Positions 1 through 64,000 of a stretch of DNA of 64,000 bases are shown one piece after another. The position numbers were made by a program, and so were the translations under genes. Numbering within the stretch: position 1 is the first letter of the stretch; every line of letters starts with the position of its first letter. The stretch comes from Pachysolen tannophilus NRRL Y-2460 (Eukaryota), in the NCBI GenBank assembly GCA_001661245.1, contig KV454014.1, positions 574,954-638,953 of the forward strand. Direction: 5' to 3'. Below the pieces are notes generated by a model. It searched no databases, was not told where the DNA came from, and was given only the letters and a program-made list of their open reading frames with translations.

Positions 1-1340
1 TGAATTCAAAAGTTGCAGTTTATATGGCTGATTTTGAAGACTCTTTAACTCCCTCATGGGCCAATCTTATTGATGGACAATTCAACTTGTATGATGCAGT
101 AAGAAGAGAAATCAATTTAAAAACTTCAAGGAAAAATTACGAGTTGAATTTAACTCCTGGAAGACATATTCCTACTTTGATCGTTAGACCTAGAGGTTGG
201 CATTTAAATGAAAGTCATGTTATTGTTGATGGTGAACCAATCTCTGGTTCAATGTTTGATTTTGGATTATATTTCTATCATAATGCTAAAGAAGCTTTGG
301 CTCAAGGTTTTGGTCCTTATTTTTATTTACCAAAGATGGAACACCATTTAGAAGCCAAATTATGGAACGATATTTTTGAATTTTCTCAAGATTATATTGG
401 TATTCCAAGAGGTACAATTAGAGCTACAGTTTTGATTGAAACTATACCAGCTGTTTTCCAAATGGATGAAATCATTTATCAATTAAGAAATCATATTGCT
501 GGTTTAAATTGTGGTAGATGGGATTATTTGTTTAGTTATATAAAATGTTTAAGATCTAATCCAAACTTCATACTACCGGATAGAGCCCAGGTAAATATGA
601 CTGTTCCATTTATGGCTAATTACGTTAAATTGTTGATTAAAACATGTCATCTGAGAAAAGTGCATGCAATGGGTGGTATGGCTGCATTAATCCCAATTAA
701 AAATGATCCAGTTGCCAATGAAAAACTGATGAACAGTGTCAAGAGTGATAAACTAAGAGAGGTTGTTGCTGGCCATGATGGTACATGGATTGCTCACCCT
801 GCATTGGCTGATATTGCATTGGATATTTTCAATAAGCATATGCCTGGTCCTAACCAGATTAACGTTTTTAGACCAGAATATGAAAATTTATCAATCAGTA
901 ACTTTGATTTATTAACACCTTATATCCCAGGTTTTAAGATCACAGAAGGAGGTATTAGGATAAATATTAGAGTTGGATTGATTTACTTGGGTAATTGGAT
1001 TGGTGGTTTAGGATGTTCCCCAATCAATTATTTAATGGAAGATGCAGCAACAGCAGAAGTTTCTAGAGCACAATTGAATCAATGGGTCAAACATAATGCC
1101 AAAACTGAAGACGGGAAAGTTATTGATAAAAATTATGTTTCCCAATTGTTTAAAGAAGAATCGAACAAGTTATTAAATGAAATATCAGATTATCAAGTAA
1201 AGAAAGATTATAAGAAAGCAATTGAATTTTATAAACCTGACGTCTTGAACGAAAACTTTGACGAATTCCTTACTTTCAAGTTATACGACGAAGTCACAAG
1301 AAGAGACGTTTCAAGATCTGTTAGTGCCCAAAAATTATAA
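1..1340 (+). CDS. MLS1: Malate synthase (5'-truncated by window edge)
   Basis: Frame is open from position 3 ([14 protein letters not shown]). Motifs [34 protein letters not shown]-terminal QKL is PTS1-like. Confidence 0.96.
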
Positions 1341-1991
1341 TTAACTTGGAGGTCTTGATTAAATTGGTTTATTTCTGTTTTTTCTTTTTTCTTTTTTCTT
1401 TTTTTTTTTTTTTAAAACCGGGTCGCCGGGATTCTATCAGCAGTTAGTTAGTTACATTCAATTTTATTCAATCTATATTTTCTCAAAACGAGCTACATGA
1501 TACAAGCTATAATAGTACTTTATAATTCTATCTTGAAAACTCATTATACTTCAAAATTATTCCCTTCTCTTTGTTTTCTTGTCCTTTCTGGAAAAACAAT
1601 GTCCTCTACAACGTATATTATCGTTAAACTAATATAACACTGTGAACATAATAGTATGAGCACAAGTATAATCAAAATAGTAGTGTATTTGTAGTGTAAT
1701 TGCTCCTAATCGGGATCAGAACGATAAGTGAAGATAAACTGAGAAATGTATAACTAAAAAAGCTATATATATATATATTATATATATATATATAAATACA
1801 TAAATACATAAATATATATAAACATTTTATTTTCATTATTCTTTATTTCAAGGTTATTATAAATTTTCAAGAAGTTAATCTTTAGCTTTAGTTTTTTTCC
1901 TTTTTTGTTATTTTTTGGGGAAGAGTTTTGTTTAAAAAAGATTGTTGAGTTATTTAAAGACAATCTTTAAAAAGGTATCAGAAATCAAAAA

Positions 1992-2756
1992 ATGTCTATA
2001 CCAATTTCTATCAACCAAAAATACCCTTTATCATCATGTTCCGGTAATGCGGCAACTTCCAAGATACCTAGTAGTAATAGTAACATTGATGTCAACGTGA
2101 ATCATGGTAATAGTTCAGGTGCTGCTGGTTTTTGTTCACCTTCTCAGGTTCCAAAACAATCAAGTTTTTCTAAATCCCATATAATTAATCCAAAGCAGTC
2201 GAATCCAAAGCGTCGTGCTTCATCATTTACTTCTTCTTCATCTCCATGGGCTAGAAGAAAATCTTTTCTTTCACAATCGATGATTTCAAATGATAAATCA
2301 TCAATTTATGAACTTTCATCATCATCAATGTATTACTTTAATTCAAGTTCCTCACCTTCATCTTTTGGATCATCGTATTCTTCATCCCAATCACCTTGTG
2401 AGTCATCTTCAACAAATCCTTTGTCTATGACTAACTCAACACATCAACAAAGAATCCCAAGTTTTTCGATGTGCTTAAGGGAAAGTCAAGGTTTTATATT
2501 CAATCAAGATCTATTTGCATCTCAGTATCAGCAATCAAGAGCTATAATGCAAGATGATAACCAAGGAATTATCTTGAAAGATTTAAGAAATACCAATAAC
2601 AATAGTAATAGTTACGGCAGTATTTTTGGTAATAGTGCTCGTCGTCTAGCTACAGACCATGGTGAAGGTGATGAAGAGGACTACGGGATTGAAGTGACAG
2701 AAGTTGTGGTTGATGATGATGATGAAGTTTACGGGATATTTGGAGAATTAGCATAA
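1992..2756 (+). CDS. Ser-rich uncharacterised protein (254 aa)
   Basis: ATG in an A-rich context, long ORF. Low complexity except the block FSMCLRESQGFIFNQDLFASQYQQ and an acidic tail. Confidence 0.75.
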   Translation: MSIPISINQKYPLSSCSGNAATSKIPSSNSNIDVNVNHGNSSGAAGFCSPSQVPKQSSFSKSHIINPKQSNPKRRASSFTSSSSPWARRKSFLSQSMISNDKSSIYELSSSSMYYFNSSSSPSSFGSSYSSSQSPCESSSTNPLSMTNSTHQQRIPSFSMCLRESQGFIFNQDLFASQYQQSRAIMQDDNQGIILKDLRNTNNNSNSYGSIFGNSARRLATDHGEGDEEDYGIEVTEVVVDDDDEVYGIFGELA

Positions 2757-3296
2757 CATTATGGATAAGGTTTTTTTTTTGTTGTTTTTGTTGTTTTATT
2801 TTTATTTTTTTTTTACTTTGTTTTTTGAATTTTCAGTTTCTGGTTTCTCTAATGTTGCAATCCCTTCCTTTTTGTTGAATCTAATTGCGAAGGTGAAATT
2901 TTGAAATTTTGGAACTTACTTAATTTTTTTTTTTTTTTTTTCATGGCCTTTTTTGTGTTTTAGAGTAGTTGAATTTACAATTTTAATTTTTTTTTAACCT
3001 TGACTGCTTTAGTCATTAAACTCCTCAAACACAAACTTTCTTTTTCTTCTAATCTAGATCCTATCTGGATTACTCCGTTACTTGTCTAGTCCATCCTTTG
3101 ACTCCATCTTCCGGTTGAAAAGTTGTTTAATTTTAAGTCGTGTCTGCAATATCAAAACCGGGGTTTTGTTTTTTTTTTTTTATTTTTTTTTTTTTTTTTG
3201 GGCTTTTCTTTGAAAATTTTTTATCAATATAACGATAACGACGGTGATAAACTCACACTTTGATTAATATATTTCCAAGATATTAGTTATTAGAAA

Positions 3297-4667
3297 ATGT
3301 TAGATATTTCTCAGTTCATTGAAGAGAAGGGTGGTAATCCGGAACTTATCCGTACCTCTCAGAAAGCTCGTGGGGATTCAGTTGAGTTGGTTGATGAAAT
3401 CATTAATGAGTATAAAGAATGGACAAAAATTAGGTTTGAATTGGATGCTTTGAATAAAGAACAAAATAAGGTTCAAAAAGAAATTGGTTTAAGATTTAAG
3501 GCCAAAGAAGATGCTTCTGATCTTGTTCTGAAAAAGGAAGAGATTGCTAGAGAAAAGCTGGAATTGATTCAAAAAGAACAAGAAGCTGATCTGCAGGTCA
3601 AACTGAAAGTTAATCAAATTGGTAACATTGTTCATCCATCAGTTGTTGTATCAAATGATGAGGCTAATAATGAGTTGGTAAGAACTTGGGTACCAGAAGG
3701 TTTTGAATTTTCTAAAATTACAAATATTGCTACTGGAACAGGTAAAACTGCTAAGTTTTCTCATCATGAGGTATTATTGAAATTAGATGGTTATGATCCT
3801 GAACGTGGTGTTAAAATTGTTGGTCATAGAGGTTATTTTTTAAGAAACTATGGTGTTTTCTTAAATCAGGCGTTGATCAATTATGGGTTAAATTTTTTAG
3901 CAAAACATGATTATGTTCCACTTCAAGCTCCAGTTATGATGAATAAGGATGTAATGGCAAAGACTGCACAATTATCACAATTTGATGAAGAATTATATAA
4001 AGTTATTGATGGTGAAGATGAAAAATATTTGATTGCCACTTCTGAACAACCAATTTCAGCATTCCACTCTGGTGAATGGTTTGAAAAACCTCAAGAACAA
4101 TTACCAGTAAGATATGCAGGTTATTCTTCATGTTTTAGAAGAGAAGCTGGTTCTCATGGTAAAGATGCTTGGGGTATATTCAGGGTCCATGCATTTGAAA
4201 AAATTGAACAATTTTGTTTAACAGAACCAGATAAATCATGGCTGGAATTCGACAGAATGATTGGTATCTCTGAAGAATTTTATAAATCATTAGGTTTACC
4301 TTATAGAGTTGTTGGAATTGTAAGTGGAGAGTTGAATAATGCTGCTGCAAAGAAATATGATTTAGAGGCATGGTTCCCATTCCAACAAGAATTTAAAGAA
4401 TTGGTTTCATGTTCGAATTGTACTGATTATCAATCAAGAAACTTGGAAATTAGATGTGGTATTAAAACTGCTAATCAAAGAGAAAAGAAATATGTTCACT
4501 GTTTAAATTCTACATTATGTGCTACTGAAAGAGCTTTATGTTGTATCTTGGAAAACTATCAAACTGAAGATGGATTAGTAATCCCAGAAGTCTTGAGGAA
4601 ATATATCCCTGGTGAACCTGAATTTATTCCATTTGTTAAAGAGGTTCAGAAAAAAGCTAAAAAATAA
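3297..4667 (+). CDS. SES1: Cytosolic seryl-tRNA synthetase
   Basis: MLDI start; class II aaRS motifs LIATSEQP, FRREAGSHG, ELVSCSNCTDYQ, HCLNSTL. Confidence 0.98.
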   Translation: MLDISQFIEEKGGNPELIRTSQKARGDSVELVDEIINEYKEWTKIRFELDALNKEQNKVQKEIGLRFKAKEDASDLVLKKEEIAREKLELIQKEQEADLQVKLKVNQIGNIVHPSVVVSNDEANNELVRTWVPEGFEFSKITNIATGTGKTAKFSHHEVLLKLDGYDPERGVKIVGHRGYFLRNYGVFLNQALINYGLNFLAKHDYVPLQAPVMMNKDVMAKTAQLSQFDEELYKVIDGEDEKYLIATSEQPISAFHSGEWFEKPQEQLPVRYAGYSSCFRREAGSHGKDAWGIFRVHAFEKIEQFCLTEPDKSWLEFDRMIGISEEFYKSLGLPYRVVGIVSGELNNAAAKKYDLEAWFPFQQEFKELVSCSNCTDYQSRNLEIRCGIKTANQREKKYVHCLNSTLCATERALCCILENYQTEDGLVIPEVLRKYIPGEPEFIPFVKEVQKKAKK

Positions 4668-4953
4668 ACTATTTATATATAGAACTTTGAAATTTATTTA
4701 AATTTCCCTATATTCTTATTAGCTGGTTTCGAATTCTTCATTTTTTGACCTCATTTATACTTTATATTTTTAATTTTAAATATATAAATATATTTATACA
4801 TTAATTCTTGTATTATTTTATGTTTTTTTTTTTTTTTTCTATTTTTCTAGTATTGTTAAGTAACTACCAAAAATATTTGCATATAGTCACATTTATATAT
4901 ATACATATGTATATATATATATATATATTTGCCTTAAAAATACATGAGACCAA

Positions 4954-5670
4954 ATGGGCGATAAAGAAAGTAATAGATTGGTGGCAAATAATATAATTGG
5001 CTCAAGTGGTAATAGTGGTGCTGGTTCATTAAACTATTCAAATGATAAATCGAATATAGAAGGAGATATTTCAAATGAGTTTAAATTTGCCTCAAGGTTA
5101 AAGTTACCAATATCTACAAAGAATAGCAATGATGACACTATGTCACCTTCATTAGGCAACGATTCAGGATTATTCAAAACTTCATCAATACCAATCAATG
5201 TGATTATACAAGATACCTCGGTGGTGGCTGACATTTTGGAAAAAAATAATATTGATCATGTATTAGAGCCACCGATTAGCATTTTACCTGACGAAATCGA
5301 ATATATCTTTGAAGATGATAAAATTACTAATGATGAGATAACAATGAATTCTACAGAGGATGATAAAATCATTATAATAGAAGTGGACAATACTTTATCC
5401 AAGATTGAAAATATTGTAAATTCTTCAACAAACTGGAAATTGTACGATTTAACATCAGAAGAATTTAAAATTGGCAAGAATATGGAAAAAGAAACTATTT
5501 GTAACGTGCTTTTAAAAGGTACAAATAATGAATTGGTCTCTTCTGATCCTAAGAGAAATGATTTAGTTTCAAAGAATGATTTAGACTATATAAATCATTT
5601 GGTAGAATTATTCAATCAAAGAAATGAGCAATTGCTAAACGTTAATAAGTTTGAGAATGCATTTAAGTAA
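4954..5670 (+). CDS. ATG31: Atg31-like autophagy protein (Atg17-Atg29-Atg31 complex)
   Basis: LPDEIEYIFEDD, IIIIEVD and LVELFNQRNEQL resemble recalled Atg31 blocks (FPTNIKYIFED, VIIVQLD, LIKLYVTQNEQL). Adjacent to SES1, as in S. cerevisiae. Confidence 0.65.
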   Translation: MGDKESNRLVANNIIGSSGNSGAGSLNYSNDKSNIEGDISNEFKFASRLKLPISTKNSNDDTMSPSLGNDSGLFKTSSIPINVIIQDTSVVADILEKNNIDHVLEPPISILPDEIEYIFEDDKITNDEITMNSTEDDKIIIIEVDNTLSKIENIVNSSTNWKLYDLTSEEFKIGKNMEKETICNVLLKGTNNELVSSDPKRNDLVSKNDLDYINHLVELFNQRNEQLLNVNKFENAFK

Positions 5671-6186
5671 CTAAATGAGCCACTTTCTTTTTTTTTTTTT
5701 TTTTTGGTTTTCGAATTTCTTTTTGAATAGCTTCAATTGATACAGCTATGAACCCAGTTTATCCATCGTTCCTTGTTCATTATCATTACCATATTTTGGT
5801 AGTGCATGGATACCCAGGCCAGAGTCAGCTGAAACTCTTTTTCTGACTCCTTGATTTTTACTCTGATTTGACCCTATTTTATTTTATCATCTTTTCAGCA
5901 ACGTGAATTGATTGAGTTAGTTGAACAAGTTTTAAAGCATATAGATTATATATTGGTTTAAATAATCCTGCAAGTTTTCTTGAATGTTAATCTAGAAGAA
6001 ATTAGCTGTTCAACGAATGTATATAAATATATATATATATATATAAAAGGGAGAAAAAAGAATTATTGTTAGTACTTTTTAATATATTTTTTATATTTAA
6101 AAACTTGATAGATAAGAGATAAACGGAAATTTTTTTGTTCTTTTAAATTTTTTTTTTTTTTTTGGAATTGGAATTGGATTTGAACG

Positions 6187-7383
6187 ATGTTTAGACAGCA
6201 GATTAGAAGGTATTCAACAAAGAATGAGAATTTACTAAAGACACCATTATACGATATCCATTTAAAACATGGTGCTACTATGGTTCCATATGCAGGTTTT
6301 GCGATGCCAGTACTATACAAGAATCAGTCGCATGTGGAGTCACATAATTGGACCAGAACCAAATGTGGATTATTTGATGTTTCTCATATGTTGCAACACG
6401 AGTTGAAAGGTCCTGGATCAACGGATTTTCTTCATAAGATCACGCCTACTGATTTATTAGGAATTGAAAAAATGACTGGTACATTAAGTGTCTTATTAAA
6501 TGAACAAGGTGGAGTAATTGATGATTGTATTATAACTAAACATGGGGATGATAAATTTTATTTAGTAACAAATGCTGGTTGTAGAGAAAAGGATATTAAA
6601 TTTATCAAGTCTGAACTTTCTAAAAATTCAGTAGGAGAAATTAATCACAAGACTTTTGAAGGTACTTTATTAGCATTACAAGGACCATTAGCTAATCAAA
6701 TTTTACAAAAATTCACCAATTTTAATCTTAGAGAGTTATATTTTGGACATTCTCTGTTTTTAAATTTACCAAGTTTTACAAATGATAAAACTGTTCATGT
6801 TGCAAGGTCTGGATACACTGGTGAAGATGGTTTTGAAATTTCCATAACAGATAACAAATTAGCGGTTGACTTTACTAATGCATTATTGGAACTACAAGAT
6901 TTTGTTAAACCCATTGGTCTTGCTGCCAGAGACTCCTTAAGACTAGAAGCTGGAATGTGTCTTTATGGTCATGAATTAAATGAAAATGTCACTCCTATTG
7001 AGTCTTCATTAAATTGGTTAATTTCCAAGACAAGAAGAGATCCTAACCAAAGGATAAAATTCAATGGTTTCCCAAAAATTATACGCCAACTAGAATCACC
7101 AAAGACAGAAGTGAATTTTAAAAGAGTTGGTCTCACTTCCAAAGGTCCATCACCAAGAGATGGTAATAAGATCTTTAATTTCGATTCCCCACAAGAAGAA
7201 ATCGGAACCGTTTGCTCGGGATCCCCAAGTCCTACATTGGGCGGTAACGTTGCTCAGGCATTTATCAACAAGCCATACAACAAAATTGGTACCAAAGTCT
7301 TGATCGAAATAAGAAATAAGAAAAGAGAAGCTATCGTGACAAAGATGCCGTTTGTTGAAACACATCTATACAGGCCAAACTAA
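6187..7383 (+). CDS. GCV1: Glycine cleavage T protein (aminomethyltransferase), mitochondrial
   Basis: Presequence MFRQQIRRYS; motifs KTPLY, GLFDVSHM, RSGYTGEDGFEI, GLAARDSLRLEAG. Confidence 0.97.
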   Translation: MFRQQIRRYSTKNENLLKTPLYDIHLKHGATMVPYAGFAMPVLYKNQSHVESHNWTRTKCGLFDVSHMLQHELKGPGSTDFLHKITPTDLLGIEKMTGTLSVLLNEQGGVIDDCIITKHGDDKFYLVTNAGCREKDIKFIKSELSKNSVGEINHKTFEGTLLALQGPLANQILQKFTNFNLRELYFGHSLFLNLPSFTNDKTVHVARSGYTGEDGFEISITDNKLAVDFTNALLELQDFVKPIGLAARDSLRLEAGMCLYGHELNENVTPIESSLNWLISKTRRDPNQRIKFNGFPKIIRQLESPKTEVNFKRVGLTSKGPSPRDGNKIFNFDSPQEEIGTVCSGSPSPTLGGNVAQAFINKPYNKIGTKVLIEIRNKKREAIVTKMPFVETHLYRPN

Positions 7384-7717
7384 GTACATATAGTTTTTTT
7401 GTATTTAATAATACACAGTAGTGTAAAATCCTATATAATTTCCAAAAATTCCCAATGAGGAAATTACCTTTTTTTCTTTTAATGTGTACCATGAAAGTCG
7501 TGTAGTATTTCATTAATAATACCTAAAGTTCGGCAATTCCACTAAAGTCGTGTCTAAAATCATCAAACGAAAACTTTTGAAGCGGAAGTGTTACGTAACC
7601 GAGTTTCCTCTCAAACCAATGAAGATTCGTGATTCCCGAAGGTTAAAAAAAAACCAAAACCAAAGAAAAATGAGAAAATTTATGGTAAAAAAATTGAAGG
7701 AAAAAAAAAGAGCATAC

Positions 7718-7749
<32 letters not shown>

Positions 7750-7818
7750 TTCATTAGATATTAATACGTTAATAGTATTGAATATTTAGCATTTACCACA
7801 ATTCATCTTTTTTAAGTA

Positions 7819-8910
7819 ATGTTTCGTTTAGGTTCTAATGTTGCTCGCACCGCTGGTGTTCAGGCAGTTAATTGTTCAAGGTATGTTTAAAATTTTTTTC
7901 CTTGTTTTAAATTTTAACCGCCGTTAAAAATTTGATTGAAAAATTGGTGGTTATTTTGAATTGTTTCAATTGTTCAGTAACAATTTTGTAATCATCACCA
8001 ATCAATTGAGTCAGTTTGATTGAAATGTGGATTAATTAATTGGAAGAAAAAATTTACTAACCATGTTTTTTTTTTTGTATTTAGAAACTATGCCACTTTA
8101 CGTGAAATTGAAACCCGTTTAAAATCAATTAAGAACATTGAAAAAATCACCAATACCATGAAGGTTGTTGCTTCCACCAAGATGGGTAAGGCTCAAAGAG
8201 CATTGGCCACTTCAAGAATCTATCAACAAGCTGATGAAGATTTTTATAAAGCTGCTGAAATTAAAGATTCTGAAACTCTGGAAAAAATTTTATTAATTGC
8301 TATTTCATCTGATAAAGGTTTATGTGGTTCAATTCATTCACAAATTGCTAAAGCTGCAAAGGCAAAATTGAACGCAATTCCAGCAAATGCTAAAGTTGAC
8401 ATTGTAACAATTGGTGATAAAATTAAAACTCAATTATTAAGAACTCATAAAAATAACCTTGTTTTATCCTTTAATGGTATCGGTAAAGAAGCTCCAACTT
8501 TTTTGGATGCTGCTTTAGTTTCAGATGAAATTGCTAAATTGGGTGATTACGATAAAGTTGAAGTTTTATACAACAAATTCGTTTCAGGTGTTTCATTTGA
8601 TCCATCAACTTCCCCTGTTTTCAAAGAAGAAGCAATTAAAGCTGCTGAAAAACTTTCATTGTTTGAACTTGAAGAAGACCAAAATGTTCCTGCAACAGTA
8701 TCCGAATTCTCATTAGCAAACACAATCTACTCTGCTTTATCCGAAGGTTTTGCTTCAGAAATTTCATCAAGAAGAAACGCTATGGATAACGCATCAAAGA
8801 ATGCAGGTGATATGATCAGTAAATATTCTATCTTGTATAACCGTACCAGACAAGCTGTTATCACCAACGAATTGGTTGATATCATTACTGGTGCTTCATC
8901 ATTGGACTAA
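7819..8910 (+). CDS. ATP3: ATP synthase F1 gamma subunit; exons 7819-7880 and 8085-8910
   Basis: Exon 1 encodes presequence MFRLGSNVARTAGVQAVNCSR, spliced in frame to NYATLREIETRLKS; ends RQAVITNELVDIITGASSL. Confidence 0.97.
7881..8084 (+). other. Spliceosomal intron of ATP3 (204 nt)
   Basis: GTATGT donor, TACTAAC at 8055-8061, TAG acceptor; splicing restores the frame. Confidence 0.95.
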
Positions 8911-9230
8911 ACAACAAATTAAAAGCAATCATAAATAAAATATTCTTAATTTTTACAACTTTACTTAACGTTTGATGGTTTCCCTGTTTTCTTTTTTTCT
9001 TTTTTTTTTTTCTTTTTTCTTTTCCTTTCCTCCCATTCTCTGTTTTTTTTTTTCTTTTTATTATTATTTTTTTGTTATACATTAGAGACTTCATAAAGTA
9101 AAATGAACCAGAGAAATAAATAATCACATGTCATGATAGTTTTATCGTTATTGCCTTTGAAGGTTCTTCCTATTTCCCAACTTTGAACGGTTTTTAAAGT
9201 AAAATTCTGTAGTTTAGTCGTGCAAGTTTT

Positions 9231-9271
9231 CACGCGAAAGCTCATTAACGAAAATTAAGTATAAAACGCGT
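9231..9271 (+). promoter_or_regulatory. MCB/SCB-like G1/S elements upstream of SMC3
   Basis: CACGCGAAA at 9231-9239 and ACGCGT at 9266-9271. Cohesin genes are classic MBF targets. Confidence 0.6.
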
Positions 9272-9374
9272 AATTTTGATTTAAAACAAATAGTAATTGA
9301 TATTATATAATTCAAGAGAAGTAAAGAGGTATCTTGTTCTTTTCTATATTTTCCTCTTCTTTCTGGGAAAAGAA

Positions 9375-12300
9375 ATGTATATTAAGAAGGTGAGTAGTGA
9401 ACGCTGTTGGAGTGGTTTTTTTTTTTTTATTTTATTTTCTTTTTTTTTGGTTGCGATCTGTAATCATCTTATAGATCTCATGAATCCATGAATCAGTGAT
9501 GAAAATTTACTAACATTTCTTTTTTTGCTTTATTTCAGATTGTTATTCAAGGTTTTAAAACCTATAAGAACACAACCATCATTGATTCGTTTTCTCCTCA
9601 TTATAATGTTGTTGTTGGTAGAAATGGATCGGGAAAATCAAATTTTTTTGCTGCTATAAGGTTTGTCTTATCTGACGCCTATACTCACATGACTAGAGAA
9701 GAGAGACAAAGTCTTATACATGAAGGATCTGGTACAGTTATGTCAGCATTTGTTGAAATTGTATTTGATAATCAAGATAGGAGGTTTCCAATTGATAAAG
9801 ATGAAGTTATAATAAGAAGAACAATTGGTTTGAAAAAAGATGATTATTCATTGGATCATAAATCAGCAACGCGGTCAGATATTATGAATTTATTGGAAAG
9901 TGCTGGTTTTTCAAAATCAAATCCATATTATATTGTTCCCCAAGGAAGAATTACTACTTTAACAAATGCTAAGGATCATGAAAGGTTACTGTTGTTAAAA
10001 GAAGTTGCAGGAGCTAAGATTTTTGAAGTTAAATTAAAAGAATCATTGAAAGAAATGGATAATTCAAGTAAAAGGAGAGAAAAAATTGATGAAATGTTAT
10101 CATTTATTGAAAATAGATTAGAAGATTTAAATTTAGAAAAAAATGATTTAAAAAATTTTGAAAAATTGAAGAATTCAAAAAAAATTTTGGAATTTAATTT
10201 ATTTGATAAAGAATTAACAACATTAAATGATTCAATTGAAGAAATTAATATGAATTATAACAATTTTGTTGAATCTACAAATAATTATATTCAAGATTTG
10301 ACTAAAAGAGAATCTGTTATCAAAAAATTCGATGAATCCATAGTGGTTTTAAATTCAAACAAGAAATTGATTGAAATTGATAAACAGCAAATTGATTTGT
10401 ATGTAAATGATTTATTGTCTAAGATTTCAAGTACAAAATTAAAATTAGCAGAATTACTGTCTTCTGGGCATCTGGATCAATTAAAGATAAATAAGGAAAA
10501 TTTAGCCAATTTGAATCAAATTATTATTGATAAAGAACTGGAATTGATGTCACTTGATCCTACTGTTGATGAGTTTCATTCAAGGGAGAATGAATTAAAC
10601 AAGGTCTTATTAGAACTAAAATCAAGACAAAGACTTTTACTCGCTAAACAAGGTCGTTATGATAAATTTAAATCTAAAAAGGAAAGAGATAATTGGTTAA
10701 AAAGTGAAATCTCAAAATTACAAAACTCCATTACTTCCAAAAATGAAGATCTCGATTCCTTAAAATCAAATCACCAATCGTTAGAACTACAGATAGCACA
10801 GGTGGTCCAAGAAACCGAATCCTTGAATGGTAATTTAACCCAAAAGATAACAGATACGAATATAACTTCAAAAGAATTGTATAGTTTGAAAGAGACATAT
10901 AACACCTTAATTGATGAAAGGAAATCATTATGGAGAGAAGATTCAAGATTGCGTTCAATTTTATCAAATTATCAAAACGAATTAGATCGCTCAAGACAAC
11001 AAGTAAATGATACCATGGATAGAGCAATGTCTCATGGTTTAGAAGCAGTTAGACGTATTACTGAAAACCTAAAATTGGATGGTGTTTATGGTCCTTTAGG
11101 TGAGTTAATTGAAGTCAGTGAAAAATATAAAACAGCAGTAGAAGTTGTTGGAGGAAATTCTTTGTTCCATATAGTTGTTGACAATGATCAGACTGCGACA
11201 ATAATAATGGATGAATTAATTAGAGAAAAGGCTGGTAGGGTCACTTTCATGCCGTTGAACAGGATTAAATCGAAACCTGTATCATACCCAGAAGGTGGTG
11301 TTGCCGTTCCCTTGATCAAGAAGATTGGGTTTGAACCATTTTTGGAGCCGATCGTTAGACAGGTATTTGGAAAAACTGTCGTTGTTTACAATTTAGAAAA
11401 AGGTGCTGAAATTTCCAAGAATTATAAATTAAATGCTATTACTTTGGATGGTGATAGATGTGATAGAAAGGGTGTTCTTACGGGTGGTTTTAGAGAGTTT
11501 GAGAGATCGCGTTTAGACACTTTGAGACACTACAAAAAATGGAAGAAAGAATTTGATGAAATTGATGAGAAATTGCTCGAATTAGAACAGAAACTTAACA
11601 GAAAAGATCAAGAAATCAATCTGGTCAATGAGCAAGTAACATTAAAGAGAAAGGCATTTGATGAAAATATTAACCTGAGAGAGTCGTTGAAGACAAAAAT
11701 CCTAGAGTTACAGAATAAAGAACAAAGATTAAAAGAAGAATTGATCAATGATAATACCTTAATTCATTCTTTAGAGGAGTCGCTAATTTTATTAACCAAT
11801 GAATTAAAAGAGCATAATTCAGAACTTTCGCAACCGTTTAAGAATTCAGTAACTACGGAGGAGTTGAACGAAATGTCTGAATTAAACTCTCACATTTCTA
11901 GTGTCGAAAATGAATTGACAGCAGTTACTGATAAACTAAATGAAATTGAATTAGAATCATCGAAGATTACTTCTGAGCTAAATGATAATCTCAGACCTAG
12001 GAAAGAAGAGTTGTTAAAGAAATTAAGCACCAATGATACCGAAAATGATAACGAAGAAAAAGAAAAGCTGCAAAACTTACTTAATTCTTTGAATAAGGAG
12101 CTAGAAGAATTAAACTCCAAGAGTGAAGAACTCAGCAATAGTTTCAATGAAATATGTAACGAGCTAGCTAAAAATGAAGAGAATTTGAATAAGGCCAATG
12201 ACTCACAGCGCCTGATTTTGAAGAAATTAGATAATCTTACTAAAAATTCTGAGAAGAGTTTGAATAAAAAAGCATCCTTATCAGCGAGAAGGGACGAAGT

Positions 12301-13168
12301 TACAAGAAAGATTAGGGAGTTAGGAATATTACCGGAAGAAGCATTTACAAGCTTTAAAAATGATTCTGCCGAATTCTTGTTGAAGGAATTGAATAGAGTC
12401 AACGATAAGTTGAAGAAGTATAATCACATTAATCGAAAGGCCTTGGAGCAGTCTATTACTTTCACAAAACAAAGAGATGACTTAGTATCGAGAAGAGATG
12501 AATTGGACACAGCTAAACAATCTATTGAAGACTTGATAAATGTTTTAGAGCAACGTAAAGATGAAGCCATTATCCGAACATTCAAAGAAGTCGGTGAAGG
12601 TTTCACAGAAATTTTTGAAAAATTAGTACCACGCGGAACAGGAAAATTAATTATGCAACGTAGAAGCACGCATGGTACTTCTGCTGCAACTGCTGATGAT
12701 AGTGATGTCGAAATGATGGATGATAGTCCGAATGACAACGACTACGATGATTCTTCAAGAAATATGAGAACAGCTGCTTCTTCTTCTATTGACAATTACA
12801 TTGGTGTTTCGATAGAAGTCTCATTTAATTCTAAAAATGATGAACAGCAGCGTATTGAACAACTCTCTGGTGGTCAGAAAACCGTATGTGCCATAGCATT
12901 AATTTTAGCAATTCAAAAGTGTGACCCTGCGCCATTTTACCTGTTCGATGAAATAGATGCTGCGTTGGATACGCAGTATAGAATTTCTGTTGCAAAGTTA
13001 ATTAATGAATTAACCGAAGACGGAAAACAATTCATTTGCACCACATTTAGGCCTGAAATGTTAGAGGTTGCTGATACCTTTTTAGGTGTTATATTTAGTA
13101 ATAAAGTGAGCACTGTTAGTGAGATTAATAGAGAAGAAGCTTTAGGTTTTATTGAGGGTCAAAGTTGA
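9375..13168 (+). CDS. SMC3: Cohesin SMC3 subunit; exons 9375-9389 and 9539-13168
   Basis: Spliced N-terminus MYIKK|IVIQGFKTY; Walker A GRNGSGKSNF, hinge domain, signature LSGGQK, Walker B FDEIDAALD. Confidence 0.97.
9390..9538 (+). other. Spliceosomal intron of SMC3 (149 nt)
   Basis: GTGAGT donor, TACTAAC at 9508-9514, CAG acceptor; splicing yields the canonical SMC3 N-terminus. Confidence 0.93.
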
Positions 13169-13440
13169 AGGATTTGTTGTTTTCTGTCTATATTTATTGC
13201 ATCGCTAGTTTTTATATTTTAAAGTTGCTAGAGATTAAGGTCTATATTGAATTTACTTCTCTGACTTTGACTTCTAATTTTCGTAACAAATTCAAGGTTT
13301 AATTTAATTATTTTAATTAATTTATAACTTCTAAATATGTAGAAACTTCGGGAGCCTTCTACAATACTATATAACGTATGCTAATTTTTTTAAACTTATT
13401 ACATGGATTTTGAGACTGAATCACAACATGAGAGAACAAC

Positions 13441-16400
13441 TTATAACTTCTTCGCATCTTTCATCAAATCCATAAATCCACTTTTCCTCCTACGTCTCCG
13501 TTCCTTATCAGTTAAATTTCCAACCAAACTATGAGCCAACTTAGCATCTAAAAACTTTTTTGGTCCAGGTTCAACAAAATCAGAGTCACTCTCGTCTTCA
13601 GAATCGGAAGAAGATTCGCTGTCAGAAGATGATGACGATAATGACGAGTCATTTTCATCTGAGCCTGATCCTGGAGCGGCAATGGTAACTTTTTTAGCTA
13701 GACCCGATTTAAAATGAGGTTGCGAAGACGACATTGATGGTGGGGGCTCTTTAACATCAGGTAAACCGCGTTCAACCAATTCTGATAATGACGGTAAAGA
13801 AGATATTCTTAATGGAGAATTCAGATTCTGGGAAGCAAGGACGGCTTCTTTCTCTTCATCTGAAAGTCGTTCTTGAGACTCATCTTTGTTTTCCTCTTTT
13901 TTATTTTGAAAAACGGTCGTAGAGATTCCAGGAGAAACGACTGAGTCGTTTCTTAGCGTATTTTGTTTAGAAACTGTTGCTGAAGTATTAGTTTCTTCCT
14001 TTGGAAGATTTACAACCCTTGGTTTCTTGGAATTTGAAATTTGACTTGCATCATCTGAGTCTATATCGGATACAGAATCAGAATCAGAATCTTCGTCCTC
14101 AGAATCTTCTTCTTCTTCTTCACTTGAACTAGAACTCACGTCTGTATCTTCCTTTGATTCGTTTGATTCTTTTGACTCCAATTTTTCCTGTTCTTGCTTC
14201 TTCTCATTTTTTTCAATTTCCTCCTTTGCTGCAATTGTTTTATCCGCTTCAATTATTCCTTTGTTATCATTCGGCTTGGTATGATGCGTAGGTGACTGCA
14301 AAGTATTATCGTCTACCTTCTTTGTTGGATTTTGAACGCGATTTTCAGTAATTTCCACTGCTTCCGGTTTGTTATTCAGTGGTAACGGCGAGTCAAATGT
14401 CAGAAACAAACTTTCTACGTCTATAACAGACTTGTTTGAAAAGAAGGGAGAACTTTTTACCTGGTCAATGAGACCAACAGATATTGATTTTCTTCTACTA
14501 AGTCTTTTCTTTACATTCAATCTGTCCTTTCTTAATGTTTTTAGTTCTTGCTCCTCTTCAGGATTTAGTTTCCTGCCTAACTGCGTCAATCTAGAAATAT
14601 TTTTTTCCACATCATGTTGAGTTGCTATATCGTCCTTATTTTTTTCAACTATATCGAGCAATCTTTGCTCTGCTTTAAGTATTTCCTGTTTTGCTTTCTC
14701 AGCTGATAAACTCTTGTTGTTCGAAGCCCTATTATCTTTAACTGGTGTCTCGATGCTTTGATTTTTATTTCTTTTCGTGATGGAAGCAACCTTAGCGGCA
14801 TCTATTCCCTCATCGCTGAAATCGTTATCAACTTCTTTACTTTTACTGGAATCTGAAATTATGTCATTAACTTTGGTTGCTTCCTTCTGATCTGCGGCGA
14901 TATTATTAGATCTGCTAACATCATAAACTACATTTTTTATATGCTGAACTTCTTTATCGATACTCACCTCTTTTGTAGGAGAAGTAGATCCTGACTCTGA
15001 GTCTACTTCCGAGTCTGACGCTGATAGATTTTCGTCGCTCGTGTTCTCAGTTTCTGCAAAGCTTTCAGTTGGATGGTGATGTATAATCAAATTCTTCTTT
15101 GGTATTCCATCAATTTCAGCTTCATGGTTAAGTGAAGTTCCATTGTTGCCATTACGAATATTATTACTTTTGTAATGTATAGCATTAATGGCTTTCTGAG
15201 CTGCTGCTCTTTTAGGCTTTTCCTTTTCATTTTGAGGATTTAATTTTGAAACGTTGGAGAGAGCAGGTGATGTCAGAGGAGAAACGGAGGAGAGTTTATG
15301 AGAAATAGAGTTTCTTTTCACTTTTTGTTGAAATTTTTCGGGCACTTTCATTCCATTTTTAAACATCTTCATTATTTCTTCCTTTGTCAATGACTCTTTT
15401 TCCAAGTCACCAACTGAAGAATTGCTTTTTCCATCGGAGACTTGCAGATAATCTGATTTTGTTTTCAAATTCGATTCAACTATAAAAGTTGTTGTTAAAT
15501 TTGGATTCAGTTTACCACCCGTTTTAATTGCATTATTATCAGAATTGTGATTTGGCGAAGTCTCCAAAGTTTTCAAAACATGAGTAGTTGACGGTTTTGT
15601 ATTTGGAGTTTCAGCTAAATTCTTGTTTTTCTTCTCTAAATCATATTTTGTCTTTTTCAATTCCGAATGTGAAGTCGACGACAGTGAATACGGCGATAAT
15701 ACATCCTTAGTTAAATCATCAGACAGTGACTGATTTTCAGTTTTTTCCTTTGATAAATCTGGTTGATCCTCTTGAGCTAACATTCCTGAAGTGATTCTCT
15801 TGCCGCTTGTTAACGGGGAAGTTAATGAAACATTATTACGATTTTTCCTTGGTTGCAATTTTAAAGGCTCGTCAACAAGATCAGTTTCTAAGAAATCTGG
15901 CGGAGGCAATGAAATATTGGCTCCATCTTGTTCTGCTTCCTCTCCTTCTTCTCCTTCTTCTCCTTCTTCTCTTTCCTCTCCTTCTTCATTTTCATCCTCT
16001 TCTTCTTTTTCATTATCAGTGCTTTGACCATTAATTTCATCAGCTAATGGATGACGCCTTTTATTTGTTCTATTAGTATTAATGGTGGTTTCCGGGACAT
16101 TATGTACAGTTGCATTAGCAACATGATGATCACTACTGCCATTCCCGCTCAGCGTCAATAGCAGTTTCTTCCAAATTGAACTTGCGCCGCTGTTAATTCT
16201 TTGTTTTTTCGTTGGAACTTTTTGACCAGATTCAAAGTATTCAGAGTCGGATTTACGCTTATCGTTCTTATTGATAAAATCTTCTCCAGGAGCTTTCAAA
16301 TTCGGAGTTTCTTGATTTTTCAAATCCAAATTTATATTTCTAGATACTGAACCCAATGTAGTATTCCCATTAGTTGAGCTATTATAATAATACGAACTTG

Positions 16401-16692
16401 TATCTGAATATGTAGGAAGCTCATTATTCAAATGAGCCAATACTACATTATCAATGTCAAAAATCTGTGAAACTAAATAATCAGGATCTAAATCACATTC
16501 ATTTATATCCTGCAATTTTTCAATTTCTAAATTGTCAATTGATACAGATTCGCTACTGAAATACAATTTGTTAATTTTATTCAAAATTTCATTGGCAACT
16601 TCTAACAAAGTATTTGAAGCTTTAGTAATTAATAAAATCTTTCTGTAATTACTAAAATCCTTACCTCGGTTCTGCTGCTGTTGTTGTTGCAA

Positions 16693-16726
<34 letters not shown>

Positions 16727-16995
16727 TGCAGAAAAAAACTATTATTTGTATAGTTATAGCCATAATAGCTACTCTGAGGAGGAAACGGATCAAATATCGA
16801 TGGTGTATTTGGAACTGTCAGCTGTTGGTTTCTAAGTCCTAGTGGATGTGCCGGCGGTAAATATGAATTGAAAACAGATGGAGCATTATGGGACGACTGT
16901 GGAAGCGATAACTGCTGTCGCAGAGATTGGGATTGAAGACTTGTATATGGTGATGAGTTTGACGGCGGAATAAGAACAACTTGTAATTTAATCAT
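13441..16995 (-). CDS. NET1: Net1/Tof2-like nucleolar Cdc14-binding protein
   Basis: N-terminus MIKLQVVLIPP, then RKILLITKASNTL and LQDINECDLDPDYLV; C-terminal GFMDLMKDAKK; polyQ and acidic low-complexity regions; next to SMC3. Confidence 0.88.
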
Positions 16996-17391
16996 CTCAC
17001 AAAAATTAATAATAAAAAAAAAATTAAAATGAAAATTAAAATTAAAATGAAAAACTAAAGAAACAATTTAAATTATTTTATTTTTTTTTTCCCCTTCAGG
17101 GTCTAAAGAAAGACAATTTTCAAGATCAAAAGATTCTTTTTTACTCTAATTTCAATCTTATAAAACAAAAACTGATAAGGACAAAAAGACTTGATCTTAC
17201 GTTCGGTGTATTTTATTTTATTTTATATTTTTTTTTTTTTTTGGGTTTTTTAATACTGTTTACGAGGTTTGAAAAATTTTTAGTGATAAAATGCTTTTAT
17301 TGACAAAGTACACGACAATGGGGTTTTTTTATCCATTTCAACCATTTGAACCATCTGGATCAGGAGATGGTTCAAGAGATGGAGCATCTGT

Positions 17392-18963
17392 TCAGGAGAA
17401 TGGATTATGTGCTAGCCTTTTCTTGGCTTCCATTTCATTGTGAATCTGGTCTAGAATGTTTTGTCTTCCATGTTCTTGATGTTCTTGTTCTTGTTGTTCT
17501 TGTTGTATTTTGTCTTTGAGATAATCTATATCATCTATATTTTCACCATATCCAAATTGTGGATATGGTGTATTTATTTGAGGACCCCATATTGTTATTT
17601 TGCCATCTAATGATCCAGAATAGTATATGCAAGTATTTTTACCGCCATAAACAATTGAAGTAGTTCTTTGATTGTTTAAAGCATAACCATTTTTCAATTT
17701 TTTCCCTAAAAAATTGCCAATTTCTTGATCATTATTATTATTGTTACCTTTAACTCCATGAGTATTATCTTTAAAAGTTTTAACATTTGTTTTTCTATTT
17801 AACCTATTGATTAGCTTCCCATTTGAAGTGTTAAAAACCAATATTTCTCCATTATCTGAGGGAAACCATAAGTACTGTTGTTCTGTTTCTATCTTTGGAG
17901 ACAACAGTAAGGATAAATGTTGTGGATATTGATTTCTTAATAATGGACCAAAATTAATTAATTTATTTACACCTCTTTCCTGTTTTAGATCCCATATTTT
18001 AATTTTTTCATCATTTCCAAGAGATATTAAATTATCTCCCAGATCATTGAATAATATACTATTTATTGGACCATTATGAGCAGTTTTCACTAAATTTGAA
18101 TAATCATTATCAATATTATATTCCACACCAGATTCTAATCTACGTTTTTTCTGTGGTGAAAAATTCACAGTTTCCAGTGTATTTGTTGCACCATCAACTC
18201 TAAATTGATCCAAGTTACAAACACAACTTTTAGCACGCCTTATATCCCAAATTTTTAATTCTCCATCAACACCACCACTTGCTAAAATATTTGGATTTGT
18301 AGGTGACCATTTCACTGCCAAGATCTTCCCTCGATGCCCACTTAAAGTATGTGAATTGGATGTAGTCTTTAAATCCAATAACCTTATTAATGAAGATTCA
18401 TTCAGTGATGCAATAAGAGAATGTTCTCCAGTTGATGAAATATCAAAATCATATATTTTTGAAGAAATATCAAAAGAATACAGTTCTTTAAAATTATTTG
18501 TATCCCAAACTTTAATCGTATTATCAAATGAAGATGATATAAATAACCCATTATCCAATGGCCACCATTTTATACATGATATTCCAAATTCATGACCCAT
18601 TCTTCTTGGAATTGAAGCAATCGATTTAATTGTTTTCTTATTAATTTCAATATTTTGAAAATTTTCAACATCTTTAAAATTTTTAAAAAAATTTCCACCT
18701 TCATCAATTGTCTGATTAAGATCCCATAATTTGATTGAAGAATCAGAACCTCCAGATAATATAAACCGATTTTCTTGTTTATCAATATCTAAAGAATTAA
18801 TACCACTAGGATGACATCTTTCAGGAAATTTTACTGGATAAAAACTATTTGTTTCTTCTGAAGATAACTCCAATAATCTTGAATAAGATAACTCATTTTG
18901 AACTCTCAATAAAGATTGCCATGATATATTATTCAATGATCGCTCTAATAATAAAGCTTGCAT
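17392..18963 (-). CDS. RAD28: WD40 CSA/ERCC8-like DNA repair protein
   Basis: WD repeats; WWPLDNGLFISSSFD, HTLSGH, LKIWDIRR (DWD box). Confidence 0.88.
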   Translation of the reverse strand: MQALLLERSLNNISWQSLLRVQNELSYSRLLELSSEETNSFYPVKFPERCHPSGINSLDIDKQENRFILSGGSDSSIKLWDLNQTIDEGGNFFKNFKDVENFQNIEINKKTIKSIASIPRRMGHEFGISCIKWWPLDNGLFISSSFDNTIKVWDTNNFKELYSFDISSKIYDFDISSTGEHSLIASLNESSLIRLLDLKTTSNSHTLSGHRGKILAVKWSPTNPNILASGGVDGELKIWDIRRAKSCVCNLDQFRVDGATNTLETVNFSPQKKRRLESGVEYNIDNDYSNLVKTAHNGPINSILFNDLGDNLISLGNDEKIKIWDLKQERGVNKLINFGPLLRNQYPQHLSLLLSPKIETEQQYLWFPSDNGEILVFNTSNGKLINRLNRKTNVKTFKDNTHGVKGNNNNNDQEIGNFLGKKLKNGYALNNQRTTSIVYGGKNTCIYYSGSLDGKITIWGPQINTPYPQFGYGENIDDIDYLKDKIQQEQQEQEHQEHGRQNILDQIHNEMEAKKRLAHNPFS

Positions 18964-19911
18964 TTACTATTTATTTCATTACCTATCTTGTTAATAATTA
19001 TATAATTATTATTACCATATTAACATATTACCGATAACCGATTTCTCTTTTTGGCCTCATCACATACATATATATATATATATATATATCATTCTTTATG
19101 TCCGCAAAACTTGAAAAAGCCCCGAAAACACACAGAAAACCTTCAAACAGCCCCAAACAAGCAAAACAGTCGTGTACCATCCCCTTTTCTATTGATATAG
19201 AAAATTACAAGTTAAAGTTTTACCAAGATGGGCCGGCCCGCCCGTTTAAAAAAAAAAAAACCAGGCCGAAAAACTGACTAGAAAAAAGAAAAAGGAAAAA
19301 AAAAAAAAACAGCCTGCGTAAAAAGAGAAAACTCCACAGTAGTTTTCCGTCCGTGATGAGGCATAAGCATAAACAAGCATCACGAAAAGAACCATCCATG
19401 TTAAATTACTAATACTAGTTAGTGCACAAGCACAAGCACAATAATAAGACTAAAGTATGGTCATAATTATTATCATTAAAAACTACAAGATTACAAAATT
19501 GAAATTGAAATTGAAATTGAAATGTTAAAAGTTATTAAATATTATTTGAAAAAGTGTAAAGTTAGAATAGGTTCAAAAAAAAAAAAATAATCGTAAAACA
19601 AAAAGATCACACACACTCTTAACTCTTTTGTTATGTCTCATTCTCCCTTTTTGGCAAAAAAAAAAAATAATATATATATATATAATAATAAGTTCATAAA
19701 TATCATTATAAAAGCACATTGTAAATACAAACCCATAGACCCTTTTAGAAACTCTCGCGGTCTGATATAAGCAAGATTAACCGCCTCTTAAGGAAATTAA
19801 AAATTAGAAAAGCAAAGAAAAAATAATAATAATAATAATAATAATACTCCGAATATATTAATGCTGTTTTATACCCGTAGTTCATATAGTTTTTTTTTTT
19901 TTTTTTTTTAA

Positions 19912-20247
19912 TTAAAATATGCTCATCATCTTAGAACTAACATTGAAATTATCTGTTAATGCTGAAGCTTCATTTATCTTTACCCAAACAATTGTTGGTA
20001 ATCCAAAAGTTGAAAGAAGATTATCGATATAACCTAGAAAGAATTTGAAAACTTGAGTATAATATAAAATACTTAAAGTTTTATGCAAAGATCTATAAGA
20101 TGAATAAACTAGTAATAATAATAATGCCATTGAAATCATATGAAATGCAATTTTTTCACCAGTAGACATCAAATTATAAGGTGTCATATAGTAATAATAA
20201 TCGATTGCCGATTGTAATTTGGCCCTTAAAGTCTTTGGTTTCGACAT
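19912..20247 (-). CDS. Small membrane protein, Tsc3/ssSPT (serine palmitoyltransferase small subunit)-like
   Basis: YYYYMTPYNLMSTGEKIAFH followed by a hydrophobic helix, resembling Tsc3/ssSPT. Confidence 0.55.
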   Translation of the reverse strand: MSKPKTLRAKLQSAIDYYYYMTPYNLMSTGEKIAFHMISMALLLLLVYSSYRSLHKTLSILYYTQVFKFFLGYIDNLLSTFGLPTIVWVKINEASALTDNFNVSSKMMSIF

Positions 20248-20590
20248 CTTAATAATAATTAATTACTCAATTGATAACTGGATTTTTTTTTTTCTTGTCT
20301 CTTGACTGTATATAGTTAAAATAACTAAATTATATATATTTTTTTTTGCAAATAAAAAAAAAAAAATTTAATAAATATATATATATATATATTTCTTTAA
20401 AAGAGAGAAATTAAAAAAAAATTCATAGCAACGGAGACTTGAATGGTTATTTATATGCAATGATACTGCAACAGATTAGGGATAAATAGAGTGCTTTTTC
20501 ACTATTAAAAAAGAAGAAAAAAAAAAACAGTTCAGAAAAAGAAAAAAGAAAAAAATTCCGGAAATTCCGCCAAAAAAAAAAAAAATAAAT

Positions 20591-21450
20591 NNNNNNNNNN
20601 NNNNNNNNNNNNNNNNNNNNNNNNNNNNNNNNNNNNNNNNNNNNNNNNNNNNNNNNNNNNNNNNNNNNNNNNNNNNNNNNNNNNNNNNNNNNNNNNNNNN
20701 NNNNNNNNNNNNNNNNNNNNNNNNNNNNNNNNNNNNNNNNNNNNNNNNNNNNNNNNNNNNNNNNNNNNNNNNNNNNNNNNNNNNNNNNNNNNNNNNNNNN
20801 NNNNNNNNNNNNNNNNNNNNNNNNNNNNNNNNNNNNNNNNNNNNNNNNNNNNNNNNNNNNNNNNNNNNNNNNNNNNNNNNNNNNNNNNNNNNNNNNNNNN
20901 NNNNNNNNNNNNNNNNNNNNNNNNNNNNNNNNNNNNNNNNNNNNNNNNNNNNNNNNNNNNNNNNNNNNNNNNNNNNNNNNNNNNNNNNNNNNNNNNNNNN
21001 NNNNNNNNNNNNNNNNNNNNNNNNNNNNNNNNNNNNNNNNNNNNNNNNNNNNNNNNNNNNNNNNNNNNNNNNNNNNNNNNNNNNNNNNNNNNNNNNNNNN
21101 NNNNNNNNNNNNNNNNNNNNNNNNNNNNNNNNNNNNNNNNNNNNNNNNNNNNNNNNNNNNNNNNNNNNNNNNNNNNNNNNNNNNNNNNNNNNNNNNNNNN
21201 NNNNNNNNNNNNNNNNNNNNNNNNNNNNNNNNNNNNNNNNNNNNNNNNNNNNNNNNNNNNNNNNNNNNNNNNNNNNNNNNNNNNNNNNNNNNNNNNNNNN
21301 NNNNNNNNNNNNNNNNNNNNNNNNNNNNNNNNNNNNNNNNNNNNNNNNNNNNNNNNNNNNNNNNNNNNNNNNNNNNNNNNNNNNNNNNNNNNNNNNNNNN
21401 NNNNNNNNNNNNNNNNNNNNNNNNNNNNNNNNNNNNNNNNNNNNNNNNNN
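20591..21450. other. Assembly gap (N run)
   Basis: Run of N. Confidence 1.
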
Positions 21451-21869
21451 CCGGAAATTCCGCCAAAAAAAATAATAATAATAATAACAAGGAAAAAAAA
21501 AAAAGAATTTGCGCAGGATCTGTCAGACATATAAGCTGTATAAATTATATGGGCAAATATAGGTGAGAATACATAATATATACAAATTCAAAAGTTTTCC
21601 GTAAGATAAATTGCCGAAATTTTCCATGTAAAAATGTATATGAGATGATATTTTGATCGACGATAAGATGAAGGTAATTAATTAATTCAATTACTTTAAT
21701 TTATAACGGAAATCAGATTTTATATTCTATAAGCCTTTTGAGATCTTAATATGGAGGTTCTATTGTTCCAGTTCAAACGACTTTTAAATGTTAAATGTAA
21801 GATGGCTGGATCTTTTATACCCATATATATATATAATATATAATATAAAATATATATACTTATCACTAT

Positions 21870-23285
21870 CTAAGTTGAGCTTTTTGTAACTGCAAAATAG
21901 TTATTTTCTAAATCTAGTTGATTCTCATCGTCTGTAGTCAAAGTTAGTACTGCAGCTGCCGCTGCAGTAACAGCATCGTGGCTTAACTGGTTATCCACTA
22001 TAAACCGGTCATTACCATTACTATTATTATTATTATTATTATTATTATTGTTATTATTATGGTTGTGCTCGTTATGATCGTGGTGATTACCATTGTGTGT
22101 ATGGAAATTTGAATGTAGTAACATTGAGTCTTCAACTTCGTCTCTGTTTTGTTTGTTCAGCTTGGATCCACGAAGACGTTGCCTCTGTCCAGATCCATGT
22201 CCAGAACCGTGTCCAGAACCATTTCTGGACCCATGCCCAGACGCCTGAGTCTGTTGGTGGTGCTGATGTTGTTGCTGCTGTTGCTGCTGTTCAAATTGTA
22301 GTTGTTGCAGATGCAATTCCTGGAACTCGTCATCCTCAATATCATAGTCATTACTATCTTGTTCTGGGCTCCCACTACGACGATTCTTAGCAGCAGATTT
22401 TAAATAATTTGGAGTTCTAGCATTAGGCATCAAATCGGGATTTTTCTTTCTTGAACGGCAAATAATGCAAACTTTATGATGTTCACTATCATCTAAAGGT
22501 TTAGAACACCTATTACAAAGACCAGCTTCTTCTAACAGTTTCCTTCTAACCTTATCATTTGTTCTACAACGTGAACAAACTTTGAAAATCTTATTACTTC
22601 TATTTTTATCATCTCCTTCGATAAAACTATCATTAGGTCCTGAACAATGCACACACTTCCCTTGAGCAGCACGACTGGCTTTTCTAGATCTTAAAGACAG
22701 TCTACATGGTGGACAAAGAACAAATTGATCTTGCTCATCAGGTATCACCGTACCACACCGACGACAAACCCCATCTTTTTGCTTTGTTCGTATCTGCCAC
22801 CTCCTAGAACGCTGTCTTTGTAAGTCCCTACAATGAGCACATAATTTAAAAGGTTTTGGACCAGTTTGATCAAAACTCTTCTTACACCTCGAACATACCC
22901 CTTGATCAAACTGAACCTGTGAAGAAGATGAGCCCAATAACTGCTCGTGCTCGTGTTCTTGCAACTGCAACTGCTGGCGCAGCTGTTGTTCATCATGCTC
23001 TAGTTCTAGTTCTCGCTCTCTTTCTAGTTCTCGTTCTCGTTCTCGCTCTTTTTCGTGCTCTTGTTCTTGTTCTTGTACACGCAAATGATAATGATGAAGA
23101 TCATTTTGAGAATTGCCGCCGTTAGAACCATTATTCACTTGATTTAAAGACGTAGGAATCGTCATATCCCCATGCAAAGAACTTGGCACCAAGTACTTAT
23201 TGGGCTTTATATCTGTCATAATTCTTTCGTCGTGAACCACATCAATGGTATTTGTAGCAGTAGTAACTGGATCCATCATTACCAA
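21870..23285 (-). CDS. Wor3-like DNA-binding protein with eight CxxC motifs
   Basis: CSRC, CAHC, CRRC, CPPC, CVHC, CSRC, CNRC, CIIC in a basic domain flanked by Q/E/N/H low-complexity tracts. Confidence 0.7.
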   Translation of the reverse strand: MVMMDPVTTATNTIDVVHDERIMTDIKPNKYLVPSSLHGDMTIPTSLNQVNNGSNGGNSQNDLHHYHLRVQEQEQEHEKERERERELERERELELEHDEQQLRQQLQLQEHEHEQLLGSSSSQVQFDQGVCSRCKKSFDQTGPKPFKLCAHCRDLQRQRSRRWQIRTKQKDGVCRRCGTVIPDEQDQFVLCPPCRLSLRSRKASRAAQGKCVHCSGPNDSFIEGDDKNRSNKIFKVCSRCRTNDKVRRKLLEEAGLCNRCSKPLDDSEHHKVCIICRSRKKNPDLMPNARTPNYLKSAAKNRRSGSPEQDSNDYDIEDDEFQELHLQQLQFEQQQQQQQHQHHQQTQASGHGSRNGSGHGSGHGSGQRQRLRGSKLNKQNRDEVEDSMLLHSNFHTHNGNHHDHNEHNHNNNNNNNNNNNNSNGNDRFIVDNQLSHDAVTAAAAAVLTLTTDDENQLDLENNYFAVTKSST

Positions 23286-23720
23286 AAAAAAAAAAAAAAA
23301 AAATCAAATAAATAAAATCAAATAGCCAAAACCAAGCAAATTAATTATCAAAATATGGAAAATTCAACTCAAATACAAAAAAGCCAAAGCCAAACTTATT
23401 CATTTATATATATTCATATATATATGAATATAAATATAAATATATTTATTTATATTCACGGTTTTAATTATATTTAACACAAGTATAAATCAAACACTAT
23501 ATTTACTATTTATTATATTCGTTGCTACTAGAAAACTTTGAAAGCAGAAAGAAATTTACAGCATCTTCAATAAACAGCCCTGAAACAAAAAAACCAAAAA
23601 AAAAAAAAAAAAAAACAACAACAAACCCTCGTACAGCCCTTGAACAGAGTGGTTTTTTTATTTCTTCAAACAACCCCTTTTAAAACAACCCTCAATTGGG
23701 GCTGTCTGTTGTTTTTTTTC

Positions 23721-23754
<34 letters not shown>

Positions 23755-24175
23755 ATTATAAATAGTAGTGCAACTAAGCTCTAATATCTTAAAATAAAAT
23801 TTGTAATCTAAACGCACTACTATATTGTTTCAAAGTTACAGCCCTTATTTGTTGTTTCTCTTTTTTTTTCTGTGGTTTTGTAAAATCACAGCCCCTGTGT
23901 TTCCGCAACAGTTAAGAAAACAAAGAAAAAAAAATAAGAAAATAATAATAATAATAATAATAATAATAGAAGAAGAATAGTAGTATTATAAGAAAAAGAA
24001 GAAGAATAAGAAGAATAAGAAGATAACAAGGTATTATATCTGTTATCTTTTAAATTATTATTATTGGTTTATTTTATTTGTTTTTCAATCTGAAATAGTT
24101 GGCTTTTTTTCTATTTTTTGTTTTTTTTTTCTTTTATTTCTTTTTTGGTTTTTATATGATAAGCAAGTGGGTGTG

Positions 24176-26071
24176 ATGGATAATATGGATTCAAATATAG
24201 ACCCCGAAATTAATAACGCTGCTGCCGCTGTTGATTTTTCATCTAAATATACTACAGATCTGGTTGTAGATGACTTAAGGTGGAAAAACACGTCTTCAAG
24301 TGCTAAGAATGATAGTGGCTTGTATCAAGTCACGCAAGAACATGGTGAAGGGATTGAAGAAGATGATTCTCCAGTGGATACTGCCACTCAAGCTTTAAAA
24401 GTGTTACTGTACGATTCTGGAAATGCTATAAACAACAATCATGATACGAATGAGATAGTACAACAAGCAATGAAAGCTAATCCTATAGCTCCAATTACGA
24501 CGGGTTCTGGCTCTGGCTCGGGCTCACCTGTGTCGAACGTAAGCGCTGAAACCGCTGCTAGTATTGCTGCTTCGAAGGCTGCAGCCGCCGCTGCTGCTTC
24601 TGCTGCCACTGCTGCCGCTGCTTCTGCTTCTGCCACCACTAACACTATAAATACAAAGGCATCTGGCACTACTGATACAAAGAGAAAAAAGAAGCCATCA
24701 AGATCAAATAAGACTTCGTCGTTTATCAACTATGATACTTTTACTCCAGCACCTCATTTGGGTGCTTCTTCAGCTCTGAGGAAATCCAGTAATACAAATA
24801 CCACAACAGCAACAACAACAACAAATAATAATAATAATAATGGTGGTGTAATATCCAATTTTAGCAATGAATATATACAAGACATGGGACTGAATGATAT
24901 CCATCGCGGTACAGCCTCAAATTATCATCAGTTGCCCATTGGTACAATATCAAATCCAGTTTCTTTGGATAATAATACAACGCTAACGGTTAAAAATGCA
25001 AAATCTTTAAAACCAGTGGTTTCATCGAATAATCAAAACCATTTAGTGTTTAAGAATAAAACTGTTCCTCCAAATAATAGTTTAGGTCATACTGTTACTA
25101 GTACAAAATTTGGCCCTTCTTTAAAATCCACGCCCACTCCCATGCCCACATCAACCTCAGCTTCAGCGTCAACCTCAACGGCTACTTCTACTGCTGCCGC
25201 TGCTGCTTTTCTCGCGCATCATCACCACCACCACCATAACCATTATCATCATCAACATAACAAAGTCCCGGCTGCATTGTTAACAAAAGCACCAGAAAAT
25301 TTAATAAATTTTGTAATTATGGATCCTTCAACTAAAAAGGGATTATCCAAAAGATTAGGAAGGCCAAAGAGAACTATCAGAGTAAGTGATCCATTTATGT
25401 CTTCAGAAAATAATTTTAATGATTCTATAATGTCAAGGTTCAGGTTTGATTCATTATCCACTTCGGTAAATTCTTCTCGTACAAATAATAGAGGTGCTGC
25501 AATTGGAGCCATTAATAAAGAATTTGACAAGATGAGAAATTGTAATGATAAACTGAAATTACAACATAAACAAAGAACTAGAGGTAGAAGAGTTATTCAA
25601 CATACTGATGGTTTCAAATTAGTCTTGGAAGATCCAGGTGTCGCAAACGATATCTTTGTTCCATATAATGTTGCTGATAACATCAGAGATGATACTAAAA
25701 ATAATAATAATAATGTTAATAATAACAAAAATGTAAACAATAAGGATGGTGAGCAGCCTACTATTGTACTTGAAGATTATGAATCTTTAAGAGCAAAAGG
25801 TCGTAGTACAGCAAAAGATTATCCACAATCACAGAGTTTAAATATTAAAAAATATAATGTCAATGATATCAAGAAAAATAGTATTCTTGATCTGCAGATG
25901 GACCCAACTTTATTGTTAGCAGATAGTAATAAAAATAAAGCTACAAGGAGAAGACATGAAATCGAGGTTGAACGAGGTGCTGATGTCTCTTCCTCCAAGA
26001 GAAGACAAAGTATTGTATTTGTCGAAAAGAATGATAATAGAAAAGTAGGGTCCAGAAGTAAAAAATCCTGA
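24176..26071 (+). CDS. Uncharacterised low-complexity protein, probably nuclear (AT-hook-like GRPKR)
   Basis: Long ORF, first ATG at 24176. PolyA/N/H tracts, NLS-like KRKKK, KRLGRPKR. Confidence 0.75.
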   Translation: MDNMDSNIDPEINNAAAAVDFSSKYTTDLVVDDLRWKNTSSSAKNDSGLYQVTQEHGEGIEEDDSPVDTATQALKVLLYDSGNAINNNHDTNEIVQQAMKANPIAPITTGSGSGSGSPVSNVSAETAASIAASKAAAAAAASAATAAAASASATTNTINTKASGTTDTKRKKKPSRSNKTSSFINYDTFTPAPHLGASSALRKSSNTNTTTATTTTNNNNNNGGVISNFSNEYIQDMGLNDIHRGTASNYHQLPIGTISNPVSLDNNTTLTVKNAKSLKPVVSSNNQNHLVFKNKTVPPNNSLGHTVTSTKFGPSLKSTPTPMPTSTSASASTSTATSTAAAAAFLAHHHHHHHNHYHHQHNKVPAALLTKAPENLINFVIMDPSTKKGLSKRLGRPKRTIRVSDPFMSSENNFNDSIMSRFRFDSLSTSVNSSRTNNRGAAIGAINKEFDKMRNCNDKLKLQHKQRTRGRRVIQHTDGFKLVLEDPGVANDIFVPYNVADNIRDDTKNNNNNVNNNKNVNNKDGEQPTIVLEDYESLRAKGRSTAKDYPQSQSLNIKKYNVNDIKKNSILDLQMDPTLLLADSNKNKATRRRHEIEVERGADVSSSKRRQSIVFVEKNDNRKVGSRSKKS

Positions 26072-27046
26072 TAAGCTTAAGTTTCATCTCCTCCACACTA
26101 TACCGCTTCAATTGTATTATACTAATTTATTGCTTCTTTTTTTTTTTATGTTTAAATTATGGAATCAAATCATGAGAGCCTTGTTCCATTTTTTTTTTCT
26201 TTTTTTTTTTTTGCTTTTTTTTTGCAAATTCTTGTATTACTATAGATGGTTTGTTTTTTTTTTTCAATCAACATTTTTATTTCTTTTATGATTATCACTG
26301 TTGTCTGGAAAATTTCCATGGAACTTTCCATGAATTTTTTTCAGGTACCCCTTTCCATTCATTTTTCTTCCATTTTTCTTTATCATATTGTATTCTTATA
26401 TATCTGTTCTACTTACTCTGTTCATGATGTATATAGTTCCTAGTTCAACGCGTGATTTCACATATTTTCAACTACAGTAATTAATTTAAGTTTCATCTTA
26501 TTTTACCAAAAAGCAAAAAGCAAAACGCAGAAAAAAAAAAAAAGAAAACAGAATTCAAATTTTGCAAGGTTCACAAACAAACTTAAGCTCATTTGAAATC
26601 TATGTAATTCTGGATACATGGAGAGAAATAACGGGATCTGTTCATCGTTAAGCGTTTCAGTAATGTAATCTGATGTCATAGTGTATAACTTGTTTTCTGT
26701 TTTGAAATTTCAAGTTTTCATAGTATTTCCTTTTCAGTACAGTTAAAAATGAGTAATCACCAACAAACAGCATAAAATTTCGTCACCCAACCCTTATCAG
26801 GTCTGCATCATGAAATCACCAGGTACTATAGTTTCTATATATTTATATATATTTAAAGATGATTAAGATTATGATTTTGAATTTTGTGAATATTTATGAA
26901 ATAATTTATATATAGCCAATATCTCATTCATTAGCCATAAATGTTTTTTTTTATTTATAAAAAAACTTGTATCCCTTATTTTTTTTTTTCATTGTTGTCC
27001 TCATCGCAAACACAAAGATAGATAGATAGATAGATACTAAAAGAAA

Positions 27047-27673
27047 ATGAGTGGCGATTTTACAAAGACTTCAAAACCGGGTACAAATTTTTCAGAATCA
27101 GATCTGGAATCCGATCAAAGATGGATATATTGTCCTTATCAAAGGTATTTTGCAAGATATAACAATAATGAAATAGTACCCAAGAACTGGAAAGAGTTAA
27201 CAGATCTGAAGAATAATAATTTTAAAAATTTTGAACCAAATAGAACCAATATCAATATTGTTGAGAAGAATCTGAGTAATGTAGATGATTCTCCATGTTA
27301 TTTTGGTGCTGTTGACAATGATAACGGATTCAGTAGAAGGCAAAGTTTAGTTTCAACGATTTCGACACCTAGTTCTTCAAAGAATTTTGGTCTCCCCAAT
27401 GATTCAACAGAAACTTTTAACACGTCATTATCAAATTGTTCAGATATTGAGTCGGCGGTGCACTTTAAAAATAGTAAAACGAAAGCGCTTTTGCCATTCA
27501 ATAAAACTGTGGAATACGAAGGATATAATAATAGAGAAAATAATGATGTGGCAAAGTTTAAGATTGCAATCGATAGTAATCGTATAATTCAAAAAAATAA
27601 TAAAATGAAAAATCCTAAACTCAAACTAAAAATAGATACCCAAACTGCTGTAACTCGTGATCGTGATTATTAG
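27047..27673 (+). CDS. Uncharacterised protein (208 aa)
   Basis: ATG in an AAAA context; a 208-codon ORF in AT-rich DNA; no family recognised. Confidence 0.65.
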   Translation: MSGDFTKTSKPGTNFSESDLESDQRWIYCPYQRYFARYNNNEIVPKNWKELTDLKNNNFKNFEPNRTNINIVEKNLSNVDDSPCYFGAVDNDNGFSRRQSLVSTISTPSSSKNFGLPNDSTETFNTSLSNCSDIESAVHFKNSKTKALLPFNKTVEYEGYNNRENNDVAKFKIAIDSNRIIQKNNKMKNPKLKLKIDTQTAVTRDRDY

Positions 27674-27873
27674 AATTTTTAAAGGTTGTTCGCTGACAAG
27701 GAGGCAAGAAGCTATATAATGCATTGGATTTAGAATTGGTAGAATTATAGATTTTGATTAAATAGAATATAGATAATTATATATTTAAAGATAAGCAAGA
27801 AAATCAAATTATTGGTTAAAAAAAAAGAACATCATTGTAAATACTTTAGTAACAAAACTTTTCAGTTTACTTT

Positions 27874-29049
27874 TCAAGAGATAATTCTTGAACCAGTACC
27901 TGCATTAGGAATTTTTGGTAATTTGCTCATCAACTTCTTTCTTGAAAACTGCGGTATCTTTCTAGAAGGATCTCTAAATGGATGTGCATTTGCATCTGCA
28001 ATTAACTTTTCTCTTAATTGACCCCCACGATCAAGAACTTTTTTAGCTTCTTTCTTGGAATTCTTGGAAACGTTTGGAATCTTTGGAGTATTTGGCAGTC
28101 TATTTGGTTTGAATTTGTCAGTTGAAAAAAAATTTTGTTGAACATCATTTGCCTTTATTAAAGGTGTTACAGGTGAATCTGGTGCTCTATTTGGGCCAGG
28201 CGCTGGTTCTTCGTCATTAATTTTTGCATTTTTCTGATCCAAATGCGTTTCTTTTGGATTTTCAGTTAAAACAGTAGCTTGTTTTTGAGCCTGGGTTTGG
28301 GTTTGGGTCTGGGTCTGGGTCTGTGTTTCAGTATGTGCTTCAGTCTGTGCTTTATCCTGTGCTTTATCCTGTGATTGAACTTCAGCTTGAGCTTGAGCCT
28401 TTGTATTTTCTTTATTTACTTTTTCAAACTCATTCGTGGTATAATTTGGGTCTGTAAATTTTGGATTTTGATCTGATTTGTAAGGGTCACCTCTTAGTCT
28501 TCTATCAGAAAATGTAGGCAATAATTCAATTTTATTTGCGCTTGCTCGAACCAAACCTTGAGCCTGTACGTTCGATTGATCTAAATGACTTTTAACCCCA
28601 ATATCCTTTTTAGGTAGCTTGGCTGCTGCAGCAAATTGTTTAAACTCCAGCTCAACTTCTTCTGGTTTAATAAAACTGATTTTACCATAACTTTTATGTT
28701 TTCCCTTTTTGTTTCCAACCTTAGTTGTTATCAGCTTTGTAGGTGTTGGTGCTGGTGTAGCAGTTGTACGTAATTGTGGAGGAGGAGGTGGAGGGTTATC
28801 CAACATTTCAAGACAAGTACCCAAATAGTGGTCTCTAGCACTTTCAAAAGTACCATAGGGACAAATGCTAAGGAGACAGTTTGTGATCTCTTTTTCTTTT
28901 GCACAAAGACAAGTAAAATTTCTATGTGTCATTGGACAGTAATGAGCATAATTATTGATACATGACAAAAAACAAGCTGGTGGAGTTGCTGATACTAAGT
29001 TAACTAAAAAGGGTATGGTAACGGAAACTAAAAGAATAAAGTATTTCAT
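27874..29049 (-). CDS. Secreted CFEM-domain protein (Ccw14-like N-terminus)
   Basis: ATG at 29049; signal peptide MKYFILLVSVTIPFLVNLVSA; 8-Cys domain TPPACFLSC...C...CLC...CLLSICP...C; P/T/Q-rich stalk. Confidence 0.8.
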   Translation of the reverse strand: MKYFILLVSVTIPFLVNLVSATPPACFLSCINNYAHYCPMTHRNFTCLCAKEKEITNCLLSICPYGTFESARDHYLGTCLEMLDNPPPPPPQLRTTATPAPTPTKLITTKVGNKKGKHKSYGKISFIKPEEVELEFKQFAAAAKLPKKDIGVKSHLDQSNVQAQGLVRASANKIELLPTFSDRRLRGDPYKSDQNPKFTDPNYTTNEFEKVNKENTKAQAQAEVQSQDKAQDKAQTEAHTETQTQTQTQTQTQAQKQATVLTENPKETHLDQKNAKINDEEPAPGPNRAPDSPVTPLIKANDVQQNFFSTDKFKPNRLPNTPKIPNVSKNSKKEAKKVLDRGGQLREKLIADANAHPFRDPSRKIPQFSRKKLMSKLPKIPNAGTGSRIIS

Positions 29050-29788
29050 CTTTACTGGATTTTTCAATTGTATTTTGGCCAAATATTGAAATTATATTTG
29101 CACCAGAATTAATCGGTTTCCTATATAGTAAAATATGTTTATTAATTCTAAAACTGTACTAAATTTTTATCATACTATAATACTACAAAACACTTTCATC
29201 TATTCTCTTTTTCCTAAAAGGCCTTCAACGCATCAAAGCTTTAACTATAGTCTTGGGTTTCAATGAGTTTCCTCATTTTTGTGGTTTTTCAAGAAACTTG
29301 ATTCTCTTTCGAAATGCAAGATTATGCATACCAGAAACAATATGAGCCGCACACGTTTGGGTCTTCAAAAATTAGACCATCAAAAGTACGATATTCATCA
29401 GTTCAAGACATTTAGTGGTTACAGCGATCTGAAATGGAGAAAAGAAAAAACCGAATTTCGAATATTTTTACTTTGCTTTCTGTGAATGATCGGGGAAACT
29501 AATTTGAAAAAATTAAGCTGCAAATATTCAGATACCTGGATACGGTAAAGTGTATTCCTACTATTTTCCTGTTAAATACGTAAACACGAAATTTAAGCGA
29601 GACTTCAGTTCAACTGTATTTATTTTTATTCATAATTATGTAATAATAACGGGGTTAATTTTAAAAATTATTAAATACTAGATCTTATTCATAGCTAAAA
29701 TTTTGAAAAACAGTACTCCAACTAAGTTACTTAGAAAGAAAGTAGGTACAGAGTAAAGAATTATTCGAAAAAAGGACTAATTTTTCCT

Positions 29789-30802
29789 TTACTGAGGGAT
29801 TTCTAAAACTATTTTACCAGAAGTTTTTCTATCTTCCAATAGCTGTGTCGCAGTAGCATAATCCTTTAATGGGAAAGTCTTAAAAATGTTGATTTTTAAA
29901 TCACCATTATCAATCAATCTTAACAACTCTTTCGAATAATATTCCCACTCTTCAGGCTCGGTAACATAACCATAGAGCATTGGTCTTAAAACTTTCAAAT
30001 TTTTAGAACTCAATTTCATTATTGAAAGTGGTGGAACAGCTCCTGAAGCATTTCCAAAAGAAACAAAAGTACCTTTTCTAGCTAAGGAATCAAGTGAAAT
30101 ATCAACGGTATCTTTACCGATACCATCGAACGAAGCAATAACACCTTTACCATTCGTAAATTCTTTTACTTTTTCAACGATATTATCAGTCTTGGAATTG
30201 ATTAAAAATTTGGCTCCAAATTTTTTAGCCAACTGTAATTTTTCATGGGTTGATGCTGTTGCAATAACATGAGCACCTCTTTCTGTAACAAGCTGCGTAA
30301 AAATTAAACCACATCCTCCAGCTGCTGCATGTATTAAAATATAATCACCTTTTTGAACATTGTAGGCCTCAGTGATAAAAGTTAATACAGTTAAGCCATT
30401 GACTATCGATCCAGCATAAAGTTTCAACTGTTCGTCAGTAACACCATCATCCAATTTCACAATTTTGGATTTCGGATCATATTTTGTATATTGTGCAAAA
30501 GTGTTATTACTCAAGTAAGCAACTTTATCACCAGGTTTAAAACCTTTAACATTTTTACCCACAGCAGCAACGACACCGGAAGCTTCTCTACCTAAAACGT
30601 TAGGTAAAGCTGAAGGATATAAACCTGATCTGAAATAAGAATCAATGAAATTGATACCAGCAAACTTATTCTTGACGAGAATTTCATCTTCAGAAATACT
30701 TGGAACTGGGAAGTCTTCTTCATACCTTAAGACCTCAGGGCCACCAGTTTCTCTGTAAAGAACGACTTTTTGAGTTTTTGGGATTTCAAATAAAGTTGTC
30801 AT
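29789..30802 (-). CDS. ZTA1: NADPH:quinone reductase (zeta-crystallin family); possible TTG-initiated extension to 30898
   Basis: Motifs GGPEVL, AGINFIDSYFRSGLY, GREASG, HAAAGGCG, SFGNASG, TSGKIVL. Confidence 0.93.
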   Translation of the reverse strand: MTTLFEIPKTQKVVLYRETGGPEVLRYEEDFPVPSISEDEILVKNKFAGINFIDSYFRSGLYPSALPNVLGREASGVVAAVGKNVKGFKPGDKVAYLSNNTFAQYTKYDPKSKIVKLDDGVTDEQLKLYAGSIVNGLTVLTFITEAYNVQKGDYILIHAAAGGCGLIFTQLVTERGAHVIATASTHEKLQLAKKFGAKFLINSKTDNIVEKVKEFTNGKGVIASFDGIGKDTVDISLDSLARKGTFVSFGNASGAVPPLSIMKLSSKNLKVLRPMLYGYVTEPEEWEYYSKELLRLIDNGDLKINIFKTFPLKDYATATQLLEDRKTSGKIVLEIPQ

Positions 30803-31257
30803 ATTTCTGGCAAATACTGGATATATTATTGAGTTTTTCAATAAAAATTTTGAAGAAGAAAAGCTATGAGTTGCTAACTTTGCAATTGACCGAAACAATT
30901 TTGAAAATTTTTATATTGAAGGAATCTCGAGTATTTAATTATCAAATTAATGATAAATCGATTAGTAATATACAGGGACGGAATTAGTACCCGATGTTAA
31001 TTTAAATCAAATTTAGTGGGTGAAAAATAAAAATGAAAATAAATACAACCACAGTTTTTTTTTTTTTTTTATTTTTTTTTATTTTTACAAGTACGAATTA
31101 TAAATAGTTTTATCATATCAAAATAAAAGAAGCAGTAAAAATAAAAATAAAAGCTGAAATAATTAAAAAGTCTCATTATAAAAAAGCTTTGATGATAAAA
31201 CTATACATACAAAAAAATTTTCTTGGTCTCACAGAAACCATCAATTTCCTTAACCTT

Positions 31258-32565
31258 TTAGTCATCGGTATTCTCTTTCTCTTTATAAGATTGGACTCTT
31301 TCCTTATTATGTTTAGCAGTCATTATAACCTGATGTAGAGCATCGAGATGAGGATTCGATTTCGACTTGGTATTCGCACTATTGTTGGATTCGCTGCTAA
31401 TACTTGACAGAGAAGGGTTACTCAAATGAGTCCTCTCCAAGGCATCCAATAATGATTTCCCTCTTTCACCTGGAAGATTCAGTGATAACGAACTAACTGA
31501 TGACGATGACAGACTTGACAAGTGATAATCTAGTTCAGATACATCATCATCTGTTTCACTTGCCAAACTCTTTAGACGCTTGATACGGTTATTCAATCTG
31601 ACCAATTCTATAACTTCTCTAAACTTCTTTCTAGCATCGAAACCTTCTTTAACATTAGGCAAGAGATCGAATTCCTTATGTAACTTACAAGTTTCAATTA
31701 GCCAACTATCTGTGAGTAATTCTCTTACAGTTGGTCTATCGGAAGGATTTGGCAGTAATGCTTTTAATATGAAAAATCTAGCATCTTTGGATATGTTACT
31801 CCAATATCTTTCATGAAAGATAACTGGATTATTATAATTTACTTCTTCCAAGAAGTCATGTACATTCTCAGCACGAAATGGTAAATAACCACAAAGCAAA
31901 GTATAAGTTATAACACCCAATGACCAAATATCACAAGGTTTACCATGACCAGTACCTTTTAAAACTTCAGGAGCTACATATCCAAATGAGCCAGCCATTG
32001 AAGTTAATAATTGATCTGGAGTACTCAATTTTTTCGCAATACCAAAATCTGCCAATACAATCGGAGATGAATCCGACTTATCTAAATATAGGACATTTTC
32101 AGGTTTTACATCTCTATGAACAATATCTTGATCATGTAAATAACCTAAGGCGAGTAAAATCTGGTAGATCACTTCTCCTGCATCATTTTCAGTAAATGAA
32201 CCTTTTTCAACAATTCTTTCAAACAATTCGCCACCAATTGCCAACTGAGTAACAATATAGATTTTGTCTTTACTTTCAAACCAATCTCGAAATCCAACAA
32301 TATTTGGATGATTTAAATTCTTTAACATATTGATCTCATCATAAACAACTTGTTCATGTCCCTTTAAAGCATTTTTCAACATGATCTTTATAGCAACTTC
32401 TTCCCCTGTAGAATTGTTTCTGGCATGTCTAACAACACCAAATGAACCAGCACCTAAAGTTTTACCAAATGTATAATTTTGCTTGAGTGCATAAGATTCA
32501 GGCTGTCCAGTTATCTTATTCACAATTTTACTAAAATTATGATGATTATGATGAGTCTGCATCAT
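31258..32565 (-). CDS. CMK2: Ca2+/calmodulin-dependent protein kinase (CMK1/CMK2 family)
   Basis: [35 protein letters not shown]; CaM-binding region [20 protein letters not shown]. Confidence 0.9.
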
Positions 32566-32828
32566 CTTTTAATGCCCGTTAAAAAAAAAACACACTCTAT
32601 TGTAAATCAAATAAATCAAACAATGAAGTTCAGCACCGGATTCAAATTTAAAATAATAAAAATTGTGAAAATGAACAATAGTTCTATAAATATAGATTAC
32701 GAGTGACCTAATAAGTTTATTGTTGTAATCAATGAAATGTAATCATTATTTTTAGGGCTGTGTTTTTTTGTTTATTTGTTGTTTTTCTTTTTTTTTTTAT
32801 TTTTTTTTTATTTTTTAATTTTATCGTT

Positions 32829-33535
32829 TTATAGCAAATTTAGCAAATTGTTGACATCGTTAACTTTTTCGCCTAGCTCTATTAATGGCATTACATTATT
32901 ATTTATCATGGTTAAATGTTTATTGAGATTTTTGATACTGTTGTTTAAATCCGGGTCTTCGTCAACCGGTTCGTATAAATTTAAATTTTTGTTAAACGTT
33001 AGATTAATCAATTCTGATAAATCATTTCTATTTCCGTAATCAATGTTGGGTTTAACTTTAAGTTTTTTTTCTTCTTGTAGCATAATAATTTCATTATCTT
33101 TAATTTGTTTGGATAAGTTATTATAAAATTTTGAATCATTTTCATAAATTTTTTGTAATTTTAAAAGTTCTTTATCTAATACACTTAATTGATTTAAATT
33201 TTTAGATAATACAGACTCTAGATAAAATTTCTTGCTTTGTAACAGTTCAAAATTGAATTCATTTTCCACTAAAGGAGGTAATTTAATTAATTTTAATTTA
33301 TCCGATAATTTTGAAATGATTTGAGTTAATAAAGTTCTTAATCTATCTCTTACTTTGTTATTCTTCCCTGTGTTTAAGACTGTTGGCTCAATATAAAGAT
33401 TTAAAATTAATTTATTAATCAAATTAATATCCTGAGGCAGTAATGGAATCCATAAATTTTGTGCAATTTTCTTTGGAATTTTTTTATTAAAAGTCTTTAA
33501 CTCAATTGGATCTATAACTCCAATACCGCTATTAC

Positions 33536-33588
<53 letters not shown>

Positions 33589-33734
33589 GTCCTAGTACTA
33601 TTAGTTTTACTTCTCTTTGTCTTTTTCTTTACTCTCCCACTTCTTACTTCATCCGCTGGTTTCAGAGGACTTTCAGCTGACAAATCGTCATCCAAGATAG
33701 AGTTCTTCTTAAATAAAGATCCTCGTCTAGCCAT
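32829..33734 (-). CDS. CENP-Q/Okp1-like inner kinetochore protein
   Basis: Basic N-terminus, W-x-P-L motif, LPP...FNFELL...LESVL followed by coiled coil, as in CENP-Q; forkhead sites upstream. Confidence 0.55.
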
Positions 33735-33976
33735 CTTGACTTCTTTATCTATCCATATATAGGTTTTATTTCTATATTTCTAGATATCTCATCAACTTGA
33801 TCGTGTTTACTTTTTCCTTTTGTTTACCAATTATCATCTTTATATCAAAGCCAAAAAAAAAAAAAAAAAATTAACCGCCCTTGTGCGCGGTTAACAAATA
33901 TATATATATTTTTTATAAAATACAAAAGGTTTTATAAAATAGTAAGTAAAGTTGTTATCAAAAGTATTAGATCACA

Positions 33977-36301
33977 ATGCCATCGGTGGAAAGTAATAAG
34001 GTTGTTAATAGTGATTTACAAGCTACAGTAATATCCAAGATCAATGATTATATTAAAACTGAGGATGATTTGCTGAAATTGAACAATTTCAAAATAAATT
34101 ATTTGAAAGAAAATGAAATAATTAATAATAATTTAAAATTTGAGAATAATAAGAATTTAAATGATTTACTCAATGGGTTAGATAATTTAAAGTTATCGCA
34201 TGAGAATTTTAATAAATTAAAAGAAAATATCGATAAGATTGATGCTTTAAAATATCAAACTTTTAGTTCTATAAATAGGTATGATTTAATTAAAAAATTG
34301 GCCAAATTTAATGAATCTTTTAATGAGATTCAACTTATTTATGATAAATTTAACTCTTTCCAAGATAGTTTGAAATATATTGAAGAATTGTGTGATTATG
34401 AGTTAAGTCAAAGTATTGATATTGATTCTAAAGTTTCTAATTTGTTAAATATTCATTTCCATTTAAATAATTTAAGAGATTTTAAAGATAAATTATTTGA
34501 ATATTCATTGACTTTAAAAAATAGTAATGATGATAAAAGAATTATTACATTTTTTTTCAAAAAATTAGATCAAATTATATTGAAATTTGATAAAATTTTA
34601 AAAGAAATTACTCAAGGATTAATTGAAAGTATATTTGAAAATAATTTTTCATTAATAATTAGATTAATTAAAATTATAGAATTTGAAGAAAGAGAAGATT
34701 TAAAATTTAAAATTATACAAAATCTTATTAAAGAAAAAAATGATCAACAAAAAATTTTATTAAAACATACTAATAGGACATCAACAAGAAATTATAAAGA
34801 AAATTTTTTTAAATGGAATCAAGAAACAATAAATGATACTTTTGAAAATTGTAAAAAAAATTTCTTTGATGATGAAAATGGTGATAAATTTGCCATATTA
34901 AACAATTTAAATTGGATATATAGAGATTTATCATTGGTTCAACTTAATTGTGATAGAATTTTTCCTAAAAGATGGCAAATGTTTGATCAATATTATTCTT
35001 GGTATTATGAAAATTTAAATAAAATTCTTGTTGAATTGATAGAACTGGAACCGGAAACTTCAATTATATTAGATATTTTAAATTTTGATAAAGAACACGC
35101 ACAAATAATGAGTGAAGAGTTTCATATTCCCAAAAGTGAAGTTGTTTCTTTAATTGGAGAAGAAAATAAAGAAAAATTATTAAAAGATTATTTGAATTTA
35201 ATAATCAGTATGACAAACAATTGGATGGATAATGTCCATAACACTGAAAGAGATATTTTCTTGAAAAGAAATATTCCACCAGATACTGATGGTGATGGAA
35301 GATTATTTTTGCAAGGTTCAAAAGTTGTTTTCCAAATGTTTTCTCAACAATGTGATGTGGCAGCAAGTTCTGGCCAGGCTAAAATTTTATTAGGGGTGAT
35401 TGAACATTTTTGTGGATTATTAGTTGATAGATCTGCTAAATGGCAAATATTAATAAATGAGGAATTGTCCAATTATTTTGTTTATTTAGATAATCAGGAC
35501 AATATGGAATTTAATGGAGGTTTTATAGAGTATTTGATAGCAGTTGGTAATGATCAAATTAATTCTTGTGATTTATTAGAAAGTTTAGGAAACAAATTTG
35601 TCACATATGTTTCATCGAAATATAAAGATCCCATTAAATCAAATTTAAATTTATCAATTGAAAAATCGATAGATGTGAGTGAAACTGTTAGAGATTCTTT
35701 ATTACAGTTAATATATAATGATGTTAAACCTATATTTGATAAAATTTTTACCAAGAGTTGGTATTTAACAGGTGATGATTTGATGAAACAATTGGTCAAC
35801 ACCATGGAAGAATATTTCCATGAATTTAAAATAGAGTTACATAAGGAGATTTATGATAGTATTTTGGAGGATAGTTTCAATGATATTGTAATTTTAAAAT
35901 ATTTACAAAGATTGAAAAATTCTGTTAAATTTAATAATAAAAAAATCAGTGATGTTATTAAGAGAGATTTGAAAATTTTATACGGATTTTTCATCAATTA
36001 TCTTAGTGATAATTATATTGAGCAACAATTTAGAATATTTGAAATTTTAATGGAATTAATTGATCTTGGTTCCAACCCATCAAATCAACGGTTAATAATT
36101 GAAAAATTTAACAATGAATATTTAAACGATTTTAATGATTTTTCTATATTATTTTTAAATGACATTTTAAAAAATTGTAATACATATAGTGATAAGAAAA
36201 TATCGTTAATATTGAATGAATTAGAAAATGATAAGAAAAAATTTACAGAATATGTTGGCGGTGAAGAAAATATTGTATTAAGTTTTATGTCAAAATATTA
36301 A
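33977..36301 (+). CDS. SEC6: Exocyst subunit Sec6
   Basis: Helical 774-aa protein with LIKIIEFEERED, FPKRW, VFQMFSQQ, EYLIAVGNDQ; lies near RPS24 as in S. cerevisiae. Confidence 0.9.
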   Translation: MPSVESNKVVNSDLQATVISKINDYIKTEDDLLKLNNFKINYLKENEIINNNLKFENNKNLNDLLNGLDNLKLSHENFNKLKENIDKIDALKYQTFSSINRYDLIKKLAKFNESFNEIQLIYDKFNSFQDSLKYIEELCDYELSQSIDIDSKVSNLLNIHFHLNNLRDFKDKLFEYSLTLKNSNDDKRIITFFFKKLDQIILKFDKILKEITQGLIESIFENNFSLIIRLIKIIEFEEREDLKFKIIQNLIKEKNDQQKILLKHTNRTSTRNYKENFFKWNQETINDTFENCKKNFFDDENGDKFAILNNLNWIYRDLSLVQLNCDRIFPKRWQMFDQYYSWYYENLNKILVELIELEPETSIILDILNFDKEHAQIMSEEFHIPKSEVVSLIGEENKEKLLKDYLNLIISMTNNWMDNVHNTERDIFLKRNIPPDTDGDGRLFLQGSKVVFQMFSQQCDVAASSGQAKILLGVIEHFCGLLVDRSAKWQILINEELSNYFVYLDNQDNMEFNGGFIEYLIAVGNDQINSCDLLESLGNKFVTYVSSKYKDPIKSNLNLSIEKSIDVSETVRDSLLQLIYNDVKPIFDKIFTKSWYLTGDDLMKQLVNTMEEYFHEFKIELHKEIYDSILEDSFNDIVILKYLQRLKNSVKFNNKKISDVIKRDLKILYGFFINYLSDNYIEQQFRIFEILMELIDLGSNPSNQRLIIEKFNNEYLNDFNDFSILFLNDILKNCNTYSDKKISLILNELENDKKKFTEYVGGEENIVLSFMSKY

Positions 36302-36447
36302 ATAGATTGTGTAAAAAAATTGTTAATATATTATAGATAACTAAATGTAGTAATTGTCCCGTGTAACTTTTGAAAGAGGTGGTGATAGATAATCAATAGT
36401 TAAATATTAATAAAAATTACTTTGTGAAATATCTTTATATCATTCAA

Positions 36448-36508
36448 ATGTCGAGCATTAAAATATTATCATCATCTCAGAATATAGACAATTCAGTGAG
36501 TAAATTTA

Positions 36509-36546
<38 letters not shown>

Positions 36547-36936
36547 TTTACACTTAAATCTGTTTCATATATAGATTTACTAACTAATTTTCAGCCTATC
36601 ACAGTACACGAATTGGAAGCGTTCATACAATCATCAGTTTCTTCTAGTACAATAAATGATGATGAAGATGACAATTCAATTGAAGTTGAAACTTTTGTCA
36701 AGACGGAAATAATTGAGAAATTATTGAACAAGTTATCACTGAAATCGTCAAAGCATAAATTTTTAATCAATTATAATTTAATATTTGAAAAAAATGAAAA
36801 TGAAAACAAGATTAATCTTAAAAACATTGTTGGCAATTTATGGGATAGTGAAAGAGATGGCTACATTACGTTAACTCATGGAATTGGATCCAAAATAAGT
36901 TGTATTTTGAATTTAAATTGGATTTACATTGGTTAA
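36448..36936 (+). CDS. TDA2: Tctex-1-type dynein light chain-like protein; exons 36448-36495 and 36595-36936
   Basis: HKFLIN...GNLWDSERDGY...LNWI matches the Tctex pattern; adjacent to VTC1 as in S. cerevisiae. Confidence 0.75.
36496..36594 (+). other. Spliceosomal intron of TDA2-like gene (99 nt, contains (TA)n)
   Basis: GTGAGT donor, TACTAAC at 36578-36584, CAG acceptor. Confidence 0.85.
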
Positions 36937-37024
36937 TTTTTTTTTTTGCTTTTTCATCCATCTATCTATGCATATTCGAAAATGACTATAATGAAACTGA
37001 TTGTAATTTTTTTTTTTTTGGTTT

Positions 37025-37060
<36 letters not shown>

Positions 37061-37376
37061 NNNNNNNNNNNNNNNNNNNNNNNNNNNNNNNNNNNNNNNN
37101 NNNNNNNNNNNNNNNNNNNNNNNNNNNNNNNNNNNNNNNNNNNNNNNNNNNNNNNNNNNNNNNNNNNNNNNNNNNNNNNNNNNNNNNNNNNNNNNNNNNN
37201 NNNNNNNNNNNNNNNNNNNNNNNNNNNNNNNNNNNNNNNNNNNNNNNNNNNNNNNNNNNNNNNNNNNNNNNNNNNNNNNNNNNNNNNNNNNNNNNNNNNN
37301 NNNNNNNNNNNNNNNNNNNNNNNNNNNNNNNNNNNNNNNNNNNNNNNNNNNNNNNNNNNNNNNNNNNNNNNNNNNN
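37061..37376. other. Assembly gap (N run)
   Basis: Run of N flanked by poly-A/poly-T. Confidence 1.
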
Positions 37377-37396
37377 TTTTAATTTTTTTTTTTTTT

Positions 37397-37432
<36 letters not shown>

Positions 37433-37585
37433 GTATATCGTATAGACAGAGTCCAACTCAATAATAAATATCTACCATTTCAAAAAATAAGAAAATAATG
37501 AAAAAAATGAAAGAAAAAACTTAAAGCTAAAGGGAAAAGAGAGCAAAAAAATCAACTTCTAACATATTATTATTAATTAATGACA

Positions 37586-37954
37586 TCAAGCACGAACTCT
37601 TAGGATAAAATTAATGACCACAGCAACCAACAAAAAGAAAGACAACATTGTAGGACCAAACCGATCATCGTAAGGACCCGAACCTCTTCTTCTTATAGCG
37701 TTTGCTCTCCAATGATATGTAATTAAAGCATAAATCATAGTAGCCATTGCAATTAATGTGAACATTCCAGCAGAAACCCTACCAATATTATCTCCAAAAT
37801 TCAACAACCCAATTCCTAATGATCCCAATATAACTGTGAAATTCAACCATGATAAAAAAGTTCTTTCATTAGCGAAAAAAACTTTTGGTTCCACTCTAGT
37901 AGGTAACGCTATTCTCTTACCTGGAGCTGTTTGTAATAACGGAGCTGATGACAT
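37586..37954 (-). CDS. VTC1: Vacuolar transporter chaperone subunit 1
   Basis: MSSAPLLQ...[24 protein letters not shown]...GPYDDRFGP. Confidence 0.97.
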
Positions 37955-38232
37955 TTCTAATGTGATCTTTTAAACAAAACAAAAAAAAGAAAATAAAGAT
38001 AAAATAGAGCTCACAATTCACAAAAATCTCTTGTTTCTTTAGAATCTTATGAAAATGATCTAGAGTTTAGATTCAAACAAAATCAATAAAGAGATTATTT
38101 TTGAAAATAAATTATCTGATTAACTTATTGAGATTCTACCTTTAAGCTTTACTTTCCTATTTCTTGAATTTTTCCTACTATTTTTCAATGTATATATAAT
38201 TAAGCGTAATAGGAAACGATAACTGATGCACG

Positions 38233-38238
38233 CACGTG
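38233..38238. promoter_or_regulatory. Pho4-type E-box upstream of VTC1
   Basis: GCACGTGC about 280 bp upstream of VTC1, which is a PHO-regulon gene in yeasts. Confidence 0.6.
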
Positions 38239-39154
38239 CCTTTTTTTGAAAAAATATTTTTTAAAATATTAAATTTTTTTTTTTTTCTTTCTTTGTTTCG
38301 ATTTTCTCCTGGCGTTCACAAATACGATCTTCTCCTGGAAGGAATTCGGAGAAAAGCGCGCTAATGAATTTATAAAGAAAGAAATATTCTACAAAATTTA
38401 TACAATTTTTTTAAAAAAAATTTAAAGGTAAAGAAAGGTATTTTGAACTAATAATCAGAACAACTTAAAATAATAAAAGTAGAAAAAAATTAAATTTACT
38501 AAAGTAGTTAGTTACAGTGTCTATTTCTGTTATCATATATCATGTATATTTTTTCACGTCTTTTTATCAAATAATTTTAACCGAGCTGTACTGGGATAAG
38601 TTTCTTTACAGCGAGCGAGAAAAAATAATATATATAATGCCGGCGCATAATTCCGAGGTTGATCATATCGAGGCTGTTTATATCTCGAGACTATTTCTCT
38701 ATAATAATAATTAAACTGCTGATTATTGTATTAAAAAAAAAAAAAAATTAAATGATTCAAGTATAGTAGTGCAAATAATGACAACAAAGAGAGTAAAGTA
38801 GATCGATCAATCTGTTTGTGACTGCGGTTTTCCAGAAACGGAATGCAGGATGTAATATACGCCTTTTAGTAACATTTGACTACTATAGTGTACATACCTA
38901 TATGTACGCTGTGTTTTTTTCAATTTTTTTTTTCCTTTTTTTGGCCCAATTTTTGTTTACAAGTGCGCGCGAAAAATTTCAATTGAATTTTGTTTGGGGT
39001 TTTTTTGATTGGAATTTACACTACTGAAATGTTTTTCAATTTTTCAAAATTTTCTTTCCAATCTCTACAATTTTAATATTATAAGTTATAAATTTTTTAA
39101 TAATTTTTGATATTTTTGAATTTATAACCATCACATAATAGTAAATTATCGAAA

Positions 39155-39953
39155 ATGGTATGTTTGAGTTTGATCATGATTGGAAACAGTTGTTTTAATT
39201 TATTGGAGATTGCCACGGTTGTATTTGAAGAATATTGTTTAAAAGAGATGTTATAGTATTAGCTAAGTAATATAGCTTTAAGTTATATTTGAAAAAAAAA
39301 AAAAAATTTTTTTTTTCTTCACAAAGTTATTAATCATTTACTAGATAGAGGTTTCTTGTTACTGGAAATACTATCAATCAATCTAAACATCTTTTAAAAA
39401 TGGTAAGGATGCTCCGTGGTTCTTCTTGAATATAAATGATGACTGGGTCTTGTTAATTATATTAAAAAAAAAAAATTTTTTTTCTTTTCACTTAGATCAT
39501 AATACTAACTTGCTTTTTACAAATTTTTTTTTATTTTTTTATTTTCAGAGTGACGCTGTAACAATCAGAACTAGAAAGGTTATTTCAAACCCATTATTGG
39601 CCAGACGTCAATTTGTTATTGATGTTTTACATCCAAACCGTGCTAATGTCTCAAAAGACGAATTACGTGAAAAATTAGCTGAAATTTACAAGGCTGAAAA
39701 AGATGCCATTTCTGTTTTCGGTTTCAGAACCCAATATGGTGGTGGTAAATCAACCGGTTTTGGTTTAATCTATAACTCTGCTGCAGATGCTAAGAAATTT
39801 GAACCAGCATACAGATTGGTTAGATATGGTTTAGCTGAAAAAGTTGAAAAAGCTTCAAGACAACAAAGAAAACAAAAGAAGAACAGAGATAAGAAGATCT
39901 TTGGTACTCACAAGCGTGCTCAAAAACGTGTTGCTAGAAGAAACGCTGATTAG
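39155..39953 (+). CDS. RPS24: 40S ribosomal protein eS24; exons 39155-39157 and 39549-39953
   Basis: ATG|intron|[23 protein letters not shown]...[15 protein letters not shown]. Confidence 0.98.
39158..39548 (+). other. Spliceosomal intron of RPS24 (391 nt)
   Basis: GTATGT directly after the ATG, TACTAAC at 39503-39509, CAG acceptor. Confidence 0.95.
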
Positions 39954-40345
39954 ATTTGTTAATATACGATTAATTATAAAATTAAAATAATAAAAAAAAA
40001 TTGATTTTTTAAACCAGTTTTTATTTTTTTTTTTGCTTTTTTCCGTAATACTTTCAGCACATCTTAAAAAAGAAAATGGGGTTTATATTTATTTTTCTTT
40101 TTTTTTTTTCTAACATAATTATTAAAAAAAAAAAAATAGAAAATAAAAAGATGTATTTTTAAAAGATAAAATTGTAGATAGAACTATAAAAAAGCATATA
40201 TAAATATATATCTATCTGTATTATTCTCTTTTAACTATAAAGAGATTAACAGGTCTGAAACAAGAACAAAAAAAAGACGAAAAACAAAAACAAAAACAAA
40301 AAAAAACAAAAAAAAAGCACTATACCTTCAATTAAAAAGTCCATT

Positions 40346-41576
40346 TTATTTCTTTGCTTCTAAGCGTGTAACTTCAGTTTCTAATTTTTTAAATTTCTTC
40401 TCCAATTCTGCTAAATCTTTATTTAATTTATCTCTTTCATTTTGAATATTCTTACTCCATTGTTTGAATCTATCTTCTTCATTTTTAACTTGTTCAGCAA
40501 AATATTGTTTTAATGCTCTTTCTTCTTCCAAGAACTTTGGATTTGTAGTTCTTCTTTCTAATTTATCTTCACTATTACCATTTGATCCAGAAGAGCCTCC
40601 TTTTTCTAATTTAATACTTCTATAAGTTTCATAATGTAATTCTTCTGTTGATAATATCAAATCTAACATATTTGTTCTTAATAGCAAACTTCTCAATTTT
40701 CTAAAATCGCAATGTTGATCATTTTCAACTTCAGCAATACCCCATGGATATTTTCTACCTTTGATGAAGTTATTTGGAGAAATTTCAATATCTTCCAAAG
40801 ATCCAATAACAGCAAATGGCATCGATTCGATCAATTGTTTAGCATGTTCACTTGCTGCAGGATCATCAAGTTCAATAGGTGGAGAATATATCCTAATATC
40901 TTGGGCTTCAATAATAGATCTAATTCTATTTTTAAATTCCAACATTTCATTTGGAGATAAAGTATCAGCTTTTGCAATAACAGGAACCAAATTAACTCTT
41001 GTACTCAACCTCTTCATGATTTCAACATCCAATGGTTTCAAAGAATGTCCTGTAGGTCTAATAAAATATAAGCAACAATGGACACGCAAATCATGTTTAT
41101 TGATTCTTAATGGTTGTTGTTCTTGTCTCATATATAAATCGTGTTGATCATCAATAAAATCAACAATTGGTTGCCATGAATTCCTATTATTGGCATTATC
41201 ACCAAATCCAGGGGTATCTATAACGTTTAACCTTAATTTAAAATTTTTTTCTTCTAATTCTGCTCTTGAAATTTCAATTTCAACAGTTTTATGAATACTT
41301 TCTTTATGTCTTAAACTATGATCTCTTTGTTGCTTTAAAGTTGTTTGAAACAAAGTATTAATAAACGTTGTTTTACCCAAACCAGATTCACCAGCAAGCA
41401 TAATTGTGAAAGTGGCTCCTTGCTCAGATACAATTTTGTACCTATCAAAACAAATAAAAAAAAAAGAAAAATTAGTTAGTAAATATTGATTTTGTTTCAT
41501 ATATATATATATTGAAAAAATTGAAAAATACATACCTTTGGTTAGGCAAGTTTGCAATACCAACTGGTTCAACCAT
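40346..41576 (-). CDS. CDC12: Septin Cdc12; exons 41576-41536 and 41441-40346
   Basis: Spliced MVEPVGIANLPNQRYKIV; GESGLGKTTFINTLF, DTPGFGD, AKAD; C-terminal coiled coil. Confidence 0.95.
41442..41535 (-). other. Spliceosomal intron of CDC12 (94 nt)
   Basis: GTATGT donor, TACTAAC (41481-41475), TAG acceptor. Confidence 0.93.
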
Positions 41577-41671
41577 TCCAATTAGTTCAATCTGCTGTAA
41601 AAACCGAATTTGTTAAAATAATATTTGTATAAAAATTTGAATTATGAAAATTATTGATAATATTATATGTA

Positions 41672-41677
41672 ACGCGT
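41672..41677. promoter_or_regulatory. MCB element upstream of CDC12
   Basis: ACGCGT about 100 bp upstream of the ATG. Confidence 0.45.
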
Positions 41678-42108
41678 CAACAAGGTTTTTGAAATAGTAC
41701 AGGAGGGGGTGGCCCAATATAAAAATCTCAACAATGCTAAATAAAACCTTTAAAAACCTATACTTTCAATACTCGTATCAATGGATCTTCTAAAATTACA
41801 ATAAACCAGAAGCCAATATGAAAAACTTAGCAATATATATATATACTTTTATATATATATATATATATATTAATATATTTATATACTTTTATTCAATTCA
41901 AATAGGTGAAGGCTTAATTATGAATTCTGAAAATGTTTGGCTGGTCAATATTTCGAGAAATGGTGTTATTAATATTTTTGTGCACGACCCCGTTTTATTT
42001 TCTATTTTCAATACTTTTCATGGTTAAAAGAAGTTGTTGTTGAATTAGATGGAATGAATGGTAATTGATTTGATAGTCAAGAAAAGGAGAAATATTTAGT
42101 TGATTATA

Positions 42109-43218
42109 ATGGCTGATTCTTCTAATTCTGAGTTTGTTAAGGATATTTTGACACCTTTTACGAAATCTTTATTGGCCGATCCGGTTACGTTGACTCCAGA
42201 AGATTTGTCTCAAGCGGTTAGGTATATAATTGAAGGACAAGCTTCAGATATTCAAGTGCTGTCATTTTTAACTGCATTAAGGGTAAGAGGATTAGATCAT
42301 CAGGCCCTGTATATTGCAGCAGCAGCGAGAACTGTGTTGGAATATAGTCATACGGTTGATCCTTTGAAAGTTTGTAGTCGAGGTTATGTTGATATAGTTG
42401 GTACTGGTGGAGATGGTCAAAATACATTTAATGTTAGTACTTCATCAGCTATAGTGGCTGCTGGGATGGGGCTAGATATATGTAAGCATGGCGGTAAGGC
42501 TTCTACTTCGGCTTCTGGTGCTGGGGACTTGATGAAATATCTTGGAGTTGATTTATTTAAAGTGAATAATTTAACAACCCCAAAAATTGTATTAAATTCC
42601 AAATTTTGTTTTTTATTTGCACCTAGTTTCCACCCTGGAATGGCAAAAGTTGCCAAGATTAGATCAAATTTAGGAATCCCATCTATTTTCAATATATTAG
42701 GACCTCTATTAAACCCTGTACCTTTAAGAGCAAGAATTATAGGAGTATATACTGAATCATTAGGACAGGTGTTTGCAGAAGCTGTCTTAACCATGGATAA
42801 ACTGAACTCTGGGAATAGACCAATAGGTAGCACAATGATTGTCTGGGGTGAGTGTGGACTAGATGAGATTTCTCCATGTGGTTATACAAAAGTTTGGAAA
42901 GTTGAACCTCTTACAGGTATCATTACTCAATTTAGAATTTCACCTGCAGATTTTGGATTACAAGAACATGATTTGGAAAGTGTTAGAAGTGGTACCCCAC
43001 AAGAAAATGCTACATTGTTGAAAAAAATCTTAAATAATAAAGTCCAAATTGGTGATCCAATATATGATTATATCTTAATGAATGCTGGAGCTTTGGCAGT
43101 AGTCAGTGGATTGGCATCAACATGGAAAGAAGGTGTAAATCATGCTCAGACAGCAATACAAAACGGCAGCGCACTGCAAGCATTGGAAAAATTCATATCC
43201 TCGGTCAACAAGGTCTGA
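42109..43218 (+). CDS. TRP4: Anthranilate phosphoribosyltransferase
   Basis: DIVGTGGDGQNTFNVST, KHGGKASTSASGAGD, FNILGPLLNP, GLDEISP. Confidence 0.97.
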   Translation: MADSSNSEFVKDILTPFTKSLLADPVTLTPEDLSQAVRYIIEGQASDIQVLSFLTALRVRGLDHQALYIAAAARTVLEYSHTVDPLKVCSRGYVDIVGTGGDGQNTFNVSTSSAIVAAGMGLDICKHGGKASTSASGAGDLMKYLGVDLFKVNNLTTPKIVLNSKFCFLFAPSFHPGMAKVAKIRSNLGIPSIFNILGPLLNPVPLRARIIGVYTESLGQVFAEAVLTMDKLNSGNRPIGSTMIVWGECGLDEISPCGYTKVWKVEPLTGIITQFRISPADFGLQEHDLESVRSGTPQENATLLKKILNNKVQIGDPIYDYILMNAGALAVVSGLASTWKEGVNHAQTAIQNGSALQALEKFISSVNKV

Positions 43219-43245
43219 ACGTCTGAACATCTGAACATCTGAACA
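43214..43245. repeat. 8-bp tandem repeat (TCTGAACR)x4 overlapping the TRP4 stop codon
   Basis: tctgaacg tctgaaca tctgaaca tctgaaca. Confidence 0.85.
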
Positions 43246-43340
43246 GAGATGAATGATAACTCAAATTGATCAAAAAAAACAAACGGTAGTGTATAGAAGT
43301 ACCAACAAGATGTTGATTATTTTGTGGTTGTTTAAAAAAT

Positions 43341-43359
43341 GTAAACAAAAAAGTAAACA
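43341..43359 (+). promoter_or_regulatory. Two forkhead (Hcm1/Fkh-type) sites upstream of SPC110-like gene
   Basis: GTAAACA at 43341 and 43353. Confidence 0.55.
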
Positions 43360-43640
43360 AAAAAATATATATATATAAATAAAAATTAAGCGCGTATAGA
43401 TAGATAGATAGATCAACATAATAAGAAGAAGAGAAGAGATAGTTATTATTAATTTGATAAGTAAGGTCTAGCTAATATTGTGAATGGATATAAAGGCGCC
43501 TTTAATCATATGCTATATACAATACCTCGGAGATAAATAGCAGCGTTATTATAGAAAGAGAGAAATTATTAGTTTTGGTTTTGGTTTTTGGTTTTTTGGT
43601 TTTTTCTTTTTTTTTTTATTTTTTTTTTTAAATAGCTATA

Positions 43641-46600
43641 ATGTTTGGCCAAGGACGCTTGATAGGCACTCCAATAGATCCTAAAAAGGGACAACGACAC
43701 CATCAGTCATCGAGAATGGAGTTTACTCCGATAGGGCATTATGATGAAGGGGATGTAAATGGTCATTTCAATGTTGATAATGAAAATCATGATTCAAATT
43801 TTTTTGTGGGGTCACCGCTTTCCAATAGAAATAATAATGTTCGAAAAAAAAATTACAAGGTATCACCATTGGCTAATCATACTATTGATGGGTCGTCCTA
43901 TGAAAATATGACTCAAGAATTTGATACGATACTAGCAACGGATAATGATAATATCAAATCAAATAAAAATTTATCAAATTTTGATAAGATAAATTATTTA
44001 AATGAATTGGGTAATAATAATAATAATAGTAATAATAATGAAGATGATGATTCAGTTAATATCTTGAAAAATAGTTTCCTTAATAATGGTTCTAATCCTT
44101 TAAGACAACAACAAAATAATGTGAATAAGCTTCAAGAGGAAAATATTAATTTAAAAGTAAGGTTAACAACATTAACAAAATATTTAAACGCTGAACCTCA
44201 AGATAAGATAGATTTAATTAATAATAATATTGAATTAAAACAAAATTTGATTGAAATGAGTAATGAGATTGAAAATTTGAAAAATCATATTCAAAAATTG
44301 GAAGAAGAAGAAGAAGAAAATAATAAGGAAAATCGAATTTCTAGAAACATCACACCCAATAAATCATTTGTATCAAATCCAGCTACTATAAATCATAATG
44401 ATTCTATAATTCATCAAGAATTGAATGATAAGCTTGAAGATTTAAAATTTGAAAACAAGCAATTAAATGAAAATCTTGAAGAATTGTTAGAACAAATTGA
44501 AAATTTGAAAACTGAAAATAAAGATTTACATGAAATGGTTGAACAATTAGATGATTCTGTTCAAGGACATCGGGAAAACCAATCAAATAGAAATATGGAA
44601 AAATCTAGAGAAGTTGCAAAACTAGAAGAAACAATAAAAAATTTGAAATTCACTTTGGAAGATAACGATTATCATATAAGAGAACGTGAACAACAAATAA
44701 ATGACGTTAGAGAAATGATGAATTCATTACAAGATGAGCTAGCAGATAAAAATGGCACAATTGCAGAATTAAAACAAAAATTGAATAAAGTACATGACTA
44801 TTCTTTAGAAGATGTTAAACTTTTAAAAGATGAAGTAATTAGATTACAAAATCAAGAATTAAAGTTGATAAATGATAGAGAAGATTTATCACATGAATTA
44901 TCCAAAGTCAAAGGTCAATTAGAAAATACTAATGAACACTACGAGAAATCACAGAGGAAAGTAAATGACTTAATACGGCAGTTAAAGAAAACAAAGGAAG
45001 ATCTGAACATTGAAACGAATGAATATCTTCACAAATTAGAAGATGAACGAGTATCTTTGTATGATGAATTGCAAGAGGCTAATGATAAAATATACAAGTT
45101 AGAACGTCAATTGAATAGTGCTAACATGGATGTGGTTACTTTACGTAAAATTGAAAATTCCAATAAAGAGAGAATTTTGTTGTTGAGCAATGAAAATGAG
45201 AAGTTAAAGAAGAAGATGGACAAACTAGAAACTTCAAAAAGCAGTAACAATAACAAGAAAGATTCTATTTTTTATAAAGAAAGATTTGAACAGGAGAGAT
45301 CTGAACTATTATCTGAAATCAATCAATTGAAAGATGAAAACAGTGTCTTACAGAAAAAGATTGACAGTTTATCGTTTTCATCTTCATCATCATTACTAGG
45401 AAATAGTAACATGAAAAACACTAACATGAAAAATACTTCAAATGGCTCCAATGATTACCTTGAATCAGAAATAAGAAGGTTATCGAATGAAAATAGTGAA
45501 TTGCAAAAATTATTAAATTCAACAAAATCAGATTATCAAACCAAATTATCTAATTTAGAGTATAAGAACACTCAACTAGTTGATCAATTAAATGACAAGG
45601 AAAAGGATTTAAACGAGTTAGAATCTAAAATAAGAAATTTGAATAAAAGCAATACTTTGAAATTGTTAAATGAAGATGATGAGAAATTGGAACTAATTAG
45701 AGAGAAGAACCAAATTGAATCCAAATTGAAGTTATTAAATATTGAAAAAAGTACTTTGAAAGATGAATACGAATTAAAAATCTCAATTCTTAAGAAACAA
45801 TTGGACAATTATCAGAGTAATAGTAACCCAGCCACAACGTTGAATCAAATGCTAGAATTTGAATTAAACAATGCAATCAGATCAAAAGATGAGTTATTGG
45901 TAAAATTAGAGAAAAAATCACAAGAAAATGTAGAGCTTTATTATAAATATTCCAAATTGAAAAAAGATAATAAAGAATTAGAAGATATAATGTATGCACT
46001 TGAAGAGAATGAAGAAAAATTGAGAGTTGATAATAGAGGATTAGAAAATAGAATGTCGCTATTAGAAGATGAATTAAATAAGACTCGACAACATTGTACC
46101 AGACTTGCAAATAGATTAAAATCTGTATCATCTTCTTCTGATGATTCATCTTCAAAATCTTTATTAATTGAAAACTATAGATTAGAATTGGATAGGGCCA
46201 ATGATGAAATTGACAGATTGAATAGAAACTATAAGAAAATGAGAGATGATTTAATAGATAAATGTCGTGATTTACAAAAATCAAAAGGTAATTTGAAAGA
46301 CAAAGTACTTGAATTAAATGATCAATTATCTCAAGTTCGCTTAAAGGATTCTCAAATAAAGAATTCATATCCTTCACCTAAATCATCACCATCTAACAAC
46401 AATAGAAACAATGTTGGTAATAAAATGCATTTTAAGCTTAATATTGCAGAAGGAGAATCAATAGTTTTACGTACAAGAGTTCATGAACAACAAGCAACAA
46501 TAAAAGATCTACAATTTTATAATGGAATTTTGAATAAATCAATAAAAGAATATGAACTGTTGTTAAAACGTAATATTTATAAGATTCAACCAATTTTAGA

Positions 46601-46787
46601 AAATCAAAGTTCTTGTTTTAAAATTATTAATAATAATAAAAATAAGAAAATAACTTTTAAAGCTGTTGCGAAAATGGTCTTGGCAAGTATTAGATTAAAG
46701 AATAGATTACGGAAACAAACTTTGAAAACAATTAAATTAGACGATATCAAAAAAGAAATTAATAGAGGAAAGTTAGAATTATTATAA
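43641..46787 (+). CDS. SPC110: Spindle pole body gamma-tubulin receptor Spc110/Pcp1-like
   Basis: CM1-like PLRQQQNNVNKLQEENINLKVRL, long coiled coil, C-terminal CaM-binding/PACT-like TFKAVAKMVLASIRL; neighbour of TRP4. Confidence 0.8.
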   Translation: MFGQGRLIGTPIDPKKGQRHHQSSRMEFTPIGHYDEGDVNGHFNVDNENHDSNFFVGSPLSNRNNNVRKKNYKVSPLANHTIDGSSYENMTQEFDTILATDNDNIKSNKNLSNFDKINYLNELGNNNNNSNNNEDDDSVNILKNSFLNNGSNPLRQQQNNVNKLQEENINLKVRLTTLTKYLNAEPQDKIDLINNNIELKQNLIEMSNEIENLKNHIQKLEEEEEENNKENRISRNITPNKSFVSNPATINHNDSIIHQELNDKLEDLKFENKQLNENLEELLEQIENLKTENKDLHEMVEQLDDSVQGHRENQSNRNMEKSREVAKLEETIKNLKFTLEDNDYHIREREQQINDVREMMNSLQDELADKNGTIAELKQKLNKVHDYSLEDVKLLKDEVIRLQNQELKLINDREDLSHELSKVKGQLENTNEHYEKSQRKVNDLIRQLKKTKEDLNIETNEYLHKLEDERVSLYDELQEANDKIYKLERQLNSANMDVVTLRKIENSNKERILLLSNENEKLKKKMDKLETSKSSNNNKKDSIFYKERFEQERSELLSEINQLKDENSVLQKKIDSLSFSSSSSLLGNSNMKNTNMKNTSNGSNDYLESEIRRLSNENSELQKLLNSTKSDYQTKLSNLEYKNTQLVDQLNDKEKDLNELESKIRNLNKSNTLKLLNEDDEKLELIREKNQIESKLKLLNIEKSTLKDEYELKISILKKQLDNYQSNSNPATTLNQMLEFELNNAIRSKDELLVKLEKKSQENVELYYKYSKLKKDNKELEDIMYALEENEEKLRVDNRGLENRMSLLEDELNKTRQHCTRLANRLKSVSSSSDDSSSKSLLIENYRLELDRANDEIDRLNRNYKKMRDDLIDKCRDLQKSKGNLKDKVLELNDQLSQVRLKDSQIKNSYPSPKSSPSNNNRNNVGNKMHFKLNIAEGESIVLRTRVHEQQATIKDLQFYNGILNKSIKEYELLLKRNIYKIQPILENQSSCFKIINNNKNKKITFKAVAKMVLASIRLKNRLRKQTLKTIKLDDIKKEINRGKLELL

Positions 46788-47143
46788 ATAAAAAAAAATT
46801 AGGGTGTGTGTATGTATGTGTGTGAGTAATTTGCATTTTAAACAATAAAACAGACTGTATTGTATAGATTTTTTTTCCCCATATGTACATTAGAATTTAG
46901 CTTACTAATTTTTACAACTTTTTAACCAATATTTGAAAAAAAAAAATCAAAGAAATCTATCTCGTGATCTAAAAATTAACAATTAACAATTTTCCAATTT
47001 TCCGAATACAGGAGAAAATATTTCAATGAAACTTGAAATTGATATTAATATTGATCTTATTCTTAAGTGTAAGTTTTATTAATTTGTAACAATTTAGAAA
47101 AATCATGTAATAGATAAATAGATAACCTTTGTAGATAAAGACC

Positions 47144-47185
<42 letters not shown>

Positions 47186-47636
47186 AAAAAAAGGAATTAT
47201 ACAATCAAAGGAGTATCAATACTTCTCATTATCTCTTTAGTAACACATATTCAATTTTTTTTTTTTTTTAATATAGCTTGATCAGAAGTTTTAATTTGAA
47301 TTATTTATTAATATTTATTAAAAATTAGCACATTTACATAGAGAATATTAATATATATATATATGTATATGTATATATGCAGATTTAACTTAAAACTGTG
47401 GATTGCTAAATGAAATCACAAACCCACTTTAAAAATTTCAATACTTCAACATATGGACAAAAGATATATATATATATGTTTATTGAAGAAGAAGATAATA
47501 ATATAATATTATAAGAAAAAAAAAAAAGAATGATTAAAAAAAAATAAAAAGTAAAACAAGATATAATTAACCAAAGAAAAACACAAGCGCCAACAACAAC
47601 ACAAGATTAAATTTATTTTTTTTAATTAAGTAATAA

Positions 47637-48131
47637 NNNNNNNNNNNNNNNNNNNNNNNNNNNNNNNNNNNNNNNNNNNNNNNNNNNNNNNNNNNNNNNN
47701 NNNNNNNNNNNNNNNNNNNNNNNNNNNNNNNNNNNNNNNNNNNNNNNNNNNNNNNNNNNNNNNNNNNNNNNNNNNNNNNNNNNNNNNNNNNNNNNNNNNN
47801 NNNNNNNNNNNNNNNNNNNNNNNNNNNNNNNNNNNNNNNNNNNNNNNNNNNNNNNNNNNNNNNNNNNNNNNNNNNNNNNNNNNNNNNNNNNNNNNNNNNN
47901 NNNNNNNNNNNNNNNNNNNNNNNNNNNNNNNNNNNNNNNNNNNNNNNNNNNNNNNNNNNNNNNNNNNNNNNNNNNNNNNNNNNNNNNNNNNNNNNNNNNN
48001 NNNNNNNNNNNNNNNNNNNNNNNNNNNNNNNNNNNNNNNNNNNNNNNNNNNNNNNNNNNNNNNNNNNNNNNNNNNNNNNNNNNNNNNNNNNNNNNNNNNN
48101 NNNNNNNNNNNNNNNNNNNNNNNNNNNNNNN
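47637..48131. other. Assembly gap (N run)
   Basis: Run of N. Confidence 1.
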
Positions 48132-48219
48132 AAAAATTTTTTTAATTTTTTATTTGCTTCTTCTTCTTCTTATTCTTATTCTTCTTCTTATTATTCTTCC
48201 TCTAGTTAAATCGATTTAA

Positions 48220-48665
<446 letters not shown>

Positions 48666-48808
48666 TCAATAAAAATTATATATTATTATTATTTCCTATT
48701 GGCTAATAAACTCTTACCAAAGTTTACCCACTTTCTTCTTCCCGCTTTCCGATTAATAAAAATTGATAAATAAAAATAATAATATTCTATTTAATTAAAG
48801 TTATTTAA

Positions 48809-48856
<48 letters not shown>

Positions 48857-49407
48857 TTGATAAAACCCTAACCTATTAAGCCTTTTGATTTTTTTTTTTG
48901 GCTTTTTTTATTTAGCAAAGAAAATTTTTTGGTAACAGCTAACAACTAATTGACACGTAAAACGCCCGCTTTCTTTTCTTTCTTTTCTTTTCTTTTTGGC
49001 TTTGACTTTGACTTTGGTTTTAAGAAAGTTATGGAACCATTGACAGATCAGACAGTTGGCAGATCCGGGTGTTTTTGCCTTTTTTGCCTTTTTGTTTTTT
49101 ATTTATAAGTACGGAAAATGTCAGGGTAACTGGGGTTGTCCTAGAAGATTCTTTGAATTAAGGTGGACAGACAGTTGAATTGAGTTAAATTGGGTTGTTA
49201 AAAGAGATTTCCTTAGGCGGTGGGTCCCGCCCTCTCCTCTCCCCTTCCCTTGCTTCCCCTTGAGGGAAAAGAATTCTTCAGCTGTTCAATTGAAGCTAGA
49301 TCAGTTAGTTAGATATAGATCAACTATTCTATTAATTAAGAACCTACAAACTAATTTTTTTCTTTTTTTTGATTATTGTTATTGTTATTTTTAACATAAC
49401 AGCGGCT

Positions 49408-49732
49408 ATGATTGAGATTATATGTAATGATAGGTATGTGATAATAAAATAAATTTTACCATATTTAATTAGTTTTGATATAATATGATACTAATTATTT
49501 TTTTTTTTTTTTTTTTTAATTTAATTTGTAATTTAGATTAGGTAAAAAAATAAAAGTTAAATGCTTACCATCAGATACAATTGAAGATTTTAAAAAAATT
49601 TTATCTTTACAAATAGGTACTTCATTTGATAAAATTATATTGAAAAAAGGTTATACTATCTTTAAGAATCATATTACTTTAGAAGATTATGAAATACATG
49701 ATGGTATGAATTTAGAATTGTACTATAGTTAA
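49408..49732 (+). CDS. HUB1: Ubiquitin-like protein Hub1/UBL5; exons 49408-49433 and 49537-49732
   Basis: Spliced 73 aa: [29 protein letters not shown]...[17 protein letters not shown] (YY-x end). Absent from the ORF track. Confidence 0.95.
49434..49536 (+). other. Spliceosomal intron of HUB1 (103 nt)
   Basis: GTATGT donor, variant branch point TACTAAT at 49489-49495, TAG acceptor. Confidence 0.9.
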
Positions 49733-49888
49733 TAATAATGTTTATATAAATATACCAAATTTTTGAATTAAATTAAATTGAATTGTAAATTGTTAAAAAG
49801 GCTTTCTTTTTTGTTTACCTTTTCCGTTTTTGACTAATCTTTTTTTAAATTTTTTTAATATTATCTATATATATGATAATATGATAAT

Positions 49889-50362
49889 ATGATGATTGAT
49901 ACAGAGATGAATAATCAGGGAAAGAATAAGTTAAGAAAACTTAAATCTTTTGTTTATACAAAAGATGAGAATCGTATAAATATAAAATCTTGGCTAATTA
50001 AGAAAAAAGATGAACCAAAAAAATCTAATAATATTTCTAGTTATAGTACGAGTAATACAACTAATTCACAAAATAGCGGTTTTATAACAAGTTTACAATT
50101 TATTAATTATGTGATCCATAATAAAGATCATTTAATTTTTTATAAATTCATGTTAATACTATTAATCTTTATGATCTTTATAACGGTTATTATTTTAATT
50201 ATATTTAATTTAATCAATAATATTACTCAAAGTATAAATAAAGTTGCAGATAATACATCATTAGTATTTAAATGGTTTACAATAAATAACTTATTAGGAA
50301 ATTATAATACCTCAAATATAACAAATTGGGTACTGCAGAAAATGATATCATGGTTCTTTTAA
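49889..50362 (+). CDS. Uncharacterised membrane protein (157 aa)
   Basis: Basic N-terminus, one strong hydrophobic segment (FMLILLIFMIFITVIILIIF), amphipathic C-terminus. Confidence 0.6.
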   Translation: MMIDTEMNNQGKNKLRKLKSFVYTKDENRINIKSWLIKKKDEPKKSNNISSYSTSNTTNSQNSGFITSLQFINYVIHNKDHLIFYKFMLILLIFMIFITVIILIIFNLINNITQSINKVADNTSLVFKWFTINNLLGNYNTSNITNWVLQKMISWFF

Positions 50363-50648
50363 ATTTCATATAATTATATAATCATATTGTTGATTGGTTA
50401 ATGAATTGTATAGTTAAAAAAAATAATTTTTTTTTTGTAAGTAAAGTAAGCAAAAAATAAAAAAGAGAGAAAAAAATTTTTTTTTTTTTATTTCTTATCA
50501 ATAGATTTCATAATTATTTAATCAAGAGATTTCATTAATTATTTAATCAATAATTAGTTTATTAAAATTGTTTTTTTATTTTTTTTATTTTTTTTTAATT
50601 TTTTTTTTTCTCTCAACAAGTTATTTTGTTTAATTGTGTATTTTTATA

Positions 50649-51242
50649 ATGTCAGTTTCTCATCATGATGGTCCATTACCAAGTGAAGTTTTGAACTTAT
50701 TACAAACTGAAAGATTTGTTCATTTAGCAACTTGTAAAGATAACATTCCACATGTTTCGTTAATGAATTATACATATTTACCACCAAATGAATTATATGG
50801 AGGTTTATCAAGTACTATTAAAAATGAACCTTATCTTATATTAACAACTCCAACAAATACGAAAAAATTTGAAAATATTAAATCAAATAAAATAGTTTCA
50901 TTATTGATTCATGATTGGATAACTTCCAAAAAAAATTTGGAAACAAATGTATCATTTCAAAATGGCAATAATTCTGAATTGGAACAATCTTCATCATTAT
51001 TAAAGTTTTTACAAAATTTGAATCAATCAGAGTTATCACAATTTAGTGCTACCTTATTTGGTGAAGCAATTATCTTATCTAATGATGATGAATCAAGACA
51101 ATATTATAAAGAAAAACATTTAAGACTGAATCCAAGTGCAAAAGTCTTTATTGATGGTGATGATATCGCCATTATATTGGTCAAGATTATTAGTTCAAAA
51201 GTGGCTGATGCTCAAAATAATGTTAACGAATATAGTAACTAA
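50649..51242 (+). CDS. Pyridoxamine-5'-phosphate oxidase-like protein (YPR172W/YLR456W family)
   Basis: LPSEV, FVHLATC, PHVSLMNYTY, TKKFENI, VSLLIHDW; adjacent to VPS4 as in S. cerevisiae. Confidence 0.85.
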   Translation: MSVSHHDGPLPSEVLNLLQTERFVHLATCKDNIPHVSLMNYTYLPPNELYGGLSSTIKNEPYLILTTPTNTKKFENIKSNKIVSLLIHDWITSKKNLETNVSFQNGNNSELEQSSSLLKFLQNLNQSELSQFSATLFGEAIILSNDDESRQYYKEKHLRLNPSAKVFIDGDDIAIILVKIISSKVADAQNNVNEYSN

Positions 51243-51794
51243 ATAGACTTTTAACAAGTGAAATTGAATTTAATTAAAAAATTTATTTATTTATTTATTT
51301 AACTTGTATTGTTTCTTTTCTTTTTAAATCCAAACAAAAAAAACTTTGGTAAAAAATAAAAACATTAAAAATGAACATTTACTTCATCAATTTCAATAGT
51401 TTCTGATTTTTAACATTTCCAACCTTTACAGAGAGCTTCTTCTTCATCTTCGGCCTACCTGAATCATATGATCTTCAAATGGTGAACCATTTGGTTGGCG
51501 GGAAAAAATGTTAAAGGTCGTGTATTTTATTTGCAATTTCTTTTTTTGTTTTTCTTTTGACCTTGTAAACTAAATAAAACAGATAGAATTGATTGACCTT
51601 ATCAAAATGAAGTTAGTTAATTTTTAAGATTGATATTTTCAATTCAATTTATTAAATAATTTAAATAATTTTTTCTATTATCTTTCCCTTTATATTTGGT
51701 TATCAGTTACTTTGATAGAAGAATAGAAGTGAAATTTGGTAATCTTTTAAGAAAAAAAGAAAAAAAAACTAGATTTTATCTTCTTTTTTTTTCT

Positions 51795-51826
<32 letters not shown>

Positions 51827-52100
51827 NNNNNNNNNNNNNNNNNNNNNNNNNNNNNNNNNNNNNNNNNNNNNNNNNNNNNNNNNNNNNNNNNNNNNNNNNN
51901 NNNNNNNNNNNNNNNNNNNNNNNNNNNNNNNNNNNNNNNNNNNNNNNNNNNNNNNNNNNNNNNNNNNNNNNNNNNNNNNNNNNNNNNNNNNNNNNNNNNN
52001 NNNNNNNNNNNNNNNNNNNNNNNNNNNNNNNNNNNNNNNNNNNNNNNNNNNNNNNNNNNNNNNNNNNNNNNNNNNNNNNNNNNNNNNNNNNNNNNNNNNN
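51827..52100. other. Assembly gap (N run)
   Basis: Run of N between poly-T tracts. Confidence 1.
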
Positions 52101-52103
52101 CTA

Positions 52104-52158
<55 letters not shown>

Positions 52159-52206
52159 TTTTAAAAATTGAATTGTGTGTGTTGTTGTGAGGAAAATTAA
52201 GATAGA

Positions 52207-53526
52207 ATGTCTACTGGAGATTTTTTAACAAAAGGTATAGATTTAGTTCAAAAGGCAATTGAGGCTGATACAGCAACAAGGTATGAAGAAGCTTATAAAT
52301 TGTATTTCAATGGGTTGGATTATTTGATGTTAGCTTTAAAATATGAGAAAAATCCTAAATCAAAAGAATTAATAAAATCAAAATTTACAGAATATTTGAC
52401 AAGAGCAGAACAATTGAAAGATCATTTGGATAAAAAACAACTGCTGCAAAGTCAGCAACTGGAAAATTCTACTGGGAATGGTTCCACAAAGGCTAAAAAA
52501 AACGGTGGTTCTGATGAAAATGATGATGATGCTGAAACTAAAAAATTAAGAGGTGCTTTGAGTGGATCTATATTATCAGAGAAACCAGATGTCAAATGGG
52601 AAGATATTGCTGGGTTGGAAGCAGCTAAAGATGCATTGAAAGAAGCTGTTATACTTCCTGTTAAGTTTCCACATTTGTTTACAGGAAAGAGGAAACCAAC
52701 TTCAGGTATATTGTTATATGGTCCTCCAGGTACTGGTAAATCTTATTTAGCAAAAGCAGTAGCAACTGAAGCAAATTCAACTTTTTTCTCTGTATCATCA
52801 TCTGATTTGGTATCGAAATGGATGGGTGAATCTGAAAGATTAGTTAAACAATTGTTTAATATGGCTAGAGAAAATAAACCTTCAATCATATTTATAGATG
52901 AAATTGATGCTATATGTTCTGCTAGAGGTGAAGAGGATTCGGAAAGTTCTCGTAGAATTAAAACTGAAATATTGATTCAAATGCAAGGTGTTGGTAATGA
53001 TTCTTCAGGAGTACTAGTATTAGGTGCGACAAATTTACCTTGGAATATAGATAGCGCCGTAAGAAGAAGATTTGAAAAAAGAATTTATATTCCATTACCA
53101 GACGTTGAAGCAAGAACTGATTTGTTCAAATTAAACATAGGCAATACTCCATGTAAGTTGGAACCACATGATTATAAAATATTAGCAGAAATGACTCAAG
53201 GCTATTCGGGTCATGATGTTGCTGTTTCTGTAAGAGACGCGTTAATGCAACCAATCAGAAAAATTCAAACCGCAACACATTTCAAACGTATCCCCGTTAC
53301 TTTAGAAGATGGATCCATAAAGGAAAAATACATACCGTGTTCCCCAGGAGATCAAGGTGCTGTAGAGATGAATTGGATGGATATTGAGAGTGATGAATTA
53401 CAAGAACCGGAATTAACAATCAAAGATTTCATCAAGGCTGTCAAGTCCACAAGACCAACTGTTAATAAAGATGATATAATGAAACATGAAAAGTTCACCA
53501 GTGACTTTGGACAGGAAGGAAACTAG
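52207..53526 (+). CDS. VPS4: AAA ATPase Vps4
   Basis: MIT domain [33 protein letters not shown]; ends DFGQEGN. Confidence 0.98.
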
Positions 53527-54363
53527 ATTATTAAAATCTTGTCTTTCAAAGTTATTAGAAAATTTTTGTTTTTGTTTTTCTTCTTGTTGTTGTTACCGTT
53601 ATCATTGTTTGTTTGTTTGTTTGTTTTTTTTTGTTTTGTTTTTTTTTGGTCTTTTATATTTTTACTCGCTCCTTCTACTATATCTTGGGCAACTATATAA
53701 TGACCCTGATTTCTGAAATAAATCAATCCTATTAGAAACATGTTTAAAGTGATAATTTGTAAATTCTATCTTGTATCTTGTTATATATTAAGTAGTTCAA
53801 AAAGTCGTTTACCTTCGCTAGTTTTTGATGCATTTTTTAATTTATTTCGATACATGAAAAATTTTGGAAATATACTGTAGAGAATAAAAAACCAGTGTTA
53901 AGAAGTTAGATAACTTTTGAGGTGAAAACATCAATCTCGATCTTTAAAGTTCCAGCAATTGGAAAGCTGATGATATATTGACGTGACTGGGCTTTAGTGA
54001 AATTTTAGTGAATAAATCGATGGATTGCAATTTTAGTATAACGTTAAAATTGAGAAATAATCTGTTTGCATATCATATATAAAAAGTAAACGCTCGAATA
54101 AAGAGAGAAATATAGATCGAGCTTTATAACTATACTGGGATTTTTAAAGATAATTTTTTTTAAATTTTGATTTTAAAAAGTGTTTTCGAAAGTGTGTTGA
54201 AGAGAGGTGATCAAACGTGAAGGAAGTTTTGAATTTCCAAAAAGGACAAGAAAGTTAGAAACGTAAAAAAGAAGAGATTGATTGATTGCATAGTGTTATA
54301 TAATATTAGTACTCAGTGTAGCAATTAATACCGTGAACTATAATTTTATATTGAATATTCAGA

Positions 54364-57300
54364 ATGGATTCCAAGTTGAAAATATTTTCACTGAATGATT
54401 CTTCCAGTTTGTTCAAATTGACTAAGAAGCTTTATACTCAAGGATTTTTCAATTGTTACTTGTCATCTCAACAATTTAATCTCTTGGAAGTAATAATACA
54501 AAGTACCGACAATTCTGTTGAAAGTTTATCAAATAGAAAGAATTTGCAACTATGGGAAGAATTCATGAGTGGGAATGTGTTTTTAAAATTTGTAAATAAT
54601 AAAGAACACGAAAAAGTGAATAAAGCTGGTGTTGAAACGGAAGGAGAGCCTCAAACAATCGTGGATGGTAATATAGACGATGATATAGAATTGAATTTAA
54701 ATAAAGGAGTGAAGTCAGCCAGAAATTTAGCTTCTACGATAAGGTACTTGCTATGGGAGAAGGCGTTGGATTTTTATTATGCCCATAAGGTAAATAATAA
54801 TAATACTAATACTAACAATAATAACAACAATACCACAATTACTACTGTTAGAAGTAACGGAAATATCGAAGATGAAGATGATTATAAACTTTTTGAGGAT
54901 TTAACAGACGATGAATCTAATGAGTCAGACGGAAAGGTTCTGCTGGAGAAGCAGGATAATGCAAATGTAGAAAATAAGGTTATCGGTGAATCTAACAGAA
55001 ATGAGGATGACGATTACGATGACGATGACGATGATGAAGACGAACACGAAAAAGATGAAAAAGATCAAGATGGGGAATCTAATGACTCAAATGAAAATAA
55101 AAATGGTATATTACCAACAAACGATGAAATAAAAACAATTGAGTATAAGTATAATTCTACAGGTGAATTGATACTTGAAGTACCTTTAAAAATCATCTTA
55201 GCAGAACCTAAATATCCAATGGCTAATAATGAGATTAAAACGGTTGGTGAAACTAATATTGCTCCGAGCATATTGGGTCCTTCATCAGTGATAGAATCTG
55301 ATTTTGAAAAAAAAAATGAATTGAAGTTAATAAAAAATTTCAACAAAATATACCATAATTTTGAAAACGATCAAAGGAACTTTATCAAAAGAAGGAAATT
55401 AGAAGAAAGCGATAAAAAACTAGAAAGCATCAATAAGTCGAAAAAACATGATAGTAATGATAAGAATATGTATAATATCAACAATTTTGGTTCTAATAAT
55501 GATAATCAAGAAAACAGTGATGGGAATGATCACGAAAATAATGTGAACAAGTTGTTAAATTTTGGTGGTGCAGCAAATTTGTCATTGAAAAATTTGTTGA
55601 ATAGAATTGATGAAAATAGAGACAAATTACATTTGACAGATTTGGAATTAAGAAATTTAATTTTGGATGTTCGCAAAAACAGATCCAAGTGGACTAGTGA
55701 TGATAAAATTGGTCAAGAAGAATTGTATGAAGCATGTGAAAAGGTTGTTTTAGAATTACGTGGTTATACTGAACACTCAACAGCTTTTTTGAATAAAGTT
55801 TCAAAACGTGAAGCTCCAAATTATTATCAAGTTATTAAACACCCAATGGATTTGAATACTGTGATGAAGAAATTGAAGGCATTTCAATATAAAAATAAAC
55901 AGCAGTTTGTTGATGACTTAATGTTGATTTGGAAAAATTGTCTTACTTATAATTCTGATCCTAATCACTTTTTAAGAGCTCATGCAATTGCAATGCAGAA
56001 AAAAACATTGGGTTTAATACCTTTGATTCCTGATATTACTATTAGAGATAGGGCTGAAGTCGAAAAAGAAGAGCAAGAATTAAATAAAGAAGATGATAAA
56101 GAGAGCAATGAAACTAAAAAAGGTACTGGAGCCTCGAAATCAACAAGGGGTGCTGTAAGTAGTTCCACTAAAAGCAGTAAGATTCCTAAAAAAGGTAGAA
56201 AACGTTCAAGAGACGGTGACGATATGAATGAAACAGCTGCTACCGAAACAAATAAAGTAGAAGAAGAAAAGGAAGAAAGTTCCATTGCAACAACCCCCCT
56301 ACCAATCACTCCTTCTACAACTGAAACACCTAATATACAGACAGCGCCAGCAGTATCATCGCTAATAAGTCTGCTGCAGTTGCTGAGAGAAAATTCCACC
56401 GATACCCCAATGCTGGATGAGAATGATGAAGATGAAGAAGAAGAAGAAAATAATGGAAATGACCAAGTAGACGATGATGATGACGATGAAGATTTGGAAA
56501 TTCAGACTTGGAAGACATTGACTTCAAATACAAGGTATAAGATTTGTTCCAAGAGATCGGCATTGTTTAAAGACAACAAATTGCAACCGAATAATGAAGC
56601 TTTATTGAGAGATGCTGAGCAGATGTCAAATTTCAGTAATTACCTTGGAGATGAAGATGGCATTATATTCAACACTAATAGAATACAAAATTTTGATCGG
56701 AACGAGCATAATGATCCTTACTTGATTGAATATGATGTTACTGGTGGTATACCCAGTATACCATTTCAAGGTAAAGTAACCAATGATTTGGAAGATGAAC
56801 TGGAAAATTCATTAGTTGAAAAATTTTTAAAGGAGAACCACGATATTTCGAATTTGAAAAGTTCGCCATTTCTTCCCTCAAAGAATGGTCTTTCAAGAAA
56901 TTTTGTTGAAAACATTTCTTTAATGCAAGAAATTAGAAAAATTTGTTTTAAAATCTCGTTAATAAAACAAATGCAGAACCAGTCATTTGTACATCATACT
57001 CAAATGAAAGCTCCAGAAATTGAAAAAATTCAGGACATTGATATAGATCCGATATCGATATTGGATGAGCCTAATAGAGATTACTTTAATAGAGAAGTTT
57101 GTTATAATTCTTTAAAAAGAAATGTTTCCAAGATCTTGATGGCCAATGGTTTTGAAGTCACAGACCCTTTTTGTGTTGATATAATGACGCAATTGGCTGA
57201 AGACTATATGGGTAATTTAATAAAATCTATTAAATTACACGCAGAATCCCAGTCTATTAATAAACAACAAGAAAATAAGTTGTCAAACAGACAAATTCTC

Positions 57301-58131
57301 TTGCTATCATTATTGGAAAATGGTGTTGAAAAACCTGACAATTTGTATACTTATATAAAAGAGAACATTTTGAAACAAACAACCAAACTCAAAGATCTCA
57401 AGTCAAAGATGACAAGTTTTTTGAAGGATTTGTTGAGACCTGGTTTTCAGGAATCCTTGGGTGAAAATTCATTTACGGATAATAGTAATCAGTACCTTAC
57501 AGGTGATTTTGCTAGTGAAATCGGCGATGACTTCTTTGGTTTCAGAGAACTTGGCTTAGACAAGGAATTTGGTTTACTAAGTTCAAGTATACCCTTACAT
57601 TTGTTGCATGCTCGTTTGCACAATTCATTCTTAGGTGAAGGATTAACAACTTCAAAAGTTAGGTACGAAGATATAGTTTCCTTGGAGTATCCAAAGCTAA
57701 CAAACAAGGACATTGATAAGCAGATAGGTTTATTGAAACCATTTTATAAAGATTTATTAGAAAAATCCAAAAGTTTTTATTCAAAACAGAGAAAGACTGA
57801 AGAACAAAATGGAAGTGATAGTCTGGACAAAGTGGACAAACCTGTTTTGAAGACAGATAATGCAGTCGATAACGAAGACACAATCAAGTTAGTTGAAGAT
57901 GAAGAATTGCCTAATAAACAAAGAAATAACAGACCTAGAATTCCGCCAACTGGTAAAATTCCTGGACTTAAAAAGAAACTAATTACTAGTAGTTTGTTTT
58001 TAAAAAGAGAATCTAATATTGATCAACATGAAAATGATGAGAATAGTGACAAGTACAAGAATTATGGTAATACTACAAATATGATTAATGGTCTAATGTT
58101 ACCTGTTAATGGATCTACTACTGCACACTGA
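54364..58131 (+). CDS. SPT7: SAGA subunit Spt7 (bromodomain and histone fold)
   Basis: DVRKNRSKW, IGQEELYEACEKV, bromodomain FLNKVSKREAPNYY...IWKNCLTYN, GDDFFGFRELGLD. Confidence 0.95.
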   Translation: MDSKLKIFSLNDSSSLFKLTKKLYTQGFFNCYLSSQQFNLLEVIIQSTDNSVESLSNRKNLQLWEEFMSGNVFLKFVNNKEHEKVNKAGVETEGEPQTIVDGNIDDDIELNLNKGVKSARNLASTIRYLLWEKALDFYYAHKVNNNNTNTNNNNNNTTITTVRSNGNIEDEDDYKLFEDLTDDESNESDGKVLLEKQDNANVENKVIGESNRNEDDDYDDDDDDEDEHEKDEKDQDGESNDSNENKNGILPTNDEIKTIEYKYNSTGELILEVPLKIILAEPKYPMANNEIKTVGETNIAPSILGPSSVIESDFEKKNELKLIKNFNKIYHNFENDQRNFIKRRKLEESDKKLESINKSKKHDSNDKNMYNINNFGSNNDNQENSDGNDHENNVNKLLNFGGAANLSLKNLLNRIDENRDKLHLTDLELRNLILDVRKNRSKWTSDDKIGQEELYEACEKVVLELRGYTEHSTAFLNKVSKREAPNYYQVIKHPMDLNTVMKKLKAFQYKNKQQFVDDLMLIWKNCLTYNSDPNHFLRAHAIAMQKKTLGLIPLIPDITIRDRAEVEKEEQELNKEDDKESNETKKGTGASKSTRGAVSSSTKSSKIPKKGRKRSRDGDDMNETAATETNKVEEEKEESSIATTPLPITPSTTETPNIQTAPAVSSLISLLQLLRENSTDTPMLDENDEDEEEEENNGNDQVDDDDDDEDLEIQTWKTLTSNTRYKICSKRSALFKDNKLQPNNEALLRDAEQMSNFSNYLGDEDGIIFNTNRIQNFDRNEHNDPYLIEYDVTGGIPSIPFQGKVTNDLEDELENSLVEKFLKENHDISNLKSSPFLPSKNGLSRNFVENISLMQEIRKICFKISLIKQMQNQSFVHHTQMKAPEIEKIQDIDIDPISILDEPNRDYFNREVCYNSLKRNVSKILMANGFEVTDPFCVDIMTQLAEDYMGNLIKSIKLHAESQSINKQQENKLSNRQILLLSLLENGVEKPDNLYTYIKENILKQTTKLKDLKSKMTSFLKDLLRPGFQESLGENSFTDNSNQYLTGDFASEIGDDFFGFRELGLDKEFGLLSSSIPLHLLHARLHNSFLGEGLTTSKVRYEDIVSLEYPKLTNKDIDKQIGLLKPFYKDLLEKSKSFYSKQRKTEEQNGSDSLDKVDKPVLKTDNAVDNEDTIKLVEDEELPNKQRNNRPRIPPTGKIPGLKKKLITSSLFLKRESNIDQHENDENSDKYKNYGNTTNMINGLMLPVNGSTTAH

Positions 58132-58343
58132 AATGAACGCTATTAAGATTGTTTTATGTAAAAAATTTATTATGTTATTTATGACTTTTGCTACAGGTGT
58201 TCCAAGTGTTTTTGTTTTTTTTTTTCTGTTTAAAGCTCTGGTTCATCCAACCTTTTAAATTACCATTCTTTGTATTATTTTTAAGTCAGTCCGTTAAAGT
58301 AGAAGGGAGATAAACCTTTAATCATTAGTTTTTAGATTTTAAA

Positions 58344-59771
58344 TCAAAGTAAGGAACCAACGTATCGAACGCCATTATATACAATGAAATTTCCCAATAC
58401 CACCTCAGTTGCTCCAACACCAGTGCCGTAATATTCTTTATTTTCTTTTATTTTAATCTCCAGTTGTTCTTCTTCCTCATATGGCTCTTTACCAAACTTC
58501 ACCCATGCCTCTCCATTGTTGAATTGTAATTCAAAAGTATCAAGAAAATTACCATACAAATCAAATATTTTAGAAACATACACAAAATTATCCTTTGGTG
58601 TGATAGTCATTAGTGAAGATTGCTCTTTATAAAGTGGACTCTGTTGATCAATATTTTCATTTTTCAATTTTGGAGATAATGTGAGCCAAATATATTTAGG
58701 AAGTTTTAATCTATGTGACTCAATTGCTGAGAAAAATGATTGTATGATATCATTACGTAAAACCTCATTTGTTACAGTAATTTTGCTAGTAATGAAAGCC
58801 GATGGGCCAGTTGATGCCTTTTTCAGATCAATTCTAAACAAATTATTTCCAAATGATTCTAAATTATACTCCACTAGATTTATCTTTGCGTGGCCAGGGT
58901 TTACATTTTCCATTTTTTGTTTCTCATTCACTCCACTTTCAATTAAGTTACAAGCTATATCGTATGACTGAACTCTTTTAGATTCGAAAAAACTGTCATC
59001 GCATAATTCTGGTAAAGAAATTTCAATTTGATATTGACAAGTTCTTATTTCATAAATGCCTTCAATTTTTGGATATTCTGAATTTTTGGCACATTTATAT
59101 TGAATAAAAGTAGATCTTGGTTTATTAGTTATATCACATAAAGTTCCATCTGTAATAAATTGCGATATATAAGTGTTTAAATTATCATCATCATAATTCC
59201 CATTACTTTTCACAAGTTCAAAATTATCCATTTCGAAATTTGTACTGATCATACCTAATTTATAAGATGGAACATTTGGATCAGGTTTGAAAATTTTATT
59301 TTTAATCACGTCTTCCTGCGAAGGATGAAATTGATTTATCTGATTATTAAAGCAAAAAGAATAAGTCCAATAGCCTAACACATAATAAATGCATGGTATG
59401 CCTTTAGCATACAGTCTGTGTATCAATTGTAATTTTTTAACTAAACGCATCTTTTCGTTCTTCAATGTATTATTCAGAGGATCAAAACCTCCACTAAAAA
59501 TCAAATCATTTTCCTCTAACCTTTCTTTCTCCAATGACAATGTATACTCCAAAGTTGGAATTACACATAAATAGTCTTTCTCAGAGTATCTAATAACTTC
59601 ATAAGTATAATTCGATGGCCATTCATCTTTTAAATAATGCTCAACATCTTTCTCCAGTATTTTAGAATTATCATCATACACTATTTGATATTTTGAAGAC
59701 AACTCATCTAAAGACCTTAATCCTTGGACCACTTGTAACAAAAAAATCAATAGCGGAAATACACACAACAT
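58344..59771 (-). CDS. YOS9: ER quality-control lectin Yos9/OS-9 (MRH domain)
   Basis: ATG at 59771 with signal peptide; YLCVIP, GYWTYSFC..QFH, GTLCDITNKPR, EIRTCQY...PELC. Confidence 0.85.
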   Translation of the reverse strand: MLCVFPLLIFLLQVVQGLRSLDELSSKYQIVYDDNSKILEKDVEHYLKDEWPSNYTYEVIRYSEKDYLCVIPTLEYTLSLEKERLEENDLIFSGGFDPLNNTLKNEKMRLVKKLQLIHRLYAKGIPCIYYVLGYWTYSFCFNNQINQFHPSQEDVIKNKIFKPDPNVPSYKLGMISTNFEMDNFELVKSNGNYDDDNLNTYISQFITDGTLCDITNKPRSTFIQYKCAKNSEYPKIEGIYEIRTCQYQIEISLPELCDDSFFESKRVQSYDIACNLIESGVNEKQKMENVNPGHAKINLVEYNLESFGNNLFRIDLKKASTGPSAFITSKITVTNEVLRNDIIQSFFSAIESHRLKLPKYIWLTLSPKLKNENIDQQSPLYKEQSSLMTITPKDNFVYVSKIFDLYGNFLDTFELQFNNGEAWVKFGKEPYEEEEQLEIKIKENKEYYGTGVGATEVVLGNFIVYNGVRYVGSLL

Positions 59772-60096
59772 TTCATCAACAACAACAAAAGTGATTAAGC
59801 AACTATAATCTCTTTGACAATGCCACACCTAGTTTTAGTTTTACTTGTTAATTGTTAATTGTTAACTGTTATCTAAGTAAACCGCTCGCTTACTATTTAA
59901 TTCATCTTTCTTTCTTTCTTTCTGTACCAATGCGGAGAAAAATAAGGTTTTCCTTTTCCTTCTCTATATCCTACTAGGAGATTAAAATTTTACAAAACGG
60001 AGAACTTTTGTTTTTGTTTTTTGCATTTCGCTATAATGCGGTAAAAAGGTATACATAATCTACATCTCTATAATTATTTGTGTTTTTGTAGGAGCA

Positions 60097-60831
60097 ATGC
60101 TTTGTTTAAAACTGTTACTAATAGCGTCAATAGTTCAAGTGTGTTTTTGTTTTCATTTATCCACTGAGAGGGCTTACCGCCTAGGGCTATTAGAGTTGTC
60201 GGGTGAGAATGGACAAGACGTAATTCCCTTTGGTGAATTGATTTATGACAAAGAATCAGGATGGTCTTTAAAAAATCAATTAATTGATGATATTTTACAA
60301 AAGGAAAGTGATACCAAATATTGTCTTGGGATTGAAATTGGACCTGAAACTTCAGATTTCAATTGTTTAAACTATAAGCAAGTTACAAGAAATGAACGTT
60401 TGACGATTATCACGGGTGCCAACGATACGATTGAATCTATAAGTTTAATAACTTCTAACCATGAGAAAGAAAATTATGAGAATTCTAACGGCGGCATACA
60501 ATTGATCACTCAAAGGGCCAAATTGGGTGCAACACCACAACTAGTAACGCAGAAAAAGATCAACCGTCCAATTGATAAAGAGACCACTACAGGTAGCACT
60601 TCTAATAATGATGAAGAAAAAACACAAGAAGTAAGTACTAATTAATGTCTACAAAACAAACAAAACTACCTTAGCGCCATTTGCAGAATACTAACTTTTT
60701 TTTTCTCTTTTTATGATACCTAGGAACCGGAAAAATCCTTTATCCAGAAATATTGGATGTACATAATACCGCCCTTGATGATACTATTAGTCTTCAGTAC
60801 TGATCAACCAGCTCAAGGTTCTTCTAGATAA
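60097..60831 (+). CDS. EMC10: ER membrane complex subunit Emc10; exons 60097-60630 and 60724-60831
   Basis: Signal peptide and luminal domain; spliced tail EPEKSFIQKYWMYIIPPLMILLVF carries the EMC10 KYWMYI TM motif; divergent from YOS9 as in S. cerevisiae. Confidence 0.88.
60631..60723 (+). other. Spliceosomal intron of EMC10 (93 nt, 3'-located)
   Basis: GTAAGT donor, TACTAAC at 60689-60695, TAG acceptor; splicing joins the TM exon in frame. Confidence 0.92.
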
Positions 60832-60890
60832 TACTAAGTTCTTTAGATTAGTATTGTGGTAGTGTATGTAAGACCCAACTTTTGAATCTT

Positions 60891-60975
60891 CCGGGTAAGT
60901 GTTACCAAGAAAAATAAAAAATAAAAAAAATTTTCAGTCAACAGTGGTGGACTCTAAATACAACAGAAAAAATCT

Positions 60976-61026
<51 letters not shown>
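60891..61026. promoter_or_regulatory. Reb1-type site, RRPE-like element and long poly(dA) tract upstream of NIP1
   Basis: CCGGGTAA at 60891-60898; AAAATTTTCA near 60927-60936; A-run at about 60977-61026. Confidence 0.55.
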
Positions 61027-61030
<4 letters not shown>

Positions 61031-61268
61031 GTAAAAGGTTAAGAGGTGTTCGACTTTTCTAAAGTAATTAGAGATCGATTGTTGATACTATCACCTATTT
61101 GTTATATATTGTTTGTAGTAGTATTAACAAAATCTAGATTAGTATTAGCTGAAGCTATTCACTAGTTTTTATTTTCATTTTTTTTTTTTTTTTTAAACCT
61201 TTCTATTTTTCTTTTTTAGTTGAATAGAATTAATTATAGAAAAGGGTTCATTCAATATATAAAAGAGA

Positions 61269-63923
61269 ATGTCACGTTTTTTTGCTTCGACACTTTCTGA
61301 TTCAGATTTATCGTCGGATGAAGAATTACTCTCTTCTTCAGAAGAGGAGGAGCTTCTTTCATCAGAAGAAGAAGAAAATCAAAAAGAATTATCATCTGAT
61401 GAAGAAGGAAAGCAGGAAGAAAGTGAGGAGGATGAGAGTGATATTTTTGGTTCAGAATCAGAAGAAGAGGAGTCTTCATCTGATGATGAAGGTCCACGTA
61501 GAGGTCCTTCTTATTTCTTGAAGAAATCATTTGCAAAGAGTGATGACGAGGAAAGTGAAAGTGAAGATGAAACTAGAAAAGTTGTCAAGAGTGCTAAAGA
61601 TAAATTATTGGATGAAATGAAAAATAATAGTGATGCAATTGAATTATCCAAAAAGAAAAATAGTTGGGTTCAAATTTCAAGTGAACTTGAAAAATTAACT
61701 AAAAATTTATCAAAAGCTCAACAACAAAATCTTGGAAGTGGTTTAAAATTATTTATCAAGGTAATTGCAGGTTTAGAAGATGCAATTCTGGAAAACAGTG
61801 GTTCTAATAAAAAGAAAATGGATGCTTTGAATTCTAAGGCTTTTAACACTATTAAACAAAGAGTTAAGAAACATATTAAAGAATTTCAAAAGAACGTTGA
61901 TTTGTACAGACAAGATCCAGAAGCATTTGAAAAAGAAGATGAACAAGCAGAAAATGATCTTGATGGTACCGCTTTAAATGATCTGACTGTAAATAAAAGT
62001 TCTCAGAAAACTACAAAATTATCTGAACAATCAGAAGGTGTATTTCAAACATTGAGAACTGTTATCGAATCTCGTGGTAAGAAAAATGTTGATATTAATG
62101 AGCAAGTCGCTTCCTTAGAGATGTTATTATCAGTTGTGGTTGATCCATTTGAACTAATATCAATTTACTTGATGCTCATCCCAATTAGATTTGATCTTTT
62201 CTCAAATGCTGCATATATGTCAGTTGAAACTTGGAATTCTGTTTTCCAAGATATTTCTGCTTTATTCAAAATTTTGGAAGAAAATTCAAATACTTATCGT
62301 GTCTTAGAAAATGCTGTTCCAACTGATGATATAGAAATTCAACCTGAATCTAATAAGGATGGAATTAAAGAAATATTGGGTTCCATCCCTTCATTAGTTG
62401 AAAGATTAGATGATGAATTGACAAAATCATTACAAGTTATTGATCCGCATACAACTGAATATGTTGAAAGATTGAAAGATGAAGGTAAAATATATGATTT
62501 GATTGTCAGATGTCAATTATATTGTGAATTGATTATACCAAAAGAAGAATATAAAGGAGTACTGGGAGAACAACTTGCGCGTGTTGTCTTGAGAAGAGTA
62601 GAACACATTTACTATAAACCAGTTCAATTAATTATTCTTGCTGAAAAGACTACTTGGGCTAAGTTACAAGGAAGAGAATCAAAAATTTATCCAAAGATAA
62701 ATGATCTTAATTTAAAGGGAAATTATTCTGATGGATTGTTAGATTCCTTGTGCTCAATATTATATACCCAATCAAATTCGATTTTCCGTAAAAAAGCAAT
62801 GTTATGTCATATTTACTATTATGCTTTCAATGATAAATTCTACAGAGCTCGTGATATGTTTTTAATGTCGCATTTACAATCCACCATCCACACTTCTGAT
62901 CCTCAATTGCAAGTTTTATTCAATAGAGCATTGGTGCAATTAGGTTTATGTGCATTCCGTTCTGGTTTAATCAATGATTCTCAGCAATTATTACAAGAGA
63001 TTGCTACATCTCAAAGATCAAAAGAATTGTTGGGACAAGGTACTCAAAGATATCAACAACAGCAGAGTTTGGTTGACAAACAAAGATTGTTACCATTTCA
63101 TATGCATATCAATTTAGAATTATTGGAATGTTGTTTCTTAACGGCTTCATTATTGATTGAAGTTCCAACATTTGCTAAAACAAATGATTTGAACTCAACA
63201 AAGCAACATACTTATAGCTCTGCTAAATCATTTAAAAGAGCATTGGAATATTTTGATAGACAATTTTTCCAAGGGCCACCAGAAAATGCTAAAGAACACA
63301 TTATGCATGCAGCAAAGGCTTTACAAAAGGGTGATTGGATTAAGGCAAGTGAATTGATTAATTCAATTAAGATTTGGGATTTGTTTAGCAAATCTGATGA
63401 ATTAAAAATTATGTTAAAATCAAAATTACAAGTTGAAGGACTAAGAACTTATTTGTTTACATTTAAGAATTTTTATGAAAAATTATCTATAGATAAATTG
63501 GCTAACGTTTTTCAAACTTCTGAACAAAAAGTAAATTCTGTTGTTTCCAAAATGATTTTTGAAGAAGAAATAAATGCAGCTTTGGATCAAAAGACAAATT
63601 CAATTATCTTTATCCAAGGTGTTGAAGTTTCAAAATTACAAGAATTGGCTTTACAATTGGCTGATAGAGCTGGACAATTAGCTGAACGTAATGAAAGAAT
63701 CGCTGCAGGTGGTCATCAAGGAAGTTCTCAATCAAACCAACAACAATCAAATAGCAACAATTCCAACAACAATAACAACAATCAACAATCTAACCAGCAC
63801 AACAGCTATGGTGTAAAATTGGCTCCAGTAACTGGTGCATTGGATTCAACACCAGGGAAAATATCAGGTGGGGCTTTAAATGGATTTGACAAGAGACAAA
63901 GAAAAAATCAATCAAGAAAATAG
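61269..63923 (+). CDS. NIP1: Translation initiation factor eIF3 subunit c
   Basis: MSRFF start, acidic N-terminus, VVKSAKDK, ESRGKK, LPFHMHINLELLE, PCI domain. Confidence 0.97.
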   Translation: MSRFFASTLSDSDLSSDEELLSSSEEEELLSSEEEENQKELSSDEEGKQEESEEDESDIFGSESEEEESSSDDEGPRRGPSYFLKKSFAKSDDEESESEDETRKVVKSAKDKLLDEMKNNSDAIELSKKKNSWVQISSELEKLTKNLSKAQQQNLGSGLKLFIKVIAGLEDAILENSGSNKKKMDALNSKAFNTIKQRVKKHIKEFQKNVDLYRQDPEAFEKEDEQAENDLDGTALNDLTVNKSSQKTTKLSEQSEGVFQTLRTVIESRGKKNVDINEQVASLEMLLSVVVDPFELISIYLMLIPIRFDLFSNAAYMSVETWNSVFQDISALFKILEENSNTYRVLENAVPTDDIEIQPESNKDGIKEILGSIPSLVERLDDELTKSLQVIDPHTTEYVERLKDEGKIYDLIVRCQLYCELIIPKEEYKGVLGEQLARVVLRRVEHIYYKPVQLIILAEKTTWAKLQGRESKIYPKINDLNLKGNYSDGLLDSLCSILYTQSNSIFRKKAMLCHIYYYAFNDKFYRARDMFLMSHLQSTIHTSDPQLQVLFNRALVQLGLCAFRSGLINDSQQLLQEIATSQRSKELLGQGTQRYQQQQSLVDKQRLLPFHMHINLELLECCFLTASLLIEVPTFAKTNDLNSTKQHTYSSAKSFKRALEYFDRQFFQGPPENAKEHIMHAAKALQKGDWIKASELINSIKIWDLFSKSDELKIMLKSKLQVEGLRTYLFTFKNFYEKLSIDKLANVFQTSEQKVNSVVSKMIFEEEINAALDQKTNSIIFIQGVEVSKLQELALQLADRAGQLAERNERIAAGGHQGSSQSNQQQSNSNNSNNNNNNQQSNQHNSYGVKLAPVTGALDSTPGKISGGALNGFDKRQRKNQSRK

Positions 63924-64000
63924 AAAACAACCAAGATTTATTTTATTTCTCTCTTTTAAAAAATAATTCAATTTTATCATTACTACTTGTCACTTTATGT

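Follow-up and report, generated by a model that had tools for sequence, protein, structure and literature searches.

In Pachysolen tannophilus, the ZTA1 gene probably has a real mitochondrial isoform that is started at a UUG codon, which would place it in the same class as GRS1 and ALA1. We infer a long mRNA, leaky initiation at UUG, mitochondrial import and cleavage, together with the promoter function discussed below. The strongest support for this isoform is comparative and comes from the Zta1 homologues. The window (the whole 64-kb stretch of DNA that was analysed) contains the following features of the gene and its upstream region:

29789..30802, minus strand: ZTA1 coding sequence, 337 aa, a zeta-crystallin/Qor-type NADPH:quinone reductase; ATG with A at -3
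30803..30898, minus strand: ATG-free in-frame extension of 32 codons; 5 basic and 0 acidic residues, residues 1-11 amphipathic, Arg at -2
30895..30902, minus strand: TTG at 30898-30896, preceded by AAAA (-4..-1) and followed by T (+4); predicted near-cognate start
30839..30841, minus strand: another in-frame TTG, extension codon 20, with T at -3 and a 13-residue leader; weaker alternative start
31258..32565, minus strand: Ser/Thr kinase gene in tandem, upstream of ZTA1; its stop bounds a 456-nt intergenic region

Judged by its sequence, the product of the coding region is a Zta1-type NADPH:quinone reductase. It is a full-length MDR-fold Qor sequence with domains PF08240 and PF00107, is 47-65% identical to fungal Zta1 proteins (homologue set, n = 119), and clusters with the yeast Zta1 proteins in the tree. 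The top PDB match was 3qwa (E 1e-128), S. cerevisiae Zta1 (YBR046C), which is the nearest solved structure. Translation of the extension and the coding sequence is unaffected by the CTG code, because neither contains a CTG codon. The kinase gene on the upstream side is one that we take to be CMK-like. Downstream of ZTA1, a minus-strand gene (27874-29049) has a signal-peptide-like start, QT/QA repeats and a cysteine-rich domain, presumably CFEM-like; its product had no match in NCBIfam. Two ZTA1 paralogues also lie in tandem in the genome (L003:1486-2508 and L002:1462-2505, G000:C2; 47-49% identity, long branches). They have only 3 and 14 open upstream codons, with no presequence-like leader on either, and are possibly cytosol-only duplicates. 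A PDB search made alongside the CTG-code check of these paralogues gave no match.

An earlier note on this DNA had proposed that a presequence is hidden above the annotated ATG, and its description of the sequence was borne out when the letters were re-read. The TTG at 30898 stands in an AAAA context, and the frame is open for 32 codons from there to the ATG at 30802. The in-frame TAA just above the TTG is at 30913-30911, four codons upstream, and from this TAA the ZTA1 frame is open on the minus strand down to the stop at 29789. No ATG occurs in any frame between 31116, the nearest one above the TTG, and 30802. The extension reads LFRSIAKLATHSFSSSKFLLKNSIIYPVFARN (the first L being the TTG) and, as claimed, is acid-free and rich in R, K, S, F and L (2 R, 3 K, 6 S, 4 F, 3 L), with Arg at -2. 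Residues 1-11 have a hydrophobic moment of 0.68, a value reached by 12 of 385 candidate extensions, and residues 13-31 a low one (0.08-0.32); folding of the leader gave weak AU-rich structure only. This combination of basic, acid-free and amphipathic character with Arg at -2 makes the extension look unusually presequence-like. Counting against a translated extension is the lack of coding-type codon bias (log ratio -1.8, versus +10.1 for the first codons of the coding sequence). The TTG differs from ATG by one base only and might be a miscalled ATG, a possibility that the earlier note had raised. Logan contigs from four runs (word depth 65-119) span 29300-31018 without a gap or a differing letter and agree on TTG; all four runs are from one sample, from which the assembly itself may have been made. 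A miscall is thereby largely refuted and retains next to no probability.

It could also be argued that AT-rich leader DNA happens to be stop-free here and reads as K/F/S/L/I-rich by chance. The background consisted of 264 long ORFs taken from the 64-kb window and from 600 kb of this genome. At least 32 open upstream codons were present in 40 of the 264 genes (some of these being intron or start-call artefacts), so the length of the extension carries no evidential weight. Dinucleotide shuffling of the leader DNA gave 2693 stop-free sequences out of 20000, and 998 of these 2693 had no D or E. Taken alone, open-frame length, the absence of acidic residues and a GC content of 0.28 (equalled or exceeded in 25% of genes) were each rejected as evidence. 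The absence of acid together with at least 5 basic residues and Arg at -2 was found in 21 of the 2693 stop-free shuffles. We also computed leader-likeness, a log-odds score trained on the leaders of the Zta1 homologues; the extension scored 0.24 per residue (homologue leave-one-out median 0.33, lower quartile 0.18), which was attained by 7 of the 2693 stop-free shuffles and by 15 of 1121 overlapping genomic upstream windows. ZTA1 was the sole gene among the 264 to pass a strict filter (A at -3, no uATG, no acid, at least 3 basic residues, at least 2 R), 8 passed a looser one, and an in-frame near-cognate codon between AAAA and T was found in 5, with a clear presequence-like peptide from ZTA1 alone; these filters were set post hoc, after the peptide was known, and presequence likeness is defined by our own scores. 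A separate near-cognate candidate is seen in the gene at L028:4066-6721, where an in-frame ATT in AAAA..T context goes with a fairly amphipathic 19-codon extension. Several chance cases are expected over the thousands of genes in the genome, and the within-genome statistics are suggestive only. Nonetheless, the score that so few shuffles reach, and the occurrence of such a leader on the same gene in 37 of 119 homologues with none on the two tandem paralogues, argue against chance, which we regard as quite improbable.

In 73 of the 119 Zta1 homologues the annotation begins at the Met corresponding to ATG 30802 (Met 2), and in 37 a leader of 7-70 aa precedes it; the remainder are 5 truncated calls, 3 very long calls and 1 aberrant call. 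The 37 leaders, which are not independent samples, all have a net charge of at least +2, and they are acid-free in 31 cases and carry Arg at Met-2 in 18. Several are just 9-14 aa long. Leader-bearing homologues are spread through the tree, from Pezizomycotina and Lipomyces to Saccharomycetaceae. For the leaders sourced from NCBI (n = 14), where the ATG is assumed from the annotation of proteins only, Arg is at -2 in 11, and 13 belong to named species of Kluyveromyces, Lachancea, Torulaspora, Naumovozyma, Pichia, Kuraishia, Lipomyces, Pseudocercospora and Daldinia. The junction itself reads PVFARNM in P. tannophilus and PLFARNM in homologue P0114.

The 73 annotations that begin at Met 2 count against the UUG isoform, and they include the closest proteins to ZTA1 in the tree (P0003, P0010 and P0016, by protein annotation alone). 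Such short annotations are not proof that a leader is absent, because near-identical proteins have been called both with and without one (P0041 vs. P0048, the W. anomalus cluster, and P0189 vs. P0176). One and the same start appears as V in P0027 but as M in P0125, and the initial M in Logan, ENA and JGI calls may stand for GTG or TTG. In some clusters, one or two members are extended and the rest are annotated from Met 2 (P0189, Brettanomyces; P0192, Debaryomyces; P0027/P0125, Komagataella). The leader of P0189 appears presequence-like, hinting at non-AUG leaders in further yeasts.

Start codons could be read directly at loci from a metagenome scan, which returned 80 loci, mostly bacterial Qor-like. 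The upstream DNA was read for 12 of the 80 (8 fungal-type with a usable 5' end, 1 ending at a contig edge and 3 bacterial-type). Two in-frame ATGs were found at 5 of the 8 fungal loci (L030, L033, L035, L080 and L097), with T, C, T, C and G at -3 of the first ATG and A at -3 of the second in all five. This order, a weak-context ATG followed by a strong-context ATG, reads as a leaky-scanning signature. The other 3 fungal loci had no such leader (one offered just 41 nt of upstream DNA), and a near-cognate start was seen in no other ZTA1 among the 8 fungal metagenome loci readable as DNA, none of them from a budding yeast. As to whether relatives keep the extension or have an ATG in its place, a point that the earlier note had left to comparison, the picture is divided: 37 of the homologues have a leader and five of the fungal loci start at ATG, but the 73 are annotated as beginning at Met 2.

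The same comparison bears on the possibility that the extension is a relic, in which an ancestral AUG-started presequence was silenced (by a change of ATG to TTG, or by a new TATA) and has not decayed, leaving the cytosolic form only. A relic would be consistent with a TTG that is one base off ATG, with a TATA match that overlaps the region and with the apparent lack of a leader in S. cerevisiae; the nearest homologue, at just 65% identity, is too distant to test selection. However, the first ATGs of the homologues are mostly in weak context, so simple loss predicts a weak context, whereas the context of the TTG is optimal for UUG. The peptide is also intact and acid-free and has retained Arg at -2. 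We consider a relic unlikely.

With regard to transcription, the intergenic region contains the following elements:

30908..30915, minus strand: TATAAAAA, the sole perfect TATAWAWR of the intergenic region, containing the in-frame TAA; 17 nt upstream of the TTG and 113 nt upstream of the ATG; putative
30962..30968, minus strand: TTACTAA, 166 nt above the ATG and 53 nt above the TATA match; putative, presumably (at 30968) a Yap1/Cap1-type site
30988..30993, minus strand: CGGGTA, which we take to be a Reb1-like core, near a candidate upstream TSS at ~30995; speculative
31055..31080, minus strand: poly(dA) tracts, with several one-mismatch TATA-like sites at 31106-31071; possible promoter for a long leader

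The TATA match counts against the UUG isoform, as at 17 nt above the TTG it would be expected to place the TSS inside the extension. According to the available text of PMC7849388, the TSS lies ~30 nt below a TATA box in the classic arrangement, or 40-120 nt below it in the scanning arrangement of most budding yeasts. The TSS predicted from the TATA match is 30885 or lower, and six TSS-like sites lie in the extension, 43-97 nt below the TATA. TATA-driven mRNAs would lack the UUG because their TSS would fall inside the extension, and the UUG isoform would require an mRNA longer than the TATA-driven one. TSS-like sites above the TTG are found at 30995 and 30932. The 215 nt above the TTG contain no ATG (118 of 3000 shuffles; a gap as long in 34 of 264 genes), which weakly fits a long leader. 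TATA matches in the 264 promoters showed no sense-strand enrichment and were equally common antisense, and for that reason a single match is no proof of a promoter. The position of TTACTAA above the TATA match would fit a working stress promoter.

If all mRNAs did start below the TATA match, within the extension, the mitochondrial form would come from a later codon (TTG at codon 20, or ATA at codon 24 or 25, with a leader of 8-13 residues) or would not be made. This agrees with the TATA geometry and with the several homologue leaders of 9-14 aa, but it fits poorly with a peptide whose amphipathic part is residues 1-11 (0.68) rather than residues 13-31 (0.08-0.32), and with a later TTG that has T at -3. 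We rate this arrangement as rather improbable. The earlier proposal that leaky scanning leads to dual targeting stands in part. The presequence and the UUG start are backed by the homologues, by the context shared with GRS1 and by the genome's own GRS1 (see below), but the version with one mRNA is probably incomplete, considering the TATA match 17 nt above the TTG.

It is also conceivable that splicing supplies an AUG, from an exon beginning at ATG 31241 and an intron running from GTATGT at 31210 to TAG at 30874, in frame with the last 24 extension codons. The 5' splice site is canonical, the first YAG past TACTAAT is in frame, and the 10-residue exon peptide is basic. Nevertheless, ATG 31241 sits 17 nt beyond the kinase stop, the GTATGT shares letters with TATGTA, a polyadenylation-type element belonging to the kinase gene, and the branch point would lie 87 nt from the AG, an atypical spacing (most are 12-45 nt). 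There is no TACTAAC in this region, and pairing with 5' sites was found for 32 of 200 TACTAAT, compared with 32 of 197 for the control TACTAAA and 28 of 94 for TACTAAC. Splicing of this kind appears very improbable.

For the UUG isoform, which remains our preferred reading, we suggest the following course of events. The mRNA would start above 30898, and most scanning ribosomes would bypass the UUG and initiate at AUG 30802, yielding the 337-aa cytosolic reductase. A minority would initiate at the UUG, in its optimal AAAA..U context, yielding a 369-aa precursor with a 32-residue presequence for import into the matrix, where MPP probably cleaves at the Arg(-2) site, directly before the second Met. 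The TATA 17 nt above the UUG would give rise to shorter, UUG-less mRNAs that encode the cytosolic form only, and the ratio of isoforms may also follow TSS choice. The gene would then be a local variant of a widespread ascomycete Zta1 layout, start 1 followed by the presequence and then Met 2, with AUG as the usual first start and UUG here. More tentatively, Zta1 could be an unrecognised dual-targeted enzyme across ascomycetes, with a start that flips between weak AUG and near-cognate codons; in P. tannophilus, a long mRNA with the UUG would serve mitochondria and a Yap/TATA stress promoter the cytosol only, with oxidative stress shifting the distribution. We hold this broader scheme to be possible, though doubtful.

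Published localisation data for Zta1 count against a mitochondrial form. In the supplementary table of PMC12707816, S. cerevisiae Zta1 is listed as 'not observed' by split-GFP, although as soluble matrix in one proteomic set. The Zta1-GFP of C. albicans is described as cytoplasmic in the available text of PMC10732081; a minor matrix pool would be masked in such an experiment. Zta1 of both species is reported as cytoplasmic, whereas that of P. tannophilus is proposed to be also mitochondrial. The same supplementary table gives S. cerevisiae ZTA1 a maximum extension of 7 and a low prediction of 0.137 (columns as interpreted here; PMC12707816), so that the upstream extension is at most 7 units in S. 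cerevisiae versus 32 codons in P. tannophilus. In the accessible parts of two further studies, S. cerevisiae Zta1 is in Morgenstern class 3, where mitochondrial proteins are under-represented (PMC5494306), and is listed in a pull-down of mitochondrial Nfs1 (PMC5675994), which is weak evidence. C. albicans Zta1 is induced by quinones and H2O2 (PMC10732081, available text). Within an incomplete coverage of the literature, no paper on a Zta1 presequence was found by title or abstract. The base rate also needs to be considered: Monteuuis et al. 2019 predicted the gain of a presequence for 517 of 6110 S. cerevisiae genes, with Ribo-seq support for only 123 of them (PMC6582344, available text).

If the UUG isoform is real, the annotation would need to be corrected, since the protein on record is the 337-aa form. 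A matrix NADPH:quinone reductase would be added to the fungal mitochondrial proteome, Zta1 having so far been described as cytoplasmic, and the swap between weak AUG and near-cognate starts would extend from tRNA synthetases to a redox enzyme. The near-cognate mechanism itself is already known, and the leaders in 37 of 119 Zta1 homologues are the more useful lead.

Other genes of P. tannophilus served as controls for near-cognate initiation. The single GRS1 in the genome has 76 open upstream codons without an in-frame ATG (L152:2265-2517, minus strand), and a TTG 47 codons upstream, with AAA before it and T after it, opens a presequence-like peptide. The GRS1 enzyme is needed in both the cytosol and mitochondria. 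Because it must serve both compartments, near-cognate starts are very probably used in this genome. GRS1 is split in the assembly into two halves on opposite strands (L152:1444-3747; G000:C8:897438-899588) with no N gap between them; as the gene is essential, this is probably a local misassembly or inversion of ~1 kb. ALA1 (L149:1363-1452) and CRS1 (L153:1339-1401) each have a weak-context first ATG, a leader and a second in-frame ATG. TRZ1 (L154:1198-1500) has a 97-codon ATG-free frame with many near-cognate codons above its first ATG and likely carries a non-AUG mitochondrial extension, but as a control it was uninformative, with too many candidate codons. Upstream of its first ATG, VAS1 (L155:1177-1210), the sole ValRS to exceed the family cut-off, is open for just 10 codons, in which no presequence can be seen.

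Compared with Zta1 proteins that have an AUG-started leader (K. lactis P0008, L. mirantina P0019, T. globosa P0046, P. kluyveri P0048, L. starkeyi P0117 and D. loculata P0121), P. tannophilus ZTA1 shares a basic, acid-poor leader that ends in R-x ahead of a second Met in the matching position. Alignment of the leaders breaks down beyond the junction, and start 1 of these proteins is Met (ATG where read, mostly in weak context), whereas P. tannophilus has TTG in strong context. The weak-first and strong-second AUG pattern was described for dual-localised proteins by Wallace et al. 2020, and weak AUG and near-cognate starts have been swapped several times in fungal synthetases (available text of PMC7049704). 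ZTA1 is not named in the main texts of PMC6582344 and PMC7049704, as far as these were available, nor in one supplement of PMC7049704.

In S. cerevisiae, the mitochondrial isoforms of ALA1 and GRS1 start at ACG and UUG, respectively, and ALA1 of P. tannophilus has two in-frame ATGs instead of the ACG. In S. cerevisiae GRS1, the UUG is preceded by four A (-4..-1) and followed by U at +4 (PMC7075259, available text), a context identical to that of the P. tannophilus ZTA1 TTG. Like GRS1 and ALA1, and like the genes described in the available texts as MT-NTE (PMC6582344) and DualNCC (PMC7049704), ZTA1 combines an upstream in-frame near-cognate codon with a presequence-like extension and a downstream AUG for the cytosolic form. 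ZTA1 differs from GRS1 and ALA1 in the TATA match directly above its UUG and in being a case known from sequence alone, and it encodes a quinone reductase where they encode tRNA synthetases.
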